DNA from: a virus
Length of the DNA stretch: 45,332 nucleotides
Virus record (IMG/VR): IMGVR_UViG_3300045988_041884
Reading direction: 5' to 3' (one strand)
Positions 1 through 45,332 of this stretch are shown one piece after another. Positions within the stretch are counted from its first letter, which is position 1; every line of letters begins with the position of its first letter. The notes beneath the pieces are model-generated. The model was not told the origin of the DNA. It did not search any database and saw nothing but the letters and a program-made list of their open reading frames with translations. The position numbers and the translations under genes are program-made.

Positions 1-55
1 CCACGCATCTCATCAAGGACAGTGTTGTAGTACTCTACTTTCTTATCCCAGTACT
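1..55. repeat. Terminal direct repeat; bases 1-55 are identical to 45278-45332 (circular-contig overlap)
   Basis: Read directly: both copies read ccacgcatctcatcaaggacagtgttgtagtactctactttcttatcccagtact. A reading frame is continuous across the join. Confidence 0.95.
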
Positions 56-188
56 GCGTATTCTTGATATCTTTGTACATGTCAATCAGCTTATATGTCA
101 TATCCAGATTTCCGGTGGTCAGTCCGTTATCAGCGATTTTGGACAGTTCATCTTCGATTCTTGCACATAAGTCTTTAATGTCTCTCAT
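1..188 (-). CDS. 5' part of a junction-spanning gene (ATG at 188, continues 45277 down to 44908, about 186 aa in total); function unknown
   Basis: GGAGG lies 7 nt upstream of ATG 186-188. Hand translation MRDIKDLCARIEDELSKIADNGLTTGNLDMTYKLIDMYKDIKNTQYWDKKVEYYNTVLDE has no stop down to base 1. It is exactly 60 codons upstream of, and in frame with, the first Met of track ORF 44908..45285. Confidence 0.8.
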   Translation of the reverse strand, partial: MRDIKDLCARIEDELSKIADNGLTTGNLDMTYKLIDMYKDIKNTQYWDKKVEYYNTVLDEMR

Positions 189-199
189 AATCACACCTC

Positions 200-622
200 C
201 TACGCTTCTCTGGTCACAACAATGTTTGCATTCGCAACAGAAACAGCCTGATCGCTCGTGTTCTCTACTGCGATATTAACGCAACATCCGCGAGGTACAT
301 CAATATAGATACCAGAGGACACATTGTTGTACTGGTCTACTGCTGCCGGTGTGGAAATCATTTGTGAAGATAATACCGGTTCGCCAGAGATTGCAATAGC
401 CAGAGAAATAGCTCCGACAGTGCCGCCTGTTGGAATTGCGATATTACCAGAAAAATCCACGAAGAATCTTGCTTTACACTGGTTGGTCAGTCCTCTCAGG
501 GTGATGATTCCGCTTCCCTCTCTGTGCTGAATACAGTTAGAACCTTTGACTGCTGTGCTTGAAAATACTACGTTTCCATTTGCTGCTACAGTCTGAGCAG
601 CTACATTTGTAAATTCTGCCAT
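200..622 (-). CDS. Hypothetical protein, all-beta-looking; tentatively TNF/C1q-like, resembling the BclA exosporium C-terminal domain
   Basis: Track ORF. GGAG lies 7 nt upstream of ATG 622. The sequence is G/N/V/S/T-rich and ends NANIVVTREA. The family resemblance is from memory only. Confidence 0.6.
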   Translation of the reverse strand: MAEFTNVAAQTVAANGNVVFSSTAVKGSNCIQHREGSGIITLRGLTNQCKARFFVDFSGNIAIPTGGTVGAISLAIAISGEPVLSSQMISTPAAVDQYNNVSSGIYIDVPRGCCVNIAVENTSDQAVSVANANIVVTREA

Positions 623-644
623 AAAAATACTCCTTTCATATCAC

Positions 645-669
645 AAAAGGACAGGTCTCAGCCTGCCCC
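645..669 (-). terminator. Rho-independent terminator candidate downstream of 734..1513
   Basis: Minus strand reads GGGCAGG-ctgaga-CCTGTCC (7 bp including one G.U) followed by TTTT. Confidence 0.55.
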
Positions 670-733
670 TCTGTGTAATACGGCATAAGCCGACATCCGA
701 AATCAATCGAAAGATACTCTCGATATGAAGTTA

Positions 734-1513
734 TCAGCAATTACATCCAGTGTTACATCCGCATCCGTAATATGTGTTCGGGTTTGGAACCTGATATGCC
801 GGGATCGGTGCTGGATTGATCGCATTAATAAGCTGCTGTGTCTGTGAAGCCATTGCAGTTGTGAGTAATGCACTCTGGCGATCCTGAGAAGCGGCACGTC
901 TGAGGTCGTTATTTTCAGCCTGTAAGTTGGAAATCTTCTCGTTGCACAGGTAATCAAGGATTGCCCTTGTTCCGGCATTCTGGCTGTCGATAATGTCTCT
1001 TGTGTTGCTGTTCATAGTGTTCTGCAATGCACAGGTATTCTGTGCCATATTGTAGTTTACACCCTGGATTGCTTCCCTTGTTTCACAGCAGCAGTTTGCA
1101 ATCTGTGCCTGGAGCGCATTGGTATTCTGCATATTTGCTACAGTGTCAGCGTTAATAGCCTGCTGGATACCGAAACCAGTCTGCATGATGTTTGTGTTGA
1201 TTCCGTTAAAACCGGTAAGCATACCATTATTCATGGCATAGAAGCCATCACACAGGCCGCTATTGATTCCGTCAAGCTTACTGATCACTGCGGAATTGTC
1301 AAATCCTCTCTGAATATCTGCCTGAGTAGCTGCCGTGGCTGTATATCCGCCGCCGTTGCCATTATTGCCCCAGCCGTTGTTTCCCCATCCGAAGAAAGCA
1401 AAAATGAATAAAACAATAATCCACCAACTACCATCTCCACCAAACATGCCGTCATTATTTCTACCGTTTCCAGTAGCAGCGGCAATATCTGCTAAACTAT
1501 AATTTCCATCCAT
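734..1513 (-). CDS. Membrane protein with G/N/W-rich N-terminus, one TM segment, N/Q-rich helical body and Cys-rich tail; function unknown
   Basis: Track ORF. AAGGAG lies 8 nt upstream of the ATG. TM segment WWIIVLFIFAFFGW. Motifs GWGNNGWGNNGNGGG, CCC, and C-terminal YYGCGCNTGCNC. Confidence 0.75.
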   Translation of the reverse strand: MDGNYSLADIAAATGNGRNNDGMFGGDGSWWIIVLFIFAFFGWGNNGWGNNGNGGGYTATAATQADIQRGFDNSAVISKLDGINSGLCDGFYAMNNGMLTGFNGINTNIMQTGFGIQQAINADTVANMQNTNALQAQIANCCCETREAIQGVNYNMAQNTCALQNTMNSNTRDIIDSQNAGTRAILDYLCNEKISNLQAENNDLRRAASQDRQSALLTTAMASQTQQLINAINPAPIPAYQVPNPNTYYGCGCNTGCNC

Positions 1514-1566
1514 AGTTATAATCTCCTTTTTGTATATTTACATCAATCTGGCCAGATTGTAATGTA

Positions 1567-1788
1567 CTATTTCATTCCTTTCAGCATGTGTTGGAATTGT
1601 CCTGCCATCTGCTGAACCTGATTAAGTTGCTGTTGGGAAATCTTCCCAGACTGTAACATCTTCTCAACTTCTGCTTTCGGGTCTCCCTTAAAATTCTGTT
1701 TAAACTGCATAAACTGCTGCATCATCTGCATTGGCCCATTTCCCTGCGGCATCCCCCCGCCAAGAGCGTTAAATAATGGATTACTCAT
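1567..1788 (-). CDS. Small M/Q-rich protein (about 73 aa), unknown function
   Basis: Track ORF 1567..1794. The second ATG (1788) sits 8 nt after GGGAGG; the first is only 2 nt after it. It overlaps the upstream stop. Confidence 0.7.
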   Translation of the reverse strand: MSNPLFNALGGGMPQGNGPMQMMQQFMQFKQNFKGDPKAEVEKMLQSGKISQQQLNQVQQMAGQFQHMLKGMK

Positions 1789-2260
1789 CTGCATTTCCTC
1801 CCTTGATTGCTGATTCCTGTACGGTATTAGCCCTAACAGGTTCAGGAAATGAATTTAATCGGTTTATGATAGCTTCGTATTTGCCTTTCAAATCATCGTA
1901 TTCCTGTCGAGTAACATATTTACTGTCCATGTTCTGAACAGGCTGTTTAGGCGGCATCTGAGTGCCTACCTCGTGGTATTCAAATGTCCGCAGTGGCTGT
2001 GGCATACCGGATACATCTGTGGATTTTATGTAGAACTTTTCACTCTCTGAATCCATCAGTAAAACGCTTGTCCCAGGTGCTACCAAATAGGATTTTGCGC
2101 CGACTTCGCCGGATACCCACAGGATACCGCTATTATTCTGCTGTGGTTGCTGTACTGGTTGAGCTGGAATCTGGACAGGCTGTTGCTGGAACTGGTTCAT
2201 CTGCCCCGGAACGCCAAAACTATATTGATAAGGATTGTTATATAATGCCATCTTATACAC
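1781..2260 (-). CDS. Q/P-rich N-terminus plus conserved-looking core (ILWVSGEVGAKSYLVAPGTSVLLMDSESEKFYIKSTD); unknown function
   Basis: Track ORF. The likely start is ATG 2251 (MALYNNPYQY) rather than GTG 2260. Confidence 0.7.
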   Translation of the reverse strand: MYKMALYNNPYQYSFGVPGQMNQFQQQPVQIPAQPVQQPQQNNSGILWVSGEVGAKSYLVAPGTSVLLMDSESEKFYIKSTDVSGMPQPLRTFEYHEVGTQMPPKQPVQNMDSKYVTRQEYDDLKGKYEAIINRLNSFPEPVRANTVQESAIKGGNADE

Positions 2261-2284
2261 CGCCTTTCTGGTTATATTCTAAAA

Positions 2285-2316
2285 TAAAAAAAGAGCCTTA
2301 GACAGTTCGTCTAAGA
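2285..2316 (-). terminator. Strong rho-independent terminator after the HTH gene 2340..2546
   Basis: Minus strand reads CTTAGAC-gaact-GTCTAAG followed by gctcTTTTTTTATTTT. Confidence 0.75.
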
Positions 2317-2339
2317 CCCATATAAGTATCTGAAAAGTA

Positions 2340-2546
2340 TCAGCACACTTTGATTATTTTATTATTCACCCTCCGGCTTAATCGTTTCACCGTGGACATG
2401 CTCACGTTCATCTGCTCTGCGCAGTATTCAAGAGTGCGTTCCTGACATCTCAGCCGAAACAGCTTTTCTTCGTCCGGTGTAAAATTACACTCTGTCAAGA
2501 ACCTGTCTATATCTTTCTTAGTGAACACATATAACTTCATGAGCAT
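2340..2546 (-). CDS. Small sigma-70 region-4 / LuxR(GerE)-type HTH protein
   Basis: The 68-aa sequence contains FTPDEEKLFRLRCQERTLEYCAEQMNVSMSTVKRLSRRVNNKI, the typical r4/LuxR helix-turn-helix layout. It is followed by a terminator. Confidence 0.65.
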   Translation of the reverse strand: MLMKLYVFTKKDIDRFLTECNFTPDEEKLFRLRCQERTLEYCAEQMNVSMSTVKRLSRRVNNKIIKVC

Positions 2547-2560
2547 ACCCCTTACTAATG

Positions 2561-2866
2561 CTAACGCTGATTCTGCGCAAGATAATTTGTAAGCTTCTGT
2601 TTTGTTTTTTTTAATTCCTCAACATTATTTCCACTGATCTGACTATCCAGCATGGTTGATAGCACTTCCAGAATCAATGAATCACGTTCCGCAATCCTCT
2701 GAAGACTCTCGTAATCTCGCTTATCATGTTCTTCTAGTGTCTCAACTCGCTTGTTAAGTCGAAACGCCGGAGTAATCCACTTAAGAATTACAGCCACCGC
2801 TCCTCCGACAATAGACACTCCTCCGCAGATAGAGAGGAATACTTGTACAAATTCTGATATGCTCAT
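2561..2866 (-). CDS. N-terminally TM-anchored coiled-coil protein (possible holin-accessory/BhlA-like; weak)
   Basis: AAGGAG lies 5 nt upstream and the start forms an ATGA overlap with the upstream stop. TM segment VFLSICGGVSIVGGAVAVIL is followed by a charged helical region. Confidence 0.7.
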   Translation of the reverse strand: MSISEFVQVFLSICGGVSIVGGAVAVILKWITPAFRLNKRVETLEEHDKRDYESLQRIAERDSLILEVLSTMLDSQISGNNVEELKKTKQKLTNYLAQNQR

Positions 2867-3249
2867 TTGCTCTCCTTTTCCCAGTAGTATACCGGGATCT
2901 CATTACCACTATCCCATGTATCGTAATATTTGCCGTTCTGTACCGTCACCACATGACCATCTATGCAGAGAATGTATGTGCCTGTCGGATGGTCTGTGCA
3001 AAAGTCGTTGACTGTATAGATATATCGTTCTGATTGTTCAATCAGTTTACGTCTGTACCCACGTTTATAGAGGTACGCTCCCCAGACATAATTTGCGCTT
3101 GGCATATCTGATAGAGCGCACGCCTGTATCATTAATCCGGCAAATACCGTTTCCCAGTCAAAACCGGTTGCTTTACATATTGCCCGGACAACGCAATCTC
3201 CGACTCGATTCCCGGCAGGATTCGGATTGTAATATTCCCATCTATTCAT
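2863..3249 (-). CDS. Putative papain-fold (Cys/His) peptidase-like protein
   Basis: Track ORF, start coupled to the MuF stop. Candidate catalytic residues are in RVGDCVVRAI and IDGHVVTV. The fold assignment is inference. Confidence 0.6.
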   Translation of the reverse strand: MNRWEYYNPNPAGNRVGDCVVRAICKATGFDWETVFAGLMIQACALSDMPSANYVWGAYLYKRGYRRKLIEQSERYIYTVNDFCTDHPTGTYILCIDGHVVTVQNGKYYDTWDSGNEIPVYYWEKESK

Positions 3250-4493
3250 CAGTCAATCCCCTTTGCTGTTTTATATCGTTTCGCCGCTCCTCTGGCTTTT
3301 GCGGCGTTCTGGCGGTTCCACTTCGCAATCATGAGCCTGTCTTGCAGTTCCCTCAGGTCGTTCTGCTTGCAGTAATCTTTGTATGCAGCATTTTGTTTCT
3401 GTAAAAGATAAGACTTCCGGTCAAGATCTTGTTGTAATGCGAATTTTGCCTTTTCATTCGGTGCATTGTCGACTCCTGTTTGTAGCCCAAAGACTTCACG
3501 CTTCGTTTTACGGATTCTCCGCTCATAAGTACGTTGTCTCTGTTCTTTTTCGTACTGCTTGCCTTTGTCGGCTTTATCCTGTGCTGATAATTCTGCATAA
3601 GGATTAAATTCCCCGTCACTGGCTCCAAAACTATGCCGACAGTTGACCCCTGACAGTCCACTTGCTGTCCCGTATCCGGTCAATGAAAAAGGCGGAAATT
3701 TCTTACTCTTGCCAGAACGAGAGTATATCTTGCCTTGCCACCATGAGTGATTTCCGGGATTCTCGCCGCCATCACCCGTTCTGGCTCCTATGTGAGCACT
3801 GACTAGAATTAAATCCCAGTCCATTTCTTCCATGCGTTTTAGGGATATATCTCCCGTAGCCTGTGCCACACCAGTTCTGACAGAACGTGCAACTGCGGTT
3901 TCAATTGTATCGCGTCTTTTCTTTCCTGTCTCTTTGTTTATGTATTCAACATATACGCCATCACTCACAACGTTATTGACCGCCTCTTTGATGGCTTGTG
4001 TATACCCAACCGCCCCAGTCATCACATGATTATATGCAAGGTCGCATTGCTCAATATAGAGCCTTTGAGCGGCACTTGCGGTTGTTCTTGTAAAGTTTTT
4101 CCACTCGCCCATAGTCGCAAGCATATTCCGCTCCATGAGTCTTATCATAGTTGGGGATTGTTCGAGCGGTACAGGGCTTAATCCCGCCGCCTTATATACC
4201 TTGTCATCATAGTTCATTGCAGTGATTCCGGCATCTTCGAACGCTTCAAGAAGTTCCTGCTGTTCACGTTTGGTGTATCTGGATAATTCTGCAAGAATGT
4301 CCTCTAGCAGTTCGCCAGATTCTTGCAGTGTTCTGATTCTCCATGCATCAGCATTGGTCAGAATATAATCTTCACCTCTACCAATTCTTGCCATCATTCT
4401 CGACACGATTTCAGAGATGATATACTGATGCAGTTCTTCAGCGATCTGTTCACTGCCCTCTGTTATCCGGCGTAAATATTCTGGACTAAGCAT
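3249..4493 (-). CDS. Head morphogenesis protein, phage Mu F / SPP1 gp7-like, with basic coiled-coil C-terminus
   Basis: AGAGGTGA lies 6 nt upstream of the ATG. Motifs GENPGNHSWWQGKIYS and VNCRHS, and the position after the portal region. Confidence 0.8.
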   Translation of the reverse strand: MLSPEYLRRITEGSEQIAEELHQYIISEIVSRMMARIGRGEDYILTNADAWRIRTLQESGELLEDILAELSRYTKREQQELLEAFEDAGITAMNYDDKVYKAAGLSPVPLEQSPTMIRLMERNMLATMGEWKNFTRTTASAAQRLYIEQCDLAYNHVMTGAVGYTQAIKEAVNNVVSDGVYVEYINKETGKKRRDTIETAVARSVRTGVAQATGDISLKRMEEMDWDLILVSAHIGARTGDGGENPGNHSWWQGKIYSRSGKSKKFPPFSLTGYGTASGLSGVNCRHSFGASDGEFNPYAELSAQDKADKGKQYEKEQRQRTYERRIRKTKREVFGLQTGVDNAPNEKAKFALQQDLDRKSYLLQKQNAAYKDYCKQNDLRELQDRLMIAKWNRQNAAKARGAAKRYKTAKGID

Positions 4494-4533
4494 AGTATAT
4501 CACCTCTTTCGATAAATGTTGTGGTACATGTTT
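4494..4533 (-). promoter_or_regulatory. Copy S3 of the conserved promoter-like element (16-mer + 18 nt + TGaTATACT)
   Basis: Minus strand reads AAACATGTACCACAAC atttatcgaaagaggtga TATACT. The hexamer abuts ATG 4493. Confidence 0.55.
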
Positions 4534-4575
4534 TGAAAATATGCTACAATCAACCTATTAAGGAGGTGTCGCAAA

Positions 4576-4722
4576 ATGTTTTTAAAACTGAAAATTTATT
4601 GCACTTGTAATTGCAACTATTACGTAAATGAACAAATTAACACGGAAAAGATAATTTGTCCAAACTGTGGCAAAGAGCATCCGTCTTCATCACAAATTAT
4701 ATCTATGCCCCTCTTTAGTTAA
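4576..4722 (+). CDS. 48-aa zinc-ribbon micro-protein on the opposite strand (not in the ORF track)
   Basis: AAGGAGGTG lies 7 nt upstream of ATG 4576. An extended -10 TGcTACAAT is at 4542-4550. Translation: MFLKLKIYCTCNCNYYVNEQINTEKIICPNCGKEHPSSSQIISMPLFS (CxCxC ... CxxC). Confidence 0.5.
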   Translation: MFLKLKIYCTCNCNYYVNEQINTEKIICPNCGKEHPSSSQIISMPLFS

Positions 4723-4750
4723 TTAAAACCCGCATTAGAATGGAGTTAAG

Positions 4751-6196
4751 TTAATTTGAACGTTTTTCATTATTCCATGCAAAAACTTTCCATCCTTTAA
4801 CTCCATTATGATTTGTTATTGGAATAATCGGTGCAGAATTTCCATTAAAAATTAATTCAACAGTTTCGTTCGTAGACAGATTATCAGTTGAAATACCATG
4901 ACTAAAATAACAATTATGAATATTTATGTAAGAAGTCGTTTTATCATCTGAGTTATGACCATGCCATCCAATATCTTTTCCATGATCTGTTTGAAAATAA
5001 CAATTAGATACTTCGACATTTGGATGTAAACCAGTTCCAGCACCAATGCATTTTCTTAAGCCTATTGCGGTATCGTAATCATCTGTTACCGTGTTATGAA
5101 ACATACGCAAGTTATGATATTTTGTTCTATACGGGATAGGACTACTGCTTGCTTCTTCGTGCACGCAATAAACCAAATGATTAGCGATAAATATTCCATC
5201 ATGTAATTCATAACTTTGTGCTTTTCGCCATAAACCAAATATTGAAGAATTATTTATTACATTACTATCTGAGCTTATTCCAGTGCCTATAATCGTTGAA
5301 CCATTAAAGAAATATCTGCAATTTCCACCAATCGGTAGTTCATAGGCAGTCACTTTACCATATTTTGTCTTAATTAATTCAAAAATAGTGCTAAACTCAT
5401 ATACTCCATATTCCCAATAAACATCACAGTTTCCTTTGTTACATGCATCATACAATTTCAAATAGATTTTTTCTTCTGTGTCTGAAGCGTAAATATTCAC
5501 CAATTCTCTTACATTTTCAGAATATTTTCCATAATCAGTATACGATAAAATTTTATCGCTCTGATAAAGCATAAAAGGTAAAGTATCATTCCACACACAA
5601 ATTCTTATGTATTTTGCATCTTCATTCAAATCAATTGGGTTTAAAGAATTAAATGTATCTGTATAAGCTAATTTATTTCCAGTAGAGTCATATTGAGCCA
5701 GTGACTGATATAATTCTGTAGTTACTCTTAACTTAATTGATGGATTAACATTAATAAGTTCTGATGTACTTCTGGTTGATAAACCATCAATAACTTCCCC
5801 ATTAGAACCAATAACCTTTCCTGTTTTGAGTTTATTCGGATTCAACATATTTATTGTATTTTTTATTTGCAAAATATTATTATACAAAATATTAGAATCA
5901 TCTAAATCTTCCTTTAGCGAACCAGTTTCCTTTTTCAGCGAAGCAATATCCGTCTTGTTCTGATCAATCTGCTGCGCCTGTTCTGTCGTGGCTCCAGGCT
6001 TGACCGGATTCTTTTCAAGGTACTCATTTACTGCGGCCTTGATTTCTTCCGGTGAGATTTCCCCGCCTATTCCTTTCAAACATAATTCGTATAAATACTT
6101 CTCTTTTCGTGTGATTGGCTTCGGGAGTTCACCCTTGTAATCGCCTGTCAAGTACGCAAGATATTTTTCTTCTCTGGTTACTGGTTTATCTGCCAT
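4751..6196 (-). CDS. AT-rich gene: EKYL-repeat N-terminus, coiled coil, C-terminal beta-helix-like (pectate-lyase-fold-like) region; fibre/depolymerase-like
   Basis: Track ORF with an RBS GGAGAGGAG. N-terminal TREEKYLAYLTGDY...TRKEKYLYELC. C-terminal HNCYF/NCYFQTDHGKDIGWHGHN repeats. Visibly lower GC than the flanking genes. Confidence 0.7.
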   Translation of the reverse strand: MADKPVTREEKYLAYLTGDYKGELPKPITRKEKYLYELCLKGIGGEISPEEIKAAVNEYLEKNPVKPGATTEQAQQIDQNKTDIASLKKETGSLKEDLDDSNILYNNILQIKNTINMLNPNKLKTGKVIGSNGEVIDGLSTRSTSELINVNPSIKLRVTTELYQSLAQYDSTGNKLAYTDTFNSLNPIDLNEDAKYIRICVWNDTLPFMLYQSDKILSYTDYGKYSENVRELVNIYASDTEEKIYLKLYDACNKGNCDVYWEYGVYEFSTIFELIKTKYGKVTAYELPIGGNCRYFFNGSTIIGTGISSDSNVINNSSIFGLWRKAQSYELHDGIFIANHLVYCVHEEASSSPIPYRTKYHNLRMFHNTVTDDYDTAIGLRKCIGAGTGLHPNVEVSNCYFQTDHGKDIGWHGHNSDDKTTSYINIHNCYFSHGISTDNLSTNETVELIFNGNSAPIIPITNHNGVKGWKVFAWNNEKRSN

Positions 6197-6200
6197 CTTT

Positions 6201-7646
6201 TTACTCCTCTCCGAATAATGTTGGCTCGTCTGGCTGAGCTTCTTTGACCATTGCTTTTGCTTCTTCCTCAGTCATTCCCTCGAATTTTACAAAATACAAC
6301 CATGCCGGAACCTTGCCAGTGGTCACATACTGCCACCATCTTGCGCGGTCATTTTCTCTGACATAGAGGATGTCTCCAAAATCATAATTGATTTCATAAG
6401 CTCCGACAGGTGCAAGTCCGTACAGGTCAGCATAAACGTTCAATGCGTAGATTACTTCATCCAGACAGGATTCCAGTTTGTCTCGAACGTCTTTAATGAA
6501 CTGCACTGTCCTCTGCTGTTCCGCTTCCACTCCCGTAGCCGTCTGAATGCCACTAGATTCATTAAAAACAAAGTAGCCATTGGAGAATCCAATCTTGTAC
6601 CCTAACTGGCTTAAAAGGGCGTTTATGCCGCTTATACGGGTATCTGTGTTGAGAACTGGATTGATTTCTTGATAGAACTCTTTTTCGTCCTGTCCGAATA
6701 CATTTTTTACATAGTCCGGCAAGTTCATTTCTGAACATCTATACTCCATTGCCTGTGGTGTCATAGCGGAAACAGGAGATCCACTCGGCATCAACAGTCG
6801 GTCATCTGCCAGGACAGTTCGTTTAGAATCAAGAATTTCTTTTGCATTACGACTGTATGCAATGTCGAGGTCTTTCAACTCTTCGATGGCTTCGGCAAAT
6901 ATTGGAAGTCCCAGTGGCGTACTAATGTCTACATTGTTCGCTTGTGGTGTCCGAAGTACTCCATACAGAGGTCCATCCAGCTTCTCACCATTTGTCTTGA
7001 GAATTGGCGGCGTATCTGCCATGAGGTCAGCCCATTTGGTCTGTTTAAGGTCAATCTTGTCACCGATTGACTGAGGGGATTTCGACACATAAGCTCTATT
7101 AGAAACGTAATACGGATAAGTCGTCATTCCGTCCACGGTAGTCTCAACAAAACGATGATACTCAAGCCGTGTGTAGTATTTCCGTCCAACAGTATAAGAA
7201 TCCTTAAATATAATCCCTTTGATTTCCTGGTTATCATAATCTACAATCATCACATCTGCCGGAGTAAATACGTCAAGGCTCTCACCGTTTGGCTTGATAA
7301 ATACTGTTCCATAAGCGCAGCCATATTCTACCCAGTGACGAATCTGGAAATACACTTTATCAATCTGCTCCTGGAGCCACGTAGCCCTTGCGGAGCCGTC
7401 TATCTGAATACCGATCGCCAGTGTTGCGAGCCGGGCTGTCTCTGAGCAGACAGATTTAGCAAAATTGATCGTCTTGATATTATTCTTATCATCTAACCAT
7501 TCCGGCGCGCCTCTGTAAATGTTCGCACACCGGTTGATCAATGATTCCATCTCCGGGAATTCTGCTGCTTGGATGTTAAAATCCTCTTCGGCTTGTTTTT
7601 TGAATATCATGTTAAACCACCTTTTTAGTGTTGTTATAAGTCCCAT
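6201..7646 (-). CDS. Portal protein (SPP1 gp6-like)
   Basis: 481 aa, located between the terminase and MuF genes. The sequence style is typical of Firmicutes siphovirus portals. Confidence 0.75.
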   Translation of the reverse strand: MGLITTLKRWFNMIFKKQAEEDFNIQAAEFPEMESLINRCANIYRGAPEWLDDKNNIKTINFAKSVCSETARLATLAIGIQIDGSARATWLQEQIDKVYFQIRHWVEYGCAYGTVFIKPNGESLDVFTPADVMIVDYDNQEIKGIIFKDSYTVGRKYYTRLEYHRFVETTVDGMTTYPYYVSNRAYVSKSPQSIGDKIDLKQTKWADLMADTPPILKTNGEKLDGPLYGVLRTPQANNVDISTPLGLPIFAEAIEELKDLDIAYSRNAKEILDSKRTVLADDRLLMPSGSPVSAMTPQAMEYRCSEMNLPDYVKNVFGQDEKEFYQEINPVLNTDTRISGINALLSQLGYKIGFSNGYFVFNESSGIQTATGVEAEQQRTVQFIKDVRDKLESCLDEVIYALNVYADLYGLAPVGAYEINYDFGDILYVRENDRARWWQYVTTGKVPAWLYFVKFEGMTEEEAKAMVKEAQPDEPTLFGEE

Positions 7647-7904
7647 TTAGTCGTCCTCAAATTCTATCCAGTCAGCGGGAACTTCTAGGATTTTTCCATC
7701 CATGTTTACAAGTGCGAGTGTTGATAACATTGAGCCTAACTCATATCCTCCGCATTTCCCTTCTTCACCAGTAAGAAATTCTTTATATTTTAAGAATATT
7801 GCACTCTTAGAAACACTCATTCTTATAATGATTTCCTGCCCATTTGAAACTATTTTATTTTCTATCGTATCATTTGGATTCGTAACAAAACATTTTTTTC
7901 TCAT
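7647..7904 (-). CDS. Hypothetical protein (85 aa)
   Basis: Track ORF 7647..7931. The start ATG 7904 overlaps the terminase stop (TAATG). Confidence 0.6.
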   Translation of the reverse strand: MRKKCFVTNPNDTIENKIVSNGQEIIIRMSVSKSAIFLKYKEFLTGEEGKCGGYELGSMLSTLALVNMDGKILEVPADWIEFEDD

Positions 7905-9541
7905 TATGCACTGTTCCCCCTTCTTCTCCACAATGACTCTGAACCATACCGAACAGAATCTATCAAATGATTATCCTTATCCGGATATCCGCTGCAAATA
8001 TTTCCGTCTTTGTCGCGTTCGTATTCGTACTTCTTGAACTCCTTGCAAGCATTTGGCGTTCTTTTTGGATCAAACACAAGCTTTCTTCTTTGCAGCCACT
8101 TCATAGAATACTCAATGCTTCCCGGTCCTTTAATTGCTCCCCTTGCTGGAAGTCCTAAGTCTCTGTAATCATTGATTGATTTAGGCTCGGCAGAATCGCA
8201 AGTAATTTCGTAATCGTCGTACTGTCTTCGCTTAATTTCATTTGCAGTCCATTCATTTGATTTTTTGTTTTCATAAATCTCGTCAATGAAATAAATTGTT
8301 TCTCTGGCTGAATCATAATAGATTCTGGAGAACGCATATTTATCCGGATACCAACCCCAGTCAACCCCCTGATAAATTCTATCAAAACGGCTGATTTCTT
8401 CGTCTGTGATAGTTCTTTCTTCGATGTATTCAAAGATATTTCCACCATTTCCGTTAGCGTGTCCAAGGTACTCATTGTCGTAAGCGTCTGGATTTACTTC
8501 TTTTAGATGTTCGGCATCTGCGAGAAATACGTCACCAAGCCACTCCTGTTCAATTCCTAAGTCGAGGTACGTACTGTGCACAACCATCACATTTTCATCT
8601 TTTTCTTCTGCTTCTGCCGTGTACTCATTTGCCCAGTTATTCTTACTTCTAGGTGGGTTAAATGATTTGAATTTATATGCTTCATTACCACCACGAATAG
8701 CAGACTGCTGAATGTTTCGGATTTCTTCTGGATTAGAAAACTGATCCAACTCCTCGAACCAGACTATTCCGATATATCCGAATTCTGGCTTGATAGACTT
8801 AATCTTTAATGGATCGTCAGCACCACGAAAGTAAATCTTCTGTCCAGTGGGCTTATACGTAATCTCCATGGGAGATACCTTGCACGTAAATTCCTCGTTT
8901 AGATCCAATTTATCAATAGCCCATTTCATCTGAGCATAAACAGAGTCTTTGATAGTATTTCCGACTTTTCGCAGAATCAGAGCGTGCATATTCGGATTAT
9001 TCTTCAGCAGTTCCGGTATAATCAGCGATATGGTCGAAGATTTCATGGAACCACGTCCGCCAGGGAGAATGTATTCGCTATGTTTCTTTGCTCGAATATC
9101 CCTAATCATTTTATGGAATACATCCGGGACAATATTCAGATCAATATGGTACTCACTTTGTAATCTGGCTTTTTCTTCTGCTTTCCGCTGTTCTTCTCTG
9201 GCTTCTTTTATGGCAAGCGTTTTTTCCAGATCATTCATAGATTTGAGCTGATCGGAGAAGTCTGGAGCAAATCCGAATGAATCAGTCAGCTCACCTCTTG
9301 CGATCATAGAACGGCGTTGCTGAATTTCTGCCAGTGACATGATGTCAGTGCCTTTTTGTTTTTCAATTAAGGACTGCTTTTCGGCTATATATGCAGAAAT
9401 ACAACCTTTTTCCAACAGTTTTTTTGTCGCGTTTCTAACGATTCCATCAGAGTATCCAGCTTTTCTTGCGGCGTCAGATGCATTCCCGCCATTCTTTATA
9501 TATTCAAGTGCAAACGCTTCCTGCTTAGGCGTTAAGTTCAT
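7904..9541 (-). CDS. Terminase: small-subunit-like HTH N-terminus fused to a PBSX-type large subunit
   Basis: Residues 1-~130, LTPKQEAFALEYIKNGGNASDAARKAGYS plus a coiled coil, give a TerS (Terminase_2-like) signature. They are followed by Walker A GGRGSMKSS and a TerL-length body. One uninterrupted 545-aa ORF. Confidence 0.85.
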   Translation of the reverse strand: MNLTPKQEAFALEYIKNGGNASDAARKAGYSDGIVRNATKKLLEKGCISAYIAEKQSLIEKQKGTDIMSLAEIQQRRSMIARGELTDSFGFAPDFSDQLKSMNDLEKTLAIKEAREEQRKAEEKARLQSEYHIDLNIVPDVFHKMIRDIRAKKHSEYILPGGRGSMKSSTISLIIPELLKNNPNMHALILRKVGNTIKDSVYAQMKWAIDKLDLNEEFTCKVSPMEITYKPTGQKIYFRGADDPLKIKSIKPEFGYIGIVWFEELDQFSNPEEIRNIQQSAIRGGNEAYKFKSFNPPRSKNNWANEYTAEAEEKDENVMVVHSTYLDLGIEQEWLGDVFLADAEHLKEVNPDAYDNEYLGHANGNGGNIFEYIEERTITDEEISRFDRIYQGVDWGWYPDKYAFSRIYYDSARETIYFIDEIYENKKSNEWTANEIKRRQYDDYEITCDSAEPKSINDYRDLGLPARGAIKGPGSIEYSMKWLQRRKLVFDPKRTPNACKEFKKYEYERDKDGNICSGYPDKDNHLIDSVRYGSESLWRRRGNSA

Positions 9542-9819
9542 CTAATCACCTCTGTCCATCCTCGTTTTCTGACTGCCTCCCATATTTCTTTTAGGCACAT
9601 GACCACATCATACTGGGATACAGTTCGTAATATTTCATAATCGCAATCTTTCCATTCACCACGCTTTGTTGGTCTAAACACTGGTGTTGAAATAATTGTT
9701 ACTGTTATCAATCGCTCCTGCTCGCGGCTGTAGAATTGCGATGTTCCGATTTTTATGATTAATCCGGTGGATAATATAGCTTTTTGAAGTTTTCTTGTAA
9801 CTGCTTTTAAGTTCGCCAT
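9538..9819 (-). CDS. Hypothetical protein, first gene of the packaging operon
   Basis: Track ORF. GAGGTGA lies upstream of the ATG. The stop forms an ATGA overlap with the terminase start. Confidence 0.7.
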   Translation of the reverse strand: MANLKAVTRKLQKAILSTGLIIKIGTSQFYSREQERLITVTIISTPVFRPTKRGEWKDCDYEILRTVSQYDVVMCLKEIWEAVRKRGWTEVIR

Positions 9820-9870
9820 ATTATCACCTCATTTCTGGCTATAAAACCCCATAGTAACACTTCTGAGTAT

Positions 9871-9910
9871 ATTCTATCACAGGTCAGTAGAAAAGTTGTG
9901 GTACATGTTT
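9871..9910 (-). promoter_or_regulatory. Copy S2 of the conserved promoter-like element (16-mer + 18 nt + TGaTAGAAT)
   Basis: Minus strand reads AAACATGTACCACAAC ttttctactgacctgtga TAGAAT. It sits directly after a terminator and about 50 nt upstream of ATG 9819. Confidence 0.65.
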
Positions 9911-9924
9911 GAGGAATTTTGCGT

Positions 9925-9952
9925 TAAAAAAGAGCCGGTAAATACCGACTCT
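9925..9952 (-). terminator. Rho-independent terminator ending the early operon
   Basis: Minus strand reads AGAGTCGG-tattta-CCGGCTCT (one mismatch) followed by TTTTTT. Confidence 0.7.
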
Positions 9953-9958
9953 CTAATT

Positions 9959-10270
9959 TTATTTATTGTTACGCAATTTTCTGATCGTCTCGCCCTGATC
10001 TCCCGGACACCCCATGAAACACTCCGGGCAATGTTCATAGAATGCACATCTGATGCAGTCATGTGGACTGATTGAGCTGCAATATTGATGCAGTACTGAG
10101 AATGCTGATATAGCGAGCTGTGGGGTTATGTCTGGTGGCTTAAACATCATGTTTTTGCTCGCCCTGGTCACTTCCACATTATCATCTTTGAACTTTATAG
10201 TATCCCCATTACATTTTATTGTAACTTCGTTCTTTTCTCTGTCAATTTCAAGTGTAGGATTGTCCAACAT
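9959..10270 (-). CDS. Cys-rich small protein (103 aa)
   Basis: Track ORF 9959..10312. ATG 10270 has GAAGGAG upstream. C-terminal CIRCAFYEHCPECFMGCPG. Confidence 0.65.
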   Translation of the reverse strand: MLDNPTLEIDREKNEVTIKCNGDTIKFKDDNVEVTRASKNMMFKPPDITPQLAISAFSVLHQYCSSISPHDCIRCAFYEHCPECFMGCPGDQGETIRKLRNNK

Positions 10271-10289
10271 GATTATCAACTCCTTCTCA

Positions 10290-10433
10290 TTAATGTGCAA
10301 GTAATCCAACAAACAGCGGAAGAGCTAATGCCATTAAGCATAATGGTTCTTTTGTATAACTGAGCGCCGCTATTACGGCAAATGATGTACTAGCCCATGC
10401 TACTGATTTCGCCATTGCTGTATTAAAATCCAT
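10290..10433 (-). CDS. 47-aa two-TM micro-protein (not in the track)
   Basis: GGAGAGGAG lies 7 nt upstream of ATG 10433. Translation: MDFNTAMAKSVAWASTSFAVIAALSYTKEPLCLMALALPLFVGLLAH. Confidence 0.5.
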   Translation of the reverse strand: MDFNTAMAKSVAWASTSFAVIAALSYTKEPLCLMALALPLFVGLLAH

Positions 10434-10437
10434 TTAA

Positions 10438-10745
10438 TCACTCCTCTCCCCAGTCAATTTTCTGCCCGCATTCAGAACAGTACTTGCTTATTTTTTTACC
10501 AATAACAGGTGTTCCGCATTTCGCACATTTTTGAGTGGAAAATATATTGTACGGAAAATCCGGAACACATATTCTTCAGGTTTGCATGGAATCTGCTTTT
10601 CCAATGCTTTTGCTCCGGAATCACACGCCCATGCTTCTTTGAGATAGTTCTTCTGCCATTCGTCTTTGATTTCCAAGTCTCCTATGAAACATAAATGCTG
10701 GTCTCTCATATCGAATAATATGTCTTTTGCTTCTTTAGCGTCCAT
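10438..10745 (-). CDS. Interrupted gene: track ORF 10488..10745 plus a start-less zinc-ribbon tail in the -1 frame (10438..10575)
   Basis: The -1 frame reads ...STQKCAKCGTPVIGKKISKYCSECGQKIDWGEE and stops at 10438, where the next gene's RBS lies. It contains no ATG/GTG/TTG. One extra A in the A5 run (10528-10532) would join the two frames. Confidence 0.55.
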
Positions 10746-11157
10746 TCTTCATCTCCTCCAACTTCTTCTCAGCTTCTTCACGAGTGAGGAATACCAAAAC
10801 ATTTAACTCTCCAAGACACTCGTCCTCATTTACCCATAAAAACCATTTACCGCCTTTGTCATATTCAAGTCCGCTTACCACATTTTCCCGAATGTCCATT
10901 CCGCATATATCCCATACAGTTGTGCCGATAGGACACGGCAACCTCACAAGCAATCCCTGTTCTTCTAAGTCTTTGTAAGATTTTAATTCTTCAAGCCACT
11001 CCGCAAGTTTTTCGTGCTGTTCTGCACATTTCATACAATTGCCCTTCATATAATTTTCTACAGAATCATTTGAGTCAAATTTTTCTGCGTCATTATAATT
11101 CATATCTGCTATTTCTTTTGCGTGCTTAATAGCTTCTTCAAGTGTTAATCTCTCCAT
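10735..11157 (-). CDS. Hypothetical protein (140 aa)
   Basis: Track ORF. AGAGGTGA lies upstream. Contains CMKCAEQH. Confidence 0.7.
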   Translation of the reverse strand: MERLTLEEAIKHAKEIADMNYNDAEKFDSNDSVENYMKGNCMKCAEQHEKLAEWLEELKSYKDLEEQGLLVRLPCPIGTTVWDICGMDIRENVVSGLEYDKGGKWFLWVNEDECLGELNVLVFLTREEAEKKLEEMKNGR

Positions 11158-11496
11158 CTACTTCACCTCTTGAAATCTTCTCATAAAATGAGCTTTCCAT
11201 GATTCGTCTACTTCCACAAAATTTTCTTTTTCATATTCCTTGATCATGTTTTCAAGTTTTAAAATTTCATCTTTAAAAAAATCGTTATGTCGTTCTAAAA
11301 ACTTGTCTTTTTTAAATTTTCTGCAATACTGCTCATGCGACCTTGCCTTGGTTTTCATGGTATATTCACATATTCCTGTAGTAGATGCTAACTTCAAAAC
11401 TTCTTTCGCATATTCGTAATTGTCTTTATCTACTCCTCTTGGCAAAGCCCATCCCATAAAAGAATCGCATTCACAACACTTTACTTTCTTGCTCAT
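11158..11496 (-). CDS. Cys-rich hypothetical protein (112 aa)
   Basis: Track ORF. N-terminal KCCECDSF. Confidence 0.7.
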   Translation of the reverse strand: MSKKVKCCECDSFMGWALPRGVDKDNYEYAKEVLKLASTTGICEYTMKTKARSHEQYCRKFKKDKFLERHNDFFKDEILKLENMIKEYEKENFVEVDESWKAHFMRRFQEVK

Positions 11497-11508
11497 CTGC
11501 TCTACCTC

Positions 11509-11742
11509 TCATACAATCTCATCAATGCACTGATTTCGACCATCGACCATCCCGCGCTGATAATCCGTCATATCATTCTCGGTAGTACTTTTCTCCGGCA
11601 GTGGCTTCAATGGACACCAATTAGGGATTACATCATTGTTTGGAACTCTCCTACCATCCATTGCTCTGCACCAAAATCCGCTTATAAATTTACATTTTCC
11701 GCAATTCTCCGGTGTATCAATCACTAATACTGATTTACTCAT
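11509..11742 (-). CDS. Cys-rich hypothetical protein (77 aa)
   Basis: Track ORF with ATGA coupling. Contains CGKCKF...WC...WCP. Confidence 0.7.
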   Translation of the reverse strand: MSKSVLVIDTPENCGKCKFISGFWCRAMDGRRVPNNDVIPNWCPLKPLPEKSTTENDMTDYQRGMVDGRNQCIDEIV

Positions 11743-11987
11743 TCAACTCCACCACCTTCTAAGATTTTAATAGCATAATCTATAGCTCTGTTCCATTCCA
11801 AGTCCTCATCATTGGAAACAACACGAAATCTGTCCATAAGCGATTCCGTAACTTTTTCCGCATCAAAAGCTGTCGGCTGATTATCAATCAACATTTGTGC
11901 CGCATTTCTTGTATCTTGTGCAAATTCACTTGCACCAACAAAAACTTCGTTAAAATCGATCTTATCTGCATCAATCAGTCTACTCAT
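11739..11987 (-). CDS. Hypothetical protein, paralogue B (RLIDADKI family)
   Basis: Track ORF 11739..11999. ATG 11987 follows AAAGGTGGTGA. It shares RLIDADKI...QPT.FD..KV...AI.I..GG with 11980..12240. Confidence 0.7.
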   Translation of the reverse strand: MSRLIDADKIDFNEVFVGASEFAQDTRNAAQMLIDNQPTAFDAEKVTESLMDRFRVVSNDEDLEWNRAIDYAIKILEGGGVE

Positions 11988-12240
11988 CTGTTTCACCACC
12001 TTTCACGATTTCAATTGCTTTATCAATTGTATTTGCAATATTTTTGTAAGCACAATCTTTATCTACATCGCCTGTATTTGCAATTGTTAGGAAGTATCTC
12101 ATTTTTAATTCTTCTAATTGCTCAATAACCTTGTCCACATCAAAAACTGTCGGCTGTTCGTCAATAACTGCACCTATTGCAAAATCCATATCCGAATTTC
12201 CAAGAGAGTCAATTATTTTGTCTGCATCAATTAAACGCAT
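11980..12240 (-). CDS. Hypothetical protein, paralogue A (RLIDADKI family)
   Basis: Track ORF. GGGAGG lies 8 nt upstream. Confidence 0.7.
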   Translation of the reverse strand: MRLIDADKIIDSLGNSDMDFAIGAVIDEQPTVFDVDKVIEQLEELKMRYFLTIANTGDVDKDCAYKNIANTIDKAIEIVKGGETDE

Positions 12241-12555
12241 TTATTCATCCTCCCACACTCCCAACAACCGCATTCTCTCATACAGTACAGCGACGGTCTT
12301 GCGTCTGTATCCGTAGAAGTCTTTCGGGTTCATCGGGATATATCTTTCTTTGCTGATTCTCCTATAGCTTTTCCGGTGTAGGATATTCTCAATAACCATA
12401 TCCGCTATCACCGTGTTCTTCGGGCAAGCTGACAAGGCAGCACTGGAAAGCAGGTATCCGTACTCTGCCGGGAAGTCTTTCAGCATCGTATTCAGTTTTT
12501 CTATATCCTCTGCCGGAATACCGTAGTCTTTCAGCTTTTTATTCCTTGTCAGCAT
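12241..12555 (-). CDS. Hypothetical 104-aa protein; a late-regulator candidate by position only
   Basis: Track ORF 12241..12642. AAAGGAG lies upstream of internal ATG 12555 (MLTRNKKLKDYGIP). The region upstream of that ATG is occupied by a micro-ORF. Confidence 0.55.
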   Translation of the reverse strand: MLTRNKKLKDYGIPAEDIEKLNTMLKDFPAEYGYLLSSAALSACPKNTVIADMVIENILHRKSYRRISKERYIPMNPKDFYGYRRKTVAVLYERMRLLGVWEDE

Positions 12556-12568
12556 ACCGTTCTCCTTT

Positions 12569-12670
12569 CTATTTGTCTGGATGATGCTTGTCGTACATGA
12601 TCGCCACACATACAAGACCAACCACTCCGAATATGGTTCCAAGAGCGAATCCTAATAAGAATGTAATCAT
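12569..12670 (-). CDS. 33-aa single-TM micro-protein (not in the track)
   Basis: ATGA overlap with the upstream stop. Translation: MITFLLGFALGTIFGVVGLVCVAIMYDKHHPDK. Confidence 0.4.
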   Translation of the reverse strand: MITFLLGFALGTIFGVVGLVCVAIMYDKHHPDK

Positions 12671-12840
12671 GGCTCGTCCTCCTCGTGCACCGTGAAAGCA
12701 AAATAACAATCAAGCTTCAGATCGCCATCGTAAGATATAGTGCATTCAAGCTCGTAACCCCCTGCTTCTGCACATTTTTGAATTAACGTGTTCAGGGCAT
12801 CTCCAATTTCTTTGACGTCTTTATCGGTATATTCAATCAT
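12667..12840 (-). CDS. 57-aa acidic micro-protein (not in the track)
   Basis: ATG 12840 lies 2 nt after the upstream stop. Translation: MIEYTDKDVKEIGDALNTLIQKCAEAGGYELECTISYDGDLKLDCYFAFTVHEEDEP. Confidence 0.45.
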   Translation of the reverse strand: MIEYTDKDVKEIGDALNTLIQKCAEAGGYELECTISYDGDLKLDCYFAFTVHEEDEP

Positions 12841-12842
12841 GT

Positions 12843-13169
12843 TTAATCCTCCTTATATGGTTCTGGAAGTGGCAACCAGGCTATGACCTTCCAATACGAC
12901 CTAGCACCAGTTAAGTCCCATCGTTTCAATTTGCTTTGAAATTTTGCGTAGGTTGAATGATATATTCTTCCGTCCATGCAAGTCACTTGATACGTACCGC
13001 TTGCTTCCGGCAATCTCTCACTGACCGGAATCCAGTTAGTAGCTTTTAAACGCTCAATAACTTTCTTCTGTTCTTCTTCCGTTTCACAATGTATTACAAC
13101 GTCATAGGTATCATCGTATGCACTAAATGCACCATCTTCATTCTGAACAAGTGTCATTCCATCGCTCAT
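12843..13169 (-). CDS. DUF551-like phage protein
   Basis: WIPVSERLPE ... IAWLPLPEPYK pattern. GAGGAGGTGG RBS and ATGA coupling. Confidence 0.7.
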   Translation of the reverse strand: MSDGMTLVQNEDGAFSAYDDTYDVVIHCETEEEQKKVIERLKATNWIPVSERLPEASGTYQVTCMDGRIYHSTYAKFQSKLKRWDLTGARSYWKVIAWLPLPEPYKED

Positions 13170-13671
13170 ACTTCCACCTCCTCAGTCTTTATGAATGCCA
13201 TCCAGTGCGTTTTTCCCTGTTTACCAGATCTATTACCATATAAGGGATCTACTCCGATAGCTGCAATTACATCCTTTACAGGTATTTGTACTTCGTTCCA
13301 TTTAAAAATCAATGTGCCATAGGGCTTTAATACACGCATACACTCAGAAAAGCCATCATGCAGTACCTGTTTCCATGTGTTCTTATTAAGCTTTCCGTAT
13401 TTTTTACCATCCATGAATTATCTCCGCCCTGAATGAGATGTGGTGGATCAAACACAACATGATAGAAAGTATTGTCCTCAAATGGAAGTTTCGTAAAATC
13501 TGCTATAATGTCAGGGTGGATATTGCAGTACCTTGTAGCATGCCCATTTCCACTTTTCCATATTGCTTCACAGTCCAATTCGCGCTTATCCACAAAAACA
13601 GCTAACTCATTATTTTTGTTGAACCAAATCATTCTTGAACCACAAGTAGCGTCCAATACGAGCTTATTCAT
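13166..13671 (-). CDS. Small SAM-dependent (DPPH motif) DNA methyltransferase split by a frameshift at an A6 run
   Basis: Track ORFs 13327..13686 (LDATCGSRMIWF ... VVFDPPHLIQGGDNSWMV) and 13166..13414 (KKYGKLNKNTWKQ ... LKPYGTLIFKWNE) overlap in different frames. The switch point is AAAAAA at 13400-13405. Confidence 0.65.
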
Positions 13672-13781
13672 ACAACCACCTCGCATTCCTCAACTCTGAT
13701 CTTGAAAACGTAGTCTCCTAATGTTTTAGTTTCTGGATTGAATTCTCTGTTGCTGTCCAAAATGTAGAAATATAATTTCAT
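13668..13781 (-). CDS. 37-aa micro-protein upstream of the methyltransferase (not in the track)
   Basis: TAGGAGGA lies 6 nt upstream of ATG 13781. The stop forms an ATGA overlap with ATG 13671. Translation: MKLYFYILDSNREFNPETKTLGDYVFKIRVEECEVVV. Confidence 0.45.
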   Translation of the reverse strand: MKLYFYILDSNREFNPETKTLGDYVFKIRVEECEVVV

Positions 13782-13792
13782 TTTGCGTCCTC

Positions 13793-14080
13793 CTAATATC
13801 TATCAAATTCAATGTTGCTGTCTGAATAGAATCTGTAAGCATCTTCTCTGATTTTCTTAAATTCACGCATGACGACTTCTTTTGCTTTGCTGACAGCTTC
13901 GCCAAAATCTTCTGTTTCAAGATCGTAGTTGAAAACATCCAATGCACTACAGTTGAGAAACAGTACATCTCCGTAACCAACGTATTTGTGGATAACGATT
14001 CCTAAAGAATTATCTTGCAATGCAAAAATACTCCCGGTTTTAGGTTCTTCTTTGTGCTTCGCGTTACTTTTGAATTTCAT
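13793..14080 (-). CDS. Hypothetical protein (95 aa)
   Basis: Track ORF with an RBS-like GTGAGGATGG upstream. Confidence 0.7.
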   Translation of the reverse strand: MKFKSNAKHKEEPKTGSIFALQDNSLGIVIHKYVGYGDVLFLNCSALDVFNYDLETEDFGEAVSKAKEVVMREFKKIREDAYRFYSDSNIEFDRY

Positions 14081-14142
14081 TTTCCATCCTCACTTTCCCC
14101 ATGTAAGCAACTGGCACGCTATTGTGCAGTTGGTACATGATT

Positions 14143-14529
14143 TTATACTCCCATCTTCTTGACCAGATTCTTATTCATCTCGTCAAATATTACATTTGTA
14201 TTCTCCTCGATGTCCTGCATCATGCCCAGGACGCTCATTTCGCCCCTATTTGCCATTTTAACGTACTCGTTAGCAGTCTGCATGACTGTGAGCAAACGTT
14301 TCGTAGAAAAGCCATATAAACGTCTCAGGGCCATCATTGTAGTAACGACGTTAATCGTATCAGCCCAATCTTCTCCATCGTTAAATCCATTCTCATAGGC
14401 TTCTCTCTCCATACTTTTGATCTGGCTATGGCAGTTAATCATAGCCCGTCCGAACGCCTGAGCTGCCTGGTTGGACTGAGCTAAAGGAAGTCTCTGTTTT
14501 CGTGGTCTCGCTTTAAGTTTATTGCTCAC
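14143..14529 (-). CDS. Hypothetical protein (128 aa), GTG start
   Basis: AGGAGGTG lies 8 nt upstream of GTG 14529. Confidence 0.7.
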   Translation of the reverse strand: MSNKLKARPRKQRLPLAQSNQAAQAFGRAMINCHSQIKSMEREAYENGFNDGEDWADTINVVTTMMALRRLYGFSTKRLLTVMQTANEYVKMANRGEMSVLGMMQDIEENTNVIFDEMNKNLVKKMGV

Positions 14530-14770
14530 GTTTTACGCACCTCCTGATTTGCCCTGTAACAGCTTCAAACTGCTTAAGCAATGAGCCGTCATCATTCCGG
14601 TTCAAAGTCCGATCATAAGCCGGAGAGACGCCCCACAAGTCATTTACGAGGACGCCGCGCGTCACGCTGTTGAGTAGTGCACTCCGATGTGCTCCTGTGA
14701 TGCTTATGATCTCGTCAAGGGTGAACTCTCCAACATATTCAGCGCCTTTGAACAGCTCATACAGTTTCAT
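14519..14770 (-). CDS. Hypothetical protein (83 aa)
   Basis: AAGGAGGA lies upstream of ATG 14770. Confidence 0.7.
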   Translation of the reverse strand: MKLYELFKGAEYVGEFTLDEIISITGAHRSALLNSVTRGVLVNDLWGVSPAYDRTLNRNDDGSLLKQFEAVTGQIRRCVKREQ

Positions 14771-15023
14771 GTTTCTTCCTCCTTGTCACGAATTCATATC
14801 CTGTCAATCGGAATGCTCTCGGTGTCTTCGGGTGATCTGTTTCGATCAGCCCATCTGTCCGCAGCATGTCCATGTGGCGAAGCACTGTGGCATTTGATAC
14901 GCCGACGCCGTCAGCAATCTCTTTATAAGACGGTGCGTACCGATGTTCTTTGATATACCGGCAGATGTACAGATATATGTCTTTGTGAGTCTGCTGACCT
15001 TCTTTATACTTCTGTTTGTACAT
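14757..15023 (-). CDS. Winged-helix DNA-binding protein (LexA-N-terminal/MarR-like)
   Basis: YKEIADGVGVSNATVLRHMDMLRTDGLIE. ATG 15023 follows AAAGGAG. Confidence 0.6.
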   Translation of the reverse strand: MYKQKYKEGQQTHKDIYLYICRYIKEHRYAPSYKEIADGVGVSNATVLRHMDMLRTDGLIETDHPKTPRAFRLTGYEFVTRRKKHETV

Positions 15024-15273
15024 TCTTCTCACGCTCCTTTTTCATCCTCTGCGCTCTTTTAAACATTTTTTCGAGATAGTCCGCATAAGCCAATAGCATA
15101 TGATCTACAAACCCGTTTTTTCGATATTTTTCTGACATAATATGAATCTGCTCTGTCACCTGCTGCCAGTATTCATCATTTTCTTCGATTCCAGCAGTCT
15201 GGAGAACCAGTGCCGGAAAATCGATTTGAAGAAATTTCATTGTGCTCGGTATCTGTTCATGCTTCACTCTCAC
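15004..15273 (-). CDS. Hypothetical protein; first gene downstream of the origin region
   Basis: Track ORF 15004..15291. GTG 15273 lies 9 nt after GAGGAGG. Confidence 0.6.
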   Translation of the reverse strand: MRVKHEQIPSTMKFLQIDFPALVLQTAGIEENDEYWQQVTEQIHIMSEKYRKNGFVDHMLLAYADYLEKMFKRAQRMKKEREKNVQTEV

Positions 15274-15302
15274 GGTTATGCACCTCCTCACACTTTTTTG
15301 CC

Positions 15303-15606
15303 ATGTAACCCATTTCCGTAAAAGTTATGTAAACTAGGTACTTTTGTAATTTTCAGCCAATTATAATATAATTATTATAATTTTAAGATTATATATATCA
15401 TGTAACCACTATGTAACCCACTTTTTAAAATGTCAGGTTACGCCAAAAACCCTTATTTTATGCAGGTTTCAGAGGTATGTAACCGTGTAACCAATGTAAC
15501 CAAGGTTTTCATATAGGAGAATCACTAGAGTATATGTTTTTTATACACTCTCAAACTTTCTCCTATAGGACGTTTTTTTTCGTGTTACAACGGTTACATG
15601 GTTACA
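15303..15606. repeat. Putative replication origin: (A/G)TGTAACC iterons in both orientations flanking an AT-rich block
   Basis: Direct copies at 15303-15310, 15400-15407, 15411-15418, 15477-15484, 15485-15492 and 15494-15501. Variants at 15327-15334 and 15344-15350. Inverted GGTTAC(A/G) copies at 15436-15442, 15592-15599 and 15600-15606. The AT-rich run ttataatataattattataattttaagattatatatat is at 15361-15398. The region abuts the stop of the helicase gene. Confidence 0.7.
15512..15580 (+). terminator. Long imperfect hairpin followed by T8, oriented on the otherwise non-coding plus strand
   Basis: TATAGGAGAA (15512-15521) pairs with TTCTCCTATA (15558-15567). An inner AGAGTATAT/ATACACTCT pairing is also present. 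TTTTTTTT is at 15573-15580. Confidence 0.35.
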
Positions 15607-15608
15607 AA

Positions 15609-17588
15609 TTATGAAAACGGAACATTTGCTTCGACATTAGTTGGCAGAAAACCAGTTTCAATAACCTCATTTTCTTGCTCATTTTCGAGGCTTTTTATGT
15701 TGACAATCTTTACTGCAATAAGTCTCATCACGCTTCCTCCGTCCCTTTTTAGTACTGTATCTCTCTTTCCTGTATGCTTAATTAGTTCTCGATTAATCGC
15801 CCAAGCTGAAAAGGCTTTTCTGGAGAATCCATTGTTTTTCAAAAGGTTTTCAAGAGGTTTCGGATAAAAATATACATATACATCTCCATACTCATCTGGC
15901 GTTTCCTTGAATCCCCATTGATCGCAACTGAATTGAGCATCAAAGTGCTGCCCGTATACGGAAAGACTTTCAAGAATGAATTCATAACACCTCTGTCCCT
16001 CAGATACGTCTTTTTTACGTGTAGGTATGTCCACAACGTCCTCAACCGTCAGCTCACGCCCATCCTTGAATATGAAATCTGTAGCTAATTTGTCAGCCAG
16101 CAGAAGCGTAGATATGGCCATGACCTGTTTTGCTGGAAAGTCATATCCGTCAAAACCTTTCTCAATTTCAACTTTCATTTCCTTCAGATCGTCCGATGTG
16201 AACTGTTTGAGATTCCCGACAAATACTCTTCCTGCAAAGCCGTAGTTCTTCGCGACAACGCTGTTGATCTCTGCCGGATTCTCATAAATATCCTCGCAAC
16301 ACTCAATCTCAATAATTCTGTTGATTGCTCCTCCAGAATCTGCAAACTCCGAAATAGGATTCTCACCATTGCAAATAGTCACATTACTCCATGTATTTTC
16401 CTTAGCTGCTCCGAGGTCTTTATTTGAACGTGCTTTCCCTTTACCGGAACAGAGATTGTAAATTAATGTTTCGTAGTTGTCCCGGATATATTGAGAAGTA
16501 TTTTTTGAGTCATCGAGGATCATCGGAAAGTTATTAAGCATGTCTGCCCTTGTCTCCAATGACGTATCTGTTGATCGAAAATTTCCAACGTAAGCTCCCG
16601 GCGCCGGATTTCCCCAAACCGATGCCGCTATATTGATCGTTACCGTCTTTCCACCGCCTGTCTGCCCGTAAAAGTCTACGATGAACGGTAGCACATCAAG
16701 CGGCTGTATAAGAACACTTGCAAAAGATGCCGCCAGCGCTATTCGTGGCTCTAATCGTCCACACGACCGCAGTTGTTTAGCTAGAGTCACCCACTTGAAG
16801 TAATCTCCACTTTCCTGTATGCTCTGAAATAGTGTTTTAAAGCGGTATTCGCCATCAAAAACGATTGAAAGGTCGTAAGGCACAAATACATTGCCATGCC
16901 ACCCTAACTTGCTTGTGGAGTGCTGTATGTCGATCATATCGGCATTGTACATTTCAACATCTGCCAGATACTTTACAAGGAGCCTTGCGTTCTCTGAATT
17001 GACCTGCACCCCGAACCTTGCAAGATTAGTTATTGCTCTGGAAGTCACAATGTCAATTTTTGGAACAGTTATTTCTGTCCAATATCCATCCCTTTTAAAA
17101 GCCACCGTGATCTGCTCTTCACCTGTTTCAATGTTTTTCAGCCGACGTATCGGCATGATCGGGTGGTGACATACAAGTTCTCTTGCCTTAGATGTTTCAG
17201 AGGAAAATATTCCGTTCTCTGTAGCTATCCAACTGCCACAAGCCATGTTGGGATATTCCTTATCAACAGAATCAGGATAAAAGTTTGTGATGTTTTCAAC
17301 TAACTGCATAGAACGATTTGCTTTTTCTTCTTTTTCTTTTTCCTGCTCTGCTTTTTGAAATTCCTTTATAAACTCTTCTGCTATATGTTTCGCTTTCACA
17401 CTTTTTGCCCGGTCCATCAGTTTAAATTTGATTTCGGAACGATCGATTTTACTTTTTACTGAAAAAAGCTCTTCATACAACTGCTTTTCCATAAAGTCTT
17501 GTGCTTGTAAATTTCCAATATTTTCAAGAATTTTCCTCACCTCCTGACTTAACAGACAGTAATTCATGTCTGCTTTTTTCTTTTTCAA
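15609..17588 (-). CDS. DUF927-type P-loop replicative helicase/primase-associated protein
   Basis: 659 aa with Walker A YGQTGGGKTVT. It follows a CHC2 zinc-finger gene. The exact start is uncertain because of a 65-nt overlap with the upstream ORF. Confidence 0.75.
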   Translation of the reverse strand: MKKKKADMNYCLLSQEVRKILENIGNLQAQDFMEKQLYEELFSVKSKIDRSEIKFKLMDRAKSVKAKHIAEEFIKEFQKAEQEKEKEEKANRSMQLVENITNFYPDSVDKEYPNMACGSWIATENGIFSSETSKARELVCHHPIMPIRRLKNIETGEEQITVAFKRDGYWTEITVPKIDIVTSRAITNLARFGVQVNSENARLLVKYLADVEMYNADMIDIQHSTSKLGWHGNVFVPYDLSIVFDGEYRFKTLFQSIQESGDYFKWVTLAKQLRSCGRLEPRIALAASFASVLIQPLDVLPFIVDFYGQTGGGKTVTINIAASVWGNPAPGAYVGNFRSTDTSLETRADMLNNFPMILDDSKNTSQYIRDNYETLIYNLCSGKGKARSNKDLGAAKENTWSNVTICNGENPISEFADSGGAINRIIEIECCEDIYENPAEINSVVAKNYGFAGRVFVGNLKQFTSDDLKEMKVEIEKGFDGYDFPAKQVMAISTLLLADKLATDFIFKDGRELTVEDVVDIPTRKKDVSEGQRCYEFILESLSVYGQHFDAQFSCDQWGFKETPDEYGDVYVYFYPKPLENLLKNNGFSRKAFSAWAINRELIKHTGKRDTVLKRDGGSVMRLIAVKIVNIKSLENEQENEVIETGFLPTNVEANVPFS

Positions 17589-18021
17589 GATTGAACTGGC
17601 ACATATACCACTCTTCTGAATCAGGAGGGAATGTCTTTAGTGCTGTTTCGTACATAAGTATGTTCTTTTCTACCTGCTCAAGCTCGTTTGGGGCCTGAGC
17701 GGGATCGTACTTTTTGGTTTTAATATCCCGCATTTCATGTCTGATCTGGTTACGACTTTTACCTTTTTTAGAAATATAAGTACCACCCAGCTCGATAAAT
17801 GCAGTGCTAAAAGGGACGGATTCGTATTGCATCACGAAATCAAACACATCGCCACCGGTTCCACAGCCGAAGCAGTAAAAGGAATCATCGTAGATTTTAC
17901 AGGATGCTGACTTTTCCTTGTGAAAAGGGCAACATATAAAACCAGCTCTATTTGGTTTTAGTCCATATCTGGAAAGAATCTCAGACATTTTCACTGATTG
18001 CTTGATCTCATCTTTTGTCAT
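17524..18021 (-). CDS. DnaG-like CHC2 zinc-finger protein (primase N-terminal domain only)
   Basis: CCPFHKEKSASCKIYDDSFYCFGCGTGGDVFDF. ATGA coupling to the upstream gene. Confidence 0.75.
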   Translation of the reverse strand: MTKDEIKQSVKMSEILSRYGLKPNRAGFICCPFHKEKSASCKIYDDSFYCFGCGTGGDVFDFVMQYESVPFSTAFIELGGTYISKKGKSRNQIRHEMRDIKTKKYDPAQAPNELEQVEKNILMYETALKTFPPDSEEWYMCQFNLEKEKSRHELLSVKSGGEENS

Positions 18022-18515
18022 GACAGCAACTCCACGATTCGCCGTCCAGTCTCTTCTTTTGTACAGAATTCAAATCGAACACCGTATTTATCTCTGATCG
18101 TGCATAGAGATTTATATAACTGGCAGCCATCAACAGCCTTATCGGAAATTACAGTCTTTACTCTCTTACCGTTTACCGTCTTCCAGATGACTTTGTGTTT
18201 TCTTGGATTATCCCAAAAATACACATCACCAATTGATTTGATATCTGGTCCGTGCTCGCATAGGATAATAAGCTGAATACCTGCGTCAAGCGCTCTGATA
18301 AGCTCTGCCTTGAATCTTTCATGCTGCTGGCAGACATTTCCACAAAGCTCTTGTAAATCCTTTTTACGGTCAATACAGAGTTTTGCATTGTCCAATGACT
18401 GATAATCACCGCAATACAATTTAGAACGAAAATACTGTACTCCAAGGCTATCAAACTGACTCTGAATCCGTTCCCATTCTGATTTATGCTCCCTTGTGTC
18501 CACTTGTATAACCAT
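18018..18515 (-). CDS. ERCC4/Mus81-like nuclease (possible junction resolvase)
   Basis: VDTREH ... CGDYQS ... CIDRKKDLQELCGN resembles the GDxn-ERKxxxD layout. The start ATG 18515 was chosen over GTG 18524. Confidence 0.5.
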   Translation of the reverse strand: MVIQVDTREHKSEWERIQSQFDSLGVQYFRSKLYCGDYQSLDNAKLCIDRKKDLQELCGNVCQQHERFKAELIRALDAGIQLIILCEHGPDIKSIGDVYFWDNPRKHKVIWKTVNGKRVKTVISDKAVDGCQLYKSLCTIRDKYGVRFEFCTKEETGRRIVELLS

Positions 18516-18530
18516 TAAAAACACATCCTT

Positions 18531-19139
18531 TTAATTGAATGGAAGTTCTTCCTGTACACTATCTGGAATATTCATAAAGTCCGTACCTGCCGGATTCGCT
18601 CCCATGATAGCTTCTTCTTTCAGATGATCGTCATAGGCTCTCGTGGTACGCTCTTCTGGGATATCTGCATCTTTGATTCCTTCAATACTGCGGAACCATG
18701 CTAACTTGTGACGTTTTACCTCTTTGTTGTCATACCAGTCTTTCTCCAGACGGAAGATGCCGCCGATCAGTTTTCCCTTAAACTGCTGCCCGAAGTTATC
18801 GCCCCACTTAACAGCAAATCCCGGATTTGACTTTTCTACGCATGTGATAAATGTTTTAAGGTTACGGACACCATAATCTACACTCTCGTCAATAACCATA
18901 TAGTTTGTACCGGCATTCGGATATTTTTTGTCTGGACGGATATCATTTTCAAATTGCTTCATAAAGTATCCTGCCTGCTCGTCTCCTTCTGCGAAATCAA
19001 ACAAGATAACGAGCATATCAAGCCCACCCTGGGATTTTTTCTCTGATACCTGCTTAATTACCATCTTGTGACCACCAAGTTTAATTTTTTCATAATCGCC
19101 AGCGGCACTTGTTGAATCATAATTTTGAGGTTTGTTCAT
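18531..19139 (-). CDS. DUF669-like protein (SSB-like partner of AAA_24 ATPases)
   Basis: Position next to the P-loop ATPase. Sequence style YEKIKLGGHKMVIKQVSEKKSQGGLDMLVILFDF. Confidence 0.55.
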   Translation of the reverse strand: MNKPQNYDSTSAAGDYEKIKLGGHKMVIKQVSEKKSQGGLDMLVILFDFAEGDEQAGYFMKQFENDIRPDKKYPNAGTNYMVIDESVDYGVRNLKTFITCVEKSNPGFAVKWGDNFGQQFKGKLIGGIFRLEKDWYDNKEVKRHKLAWFRSIEGIKDADIPEERTTRAYDDHLKEEAIMGANPAGTDFMNIPDSVQEELPFN

Positions 19140-19144
19140 TTTAT

Positions 19145-19579
19145 TTACTCCTTATATTTGAATACATATTTTCTTGGTTTCTTTGTTTTGCCATTTAATA
19201 TAAGCTTTATGGTGCTTTTTGCTATATTAGTGTTTTTTGCGGCTTGTATGATATTTTTGTGAAGTGCAATGAAATTTCCATCTAAATCATATTGAATAAC
19301 AGGTTTTTCATATCCATTACGACATGACTTTCCCATATTATTTTTTGATATTCTTTCTTTTACTGTTCCATAGTTCATGTTGTATTTATGAGAACACCAT
19401 TCGAGATTATCAACGCAATTATTACTCGGATTTTCGTCTTTATGATTAACTTCTGGAAGATTCTGCGGATTTGGTAAGAAAGCTGTTGCAACAAGTCTAT
19501 GTATTTTAAAATGTTTTCTTTTCCCATTACATAAAACTTTTACACTTTCATAACCTAATGAGTTAAATTCTGTATACAT
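19145..19579 (-). CDS. Free-standing HNH homing endonuclease (NUMOD-type); the conserved N-terminus lies upstream of the first canonical start
   Basis: HRLVATAFLPNP...VNHKDENPSNNCVDNLEWCSHKYN. AT-rich. The in-frame upstream sequence EEIWKPCIDKNHEVSNLGRVKYRGNI (to 19660) has no ATG/GTG/TTG. Confidence 0.75.
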   Translation of the reverse strand: MYTEFNSLGYESVKVLCNGKRKHFKIHRLVATAFLPNPQNLPEVNHKDENPSNNCVDNLEWCSHKYNMNYGTVKERISKNNMGKSCRNGYEKPVIQYDLDGNFIALHKNIIQAAKNTNIAKSTIKLILNGKTKKPRKYVFKYKE

Positions 19580-19656
19580 AATATTTCCTCTGTATTTAAC
19601 TCTCCCAAGATTGCTTACTTCATGATTTTTATCAATACATGGTTTCCAGATTTCTT

Positions 19657-20298
19657 CTATGATTCTTCTTCCTTTCCTAATCCATAATAATCTCTGATAA
19701 CCTTGTCAACTTCTGCAAGGTCGTTATTAATAGTTAAGCTGTCAAACATACCGATCGGGGACTTACTTACTGCTCCCTGGCTGGACTGAGTAACAAATAA
19801 ATGCTTCCCGCTCTCTTCGATGCAGCGAAGAACGATGGTAAACATGCCCTCGATGCAAACTTTTTCGTCCAGAAGCTTACCAATTGTCTTAGGTTTCACT
19901 TCCCCGGAATCATCTTTTTCTTCATGCATCATAAGGTATACAATCTTGTCCTGCGGTACTTTTGTGACAATAAACTGGATTAACTGCCAGAAGTAATCTC
20001 CGATGTCATTATACAGAGCGAACACTGCATTGCCTTTTCCAGCAGAAGCGTGTCCTTTCATGAAATGATTCGTAATAAGATATCCTGCATCATCAATCAC
20101 GATAGAATCAGCCTTTGATGCGATCAGGCATTTCATTACCTGCTGGTAATCGTCTGTAAACCATCCGTCAATCTTTCCTTTAAACGGAAGTGGTTTATTC
20201 AGTACTCTAATAAGGTTCCAGTGTTTATTCTGGCAGTTTCTAAGACTGGTACTCTTGCCAGAACCAGATTTTCCAATAATTAGAACTGGTGTTGCCAT
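19657..20298 (-). CDS. P-loop ATPase (AAA_24-like recombination/replication ATPase)
   Basis: Walker A LIIGKSGSGKST, Walker B SIVIDDAG. AAGGAGG RBS. Confidence 0.75.
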   Translation of the reverse strand: MATPVLIIGKSGSGKSTSLRNCQNKHWNLIRVLNKPLPFKGKIDGWFTDDYQQVMKCLIASKADSIVIDDAGYLITNHFMKGHASAGKGNAVFALYNDIGDYFWQLIQFIVTKVPQDKIVYLMMHEEKDDSGEVKPKTIGKLLDEKVCIEGMFTIVLRCIEESGKHLFVTQSSQGAVSKSPIGMFDSLTINNDLAEVDKVIRDYYGLGKEEES

Positions 20299-20300
20299 TG

Positions 20301-20501
20301 CTATTCCTCCTTGTCATAAACCACATGTTTACTGCCCTCAATAATCAGCAAGCTTGCGATATCTTTCATGGATAAAGTTGATTCATTATAGATTTCAACC
20401 AGTGCGTTGTATGCAACTGTTGATACTTTCACAACCGGGTTATCCTTATCGGTTGCCGGCTGCTTCTTCCTTGCCGGAATACGGATTCCAAACTCACTCA
20501 C
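20301..20501 (-). CDS. Hypothetical protein (about 66 aa)
   Basis: Track ORF 20301..20507. GTG 20501 is 9 nt after AAGGAGG. Confidence 0.6.
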   Translation of the reverse strand: MSEFGIRIPARKKQPATDKDNPVVKVSTVAYNALVEIYNESTLSMKDIASLLIIEGSKHVVYDKEE

Positions 20502-20667
20502 CGACACTTTCCTCCTTATACGATTTCTGAGCCGTTAAAAGCCCGTTTAGAGCCTGTACGTAGCTCGCTAGTGTTCTTGACTTGTATGAACTCTCGATGT
20601 AGTTATCAGCTACGAGGGAAAGCTGCTCGTCTATCAGAGCAAGGATTTCATTAATCCTCTCTTGCAT
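20494..20667 (-). CDS. 57-aa helical micro-protein (not in the track)
   Basis: Translation: MQERINEILALIDEQLSLVADNYIESSYKSRTLASYVQALNGLLTAQKSYKEESVGE. It fills the gap 20508-20650 and overlaps both neighbours. Confidence 0.4.
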   Translation of the reverse strand: MQERINEILALIDEQLSLVADNYIESSYKSRTLASYVQALNGLLTAQKSYKEESVGE

Positions 20668-20908
20668 CTTTTCTCACCTCACTAAAGAAACAGTAAACAT
20701 TGTCAGAACCATCTCCTCTCGCCGGATTCTGCTCGCCGCTTGGAAAGATTCCACCAGCGCAATGATATTCAAGATGATTCAGATACATATCCGGGTTCTC
20801 CCAGTCAAGAATGTACGCTTTCCGCCTGTTCAGCTCCTCCAAAAGCTCGTTCACTGTCGCTGTCAGCTCCATTGTCGGCAGGAGCTTCAGCTCCATCTGA
20901 TTCAGCAT
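20651..20908 (-). CDS. Hypothetical protein (85 aa)
   Basis: GGGAGGTG lies 8 nt upstream of ATG 20908. Confidence 0.65.
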   Translation of the reverse strand: MLNQMELKLLPTMELTATVNELLEELNRRKAYILDWENPDMYLNHLEYHCAGGIFPSGEQNPARGDGSDNVYCFFSEVRKDARED

Positions 20909-21176
20909 TTAACGGGCACCTCCCATCTATTAAGAGTCTAAGAAAATGTGCTTTTGCAAGCTTGCACTGCTCGGCTGATTCCTCTTTAAGCACTTCAGTG
21001 TCAGTATATATAGTGTATTGAGCGTCCGGTGCCTTGCCCGACTCCCATTTTGAATTCATGACATAGATTTCGCAGAAATGAACATGTGCGCCGATACTGA
21101 ACGAAACGAAAAAATCTGTTTCATTCATTACCCTCCATGATAATTCAAAAAGCTCTTTGATTTCTTTCTCAAACAT
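20805..21176 (-). CDS. Hypothetical protein; its 3' 104 nt overlap the next gene in another frame
   Basis: Track ORF 20805..21206. ATG 21176 (MFEKEIKE) is 7 nt after AAAGGAG. Confidence 0.6.
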   Translation of the reverse strand: MFEKEIKELFELSWRVMNETDFFVSFSIGAHVHFCEIYVMNSKWESGKAPDAQYTIYTDTEVLKEESAEQCKLAKAHFLRLLIDGRCPLNAESDGAEAPADNGADSDSERAFGGAEQAESVHS

Positions 21177-21351
21177 CCCCATTCTCCTTTCTCTCTGGCG
21201 TATCAATATCCCAGAGGATTCCGTATATGATCATCGTGGTCATCGCCGCCGCAAAAAGCTGTCTGCCCGGTCCGCCCCACTGCCAAAACGGAAGGAACGT
21301 GGAAAAACTCCCGATCAGTGCGGCACAGATGATGTTTTTCAGATTATTCAC
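21169..21351 (-). CDS. 60-aa two-TM membrane protein
   Basis: Track ORF 21169..21375. GTG 21351 is 5 nt after GGGAGG. TM segments IICAALIGSFSTFL and LFAAAMTTMIIYGIL. Confidence 0.55.
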   Translation of the reverse strand: MNNLKNIICAALIGSFSTFLPFWQWGGPGRQLFAAAMTTMIIYGILWDIDTPERKENGDV

Positions 21352-21523
21352 TGATACCTCCCATGATCCACGCAAGGTTGCTCGCCACCAGTGCAGTGGC
21401 CGTCACAATCCATGCCGTGAACCATTTTCTTGATTTCTTCTTGCTTTCCTCAACAATTTCAGTCGCAAGTGCTACTTCGATGTCAGCCCATATAAGCTGG
21501 CTTTCGTTTTTAATTTCACTCAT
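21344..21523 (-). CDS. 59-aa C-terminally TM-anchored micro-protein (not in the track)
   Basis: Translation: MSEIKNESQLIWADIEVALATEIVEESKKKSRKWFTAWIVTATALVASNLAWIMGGISE. Confidence 0.45.
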   Translation of the reverse strand: MSEIKNESQLIWADIEVALATEIVEESKKKSRKWFTAWIVTATALVASNLAWIMGGISE

Positions 21524-21661
21524 ATCGTGCTAATTTCTCCTTATTTATATTTATTCGTCTTTACAATTAGCAGATAGAGGCTTATAATTAACCTGTATCC
21601 ACTAAGGCGTTTTAGTGGGTGCAAAGCTCCGGGGTGGAGGTTTCGGCTCCCTCCGGGGCAC

Positions 21662-21991
21662 TCACTTATTAAGAGCAGCTTTGCCTTTCCAGACATGACC
21701 AGTTACTTCATAGACTTTCCTAGGGCTTATGATGTATGTGATCCTGCCACCGGAAAGGCTTTTTGCTGGCTTGTTATTCTGGATAGCAGTCCCGATCGGC
21801 AGCCATCCGTATACAATTCCTGCTCGGATTGATGTTGCAGGAAGTCCGATCAGCTTGCTTGTATCAGATACGCTCATACTCTCTGATGAAAACTCTGGCA
21901 TCTGTGGAATGCCTGATATGATTCTCGCAACCTCTGCGGCGAACTGATGAACTTCTGCATTTTCTTTGATGTAAGTATCAACTTCGCTCAT
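21662..21991 (-). CDS. HTH DNA-binding protein, excisionase (Xis)/MerR-like pattern
   Basis: MSVSDTSKLIGLPATSIRAGIVYGWLPIG ... GGRITYIISPRKVYEVTG fits the HTH_17-style layout. The assignment is tentative. Confidence 0.45.
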   Translation of the reverse strand: MSEVDTYIKENAEVHQFAAEVARIISGIPQMPEFSSESMSVSDTSKLIGLPATSIRAGIVYGWLPIGTAIQNNKPAKSLSGGRITYIISPRKVYEVTGHVWKGKAALNK

Positions 21992-22110
21992 TTTATGCTC
22001 CTTTCATATTTGTTTTTATGAATTTTTTTTACCTTTGATTTCTTCTTTCTCTTTTGAGTTTTGAATGGAGATTTCTTTCCGGTAAAATGTGTAAAATTAT
22101 TTGCTCCCAT
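21988..22110 (-). CDS. 40-aa highly basic micro-ORF (not in the track)
   Basis: AGGTGA lies 6 nt upstream of ATG 22110. The stop forms an ATGA overlap with ATG 21991. Translation: MGANNFTHFTGKKSPFKTQKRKKKSKVKKIHKNKYERSIK. Confidence 0.3.
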   Translation of the reverse strand: MGANNFTHFTGKKSPFKTQKRKKKSKVKKIHKNKYERSIK

Positions 22111-22211
22111 TATTTATCACCTATTGTATTTCTTTTCCCCTCTACCTATAATGCATTTACAGGCACCGACATGCCGAGTATAACGAAAGGGGAATTATAT
22201 GGTTGAAACAA

Positions 22212-22541
22212 TCACTCGACTGTATCACTGCCACAAGATTCACAAGCATGTGACTGTTTATGAAGAGTATGAGGTTTCTGGTAACAGTCGCCGCCTACTG
22301 CGGTGCTCATGTCCATATCATCAATACACGGAAATGAAGCCGCACTGTGATGGGTATAATGACCATGGTTTTCAATGCGGTTATGCAAAAAATCAATAAC
22401 CAGGCTTGCTAACTCATCCGGTCGCTCACTGGGCGATAAGTAACAGTAAAGCCGTAGGTCACATTTGCAACAGTCTCCACCAGATTCTTTGCAGTGTTGG
22501 CTGACGGCTTTGTTAAATTGTAATGCGTCTATTGTTTTCAC
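22212..22541 (-). CDS. Cys/His-rich hypothetical protein
   Basis: Track ORF. The listed GTG start sits inside the AGGAGG, so the true start is uncertain. Motif GGDCCKCDLRLYCY. Confidence 0.55.
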   Translation of the reverse strand: MKTIDALQFNKAVSQHCKESGGDCCKCDLRLYCYLSPSERPDELASLVIDFLHNRIENHGHYTHHSAASFPCIDDMDMSTAVGGDCYQKPHTLHKQSHACESCGSDTVE

Positions 22542-22552
22542 CTCCTAACTTC

Positions 22553-22642
22553 TTACCACCTCAGCACTAAACGGATTAAAACTGTTGCCACACTTGCTAC
22601 AATTGCTGGAATCACATATTCCATAATCGGATGGCGTTTCAT
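22553..22642 (-). CDS. 29-aa hydrophobic micro-protein (not in the track)
   Basis: AAAGGAG lies 8 nt upstream of ATG 22642. Translation: MKRHPIMEYVIPAIVASVATVLIRLVLRW. Confidence 0.45.
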   Translation of the reverse strand: MKRHPIMEYVIPAIVASVATVLIRLVLRW

Positions 22643-22647
22643 GTTTT

Positions 22648-22818
22648 TTACTCCTTTCGTTCTGGAATCTTCGGTTCAAGAAACTTGTCAGTTTTATCGG
22701 GATTCTTGTATTTTGCAATTGTTTCGCCGACCCCAAGGAAATACCCCTTGTCAAATTCCGACATATTAGGAACTGCCTTGGTTATTGATTCAAGAATCTT
22801 TTTTTCTTTTTCAGACAT
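22648..22818 (-). CDS. 56-aa micro-protein (not in the track)
   Basis: AAGGAG lies 7 nt upstream of ATG 22818. Translation: MSEKEKKILESITKAVPNMSEFDKGYFLGVGETIAKYKNPDKTDKFLEPKIPERKE. Confidence 0.5.
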   Translation of the reverse strand: MSEKEKKILESITKAVPNMSEFDKGYFLGVGETIAKYKNPDKTDKFLEPKIPERKE

Positions 22819-22867
22819 GCACTCACTCCTTTCTTGTGATATACTCTCCTGTAAAGGAGGTGTTCAT

Positions 22868-23179
22868 TTGATAACAAGATATCAATATAAAATATTGAAA
22901 AAAGCTTTAAGAAATTGTGGATTTACTCCTAGTAATCAGCGTGAAGTAGATGCCTGCAAATACCTTTTCAACAAAAAATGCTTTATGCGCTCAAGATTGC
23001 GAGAGTACGAATATGAAATCACGCAAGCAGGAGAAGTTGCCATGAAAGCATATTTCCAAGATATATCCAGATTTTGGATAACAACTGTTCTGTCCATCAT
23101 TGCGCTGATAACCGGCCTTTTCTCAATTTCTATACAATCAGAGCCACTATTGCAATTATTAGAGCAATTATTGAAATAA
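22868..23179 (+). CDS. Plus-strand 103-aa tail-anchored membrane protein inside the leftward early operon
   Basis: AAAGGAGG lies 7 nt upstream of TTG 22868, and a TGaTATACT extended -10 is just upstream. C-terminal TM WITTVLSIIALITGLFSISI. Confidence 0.55.
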   Translation: MITRYQYKILKKALRNCGFTPSNQREVDACKYLFNKKCFMRSRLREYEYEITQAGEVAMKAYFQDISRFWITTVLSIIALITGLFSISIQSEPLLQLLEQLLK

Positions 23180-23489
23180 CTGCTAAAACGTGTGTGTCGG
23201 TAGATAGCGAATCTACATAATGTGTATACATTTGTAATAATTCCTTTACCGAAAATTCAACATCTACCTGCTCACATGGCTCTTTTTCAAAGATACAGTC
23301 CATATCTACTGTCCCGCCAAACGGAATAGGCTCATCTGGAGGAACAATCCTTCTTTCCGGCATCTTTAAATCACCTTTTTCACCTGTTAGAACTGCTTTC
23401 TTGATTTTGTTTGTCTGGTCTTGTAAATCCCAGATACGATTCCACAGGTCAGAAATTGTTTTGTCGATTTCTTTTTTCTTGCGCTTCAC
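23130..23489 (-). CDS. First gene of the leftward operon: 119-aa tail-anchored membrane protein (not Cro-like)
   Basis: Track ORF 23130..23564. GTG 23489 is 8 nt after AAGGAGG. C-terminal TM VLAVISIIALIIAIVALIV. Confidence 0.6.
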   Translation of the reverse strand: MKRKKKEIDKTISDLWNRIWDLQDQTNKIKKAVLTGEKGDLKMPERRIVPPDEPIPFGGTVDMDCIFEKEPCEQVDVEFSVKELLQMYTHYVDSLSTDTHVLAVISIIALIIAIVALIV

Positions 23490-23508
23490 TGTTTTCACCT
23501 CCTTGTTT

Positions 23509-23595
23509 TTGTTGATGAACAAATAATAGCACTTACATTCTTGTTTGTCAACATGTTTTATCAAATTATTTTCAATTTTTCTTGTTGACCAACAA
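23509..23595. promoter_or_regulatory. Three operator-like palindromes TTGTT-N4-AACAA
   Basis: O1 23509-23522 is TTGTTgatgAACAA. O2 23541-23554 is TTGTTtgtcAACAt. O3 23582-23595 is TTGTTgaccAACAA. Confidence 0.7.
23523..23551 (-). promoter_or_regulatory. Leftward early promoter
   Basis: Minus strand has TTGACA (23551-23546), a 17-nt spacer and TATTAT (23528-23523). The -35 lies inside O2, and O1 covers the start region. Confidence 0.7.
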
Positions 23596-23613
23596 GCGTA
23601 ATAATGGTATACT
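23585..23613 (+). promoter_or_regulatory. Rightward repressor promoter
   Basis: TTGACC (23585-23590, inside O3), a 17-nt spacer, and TGgTATACT with the hexamer at 23608-23613. Confidence 0.7.
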
Positions 23614-23635
23614 TCATATTAAGAAAGGAGGAACA

Positions 23636-24031
23636 ATGTTGGAAACGATAGGAGAAAGAATCCGATCTATCAGAGAAGAACATCACATGTCCCGAAGAAA
23701 ATTCGGAGAGGTTCTCGGCACTAGCGAAAACGCTATTGTCAATATAGAATATGATAGATTGAAACGTCCTGACCAGAAAGAACCTATATATAAGCTGATT
23801 TGCAAAGAATTTGGAATTAATATGGAATGGCTTATGTACGGGACTGGCGATAAAGAATGTGATGATTTAAGAGATGCTCAAATTTCCGAGTTTGTTGGAA
23901 GAACTTTTGAAAACGAATCTGAAACGTTCAAAAAAAGGTTTATTGCCATGCTTTCATCATTAGATGAATCTGATTGGGAAACACTTGAAAAAATTGCAAA
24001 TTTGCTTCAAAACAAAAAAGAGCAGGAATAA
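23636..24031 (+). CDS. XRE/cI-type HTH repressor without a peptidase domain
   Basis: AAAGGAGG lies 5-6 nt upstream of ATG 23636. IGERIRSIREEHHMSRRKFGEVLGTSENAIVNIEYDR. Confidence 0.85.
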   Translation: MLETIGERIRSIREEHHMSRRKFGEVLGTSENAIVNIEYDRLKRPDQKEPIYKLICKEFGINMEWLMYGTGDKECDDLRDAQISEFVGRTFENESETFKKRFIAMLSSLDESDWETLEKIANLLQNKKEQE

Positions 24032-24047
24032 CACCTGCTCTCTTTTT
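24019..24047 (+). terminator. Rho-independent terminator of the repressor gene
   Basis: AGAGCAGG-aataaca-CCTGCTCT followed by cTTTTT. An A-run precedes the stem. Confidence 0.75.
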
Positions 24048-24138
24048 ATAAGATACCACGAACAAAATGATAAATTATCTTTAATTTTCTGGAGTCCATC
24101 TTTTCTAAAAGTTTAATTATTTTTTCTTTATAGTCCAT
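24046..24138 (-). CDS. 30-aa micro-ORF (not in the track)
   Basis: GGGAGGG lies 6 nt upstream of ATG 24138. Translation: MDYKEKIIKLLEKMDSRKLKIIYHFVRGIL. Confidence 0.4.
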   Translation of the reverse strand: MDYKEKIIKLLEKMDSRKLKIIYHFVRGIL

Positions 24139-24220
24139 AAATAACCCTCCCTGTCACAACTACCCCTTACACTACAGCATATGTCCGGCTGTGGGAAATA
24201 GAACCGAACATTAGTTCGTT

Positions 24221-24541
24221 TCATGCCATTATATCACTAATGTTTGCTCTTGGAAACTGCCAGATATACACCGATATGCTTATGATTGCATAGAAATTAT
24301 TCGTAACATCAAAGATATAGTCTTTTCTGTTTAGTGGCAGGGCGAATAAAAACGGCAGCATGGTCTGTTTTATTTCATGGGCGCTATTCTTATGTAGGGT
24401 AGAAGATCTGTACGCATTTTGGACAGAATACACTCCTGACTCTTCATGGATATAATCGTCTACACACATTGGTAAATAAACAATGTAATTAAGCAAAAGC
24501 ACAGCTCCTATTATAATTAGTATATTTTTGATTATTTTCAT
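24221..24541 (-). CDS. AT-rich, N-terminally anchored/secreted small protein (lysogenic-conversion or exclusion candidate)
   Basis: Track ORF 24221..24553. ATG 24541 is 8 nt after AGGTGA. N-terminal MKIIKNILIIIGAVLLLNYIVYL. Confidence 0.6.
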   Translation of the reverse strand: MKIIKNILIIIGAVLLLNYIVYLPMCVDDYIHEESGVYSVQNAYRSSTLHKNSAHEIKQTMLPFLFALPLNRKDYIFDVTNNFYAIISISVYIWQFPRANISDIMA

Positions 24542-24663
24542 TTCATAAATCACCTAAAAACGTCTATTTACAACTAAATTTAACGATGCTATAATAAAAA
24601 TAACATATTTAAACACTTTTTTTTGCAAATGGCGAAAACAATGTTTACAAGGGAATGATTTAC

Positions 24664-25368
24664 ATGAAAATTGCGATTTGTGACGATGATAATTTACGGA
24701 TTGAGATTTTCAAAAATAGCATTGACCGATATCTAAAAGAGCATGGTGATGGTGGATATACATTAACCACCTACACCAGCGGAAAGCCTTTGATCGACGA
24801 TGTTTCAGATGGTGAATGGTATGACATAATAATTCTTGATGTCTCCATTAACGGAGAAAATGGCATAGAGATTGCCAAAAGATTAAGAAAAATCGGATAC
24901 TATGGAAATATCACTTTTTGGACAGAACGCAAAGAATATGTATTTGATGCACTTGATGTGCTGCCGGTTCATTACATCATTAAAGGCTCTGAGCATGGAA
25001 GAATGTATTCAGTTGTTGAGCAGACGCTTGAAAATATCCGTGAAAAAACGCTTACTATCAAGAACAAGGACTACTTTCACAGAGCTGAATTCCGGCATAT
25101 TGAATACATCGAAAGCCAGAACAAATACATAATGATCCATTGCACGTGCGGAATATCGCACAAGGAACGAGGAAAGCTCAATGATATCGAAAAGAGTCTT
25201 GACGGAAGATTTTTGCGCTGCCACCAGAGCTATATAGTTAATATGGACGAGGTAAGTGAAGTAAGTCATTTTTTTACGATGGTATCTGGCGCGATCGTCC
25301 CGATCAGACAAAGAGAACTTGCGAAAATAAGAGAAAAATATGAAAACTACGTCATTGGAGGGAAATAA
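24664..25368 (+). CDS. Orphan response regulator: REC domain + LytTR DNA-binding domain
   Basis: MKIAICDDDN, IIILDVSINGENG, NITFWT and HYIIKG form the REC signature. IEYIESQNKYIMIH ... RFLRCHQSYIVNMDEV forms the LytTR signature. Confidence 0.85.
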   Translation: MKIAICDDDNLRIEIFKNSIDRYLKEHGDGGYTLTTYTSGKPLIDDVSDGEWYDIIILDVSINGENGIEIAKRLRKIGYYGNITFWTERKEYVFDALDVLPVHYIIKGSEHGRMYSVVEQTLENIREKTLTIKNKDYFHRAEFRHIEYIESQNKYIMIHCTCGISHKERGKLNDIEKSLDGRFLRCHQSYIVNMDEVSEVSHFFTMVSGAIVPIRQRELAKIREKYENYVIGGK

Positions 25369-25371
25369 AGC

Positions 25372-25941
25372 ATGAGCGAAGAGAAAACAAAGAAATGCAA
25401 GTATTGTAAAACAGAGATTCCGGCAGATGCTAAAGTCTGCCCGCAGTGCCGGAAGAAATTAAAAGGTGGAAAGCTCAAATGGGTTGTGCTGATAATCCTT
25501 GTCGGAGCCATCATCGGAGCTGTAGCGGGTGAAAGTGATTCAGAATCAGATAAAAGCGCAGCAACCGCTACTTCTTCAGAAAAGAAAGAAGCTACTACTA
25601 AACCAAAAGAAGAAGCTGCGCCAATCGAGTACACTACTGTTTCTGTTAATGATATGATGTCCGATCTTGATAGTAACGCCATGGGTGCATCTGATAAATA
25701 CAAAGGTAAATACCTTGAGATCACTGGAAATCTCAGTAACATTGATGCTTCCGGAAAGTACATCAGCCTCACAGCAGATGGCGATTTTGAAATCATCGGC
25801 GTACAGTGTAATATTAAAAATGACGAGCAAAAATCAAAGGTAGCATCTCTTACCAAAGGCGATAAAGTAACATTAAAAGGAAAATGCACAGATGTTGGAG
25901 AAGTCCTTGGATATTCTTTTGACATTGACGAGATTGAGTAA
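25372..25941 (+). CDS. Membrane protein: cytoplasmic zinc ribbon, one TM, external OB-fold (tRNA_anti-like/DUF4352-like) domain
   Basis: CKYCKTEIPADAKVCPQCRK, TM WVVLIILVGAIIGAVAG, and C-terminal KYKGKYLEITGNLSNIDASGKYISL...GDKVTLKGKC. It starts 4 nt after the LytTR gene. Confidence 0.75.
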   Translation: MSEEKTKKCKYCKTEIPADAKVCPQCRKKLKGGKLKWVVLIILVGAIIGAVAGESDSESDKSAATATSSEKKEATTKPKEEAAPIEYTTVSVNDMMSDLDSNAMGASDKYKGKYLEITGNLSNIDASGKYISLTADGDFEIIGVQCNIKNDEQKSKVASLTKGDKVTLKGKCTDVGEVLGYSFDIDEIE

Positions 25942-25949
25942 ACCAGACT

Positions 25950-25980
25950 AGCTCCTGCTTAAATAGCAGGGGCTGTTTTT
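25950..25980 (+). terminator. Rho-independent terminator between the LytTR operon and the integrase gene
   Basis: AGCTCCTGCT-taaat-AGCAGGGGCT (one G.U) followed by gTTTTT. Confidence 0.65.
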
Positions 25981-25996
25981 ATACAAGGAGGAAAAT

Positions 25997-27169
25997 ATGG
26001 CAAAAAGAAAGAAGTACCCAAAACTGCCGAATAGCTTCGGGTCTATCCGCTATCTCGGCAAGGGTCGAAGAAACTGCTATGCAGTGCACCCACCGGCAAC
26101 GATTGACGCAACAGGAAAAGCGATCCGCCCGCCTGCGATCTGCTACGTTGACGACTATCTGAAAGGATTCGCCGTTCTGACAGCATACAAAGCCGGAACG
26201 TACAAGCCAGGTATGGAAAAAGAGCTTGAGATTGCCCCTACAACGGACACAGACGCTCTTATAAGCCGTATCTTGTCAGACTACAATACATTTAAGGGCA
26301 CAGAGGAAAGACACCCGGAAACGCACAAATTGACGTTCTCAGAGGTATATGAACAATTCTACGCATGGAAATTTCCGGAGGGGACAAAAGCGTCTTACAG
26401 TTCGATGGAATCATACAGGACAGCTTACTCAAACTGTAAAACATTATACAATCACACGTTTGAAGATTTAAAAGCCCCCGATTTGCAGGACGTAATAGAC
26501 AAATGCACTCTTAAGAAGCAAAGCAAATCAATTATATTAACCCTCTTCAAGCAGATGTATAAGTACGCCATCTATTCAGAAATTGTGTCGGAAAACAAGG
26601 CTTTATATGTAAAGGTTAACGCAAATGATGATACGGAGCATGGTACACCTTTTTCCGATCGGGAATTGCGAATTTTGTGGAACAATGCTGATGATCCAGA
26701 AGTGCAGCTCATTCTAATCATGTGCTATTCTGGCTGGAGGATTGGCGAAGTATCAAAGCTTTCGATCAATCTCGAAGAAAGATATTATCAGGGCGGTATT
26801 AAGACAAAAGCTGGAAAAGACAGGGTCGTACCTATCCATCCAGCCGTATATAGCTTTGTCCAGTCAAAAATGGAATCGCAAGGAAAGCTTCTAATGTATA
26901 CGCAAAAGCATCATAGAGACAAACTCTTCTACCCTACACTGGAACGCTTGAATATAACCGGCAATCCGAAGCACACGCCGCACGATTGCCGACATACCTT
27001 TTCTGCCCTGTGCGAAAAATATGGCGTCCGGGAGAATGACCGGAAGAGGATGCTGGGACATTCGTTCGGAAACGATGTCACGAACGCTGTGTACGGTCAC
27101 AGAACTCTGGAGGAACTCCGGGAAGAAATAGAGAAAATAAAAGTCCCATTTGTGACTAACTGTGACTAA
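25997..27169 (+). CDS. int: Tyrosine recombinase/integrase
   Basis: AAGGAGG RBS. WRIGEV (Arg), HDCRHTF (His-x-x-Arg), LGHS and AVYGH (Tyr) motifs. Confidence 0.9.
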   Translation: MAKRKKYPKLPNSFGSIRYLGKGRRNCYAVHPPATIDATGKAIRPPAICYVDDYLKGFAVLTAYKAGTYKPGMEKELEIAPTTDTDALISRILSDYNTFKGTEERHPETHKLTFSEVYEQFYAWKFPEGTKASYSSMESYRTAYSNCKTLYNHTFEDLKAPDLQDVIDKCTLKKQSKSIILTLFKQMYKYAIYSEIVSENKALYVKVNANDDTEHGTPFSDRELRILWNNADDPEVQLILIMCYSGWRIGEVSKLSINLEERYYQGGIKTKAGKDRVVPIHPAVYSFVQSKMESQGKLLMYTQKHHRDKLFYPTLERLNITGNPKHTPHDCRHTFSALCEKYGVRENDRKRMLGHSFGNDVTNAVYGHRTLEELREEIEKIKVPFVTNCD

Positions 27170-27173
27170 CCGT
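27148..27173 (+). repeat. Direct repeat copy A (tandem TGTGACTAAC) overlapping the integrase stop
   Basis: ATTTGTGACTAACTGTGACTAACCGT. It encodes the last residues FVTNCD and the stop. Confidence 0.8.
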
Positions 27174-27344
27174 TCCTATTTTTATCACCTTTAAACTGTC
27201 TTAATCACTCTAACAAAAGTCTGCAAAGCCTTGATTTTACTGGCTTTTCCGCATTTTACAAGGGATTCCGCAAAGACATTTTCTTTAATCTAATTTTAAT
27301 GAAAACATTCAAGAATACTTTGTTTATGCGGGTTTTCAGACTTT

Positions 27345-27371
27345 ATTTGTGACTAATTTGTGACTAACCGT
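27345..27371 (+). repeat. Direct repeat copy B
   Basis: ATTTGTGACTAATTTGTGACTAACCGT, about 197 bp downstream of copy A. Confidence 0.8.
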
Positions 27372-27409
27372 GCAAATCTATATCTGATTAAAATATCGTA
27401 ATTTGACGT

Positions 27410-27450
27410 AAAAAAAAGAGAGTCGGGTTTTTATGCCCAACTCTTTTTTT
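27410..27450. terminator. Bidirectional terminator-like hairpin
   Basis: An A8 run, GAGAGTCGGG-tttttatg-CCCAACTCTT (one mismatch), then a T7 run. Confidence 0.6.
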
Positions 27451-27618
27451 GGCTGTCCGCTCGTGCCGCTGCTAACAGCCCCCAAATTGGGACATACAGC
27501 TCTTTCATTCATGCACGGCAGATCAGTCTGCACTCTTCACTTGTGCGTAGCCACACAGGAAACTTTACATCATAAGCTCAACCCCTGTGCGACTACTGAT
27601 AGTATACCTCATTTTGCA

Positions 27619-29055
27619 TCAAAGTGCAATCAAATCTTTCCAGACAGCTGCATCACAGATTCCGTCCTGTTTCATGCCCCTGGATTTCTTGTAAGCATTC
27701 AGAGCATAAATGGCGTTTGTTCCGGCAGAACGATCAAGTTCAAGCTCTTTACCGTCTTTTCCTTTGAATTTTCGTGCTACAAGAATCTCCTGCAAAAGAA
27801 GAACAGAAAGTCCTGTGCTGCCTGCTACTACTGTTTCTGGTTCGAACATATATTTTCCTTCTGTTGATGTATTAGTTGATGTATTGCCGGATTTACTTCC
27901 GGAAGTAACTGCAATGGCTACATGATGATTATCATTCAAAAGAATATCGCCAGCTTTCAGATAATCTCCGGATGTGAGATACTTGCTGTCTGTCAGAACT
28001 TTTGCACCAGCGGTTTTCATCGCAGCTCTCATGTTTCGTGTTGTCAGATAGATGCTGACTGCTTTCAACTTTGTATTATTCAGACGATACCCGGCGCCCT
28101 TGACGATAGCTGCTGTACTTGCACTGCAATCAGATTCACAAGCTACCGTGACCTGTGCCGGATCGTAGTTACTTGCCTTTAAATGCTGCCAGAATGAATA
28201 CCGGTCATTGCTGTTTCCGGCAGTGCCCTGATCGTAGCCGATGAGATTGTTTTGTGCTGCTTTTGTCGCCATGTCTGCGATCATGGCTGCGATTTTTGCA
28301 TCATTGAATCTCAGGACGCAGAGCCACGGTCTACTGTACCAGTTCATGATCTGATACTCTGTGCCAGTCTGATCTCCTGCTTTCCCACCTGCATATCTTC
28401 CGTTCTCATCATGTCCGCAGTTACTGATTTTTACCATTTTTGTTTCTCCTTTCTGTGTCGTTCCTCTATAGTCCTTATAGAATACATCCATATCAACATT
28501 TCCGCTGATTCCAGATACTCTTCCTTTACTGGAATACTGCCAGCCTACACCAACAGATGGACGCAATCTTTCCTGTACAGAACCGTTGTCGTTTGCCGAA
28601 TAACGAGCAATCCAACAATCGTACTTTTTCAGGGCATCTGACAGAACATTATTATACCAATCCAGATTGCAGTAGATGCCGACCTTATAACCGGCTTTCT
28701 TTATTCTTGTCAGAAATGCTACGGCAATATTTTCGATAGCCTGTTTGCCGAGTTTTCGCTGATTAGACCACTCGAGATCGTAGAACACTGGAAAGTCCAG
28801 TCCTCGCCCGTTCAGCGCGGCGATCACATCTTCTGCTTCGTCAATCGCCTGTGCCGGTGTTAGAGCGTATGAATACTTATAGCCACCGACAAGGATTCCG
28901 TTGCTCTTGCATCCCTTGTAGTTGCACTCGAATGAGCTGTCAACGCCTGTTTTCTGATGTACTCTCAAGATTGCGAATTTAATGCCGGATTTAGCAACTT
29001 TCGCCCAGTCGGGTTTTCCCTGATTAGATGATACGTCAATTCCTTTAATTTTCAT
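27619..29055 (-). CDS. Endolysin: GH25 muramidase + second Cys/His domain + C-terminal PG_binding_1-like domain
   Basis: N-terminal MKIKGIDVSSNQGKPDWAKV...FAILRV (GH25). Middle GHDENGRYAGGKAGDQTGTE ... ACESDCS ... NHHVAI. C-terminal LLLQEILVARKFKG...DGICDAAVWKDLIAL. Confidence 0.85.
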   Translation of the reverse strand: MKIKGIDVSSNQGKPDWAKVAKSGIKFAILRVHQKTGVDSSFECNYKGCKSNGILVGGYKYSYALTPAQAIDEAEDVIAALNGRGLDFPVFYDLEWSNQRKLGKQAIENIAVAFLTRIKKAGYKVGIYCNLDWYNNVLSDALKKYDCWIARYSANDNGSVQERLRPSVGVGWQYSSKGRVSGISGNVDMDVFYKDYRGTTQKGETKMVKISNCGHDENGRYAGGKAGDQTGTEYQIMNWYSRPWLCVLRFNDAKIAAMIADMATKAAQNNLIGYDQGTAGNSNDRYSFWQHLKASNYDPAQVTVACESDCSASTAAIVKGAGYRLNNTKLKAVSIYLTTRNMRAAMKTAGAKVLTDSKYLTSGDYLKAGDILLNDNHHVAIAVTSGSKSGNTSTNTSTEGKYMFEPETVVAGSTGLSVLLLQEILVARKFKGKDGKELELDRSAGTNAIYALNAYKKSRGMKQDGICDAAVWKDLIAL

Positions 29056-29073
29056 AACAGCTTTCTCCTTATT

Positions 29074-29517
29074 TTATGAATAGACTTTCCACCCTTTCCA
29101 ATCCGCACCCTGCACCTTAGAATTGATATAAATTTTCTGTGAATACGGTCTTATCAGCATAAGAACCCTTGTAGTTTGAGTTCCTTGGCAGAACCCCATG
29201 TACATTGAAGCATCTGAATCCGGACGAATGCCTTCCGATAGGGTATAAGTTCCTTGTGTCTGCAAAGGGATATCATCAAGTGAAGAATACGTCGCACCGT
29301 TGATCACTCTTCCATTCAATTCATTCACCGCTCCAATTACAGTTTTATTACTTGTTGTAAGCTTTGAAATAACCGCATTCGCTAACCGGTCAACGATCCA
29401 ATCCCAAACTCCACTGAACGACAAAAGCTTGTTTGCCTTCGCTGTTGCGTCGTAAATCATCAGTTTGTCGTTGTTCGCCGGTGTTGCTTTCTGTGAATAC
29501 TCGTTAAATTTACCCAT
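29074..29517 (-). CDS. Small tail-fibre-associated protein (147 aa)
   Basis: Track ORF with a TAATG overlap to the fibre gene. N-terminal GKFNEYSQKATPANNDKLMIYD is typical of fibre/RBP-adjacent proteins. Confidence 0.6.
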   Translation of the reverse strand: MGKFNEYSQKATPANNDKLMIYDATAKANKLLSFSGVWDWIVDRLANAVISKLTTSNKTVIGAVNELNGRVINGATYSSLDDIPLQTQGTYTLSEGIRPDSDASMYMGFCQGTQTTRVLMLIRPYSQKIYINSKVQGADWKGWKVYS

Positions 29518-32500
29518 TACTGTAATCTCCTTTCTAACTCTTTGATGTGTTTTTCTTGCTCATCGACCTTTGCACTAAGTTCCTGTATGGCCTTAATGGC
29601 ATAATTGAGGAGGTACGGACTGTTAATCTGTTTAATGTCCATCTCGCCGTTTTCGTCATAACCGCCACCTAACGCCAAGTTCGGGTCGATTTCTTCCAGT
29701 TCGTCCGCTACGAAACCGATGTTTTGATGCCCACCTTTTTTCCAGTCGAACTGTCGGACTTTCATGCGATTGACTGTTTCGAGGGCGTCTGTTTCACTGT
29801 TTTTAACGTTCTCTTTTAAGCGGATGTCGGAAGCCTGTGTGCTTGTATATAGATAGTCTGTGCTAAAGTAAGATCCGCCCCATTTAGCACGGATTCCTAA
29901 ACGATTGCGCGTCATTGTTTCTCCGTAATCACTGCCTGTTCCCGAAGAAAGATAGGCCACTTGCGAACCATCTGCGCTTATGGACGCTACTGGCTGTCTT
30001 TTGACTTTGTTGGATGTTTTTGATTGATTCTCCAAGTCGTAAAACATAAGGGTTCCATCAGTTGAAAAATTCTTCCCAAGTTCGCATCCATCCGTAAAAA
30101 GTGAGTTCGTGTTTATTCGGACTTTATTTTTTAAATAGCGAATGATATATCCGTCCCACGTGTGGTTAGTTCCTTCCTCCCAAAGCTCTTCAACTTTATT
30201 TTGAACATTCTGTGCGTACAATCCGTACTTCCCGAGTATCAGCGCATTATAGTTATCTGAATCCGTATAGTTCGTATATAGTCGCAATCCGACAGTATTG
30301 AGAGATACCATTGGATTCCCAGTGTTTTTATTAAGTACGACATATCCGGTATATCCTAATCTCGATATCAGATTTCCGTCAGCATCGTAAATTTTCAGCT
30401 GACCGTTTCCGTTATTCACACCGCCAAGGATAATAGTACCACCTTTCATGGCGTTGAATGAAATATACAGCGTCTGGTTTCCGCTTTCGTCCTTGCCGTA
30501 ATATAGCCCCTTGAACTTTCCGCCGTCTGACAGGATATCAACTATCTGTTCCTGTGTCAGTGCTGCTACATCAATCGCAACCGCATACGTCTGCTGTTCA
30601 GCCAATTTCGTCTTTGACTGGTCAAAGTACAGCGAAACTCTAAGCATGTCGTGTGCACTAAGAGATAAATTATCTACATTTATTTTAAGCCTATCCAGAG
30701 CTGCCGATTGCGATACTGTCAAGGCTGTCCATGTAGATCCATTATTCGTGGATTTTTCAAGTTTCCACCAGCCGGACTGACTATGACTTAATGCGCTACT
30801 GCCGTCTCTGTAGTAAGAATCTACGATAAGCGGAGATGGCGTTATCTTCTTATCTGCTCCCATCAGCAAAATATCAGCATTTGACTGGAAAAAATAAGTC
30901 CTTCCAGGCTCTCCCTGTTCACCTTTTGTTTTTATCCAGGTATATTTCGCTGGTTCTGTGCTGTCTGGTTTTGTATAATCTGTATAATTTCCAATGTATT
31001 CTTTATCAACGCTGTCATCTACAGAGAAATCTTTTTTACCATCCGCACTGTTGGCATAAGCGATATGGAAATACGGCGTTTTACCATCTGCTCCCGGTTT
31101 ACCCGGAAGTCCATCTGATCCGTTTGCACCTTTTACTAGCGTCCATCTGTATTTCGCCGGATCTGTGCTGTCTGGCTCTTCAAAATCCACATACATACCA
31201 ATATATTCGCGGTTGCTGTCCGATACAGAGAAATCCTTTTTGCCATCTGCACTGTTGGCGTATGCAAGGTGTGTATATTGTGTCTTTCCATCTTTGCCGT
31301 CTTTTCCGGGGATGCCGTTCGCTCCATCTTTGCCGTCGTAGCCATCAACGCCACGGAACCGGCTCCATATATAGTCTGCTGGATTGGTACTTTCTGTAGC
31401 CGTGTCCTTATTCGTTGCGATGCCGATATAGGTTGCCTGTGTCACCGTATAGATTTGCTCTCCGGCACTGTCCAGAATCGGGATACCGGTGGAGTCCAGT
31501 AACTTCACATAATCGGGGTTGTCTGACATGTCGAGACCGTCTGGTCTTGTAGCGTATTTCATCCACGTGTAAGAAGATTTTCCGTCTGCTCCTTTCGGTC
31601 CCTGTACGCCTTGGTCGCCCTCGAATTTCGCCCACGTGTACTTGCTCGGGTCGGTGCTGTCAACACCGGAAAAGTCCGTATAAGTTCCGATATACTTGCT
31701 TGGTGTCTTACTCATCTGCGCCGCTGTCGGGTTCTGTACCGGTGCGTACCGGATGTGCAGATACGTTGTCTTTCCGTTAGTTCCAATGCCCGGGATTCCC
31801 TGCGGCCCGGCGTACTGTTTCGCAAGTGAGAACTGTTTTGATACGACAAGGTTATTCAGATATGCTGCCTTAATGTTCACCCATCCGCTGTCTGCGGTCA
31901 GCCCGGTAACAGTGTACGTCTTAGTTTCCTTATTCCAATTTCCCTGTATGTTCTGCGACGTTGTAATCGTGTACGTACAGTTATCCGTGATATCCTGTGT
32001 GCCGTACATGACGGTCGCCGTTGTGGTACACTCCGGGAACTCTGTATAGTTACCGTTGCTGTCAACTGGGATGCCTTGATAGTCGTTATCAAGCTGCATG
32101 GTCATGTTTCTAGCTAGGGACACTGCATTCTCAACATCATCAAGTTTTTCGCTAAGGGCCTTTCCACCGATAGTCACACAGCTTCCGTCAAGGGTAACTG
32201 ATCCTGTATCCATATCCGCCTCAAATATCACATCTCCGCTCTTATCTCTTACAATGAGCGTTCCTGCGTTGATATAGTCGGCATTGATGCCCTCTGCGTA
32301 GAGCAGTCTGGTTATTAATTCACCAGTCACTGCAAAGCCGTAAGGATACGTTTTTCCGCCATCAATCGACACAGCAAACGCTTCCGCTGTCAGTTTCCAG
32401 ATGATGTTAGATTCCGCCACGGTTGCTTTGTTGTGCATGTAGTATATGATACTACCGTCCTGCTGCGGCTTCTGCGTCATATATAGACCACTAGAAGATT

Positions 32501-33746
32501 TAAGCGTTTCAGCTAATCTCTGTATAGCCTCTTCTCTTGCGGACGTTTCTTTTTGCACCATTTGACGTGCCGCAACTATAGCCTTTGTGCTGTTTCCGTA
32601 AAAGTCACTGCTACCTCTGATCGGATCATCAGCCTGTGTCTTAACTGTAGTCAGACCGCCCACGTTACCTGATACATCTGTCAGAGGAGTAAAGTACTTA
32701 TTCCCTAAACGGTCGTAAGTGTACACCATGTCGCCAAACTCGACAAGCGGGTTATACACCAGATCGCCCTCAAGATTCCGGAATCGTGCCCCTACAATCT
32801 GTTCACCAATGATATTTGCTACCGTCTGTAGCTGATCGGTGTCAATCAACTCGTTCTCAAGTTCAAGGACATACCCCTCTTCTCCGTACATGCCGGAATA
32901 ATCAGTATCAGTATCGTCGTTTGACTGCCCGTTTGTTACCTTGATTCCGGTTATGACTATATCGTCACTGGAAAGTGTAGGTGGATTGCCGTAGTCTTTT
33001 AGTTCCGATATATTCGTCCTTTCAAAGTCCCATTTTACAAACTGTAGATTCCCGGAATAATCAATCCGGGCATTCGCAGACTCAATCATAGCCGCATACC
33101 CAAACAACTGGCGGAACGTCATACTGTCCGGAATCTTTCTTATTATAATATTGCCATGGTTCATGGTTAGATTCATGCCTATGCCGACAGTCCTACAGGC
33201 ATCTCTGACAAGGTTAATAAGCGACTGCGGCAGTTTTAATCCGCTGGTATACGTCTTATTCGCCTTATACATATCGTCCAACGCCGTAACATTGATGATA
33301 TCTGAGTACTGCTCCGGCGTAGTGACTGTATAGATGCCCTTGTCAATGGTTTCAATGATGCCTTTTGCGGCTGCCTGTGTTACGATGATAGGATCACCGG
33401 TACTGTCCAGAATCGGATTATAACTTTCATCTAACAGTGTGCTTACAGATTCCGGCGCCGCATACGACGTCTGAAGCTTCAGATAAGCATGAATCTTAGC
33501 TCCGTAAAAGTTGTAGTTCTTCCATTGCTCCTGATCGTTATTAATGCTCAGTGTCAGTGTTTTACAGATAGTAGCTCCGACCGGGAAACTGCTGCTTTCT
33601 GCACAGTCAGAAAACCCGTTGTCACCGTTCATGATATCTCTATTAATAGTTTTTTTTGCCCCGTCAGGAAAGGTGATATCCACTACCATTCTGACCGGTT
33701 CGCCAGCTTCAAGTTTTTCTCTAAATGCGTTACTTACATTAATCAC
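29517..33746 (-). CDS. 1409-aa tail tip/fibre protein with collagen-like spacers, repeated modules and a C-terminal S74-type intramolecular chaperone domain
   Basis: GTG 33746 lies 7 nt after GGGGTGA. Gly-X-Y runs are present. The C-terminus SDIRLKENV...VRQFDWKKGGHQNIGFVADELEEIDPNL...LLNYAIKAIQEL is followed by a coiled coil. Confidence 0.85.
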   Translation of the reverse strand: MINVSNAFREKLEAGEPVRMVVDITFPDGAKKTINRDIMNGDNGFSDCAESSSFPVGATICKTLTLSINNDQEQWKNYNFYGAKIHAYLKLQTSYAAPESVSTLLDESYNPILDSTGDPIIVTQAAAKGIIETIDKGIYTVTTPEQYSDIINVTALDDMYKANKTYTSGLKLPQSLINLVRDACRTVGIGMNLTMNHGNIIIRKIPDSMTFRQLFGYAAMIESANARIDYSGNLQFVKWDFERTNISELKDYGNPPTLSSDDIVITGIKVTNGQSNDDTDTDYSGMYGEEGYVLELENELIDTDQLQTVANIIGEQIVGARFRNLEGDLVYNPLVEFGDMVYTYDRLGNKYFTPLTDVSGNVGGLTTVKTQADDPIRGSSDFYGNSTKAIVAARQMVQKETSAREEAIQRLAETLKSSSGLYMTQKPQQDGSIIYYMHNKATVAESNIIWKLTAEAFAVSIDGGKTYPYGFAVTGELITRLLYAEGINADYINAGTLIVRDKSGDVIFEADMDTGSVTLDGSCVTIGGKALSEKLDDVENAVSLARNMTMQLDNDYQGIPVDSNGNYTEFPECTTTATVMYGTQDITDNCTYTITTSQNIQGNWNKETKTYTVTGLTADSGWVNIKAAYLNNLVVSKQFSLAKQYAGPQGIPGIGTNGKTTYLHIRYAPVQNPTAAQMSKTPSKYIGTYTDFSGVDSTDPSKYTWAKFEGDQGVQGPKGADGKSSYTWMKYATRPDGLDMSDNPDYVKLLDSTGIPILDSAGEQIYTVTQATYIGIATNKDTATESTNPADYIWSRFRGVDGYDGKDGANGIPGKDGKDGKTQYTHLAYANSADGKKDFSVSDSNREYIGMYVDFEEPDSTDPAKYRWTLVKGANGSDGLPGKPGADGKTPYFHIAYANSADGKKDFSVDDSVDKEYIGNYTDYTKPDSTEPAKYTWIKTKGEQGEPGRTYFFQSNADILLMGADKKITPSPLIVDSYYRDGSSALSHSQSGWWKLEKSTNNGSTWTALTVSQSAALDRLKINVDNLSLSAHDMLRVSLYFDQSKTKLAEQQTYAVAIDVAALTQEQIVDILSDGGKFKGLYYGKDESGNQTLYISFNAMKGGTIILGGVNNGNGQLKIYDADGNLISRLGYTGYVVLNKNTGNPMVSLNTVGLRLYTNYTDSDNYNALILGKYGLYAQNVQNKVEELWEEGTNHTWDGYIIRYLKNKVRINTNSLFTDGCELGKNFSTDGTLMFYDLENQSKTSNKVKRQPVASISADGSQVAYLSSGTGSDYGETMTRNRLGIRAKWGGSYFSTDYLYTSTQASDIRLKENVKNSETDALETVNRMKVRQFDWKKGGHQNIGFVADELEEIDPNLALGGGYDENGEMDIKQINSPYLLNYAIKAIQELSAKVDEQEKHIKELERRLQ
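30900..31815 (-). repeat. Intragenic repeats: four to five ~60-70-aa modules separated by Gly-X-Y triplet runs
   Basis: Modules of the form GKT.Y.H.AYANSADGKKDFSV.DS..EYIG.Y.D...PDST.PAKY.W. Spacers are GDQGVQGPKGADGKS, GVDGYDGKDGANGIPGKDGKDGKT, GANGSDGLPGKPGADGKT and GEQGEPG. Confidence 0.85.
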
Positions 33747-34117
33747 AGTGGATTCACCCCTATCATGTTAAATTCTAATGTTGACATAAACTTTCTATCG
33801 TCCGACAGGTCTCCGATAGCTATGTTTTGCGTCTCCCCCACGTAGAACGGAGCGTCTCTCCAAACTCCGTAATACGGTGAAAAATAATGAAGCGTAAATT
33901 TATATCCTTTCGCTACCATCTGCAAAATTTTGGTTGATTCCTCCATTGGGAGATTACTGGCTTTGTACGTATACCGCTCTACAGTAAACATCGGCGTAAA
34001 GTATCCCACACCGTACTGTGTCCTCTGGCTGGATTCCGTGTAAGTCGTGGCAAAGGAGAGCTCAAGGTCTTTATCCGGTTGCCAAATTACTGATCCGTTG
34101 ATTTTGTACTTTTCCAT
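33743..34117 (-). CDS. Putative short distal-tail (Dit-like) protein
   Basis: Position between the tape measure and the tip protein. ATG 34117 follows AAGGAGGG. At 124 aa it is short for a Dit. Confidence 0.45.
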   Translation of the reverse strand: MEKYKINGSVIWQPDKDLELSFATTYTESSQRTQYGVGYFTPMFTVERYTYKASNLPMEESTKILQMVAKGYKFTLHYFSPYYGVWRDAPFYVGETQNIAIGDLSDDRKFMSTLEFNMIGVNPL

Positions 34118-34130
34118 AACGCCCTCCTTC

Positions 34131-37049
34131 CTATGCCATCTCAAACGGGTTTCTGCCGCTTGTATCTCGTCTCATCTGCGCTTCTTTCATCATCTCATCA
34201 AACAGTGTCCTGCGGTTGATCTGAGCTGTAAATCGGTAGCTTCCGCCGCCGGTCTGTCGTCCTGCTGTTTCTTCCCGGACGATCTTTCTGAGCAGAGCTT
34301 CCGGCGTCTCGATGTTATTGCCCTGCTTCTGATCTCCTAAGACTGCAAGGAACTCACTTCGAGGTGGGATGACTGCGCCTTTAGCCAAATATGGGACTGT
34401 CGGAACACGTGGAAACGTAGCCTTAAACCCGATAGTCTTTGAGCCGAATGGGGTCGGTACTTTCCAAGGTCCGAATGAGAACGCGGATTCAACTGCGCTA
34501 ACAACCCCATTTACCTTGCTGATAGCGCCGTTTACAACACTTATGATATTGTTCAAAACAGACCTGATAGCATCTCTCATTCCATTAAATACATTGACCA
34601 CAGTGTTTTTAGCGGATGTGAATTTATCAACAATAGCATTCTTGATTCTTTCAACAAAACCACTAACGGTAGACCATATAGCATTCCATTTCTGATGTGC
34701 GCTGGTCTTTATGTTTCCCCAAATGGTCGTCATCTTGGTAGCTAGACCTCTGAGTTTATTCCCAATATCCTCGACAAAACGCCTTGTTTTATTAGAAATC
34801 CAATCCCATACCTTTCCAGCCATTTCTTTGATTTTGTCCCAGTTTTTATACAGCAAAACACCAATTGTGATAGCCGCTGCGATAGCTACGACTACTAAAC
34901 CAAATGGACTTGTCAAAAATGCGACTGCCGCACTAAGAGCTTTTGTAGCAGCTGTTGCAATTATGCAAATAGCATTCCATGCCGTTGTTGCTGCTGTCAT
35001 TGCTACCTGAGCAGCTGTATTGGCGATCTTAACCGCAGTATTTGCAACGAAAGCAGCCGCCTGTTTTCCAAGTGATACTACGGTCTGTGCAACACTTACG
35101 ACAAAATCTTTTGCATACAGGGCAGTCAGATATGCAGTCTCGGCTTTATCTATCAACTTTGCCGCAACATTTTCATATATTGCCGCTTTTATCAGATTCA
35201 GTACGCCTACGACGCCTCCTGCTTGCTGAATAAATGAAAGAAGTTCTACTGTTTTCCAAGCTGCAAAAAAAGCTGCTATAACCCCGATATTGTCAGAAAA
35301 TGTTTTGACCACTGTCGTAAGCAAATTGATAGCTGTCGGAAGCCCTGATTCGATAATCCACTTCAACATTGGCAGAATTACATTTTTGTAAATCCATTCA
35401 AGTACATTTCCAATAGATTTCAGAATTGGAGCAAAAGTTGCTGTCAGATTACTGATAGATTCCAACAGCGGATAGAAGTCCAAATTTGCCGCCCATGTTG
35501 CCGTATCTTCTGCGATTTTCTCAACAAACTGCATGACCACCACAAGAGCGTCTGCAATGTTCTGCACGATCTGTGTTCCGACATTGTTCTTATTCCACGC
35601 ATCCGCAAAACCGGATGCAATGTTCCCGATAGTTTTAAGCACATTCTGAGCAATCTTAAGCATGGTCGTAAGCATCGTCGTACCTGTACCATTTGTCCAG
35701 ACCTCTACAAGGCTTTTACCTACACTCTTAGCGAGTTTTGCAATTCCCGACAAGGCAATGTTTGCCGCGTCAATGGTGTTATTGCCCTCTTTTTTCCAAG
35801 CATCCTGAAATGGTTTCCAGAGTTTTTTAAGGAGTTTCGCAAGTCTTTCAGCCGATTTGCTGATTTTATCCAGAGCAGTTTCGCCCTCTGCTACTTTTCC
35901 GTAATCTACGTTGCTGACCGCACTCGGAAGAGATGTTCCGCCACCGCCACTGCCGCTACCGGACGTCGACGGAGTTTTGCTTGCTGTTGATGATGCATCC
36001 TGTGTAGAATACCGATTAATCTCATCAAGTGGACTAAGATATCCTTTTGCCGCTTTTGCCGCATCTTTTGTGGCGTCAGCCACATCTTCCGTAGAATCCG
36101 CAAGCTTACCGGCGTTGTCTGCCGCCTGTCCATAAGCGTCTGCCGTGTCCTGCACGCCACTTGCATCGCCTGTCAGGCCTGCTCCGCTTCCGCTTGTCTG
36201 ACCAGATGATTTCTTTCCAGTGATAAGCTCCGTGAATGACTTGAAGGCATTTGCCAGAGTTGCCAGTTTGCCTAGCAGAATATTAATAACTTTCAGAACA
36301 GGCGTGAAAATATTAATCAATCCCTGTCCGACTGTTGCCTTGAGAGACTGTAACTGCAATTGCATCACTCGCACCTGGTTCGCCCAGCTGTCAGAAGTAC
36401 GAATAAAGTCACCAGATGCGGCAGATAGCTGCTTCTGCACAAAAGCCAGACGGAGAGCCACTTTTTCCTGTTCTGTCATTTCAGATGTGGTTTTTCCGTA
36501 GCCATTAGCCAGTGCATACTGGTCAAGTGCTGACTGGGTCATTACCACGCCAAGATCCTTGAGCGTTTCTGTTTCGCCTGTAAACACTGATTTCAGCTTG
36601 ATATAAGCCAAGTCCTGACTAATGTTATAGAATGATGCCACATCACCAGTCAGCTGTGTCAGGGCTGTTGACATGTCGTAAGCCTGTGCCTCAGAGAAAC
36701 CGAACGACTTAGACATTGCTCCGAACGTTCCGACATACCTTTTTGCCATTGTCTCTGACAGTCCGGCTGAGGTCATGGCGTTCTTTGCAAATTCATTGAC
36801 CTTATCCGACATGGTTGTAAATGTAACATCAACCACGTTCTGAACTTCTGCCAAATCAGAGCCAAGTTCCACACATTCTTTTCCGAACTGTACCAATTTG
36901 CCGACAGCAAACGCCCCACCAATCAGCAGGCCGATTCTTTTTACAGCACTTCCAAGGCCGTTAAATGACTGTTTTATAGCTGATACGCCTTTTTGGACAC
37001 CGGTTGTATCCATCCTGGTATCAATAATGACTGAGCCATCAGCAGCCAT
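34131..37049 (-). CDS. Tape measure protein
   Basis: 972 aa, helical and A/G/T-rich with hydrophobic central segments. Position after the chaperone genes. AGGAGGTGA RBS. Confidence 0.9.
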   Translation of the reverse strand: MAADGSVIIDTRMDTTGVQKGVSAIKQSFNGLGSAVKRIGLLIGGAFAVGKLVQFGKECVELGSDLAEVQNVVDVTFTTMSDKVNEFAKNAMTSAGLSETMAKRYVGTFGAMSKSFGFSEAQAYDMSTALTQLTGDVASFYNISQDLAYIKLKSVFTGETETLKDLGVVMTQSALDQYALANGYGKTTSEMTEQEKVALRLAFVQKQLSAASGDFIRTSDSWANQVRVMQLQLQSLKATVGQGLINIFTPVLKVINILLGKLATLANAFKSFTELITGKKSSGQTSGSGAGLTGDASGVQDTADAYGQAADNAGKLADSTEDVADATKDAAKAAKGYLSPLDEINRYSTQDASSTASKTPSTSGSGSGGGGTSLPSAVSNVDYGKVAEGETALDKISKSAERLAKLLKKLWKPFQDAWKKEGNNTIDAANIALSGIAKLAKSVGKSLVEVWTNGTGTTMLTTMLKIAQNVLKTIGNIASGFADAWNKNNVGTQIVQNIADALVVVMQFVEKIAEDTATWAANLDFYPLLESISNLTATFAPILKSIGNVLEWIYKNVILPMLKWIIESGLPTAINLLTTVVKTFSDNIGVIAAFFAAWKTVELLSFIQQAGGVVGVLNLIKAAIYENVAAKLIDKAETAYLTALYAKDFVVSVAQTVVSLGKQAAAFVANTAVKIANTAAQVAMTAATTAWNAICIIATAATKALSAAVAFLTSPFGLVVVAIAAAITIGVLLYKNWDKIKEMAGKVWDWISNKTRRFVEDIGNKLRGLATKMTTIWGNIKTSAHQKWNAIWSTVSGFVERIKNAIVDKFTSAKNTVVNVFNGMRDAIRSVLNNIISVVNGAISKVNGVVSAVESAFSFGPWKVPTPFGSKTIGFKATFPRVPTVPYLAKGAVIPPRSEFLAVLGDQKQGNNIETPEALLRKIVREETAGRQTGGGSYRFTAQINRRTLFDEMMKEAQMRRDTSGRNPFEMA

Positions 37050-37064
37050 GCGTTCACCTCCTAA

Positions 37065-37637
37065 CTATTTGAGGTTCAACATCTCATTCAGCGCATCCTT
37101 ATACGCTTGCTCTTCTTCGCTGAGACGTGTTTTTATATCAATAATGTTCTTGTTTTCTTGATAGAATTTCTTTTCCCATTTGTCGAGCTTTTCACCCTTT
37201 GCCTTTTTTGACCGGATTCCAACTACGGTATTAAAAAGGCACTCGCCGGATTCCATAAAATATCCGAAAAACGTCCACCAGTGCATATAAGGCACTGCTC
37301 TGATTTCTTTGCCAGCAACCTTGTTTACAGCCGGCACGATCATGTCTCCGTCTTGTTCCCAGTCCATCAAACGGGGCTTTGGGTGGTTCGGGTTATCGTC
37401 CAACTGCCCGCAGTCGATGAACTCCGATGCTTTCTGGCAAGCTTCGTCCCAGCACTCAGACGGTATGCTTTGCCAGTCCTCAAACAGAATCTGCAACATA
37501 ACAACTGCTTTCGCCTGCTCGTCCAGTTCTGGGTCATTCATGGCTATGAGAATATCAATAATCGCTCGAAAATCGGTTCTAATAGAAAAATCCACCCCAC
37601 TTATATTGAGTGAGGTGGGAAGCTCATAGGCGGTCAT
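37065..37637 (-). CDS. Phage Gp15-family protein (tail assembly)
   Basis: MTAYELPTSLNISGVDFSIRTDFRAIIDIL pattern, and the position before the tape measure gene. Confidence 0.65.
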   Translation of the reverse strand: MTAYELPTSLNISGVDFSIRTDFRAIIDILIAMNDPELDEQAKAVVMLQILFEDWQSIPSECWDEACQKASEFIDCGQLDDNPNHPKPRLMDWEQDGDMIVPAVNKVAGKEIRAVPYMHWWTFFGYFMESGECLFNTVVGIRSKKAKGEKLDKWEKKFYQENKNIIDIKTRLSEEEQAYKDALNEMLNLK

Positions 37638-38059
37638 TTTGCATACTTTTCCGTATACTTATTGACTGCTGCCTGCATTTTCTTTTTTCTCTTTTCAATT
37701 TCCGGTGCGATTGCTTCTGCGATCTTATCCAAAACAATGTAAACGAACACCTGACCATTACCGAAAACAGTGGTTGCTGTGATCGGTTCCTTGAACAAGT
37801 CTTTTGACGCTTCATATCCGAGCAGATAGTTGATTTTGTCTTCGATCTGTTTATTCAGTTCAGCCATTTCTTTGCCGGAAGTGACTTTCTGGATAGAATC
37901 CTTAAGCTGCTCAAAGTATTCTGTCAGCTCTTCTGCACGTGCTGCCACATTGATATCCGTCGGGTTAAGCTTGAAAGAAGAAAAAACTTCATCTTCATTG
38001 TTGGTGAATGTAAAAATGAGAATTCCATCATCAATTTTGGTATTAATTACTTTTGCCAT
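37634..38059 (-). CDS. Tail assembly chaperone-like protein
   Basis: Position between the major tail and Gp15-like genes. ATGA overlap with the next gene. Confidence 0.6.
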   Translation of the reverse strand: MAKVINTKIDDGILIFTFTNNEDEVFSSFKLNPTDINVAARAEELTEYFEQLKDSIQKVTSGKEMAELNKQIEDKINYLLGYEASKDLFKEPITATTVFGNGQVFVYIVLDKIAEAIAPEIEKRKKKMQAAVNKYTEKYAK

Positions 38060-38085
38060 TTAGTGCATCCTCCTTGTATATGTGC

Positions 38086-38586
38086 TTATTCGCTGTCAGC
38101 TGTGAACGTACCGGAACTGATGTCAAATTTTCCTTTTACACGTTCGCCGACATAGTTAACGGTAAATGGAATCTGATAGCCGGATGTATCGCCGCCGTAG
38201 CTTGTCGGCACAACGTAGCAGTCCTGCTGATATGCTTCATACTTGCCTGCTGTGGCTTCTGTCCAGAGATGAACTTCAACTGCTTTTGTTTTGAGGTTAT
38301 CGTCTTTGAGACGTCCATCTACGATCTTCTGTAATGCTGTGAACAGGTCTGATGTGGTATCTGCATAGAACGGATCAGCGTCAGAAGAAACTTCGTAGCC
38401 GTTATGCTTGAATGTGGATTCTCCAAGAATATTTTTAGACGTTTCAGTATCTGGATTGAGTTCAACGTTATACTCTTCCAGATCCTTTCCAAGACGCTCA
38501 TATTTCGGTGTCAGTCCTCCGCAGAGGGAACCTGCATCAATGTAATGAGCCATATATTTACGGTCAATCTTGCCTGTAACTGCCAT
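38086..38586 (-). CDS. Major tail protein (TP901-1/phi13-like)
   Basis: 166 aa. N-terminal AVTGKIDRKYMAHYID and the position in the tail module. Confidence 0.75.
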   Translation of the reverse strand: MAVTGKIDRKYMAHYIDAGSLCGGLTPKYERLGKDLEEYNVELNPDTETSKNILGESTFKHNGYEVSSDADPFYADTTSDLFTALQKIVDGRLKDDNLKTKAVEVHLWTEATAGKYEAYQQDCYVVPTSYGGDTSGYQIPFTVNYVGERVKGKFDISSGTFTADSE

Positions 38587-38667
38587 AGAAATGTCCTTTC
38601 TGCCTATAACTTTTAAAAGGCTGTGTAGGTTAGCGACTATCTCCGATTGATAGCCGGTTGTTACTTG

Positions 38668-39168
38668 TTATATTACTTCATAAGTGTTTTCGTAGCGTAC
38701 CGACAATGGCAATAACCAATCCTGCACGCCACTCTCCTGTGGCTCTAAACCATAAGAGTTATCACGTGTGATACGTTTTATCACTCGTCCCTGCGAAAGT
38801 TCAGGAAACGCATTTAAACGTGTCTCAGAGCCATTTATGACAACTGGTTCTCGGCATATCCATTTACCAAGATTGTCAAGGAACTTCTGAACAGATAACT
38901 TCTGCCGTTCTTTGTCAGATGCTGTTCGGTATACCACATAAAATGGATACTGACATATCTGATGCATTGTTCCACAAACATCTTCTTTCTCTGAATAAAT
39001 CAACGCCCCGTTGTCTGCCGAGAACGCAATTCCGGATTCTTTGCCAAGTTCCTCAAATTTGATTGCTTCATTTTCATATAGTCCCGGATACTGGTTCAGA
39101 AGTGCTTTCATGGCATCTGTCAGAATTTCATATCCGGTTGCATCTTTTCCGATAGGTTTATCCGCCAT
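38668..39168 (-). CDS. Neck/tail-completion protein
   Basis: Track ORF 38668..39177. ATG 39168 lies 5 nt after GGAGGTGG. Assigned by position. Confidence 0.55.
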   Translation of the reverse strand: MADKPIGKDATGYEILTDAMKALLNQYPGLYENEAIKFEELGKESGIAFSADNGALIYSEKEDVCGTMHQICQYPFYVVYRTASDKERQKLSVQKFLDNLGKWICREPVVINGSETRLNAFPELSQGRVIKRITRDNSYGLEPQESGVQDWLLPLSVRYENTYEVI

Positions 39169-39649
39169 GTCTACCACCTCCTGCCTGTGCTTTTACTTTG
39201 CGAATCCATGTACTGCCGTATTGTCGTTTGGCGGCATCGAACCACTTTGCCTGTGCCCGTGGGTGAGCCTGTTTGGTGTATTCAAGGTTTTCCTTTGCGG
39301 CTGTCTGACCAGAAAACTGACTAACGAGGACTTTCTTGGCTCCACGTCTTGCGTAGGGACTTCCGGTTGCTTCGTCAACCATTCCTTTTCCCTCATACAG
39401 AAAGCGTCCATAAGGAGCAGCCGCAGCACACACAAGTCCAGTTCCTTGCAATGATATGCTTTCAATTCTTGTCCGATTGATGAAATTTCCAGTAATCATT
39501 GGCATAAACGGAACCATACTGTCCATAACCATTCCATCAAGGAGATACTGGGCTTCTTGATACTGTCTGGAGAACCTGTCCATATTCAGCTTTATTTTCA
39601 TATCCCCATTAACTACGGAGAATCCTTTGAAATGATGAATCTTACTCAT
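39158..39649 (-). CDS. Minor capsid/neck protein (HK97 gp10-like)
   Basis: Pattern FMPMITGNFINRT ... APYGRFLYEG ... AHPRAQAKWFD, plus position. Confidence 0.6.
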   Translation of the reverse strand: MSKIHHFKGFSVVNGDMKIKLNMDRFSRQYQEAQYLLDGMVMDSMVPFMPMITGNFINRTRIESISLQGTGLVCAAAAPYGRFLYEGKGMVDEATGSPYARRGAKKVLVSQFSGQTAAKENLEYTKQAHPRAQAKWFDAAKRQYGSTWIRKVKAQAGGGRHGG

Positions 39650-39650
39650 A

Positions 39651-40112
39651 TCACTTACCCAAAATCTCGAAGTGCGGAATCAGTGTATACGGACCGCCAA
39701 CACTGGTAATCTTAAACACGTTATCCTTATTCTCATTCATGTACTGGTAGAATCCATTCCGATAATCACCATCAGATACCGCTCCACCAGTCCACTCACC
39801 CTCCCAGAAGAATGATTCATCCGAGAATGTAATAGTGTCCTCCAGAGCGTTGTTAATCTGCTGTTTCCACTCTTTTGGCGGTACATATGGGAGAATCTTG
39901 CCATCTTTATCAGTAATAGTTATATCGCCGTTCTGAACAGTGTATCGAACGTGTAACTGTGCGTTGTCTGTTGCGTCTGGCCCGTACTTCTTTAGGATTG
40001 CTCCCTTGTCCGTAATGAGGTCAACACCAGATAAAACATGAGGATACCAGTACGCATCTCCTGTCGTGGCTGATTCGTAATAATTAAAAATCGTCACCGT
40101 TTTTTCATACAT
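39651..40112 (-). CDS. Head-closure/neck protein
   Basis: Assigned by position and size only. Confidence 0.5.
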   Translation of the reverse strand: MYEKTVTIFNYYESATTGDAYWYPHVLSGVDLITDKGAILKKYGPDATDNAQLHVRYTVQNGDITITDKDGKILPYVPPKEWKQQINNALEDTITFSDESFFWEGEWTGGAVSDGDYRNGFYQYMNENKDNVFKITSVGGPYTLIPHFEILGK

Positions 40113-40121
40113 GATACCCTC

Positions 40122-40763
40122 CTATCCTTCACATATTGCTCTTGAAAATCTGTCGTGGAATGCCTTGATTCTAACAATATTACCTTTGCATTCTTCCGGC
40201 ACTTTCCCGTAAAAGACAATGCTTTCTGGGTGTAATCGTTCAATCATAGCATTATAGCCGGAAAGAAATAGTTCTTTCTTTTTCTTGCTATTCATGCAGC
40301 CAACTGAAGATACCGCCACTGTTCCACCCTCTGGTTCTCCATCAAAACACCAATCGTAAGAATCAAGTGTACTCCATGATATTGTTGGAATAACACGGCA
40401 ACCATATTCTTGCAAATATGCACCTATCCAGTGCTTGCGGTAATGGTTGTATATCTGGATAGCTTTAGGGAAGTCGGTGTAGGTGCTGAAATCTGGTGTT
40501 AGAATGTACCGGAATTTGCTCAGCTTATCCACGTACCTGTCTGGATTTCTCCATAGTGCATCAAACTGATAATCGTCCAAAAAGAAATGAACAGCTTTCT
40601 CTTCTGGATTATTGCATTTTCCTCTGGCATAATTAAAACCGACAAATTCGCAATTGCCCTCGAATGTCTCAGGTTGTATCTGCGGTATACCATATTCACC
40701 AATGCCAGGAAAGATACGGCGGTTTAGATTTTCGTAAGCTATGCTTGTCTCTTTATTTGCCAT
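40122..40763 (-). CDS. DUF4417-like protein inserted in the structural module
   Basis: HFFLDDYQFDALWRNPDRY ... ILTPDFSTYTDFPKAIQIYNHYRKHWIGAYLQEYGCRVIPTISW matches my memory of DUF4417. Confidence 0.65.
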   Translation of the reverse strand: MANKETSIAYENLNRRIFPGIGEYGIPQIQPETFEGNCEFVGFNYARGKCNNPEEKAVHFFLDDYQFDALWRNPDRYVDKLSKFRYILTPDFSTYTDFPKAIQIYNHYRKHWIGAYLQEYGCRVIPTISWSTLDSYDWCFDGEPEGGTVAVSSVGCMNSKKKKELFLSGYNAMIERLHPESIVFYGKVPEECKGNIVRIKAFHDRFSRAICEG

Positions 40764-40766
40764 AGG

Positions 40767-41153
40767 CTATTTTCTTCGACGTCTGCGGCGGTTTACGCGG
40801 TTGACTTTTGCATCTGCTCTCGAACCACTGGACAGCGTCCTGTTCGATGCTGTTTCTCTGTCTAAGAATGTATTTGTCGCCTTACGATCAGCCTTATACG
40901 CTTTTTGATCTTTTCTCATCTCAGACGCGGAGATATTTTTCACAGTAGCACCGTTGGATACTGCTCTTTTTTTGAATTCACTCGCAGACATATTCAGCGG
41001 AGTAGGCTGTGGCGCACCACCTATTCCAATCTGATAGTAGTGCCGCCCGTTCTTGTTTGAGAAATAATACCTCGTTGTTTCACCATTTCTGATTACATCA
41101 AGTCCGCTGGTTCCGCTGGAACTTAGTCCACTACTTCCACCACGTCCACCCAT
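40767..41153 (-). CDS. Gly/Ser-rich N-terminus, poly-Arg C-terminus protein; unknown function
   Basis: Starts MGGRGGSSGLSSSGTSG and ends NRVNRRRRRRK. Confidence 0.65.
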   Translation of the reverse strand: MGGRGGSSGLSSSGTSGLDVIRNGETTRYYFSNKNGRHYYQIGIGGAPQPTPLNMSASEFKKRAVSNGATVKNISASEMRKDQKAYKADRKATNTFLDRETASNRTLSSGSRADAKVNRVNRRRRRRK

Positions 41154-41157
41154 AAAA

Positions 41158-41427
41158 TCACTCTTTCTGCACTGTCTGCTTAATAACCTGATTCACACCA
41201 GTAGCCGACAATCCGTTAAACATACCGACCGCAACTGCTGTGATATAATCCGTTGCCGGGAAATCCGGGATAACTCTCATCCCGACCGCTCCGAGAACTC
41301 CACCAGTAACCGCCATGATTACCGGAATCCATTCATCGGAGATTCTTTTTGATGCTTTACAGCCCATTCCTACGATGTAACAGATCATAACGATTGCTAC
41401 GCATGAGCCTAATGTTGAAATATCCAT
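41158..41427 (-). CDS. Holin-like three-TM protein
   Basis: MDISTLGSCVAIVMICYIVGMGCK...WIPVIMAVTGGVLGAVG...AVAVGMFNGLSATGVNQVIKQ resembles Firmicutes phage holins. Confidence 0.6.
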   Translation of the reverse strand: MDISTLGSCVAIVMICYIVGMGCKASKRISDEWIPVIMAVTGGVLGAVGMRVIPDFPATDYITAVAVGMFNGLSATGVNQVIKQTVQKE

Positions 41428-41430
41428 AGC

Positions 41431-41691
41431 TTATTCCTCCAAGTTTACATTTTCCATAACAGCCCTTGCTTCCAGAACTGCAATATAATCAGTCATGGCT
41501 TTTACCTGCATGTTATAAGTGCTTCTTGGGCATGTAGGCACAAAGGAAAGTTCTCCTTTATCCCACTTTTCAAGCATTGCTGATAACTTTTTATACCGAA
41601 TAACCACTTGCAAATATTCCGCTTTAAAGCGTTCTTTATAATCTGCACTGTTCATCATTTCAATAGTTTCTTTTAATTCCATTTTTCTCAC
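41431..41691 (-). CDS. Small helical protein of a type recurrent in Firmicutes phages; unknown function
   Basis: NSADYKERFKAEYLQVVIRYKKLSAMLEKW ... PTCPRS ... MQVKAMTDYIAVLEARA. Confidence 0.65.
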   Translation of the reverse strand: MRKMELKETIEMMNSADYKERFKAEYLQVVIRYKKLSAMLEKWDKGELSFVPTCPRSTYNMQVKAMTDYIAVLEARAVMENVNLEE

Positions 41692-41692
41692 C

Positions 41693-42067
41693 TCACATTA
41701 ATTCAAGTTCTTCAAATACCTTAAAAATCTTCGGTGACTGAATAGCAAGCCAGTCAACCATTTCCTCATTGATAGCCCAACTGTCGACACTGCTTGAATT
41801 AGATTCAAGTCCAGATTCACACAGGAAAGCATGAATAATCTCATGCCGTACAACCTGTTTTCTGTACTCTTCCATATTCTTTTTCGAACCCGGTATGTCC
41901 TGTTGTGGCTCCATGTTGTCAACAATGATCTCCCTAGTGGAAGAATCTGTATATCCGTCCATGTTTTCCAAGTTAGGATATTCTTTTAGTGTTCCAAATT
42001 TTATTGCCCATTCAGAGCCTAAGATATCTACTTTAAAATCCTGCATACAATACTGGTATCCCATCAT
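41693..42067 (-). CDS. HExxH zinc-metallopeptidase-like protein
   Basis: VVRHEIIHAFLCESGL. It overlaps the connector gene by about 35 nt, so the start is uncertain. Confidence 0.6.
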   Translation of the reverse strand: MMGYQYCMQDFKVDILGSEWAIKFGTLKEYPNLENMDGYTDSSTREIIVDNMEPQQDIPGSKKNMEEYRKQVVRHEIIHAFLCESGLESNSSSVDSWAINEEMVDWLAIQSPKIFKVFEELELM

Positions 42068-42530
42068 CTGTCCTAACTCCCATCAACAGCGGCAAAGCTG
42101 TTTTAAGGAGCAAATCAGTTGTTTTCTGTGCATCTCCAACAGCACTATATACCGCACTCCATTCCTTAGCACTCGCCCCAATCTGCTGAGGTGTCGCATA
42201 GGAAATGGATTCACTGCCAGATGATTTTGATATAATCACTCCCGCTTTGGTGCCGCCACCTGAGACATCAGAAGATGATGTTGCGCTGGCTGCTGCAATA
42301 GCGTTTTTCTCAGCAAGCTCAATCTGATACATCTGATCAGCCAGCGTACAAACAGCCTTTTTGATGCGCTTCTGCTGCCGCTCATCGGATGGTAATCCGT
42401 CTGCCAGCCGGTCAAAGGTCAAGCGATCAATAAAGTCGCTCGCTCTCTCAGACATCCGTATAAAATCAGATTTCGGCACGACATTGCCGAAAAATGATTT
42501 TTGGTAAAACTCATAATCTACATATGCCAT
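42033..42530 (-). CDS. Head-tail connector (gp6-like DNA-packaging/adaptor protein)
   Basis: MAYVDYEFYQKSFFGNVVPKSDFIRMSERASDFIDRLTFDRL, and the position after the capsid gene. Confidence 0.65.
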   Translation of the reverse strand: MAYVDYEFYQKSFFGNVVPKSDFIRMSERASDFIDRLTFDRLADGLPSDERQQKRIKKAVCTLADQMYQIELAEKNAIAAASATSSSDVSGGGTKAGVIISKSSGSESISYATPQQIGASAKEWSAVYSAVGDAQKTTDLLLKTALPLLMGVRTDDGIPVLYAGF

Positions 42531-42545
42531 GCCGGAACCTCCTCA

Positions 42546-43712
42546 TTACTGTGCGGTTACAGTCGTATGTCCTGCGTTCAGCGCCTTATATGTGCTGTCG
42601 CACTCAACTACAGTGATAACCTGTCCGTTGGCCACTGTGATATCGCTCTTGCCGTCCCACGCGCTCCAGTTCTTCACATTCTGTCCATAGTCTACGGTAG
42701 TCTCAGAGGCTGCAACTTTGTACTTGTATACATTTCCTGCGCTTGCTTTTGCCGGAGTAATAGTCACTTTTGTATCTCCACTCTTGCTTCCTGCTGCAGA
42801 ATTTACAGTCAGAGTTCCAAGTGTCTGAGTTGTGTTGATAGTTCCGACAGCAATAGCGTCGATATATTCTGCAAAGAGGGTAAGCCCCATGATTGCAAAT
42901 GCTTCGGATACTGCTGTATGGTAGTTGCCCTGAGTGTGGAATCCGATCAGGTTTGTCTCGCCAGATACGGTATATACAAGCCCTGCCCTTGCAAAGTCGG
43001 ATTCGTTCGGGTCAACATAGTAAAGAACGATGTTTTCAACAGGCGTTGCAATAACCTGTCCTCTCGGGATTTCGCTGTCAGACAGTAAGAAGATGGTATT
43101 AAAGCCCATGAAATCTTTCATATACTGGAATCCGAACTGGTTCTGAATAGAAATCTCAGCTGCTCCGATATACTCATACACATCCAGGATGTTTACAAAT
43201 CCAACAACGCCAGTCGCATTTCTGTGCATCTGCTTGAATTTGTTTTCTACGCGGCCTTTAGCCATTGCCAGAGCCATCTGAAAAGTGGTTTCTGTAAATG
43301 TGAGGGTACCTGTTTTCAGATAATCATAAAATCTTTCAGTAACATTGGTCTGAAGCTGGAAAAGGAATTCGTCATCGGTCATCTGAACAGCGTTCTCATA
43401 ACCGTGATCCTTGATCGCTTCGATAGATACAGCCTTTGCGTACTTTTCAATGGTCATTTCCGCATACTTCTTTTCTTTTACAACGAATTTGCTGTAAGGG
43501 ATTTCTTCACCCTCTGCCACTTTTCCACTCTGTAAAGTACCCTCTGCGTATTTTGATTTGAGTACAGCACCCGGCTGTTTTTTGATAGGTCTCATAATAC
43601 CCAGAATGTCACGTAAGTGCTGCCAGTTTCTTTCGAATCTGGTTACAAAATCAATCTCACGTGCTGTGACCTGAATATCATTAGTCATAATAAGATTTGT
43701 TTTTGCTGGCAT
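42546..43712 (-). CDS. Major capsid protein with a C-terminal Ig-like domain
   Basis: 388 aa directly after the scaffold gene. The C-terminal about 90 aa, LTVNSAAGSKSGDTKVTITPAKA...VITVVECDSTYKAL, looks Ig-like. Confidence 0.8.
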   Translation of the reverse strand: MPAKTNLIMTNDIQVTAREIDFVTRFERNWQHLRDILGIMRPIKKQPGAVLKSKYAEGTLQSGKVAEGEEIPYSKFVVKEKKYAEMTIEKYAKAVSIEAIKDHGYENAVQMTDDEFLFQLQTNVTERFYDYLKTGTLTFTETTFQMALAMAKGRVENKFKQMHRNATGVVGFVNILDVYEYIGAAEISIQNQFGFQYMKDFMGFNTIFLLSDSEIPRGQVIATPVENIVLYYVDPNESDFARAGLVYTVSGETNLIGFHTQGNYHTAVSEAFAIMGLTLFAEYIDAIAVGTINTTQTLGTLTVNSAAGSKSGDTKVTITPAKASAGNVYKYKVAASETTVDYGQNVKNWSAWDGKSDITVANGQVITVVECDSTYKALNAGHTTVTAQ

Positions 43713-43787
43713 AAAAAATCCTTTCTACCCATAATTGTTAAGGTATTGGGTTAGCGGCTATACTCTGGTGTATAGTCTGTGTAAAAA

Positions 43788-44423
43788 TCACTGGAATAAC
43801 TGGATATTCTGAGCGATTGCAGCCTGTCTCTCGGACGGGTCTTTGATTGCTTCGATATCTTTCTTTGTCATGCTTCCCGGTGTCTGCTGATGTCCAATCC
43901 GCGATGTTGCAAATCTCGCCTGTTGCTGCTGGGCCTGCTGCTGACTTTCATCTACAAATGTATCAGGTTCATCCTGTTTCATCTGTTCAAGCAAATCATT
44001 AAGTCCAAGAATCTTTCCGTCCTTAAGCTTAAGACCAGCTGATTTGATATCAGCAGTAACAGATCTTTTAGCTGCTGGAGACGAAAACTTAACATCATCG
44101 AGTGCCGCTTTCAGAGCATCTGAGAAATCACGGTCGTAAATTTTTGCATTGAATTCTTTCTCTGCATCTGCCGCTTTCTGCTTCCAAGTCTCTAACTCGG
44201 TCTTGACATTTGCCGGGTCGATACCGTCAAAACTTTTTAAAGTTTCTTCTGCTGTCTCAGCACGTTCTTTCCAGTCGTCGCGCTCTCCCTCGACTTTTGA
44301 CAGAGTTTTTGCTACTTCCTTTGCATTTTTGTAATTCTCAGAAAGTGCTTTCTTTACATCTGCCTGCTTATCCTCAGGGATTTCAATTCCAAATGATTTT
44401 AATGTGTCAATAAGCTTCTGCAT
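43788..44423 (-). CDS. Scaffolding protein (GP20-like)
   Basis: CAGGAGGA lies 6 nt upstream of ATG 44423. Helical, charged and Q-rich. The track's longer version runs through the tRNA-like element. Confidence 0.75.
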   Translation of the reverse strand: MQKLIDTLKSFGIEIPEDKQADVKKALSENYKNAKEVAKTLSKVEGERDDWKERAETAEETLKSFDGIDPANVKTELETWKQKAADAEKEFNAKIYDRDFSDALKAALDDVKFSSPAAKRSVTADIKSAGLKLKDGKILGLNDLLEQMKQDEPDTFVDESQQQAQQQQARFATSRIGHQQTPGSMTKKDIEAIKDPSERQAAIAQNIQLFQ

Positions 44424-44501
44424 ATATATCCTCCTGGTCGTGTTTATTGACCTGCCGCCGCAGGTAAGTGGATTAAGCCAGTTAGACCACTGGCAGGGTA
44501 A

Positions 44502-44569
44502 TCGGAATGGCAGGAATCGAACCTGCGGCACGTAGTTTATACATTGCTCTGCCACTGAGCTACATTCCA
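44502..44569 (-). tRNA. tRNA-like element: canonical acceptor, D and T arms but an anticodon arm 3-4 nt too short
   Basis: Minus strand reads TGGAATG TA GCTC AGTGGCA GAGC A ATGTATAAACTAC GTGCC GCAGG TTCGATT CCTGC CATTCCG A. The acceptor has 7 bp (U1.G72). The T arm is perfect. No 7-nt anticodon loop can be drawn. Confidence 0.5.
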
Positions 44570-44802
44570 TTAACCCGGATTCCCGGGTTAGCAAGGTGTT
44601 TAACGTGTCATGCCTGCCACGAGTTGTTTCGGGCATCCGTCCGCCCATTTACCTTTTACAAGGAGGTGCGCACTGTCTATGTGAGTGAGCAAGTCATATA
44701 GACAGTAATGGCACGTGTCGGAAATTGCATCCGCTTTTCAACCTCCAGATTCCGCCCGAATCTGTTTCTGTTAAGGACACGCACCCGTGAAAGGAGGAAT
44801 CA

Positions 44803-44856
44803 ATGAAAAAATGTCTATGTCAAGTGGCGGCAACCACTTACGAATCTTCCCTATGA
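44803..44856 (+). CDS. 17-aa plus-strand micro-ORF, antisense to the S1 transcript start (speculative)
   Basis: GAAAGGAGG lies 5 nt upstream of ATG 44803. Translation: MKKCLCQVAATTYESSL. The SD may simply be the complement of an anti-SD on the minus RNA. Confidence 0.2.
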   Translation: MKKCLCQVAATTYESSL

Positions 44857-44860
44857 ATAT

Positions 44861-44900
44861 ATTTTACCACAAAGTATCCAAAAAGTTGTGGTACATGTTT
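44861..44900 (-). promoter_or_regulatory. Copy S1 of the conserved promoter-like element (16-mer + 18 nt + TGgTAAAAT)
   Basis: Minus strand reads AAACATGTACCACAAC tttttggatactttgtgg TAAAAT, immediately after the stop at 44908. Confidence 0.65.
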
Positions 44901-44907
44901 TAACTAA

Positions 44908-45277
44908 TTAGAGCATATCCCGGAGCTTTTCCACGTATCTTTTAACAAGATCACGTTCTTCCCTGCACTCTGCATCCTTGGACATATCGCTCATTTCTGT
45001 AGTAAGCTCGTCAAGGTGTTCTTCCAATGCGGCAAGCATCTTCCTCTTGCAGTCCTCAGATTTGCCGGAACGATAGCTCTGTTTCTGCGTCATATAGTCG
45101 TCATAAGCATCTCGTCCGTCAGAACGGCTGTAATGCCCTCTGACGTAATGTTCGCCCCGTCTGGCATAAGAGCTACCTCTGTCGTAATCCGGCATCATTC
45201 TGCCATCATTTGAGCTGTATCTCCCCATGCTGTCGCGTTTTCTTCCGCGTTCGCTGTAATCGTCATTGTATCCGCCG
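44908..45277 (-). CDS. 3' part of the junction-spanning gene (see 1..188)
   Basis: Track ORF 44908..45285. R/G/Y/D/S-rich middle (GGGYNDDYSERGRKRDSMGRYSSNDGR...) followed by a helical C-terminus. Confidence 0.8.
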
Positions 45278-45332
45278 CCACGCATCTCATCAAGGACAGT
45301 GTTGTAGTACTCTACTTTCTTATCCCAGTACT
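45278..45332. repeat. Second copy of the 55-bp terminal repeat
   Basis: Identical to bases 1-55. Confidence 0.95.

Follow-up and report, generated by a model that had tools for sequence, protein, structure and literature searches.

A 16-bp box paired with extended -10 elements marks a probable family of late promoters in a human-gut phage lineage

The late promoters of the phages Mu (activated by Mor/C), P2 (Ogr) and lactococcal TP901-1 (Alp) depend on an activator, have a poor or absent -35 element, and carry the activator site overlapping or abutting the -35 position. Several such late promoters are found per genome in Mu and P2, the Mor/C sites being dyads and Ogr a zinc-finger protein. 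In T4 middle promoters, a MotA box of about 9 bp is centered near -30, about 12 bp from a sigma-70 -10 element, and is used through the AsiA-mediated process known as "sigma appropriation". Firmicutes reportedly possess sigma-A promoters with an extended -10 or "-16 region" (TRTGn), as described by Voskuil and Chambliss in 1998. In temperate phages of Gram-positive bacteria, the late activators known as Ltr (RinA/ArpU/LtrA-C) act on the promoters of terS (PMC3753634, PMC3152322). Ltr sites consist of two to four 7-nt direct repeats that together form a block right beyond the ltr gene, and a single terS promoter serves the whole late operon (PMC3753634).

The window, i.e., the whole stretch of DNA that was analyzed, spans 45,332 bp with 42% G+C and nearly all of its genes on the minus strand. 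Its ends share a 55-bp terminal direct repeat (1-55 and 45278-45332), which makes it a circularly closed assembly of ca. 45.28 kb and probably a complete phage genome. No close annotated phage was found in GenBank or INPHARED, where two short "Bacteriophage sp." fragments match at ca. 89%, nor did we find a cultured or annotated relative. Our literature searches on the motif described below and on RAGATH-21 RNA returned nothing relevant.

A pattern search of the whole window recovered three exact copies of AAACATGTACCACAAC, all on the minus strand (4518-4533, 9895-9910, and 44885-44900), and no further copies with up to three mismatches; none of 100 dinucleotide shuffles yielded three matches. 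Read directly, each box is followed by an 18-nt spacer and a TGnTAnAnT element. The hexamers are TAAAAT (S1), TAGAAT (S2) and TATACT (S3), preceded by GTGG, GTGA and GTGA, respectively, and in each case followed by AT. The original prediction had claimed exactly this, i.e., a 16-mer identical in three copies, a constant 18-nt spacer, GTG(A/G) ahead of the hexamer and AT behind it, and all of these elements could be read at all three sites. Its further claim that a TTGACA-like -35 is lacking holds too, as only 0-3 of the 6 positions match at spacings of 16-18 nt. The predicted promoter elements are as follows:

44885-44900, minus strand: S1 box, exact match, predicted -46 to -31
44861-44869, minus strand: S1 extended -10 (TGgTAAAAT), predicted start at A 44854
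9895-9910, minus strand: S2 box, exact match, predicted -46 to -31
9871-9879, minus strand: S2 extended -10 (TGaTAGAAT), predicted start at A 9864, 34 distinct alleles
4518-4533, minus strand: S3 box, exact match, with A14G and C4T tolerated in relatives
4494-4502, minus strand: S3 extended -10 (TGaTATACT), predicted start at A 4487, within codon 3 of the MuF gene

In this numbering, the TG lies at -15/-14 and the seventh nucleotide past the hexamer is an A at all three sites. The full TRTG (-17 to -14) is present at S1 and S2, including their TGTG and TATG alleles, and both read TGTGnTAnAAT in the window. The TGn, the TAnnnT and the purine 7 nt further on are those of the Firmicute TRTGn promoters, which, however, ordinarily lack an invariant 16-bp upstream box. 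The combination of a host-type -10, a phage box in the place of the -35, a phage protein as the proposed reader and several genomic copies resembles the T4 middle promoters. The T4 design nevertheless differs from the one seen here, where the box extends from -46 to -31 and stands 18 bp from the -10. Moreover, T4 middle promoters require the AsiA co-factor, which remodels sigma region 4, and T4 itself is lytic and infects a Gram-negative host.

Compared in pairs, the three sites agree at all 16 positions of the box, whereas their surroundings resemble one another no more than random sequences would, with 9-12 of 40 identical positions upstream, 7-9 of 18 within the spacer and 10-14 of 40 downstream. 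This designates the box as a short functional element rather than part of a duplicated segment, and a segmental duplication or the ends of a mobile element can be ruled out as its origin. A relaxed scan of the window found no degenerate fourth site with a -10 at 17-19 nt, and an 11-mer match at 32030 was rejected, as it sits within a 1409-aa gene and has no -10. The box contains the palindrome ACATGT, ends in AAC, and has no internal 7-nt repeat.

The palindrome, together with the overlap between the S3 box and a divergent -35 region (see below), might be taken to mean that the 16-mer serves some end other than promoter activity, e.g., as a repressor operator, as a packaging or recombination site, or as an element of an RNA leader. 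We regard this as highly improbable. All copies are oriented with the late genes and keep a fixed 17-19 nt to TGnTAnnnT across otherwise unrelated spacers, and there is no complete promoter for a repressor to block. With its location ahead of the predicted starts and, at S2, directly past a terminator, the box is unlikely to be transcribed at all. An RNA-structure reading of the three 40-mers was rejected, since they fold no better than their shuffles (z = -1.6, +0.3, and 0.0) and have no fold in common. A model of the lambda-Q type, in which the box would be a Q-binding element and the hexamer a pause signal, was likewise discarded, as no consistent promoter precedes the boxes and S2 abuts a terminator.

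The features around S2 suggest what such promoters would transcribe:

9929-9954, minus strand: intrinsic terminator closing the early operon (-15.1 kcal/mol, z = -5.3, U6; 0 of 200 shuffles fold as well)
7904-9819, minus strand: first genes of the S2 unit, i.e., a 93-aa protein (9538-9819) and the terminase (7904-9541), then the portal
2293-2319, minus strand: intrinsic terminator closing the S2/S3 unit, past a 68-aa gene (-15.6 kcal/mol, z = -5.7, U7)

Only 18 nt separate the early-operon terminator from the S2 box, and the leader from the predicted start to the ATG at 9819 measures 45 nt. The homologue of the window terminase in L293 matched Pfam terminase families. The placement claimed for S2, directly past the terminator of the early operon and ahead of the packaging operon, is borne out by the strong fold of that terminator. 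In relatives, the site is always found between the terminator of the gene for a 117-aa protein (hereafter p117) and the terminase, even where the latter is only 39-57% identical. From S2, transcription would proceed through the terminase, portal and MuF genes to the 68-aa protein (p68), and would end at the terminator past its gene. The location recalls the Ltr systems, whose recognition site is likewise found between the terminator of the early operon and the terminase genes. Within this operon, between the portal and MuF, a 481-aa gene (4751-6196, minus strand) has no family match; N-terminally, its product carries repeats (TREEKYL...), and the C-terminal portion looks possibly beta-helix-like by eye. 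In relatives, the same slot holds enzymes that Pfam describes as pectate-lyase-like, polysaccharide-deacetylase or GDSL-lipase, or it is empty, which makes it a variable cargo slot inside the packaging operon.

The exact 16-mer occurs in at least 119 IMG/VR stretches, and its occurrences sort into classes that are tied to gene modules: S1, S2, S3 (directly before MuF) and a further class, C4, located before an operon of tail-chaperone and tape-measure-like genes. Across hundreds of related gut-phage contigs, what is kept within the classes is the box, the T-rich start of the spacer, TGTGr/TGn, the first, second and sixth positions of the hexamer (T1, A2, T6), the 18-nt distance, and the purine at the seventh nucleotide, while the centers of the spacers vary and the downstream modules diverge among relatives. 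Across 55 S3, 34 S2 and 33 S1 distinct alleles, T1, A2 and T6 are invariant and only positions 3-5 vary. The TG is present in classes S1-S3 and C4 and also with a second box type (B) described below, and the single alleles with 17- or 19-nt spacers fit normal promoter tolerance. A few box occurrences in unrelated contigs have no -10 and look like chance or coding matches. The earlier proposal of a phage-specific promoter family, with the 16-bp box standing in for the -35, is thereby strengthened: a scan of related phages had been named beforehand as a possible refutation, and it found the motif and its spacing conserved between diverged spacers and modules. The lineage is very common in human-gut viromes, and the box offers a ready marker for its late transcription units.

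Bacterial genomes, by comparison, hardly contain the motif. Searching one genome per species in 185,579 species for the box, N18 and TANNNT gave nine matches, of which four are class-C4 sites in Blautia/Ruminococcus, one, on a short contig labelled Prevotella, is a variant C4 site, and the remaining four are chance-like; the first five all reside in mobile elements of a single class. Being this scarce in host genomes outside mobile elements, the box does not look like the motif of a host regulon. Additional site classes (O1-O4) were dismissed as artefacts, since the pattern used in the genome scan itself required TANNNT.

A second form of the box provides what is the strongest computational argument for its function. 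The type-A box is GTACCACAAC and the type-B box is GTCACCTC; the latter belongs to a sister lineage, in which mAACATGTCACCTC occupies the two equivalent sites, i.e., terminase and scaffold/RAGATH-21. Upstream of the terminase operon, box-B phages have cAACATGTCACCTCrG, 18 nt, and TGaTATGAT. The second copy in one of them, L330, reads AAACATGTCACCTCAT, 17 nt, and TGaTAGAAT, and is immediately followed by a RAGATH-21 RNA, by tRNA genes and by the scaffold gene. An IMG/VR search for the second form gave mostly chance matches, only L309 and L330 being relevant. Both sites of L330 carry the same altered 3' half of the box, with AACATGT and the geometry kept. Recognition of the box by a phage protein acting in trans would be expected to leave just such a concerted change within one genome.

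Taking these observations together, we consider it likely that S1-S3 are late promoters of the sigma-A extended -10 kind that have no -35 and depend on a phage-encoded activator bound to the box, the likeliest reader being a 104-aa protein (p104). The phage would be a temperate siphovirus in which the box and a host sigma-A-type extended -10 together form each late promoter, and a phage protein made from the early operon would bind the box and recruit or stabilize the host RNA polymerase, thereby turning the late units on. Such a regulator-site pair is open to testing, and box B, as a natural specificity variant, would suit swaps. Two candidates for the reader had been put forward at the outset:

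12241-12555, minus strand: p104, 104-aa early-operon protein, pI 9.35, favored candidate reader
2340-2546, minus strand: p68, 68-aa sigma-70 region-4-like protein (weak Sigma70_r4, PHROG sigma factor, and TIGR02937 matches), last gene of the S2/S3 unit, alternative or auxiliary candidate

Each candidate regulator is carried by more than 575 IMG/VR contigs. Among box-A phages, p104 is present in 27 of 27, p68 in 45 of 45 and p117 in 27 of 27, and this invariable presence means that co-occurrence cannot discriminate between them. The Cys-rich neighbor of S2, p117, was excluded as the activator: it is an acidic protein (pI 5.5) without a DNA-binding signature, and box-B phages do not have it.

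Sequence searches with p104 in Pfam, PHROG, NCBIfam and PDB gave nothing useful. A profile search delineated a family of 268 clusters (at 50% identity) of ca. 100-aa proteins with an invariant motif, DFYxY+RK, and none of 46 family members had a relevant Pfam match. The AlphaFold model of p104 is all-helical (pLDDT 88). Its top fold matches in the PDB, none of them significant (E = 0.5-2, TM 0.42-0.58), are to region 4, the -35-binding part, of M. tuberculosis SigL and E. coli SigE, and a BFVD fold search returned family members followed by scattered weak matches labelled as sigma factors. The basic, helical p104 may thus have a fold like that of sigma region 4, and it is the protein most likely to read the box. 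Aligned by hhalign, the p104-family profile and the sigma-4-like p68 gave no alignment.

The p104 homologues of box-B phages are 61-64% identical overall, with 41-44% in residues 48-86 and 77% in residues 1-47. The reverse is seen in the P0096-type phages, which keep the type-A S3 box and have 90% identity in residues 48-86 and 45% in residues 1-47. In these P0096-type phages (L463-465, at about 12986-13420), the S2 box is replaced by a promoter region with a long inverted repeat (CGCCCTAG...CTAGGGCG) and TGgTATTAT, and a 98-aa p104 paralogue (31% identity, E = 2e-17) is encoded directly upstream of the terminase, the location that characterizes Ltr genes. Ahead of MuF, L463 and L465 retain the type-A S3 box, and L464 a form of it with two mismatches. 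Residues 48-86 of p104 thus track the type of box, and the assignment of p104 as a whole is built on two or three independent comparisons. A point that counts against p104 is that class-C4 elements with the exact box carry, in the DNA examined, only a paralogue 32% identical to it. On balance, whether p104 is the reader seems to us close to an even call, with p68 clearly less likely and some share of the probability left to other factors.

The other candidate, p68, might read the box alone, as a class II activator like GerE/LuxR, or serve as a surrogate region 4 together with the host sigma-A, in either case with positive feedback. It is the only protein of the genome with recognizable sigma-4 sequence similarity, region 4 reads -35 elements, and the box lies exactly at that position; p68 is also basic (pI 9.27) and encoded downstream of all 45 S3 sites tested. 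Yet the syntenic slot of L330 lacks it, as does all of the box-B DNA examined, where the promoter architecture and half the box are kept. Being encoded inside a box-driven late unit, p68 could not start late transcription without basal expression, and the identity of the three boxes gives no sign of a two-step cascade. We therefore hold this reading to be unlikely. Of the two regulators suggested originally, the 104-aa protein is the one that comparison favors, while the case for the sigma-r4-like protein has weakened.

A related idea is that a dedicated alternative sigma factor, of the phage or of the host, uses the 16-mer as its -35 element. The AAC at the end of the box resembles ECF-type -35 motifs, and both the weak fold matches of p104 and the HMM matches of p68 point to ECF sigma region 4. 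The -10, however, is the housekeeping extended -10 (TRTGnTAnAAT) and not the CGT motif of the ECF type, and no sigma region 2 protein was detected among the ca. 30 window proteins scanned, p68 having region 4 only. Both points make an ECF-type sigma promoter unlikely; as host genomes, their mobile elements aside, are also essentially free of the motif, we rate this explanation as very unlikely.

For the favored reading, i.e., an activator such as p104 acting with host sigma-A, the Ltr systems are the closest match, and the locus works alike without being fileable as a member. In both, the candidate or known activator is a small basic protein of the early operon (ca. 100-130 aa in Ltr systems; p104 has 104 aa and a pI of 9.35), its C-terminal part, a sigma-4-like DNA-binding domain in Ltr proteins, reads or would read the DNA and co-varies with site specificity, and late morphogenesis genes depend on it, a dependence that is proposed here. 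The differences lie in the site, the gene order and the protein family. Instead of 7-nt repeats, there is a single 16-bp box at a fixed -46 to -31, three times per genome; the ltr gene is the last early gene and adjoins its site, whereas here it is p117 that adjoins S2, with the p104 gene 2.4 kb upstream; and p104 has no Ltr-related Pfam match such as Sigma70_r4 or DUF1492. To the activators of Mu, P2 and TP901-1 we detected no sequence or fold relationship of p104, and their families and site architectures are unrelated. All in all, we see here a further instance of a regulatory design already familiar from phages and not a novel type of system.

At S3, the promoter signature meets a coding sequence. 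The relevant features are:

3249-4493, minus strand: MuF-like minor head protein (Pfam Phage_min_cap2, 9e-69, alignment from residue 2)
4542-4722, plus strand: divergent cassette with a TGcTACAAT extended -10 (4542-4550), a strong Shine-Dalgarno sequence and a 48-aa zinc-ribbon ORF (4576-4722)

The S3 extended -10 falls on the end of the MuF Shine-Dalgarno sequence (AGAGGTGA) plus the spacer behind it, and its hexamer abuts the start codon. The hexamer alleles (TATACT, TATATT, TATGCT, TACATT, TATAGT, and TACACT) vary at positions 3-5 only, and the sequence that follows is coding, with 36 of 44 variable sites in 21 distinct alleles falling in codon position 3. With a predicted start in codon 3, transcripts from S3 could not encode full-length MuF. 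The start codon itself (4491-4493, minus strand) is ATG in 11 and ATA in 10 of these alleles, despite a strong Shine-Dalgarno sequence and a coding N-terminus. An in-frame TGA two codons further upstream leaves no alternative start; an upstream start at an in-frame ATG within the box was rejected, as a TGA blocks it and the variation in the spacer is not that of coding sequence. Judging from these patterns, S3 is not behaving as a simple gene promoter, although its promoter signature is complete. The original prediction placed S3 before MuF and past an opposite-strand insert, which is correct; as a promoter of full-length MuF it fails.

We propose that MuF would be translated from S2 read-through transcripts, and that S3 would be an internal promoter of the S2 unit serving the genes behind MuF (p128, p101, and p68). 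No terminator-like fold was found between the 481-aa gene and S3. The -35 region of the plus-strand TGcTACAAT promoter overlaps the S3 box in reverse complement, and a factor bound there could thus also shut off the zinc-ribbon gene. In relatives without the zinc-ribbon cassette, a conserved hairpin (TTAACTAAAGAGGGCTTTAGTTAA) precedes S3, into which the cassette of the window was apparently inserted.

The C4 sites belong to integrative elements of ca. 16-20 kb that carry the exact 16-mer, the 18-nt spacer and TAAAAT:

Class-C4 elements: L001, L011, L016, L017, L062, L074, L082, L106, and the Blautia/Ruminococcus genomes L120, L121, L124, and L127

Past the promoter, their operon consists of a small ORF, a 137-aa gene, a Gp15-like chaperone gene whose product is 87% identical to that of the window (37065-37637), and a 1305-aa tape-measure-like gene. 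A D5-type primase-helicase gene precedes it, and the genes for the p104 paralogue, Rha and a Tn916-type integrase come after it; the about 15 of 20 kb examined revealed neither capsid nor terminase genes. The host of the window phage is probably Blautia or another member of the Lachnospiraceae; the basis of this assignment is indirect, namely the box and the tail genes, including the chaperone, that it has in common with the Blautia/Ruminococcus elements. A broader scenario combines three suppositions: that the box defines a late regulon shared across elements, with the p104 family as unrecognized Ltr-like activators; that the C4 element is a satellite that plugs a tail-length module into the late switch of a helper; and that the placement of S3 within the ribosome-binding site and start of MuF is deliberate and serves to uncouple this gene from those downstream of it. 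We offer this combination tentatively and think it rather doubtful as a whole. If the satellite reading were true, it would illustrate how mobile elements of gut Firmicutes tap the late switch of a helper phage.

S1 lies behind the 125-aa gene that ends the accessory cluster and ahead of the scaffold and capsid genes, with the following features downstream:

44710-44785, minus strand: RAGATH-21 RNA (Rfam RF03097, 92.4 bits, E = 4e-17)
44502-44569, minus strand: tRNA-like element (Rfam tRNA, 44.3 bits; anticodon arm shortened, by eye)
43788-44423, minus strand: scaffold gene, first protein gene of the S1 unit (Pfam Phage_scaffold 2.8e-22; start at 44423 by sequence reading)

ARAGORN made no tRNA call at the tRNA-like element. 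The 286-aa ORF called over the scaffold gene is over-extended, the gene starting at 44423, and ca. 440 nt of RNA genes (RAGATH-21 and the tRNA-like element) thus stretch from S1 to the scaffold start. The claim that S1 precedes the scaffold and capsid genes, past the accessory cluster, is right as to order, with these RNA genes to be added in between. The 33 distinct S1 alleles agree in TGTGr and TA.AAT and differ in the middle of the spacer. S1-type sites of relatives lie between the 125-aa gene (98-100% conserved) and the scaffold gene, with RAGATH-21 located 100-115 nt past the box in 11 of 11 relatives and followed by variable tRNA genes (Met, Gln, Asn, and Tyr). From S1, transcription would run through RAGATH-21 and the tRNA-like element into the scaffold, capsid and downstream genes. 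Given that RAGATH-21 consistently follows the S1-type box, the S1-type promoter is a candidate promoter of this orphan RNA, the first to be suggested, with RAGATH-21 beginning ca. 70 nt into the predicted transcript. Just 5' of RAGATH-21 (44790-44806, minus strand), the sense strand carries an anti-Shine-Dalgarno-like UUCCUCCUUUC, with a similar tract in the box-B phage L330; the opposite strand reads as a Shine-Dalgarno sequence followed by short ORFs antisense across the S1 promoter.
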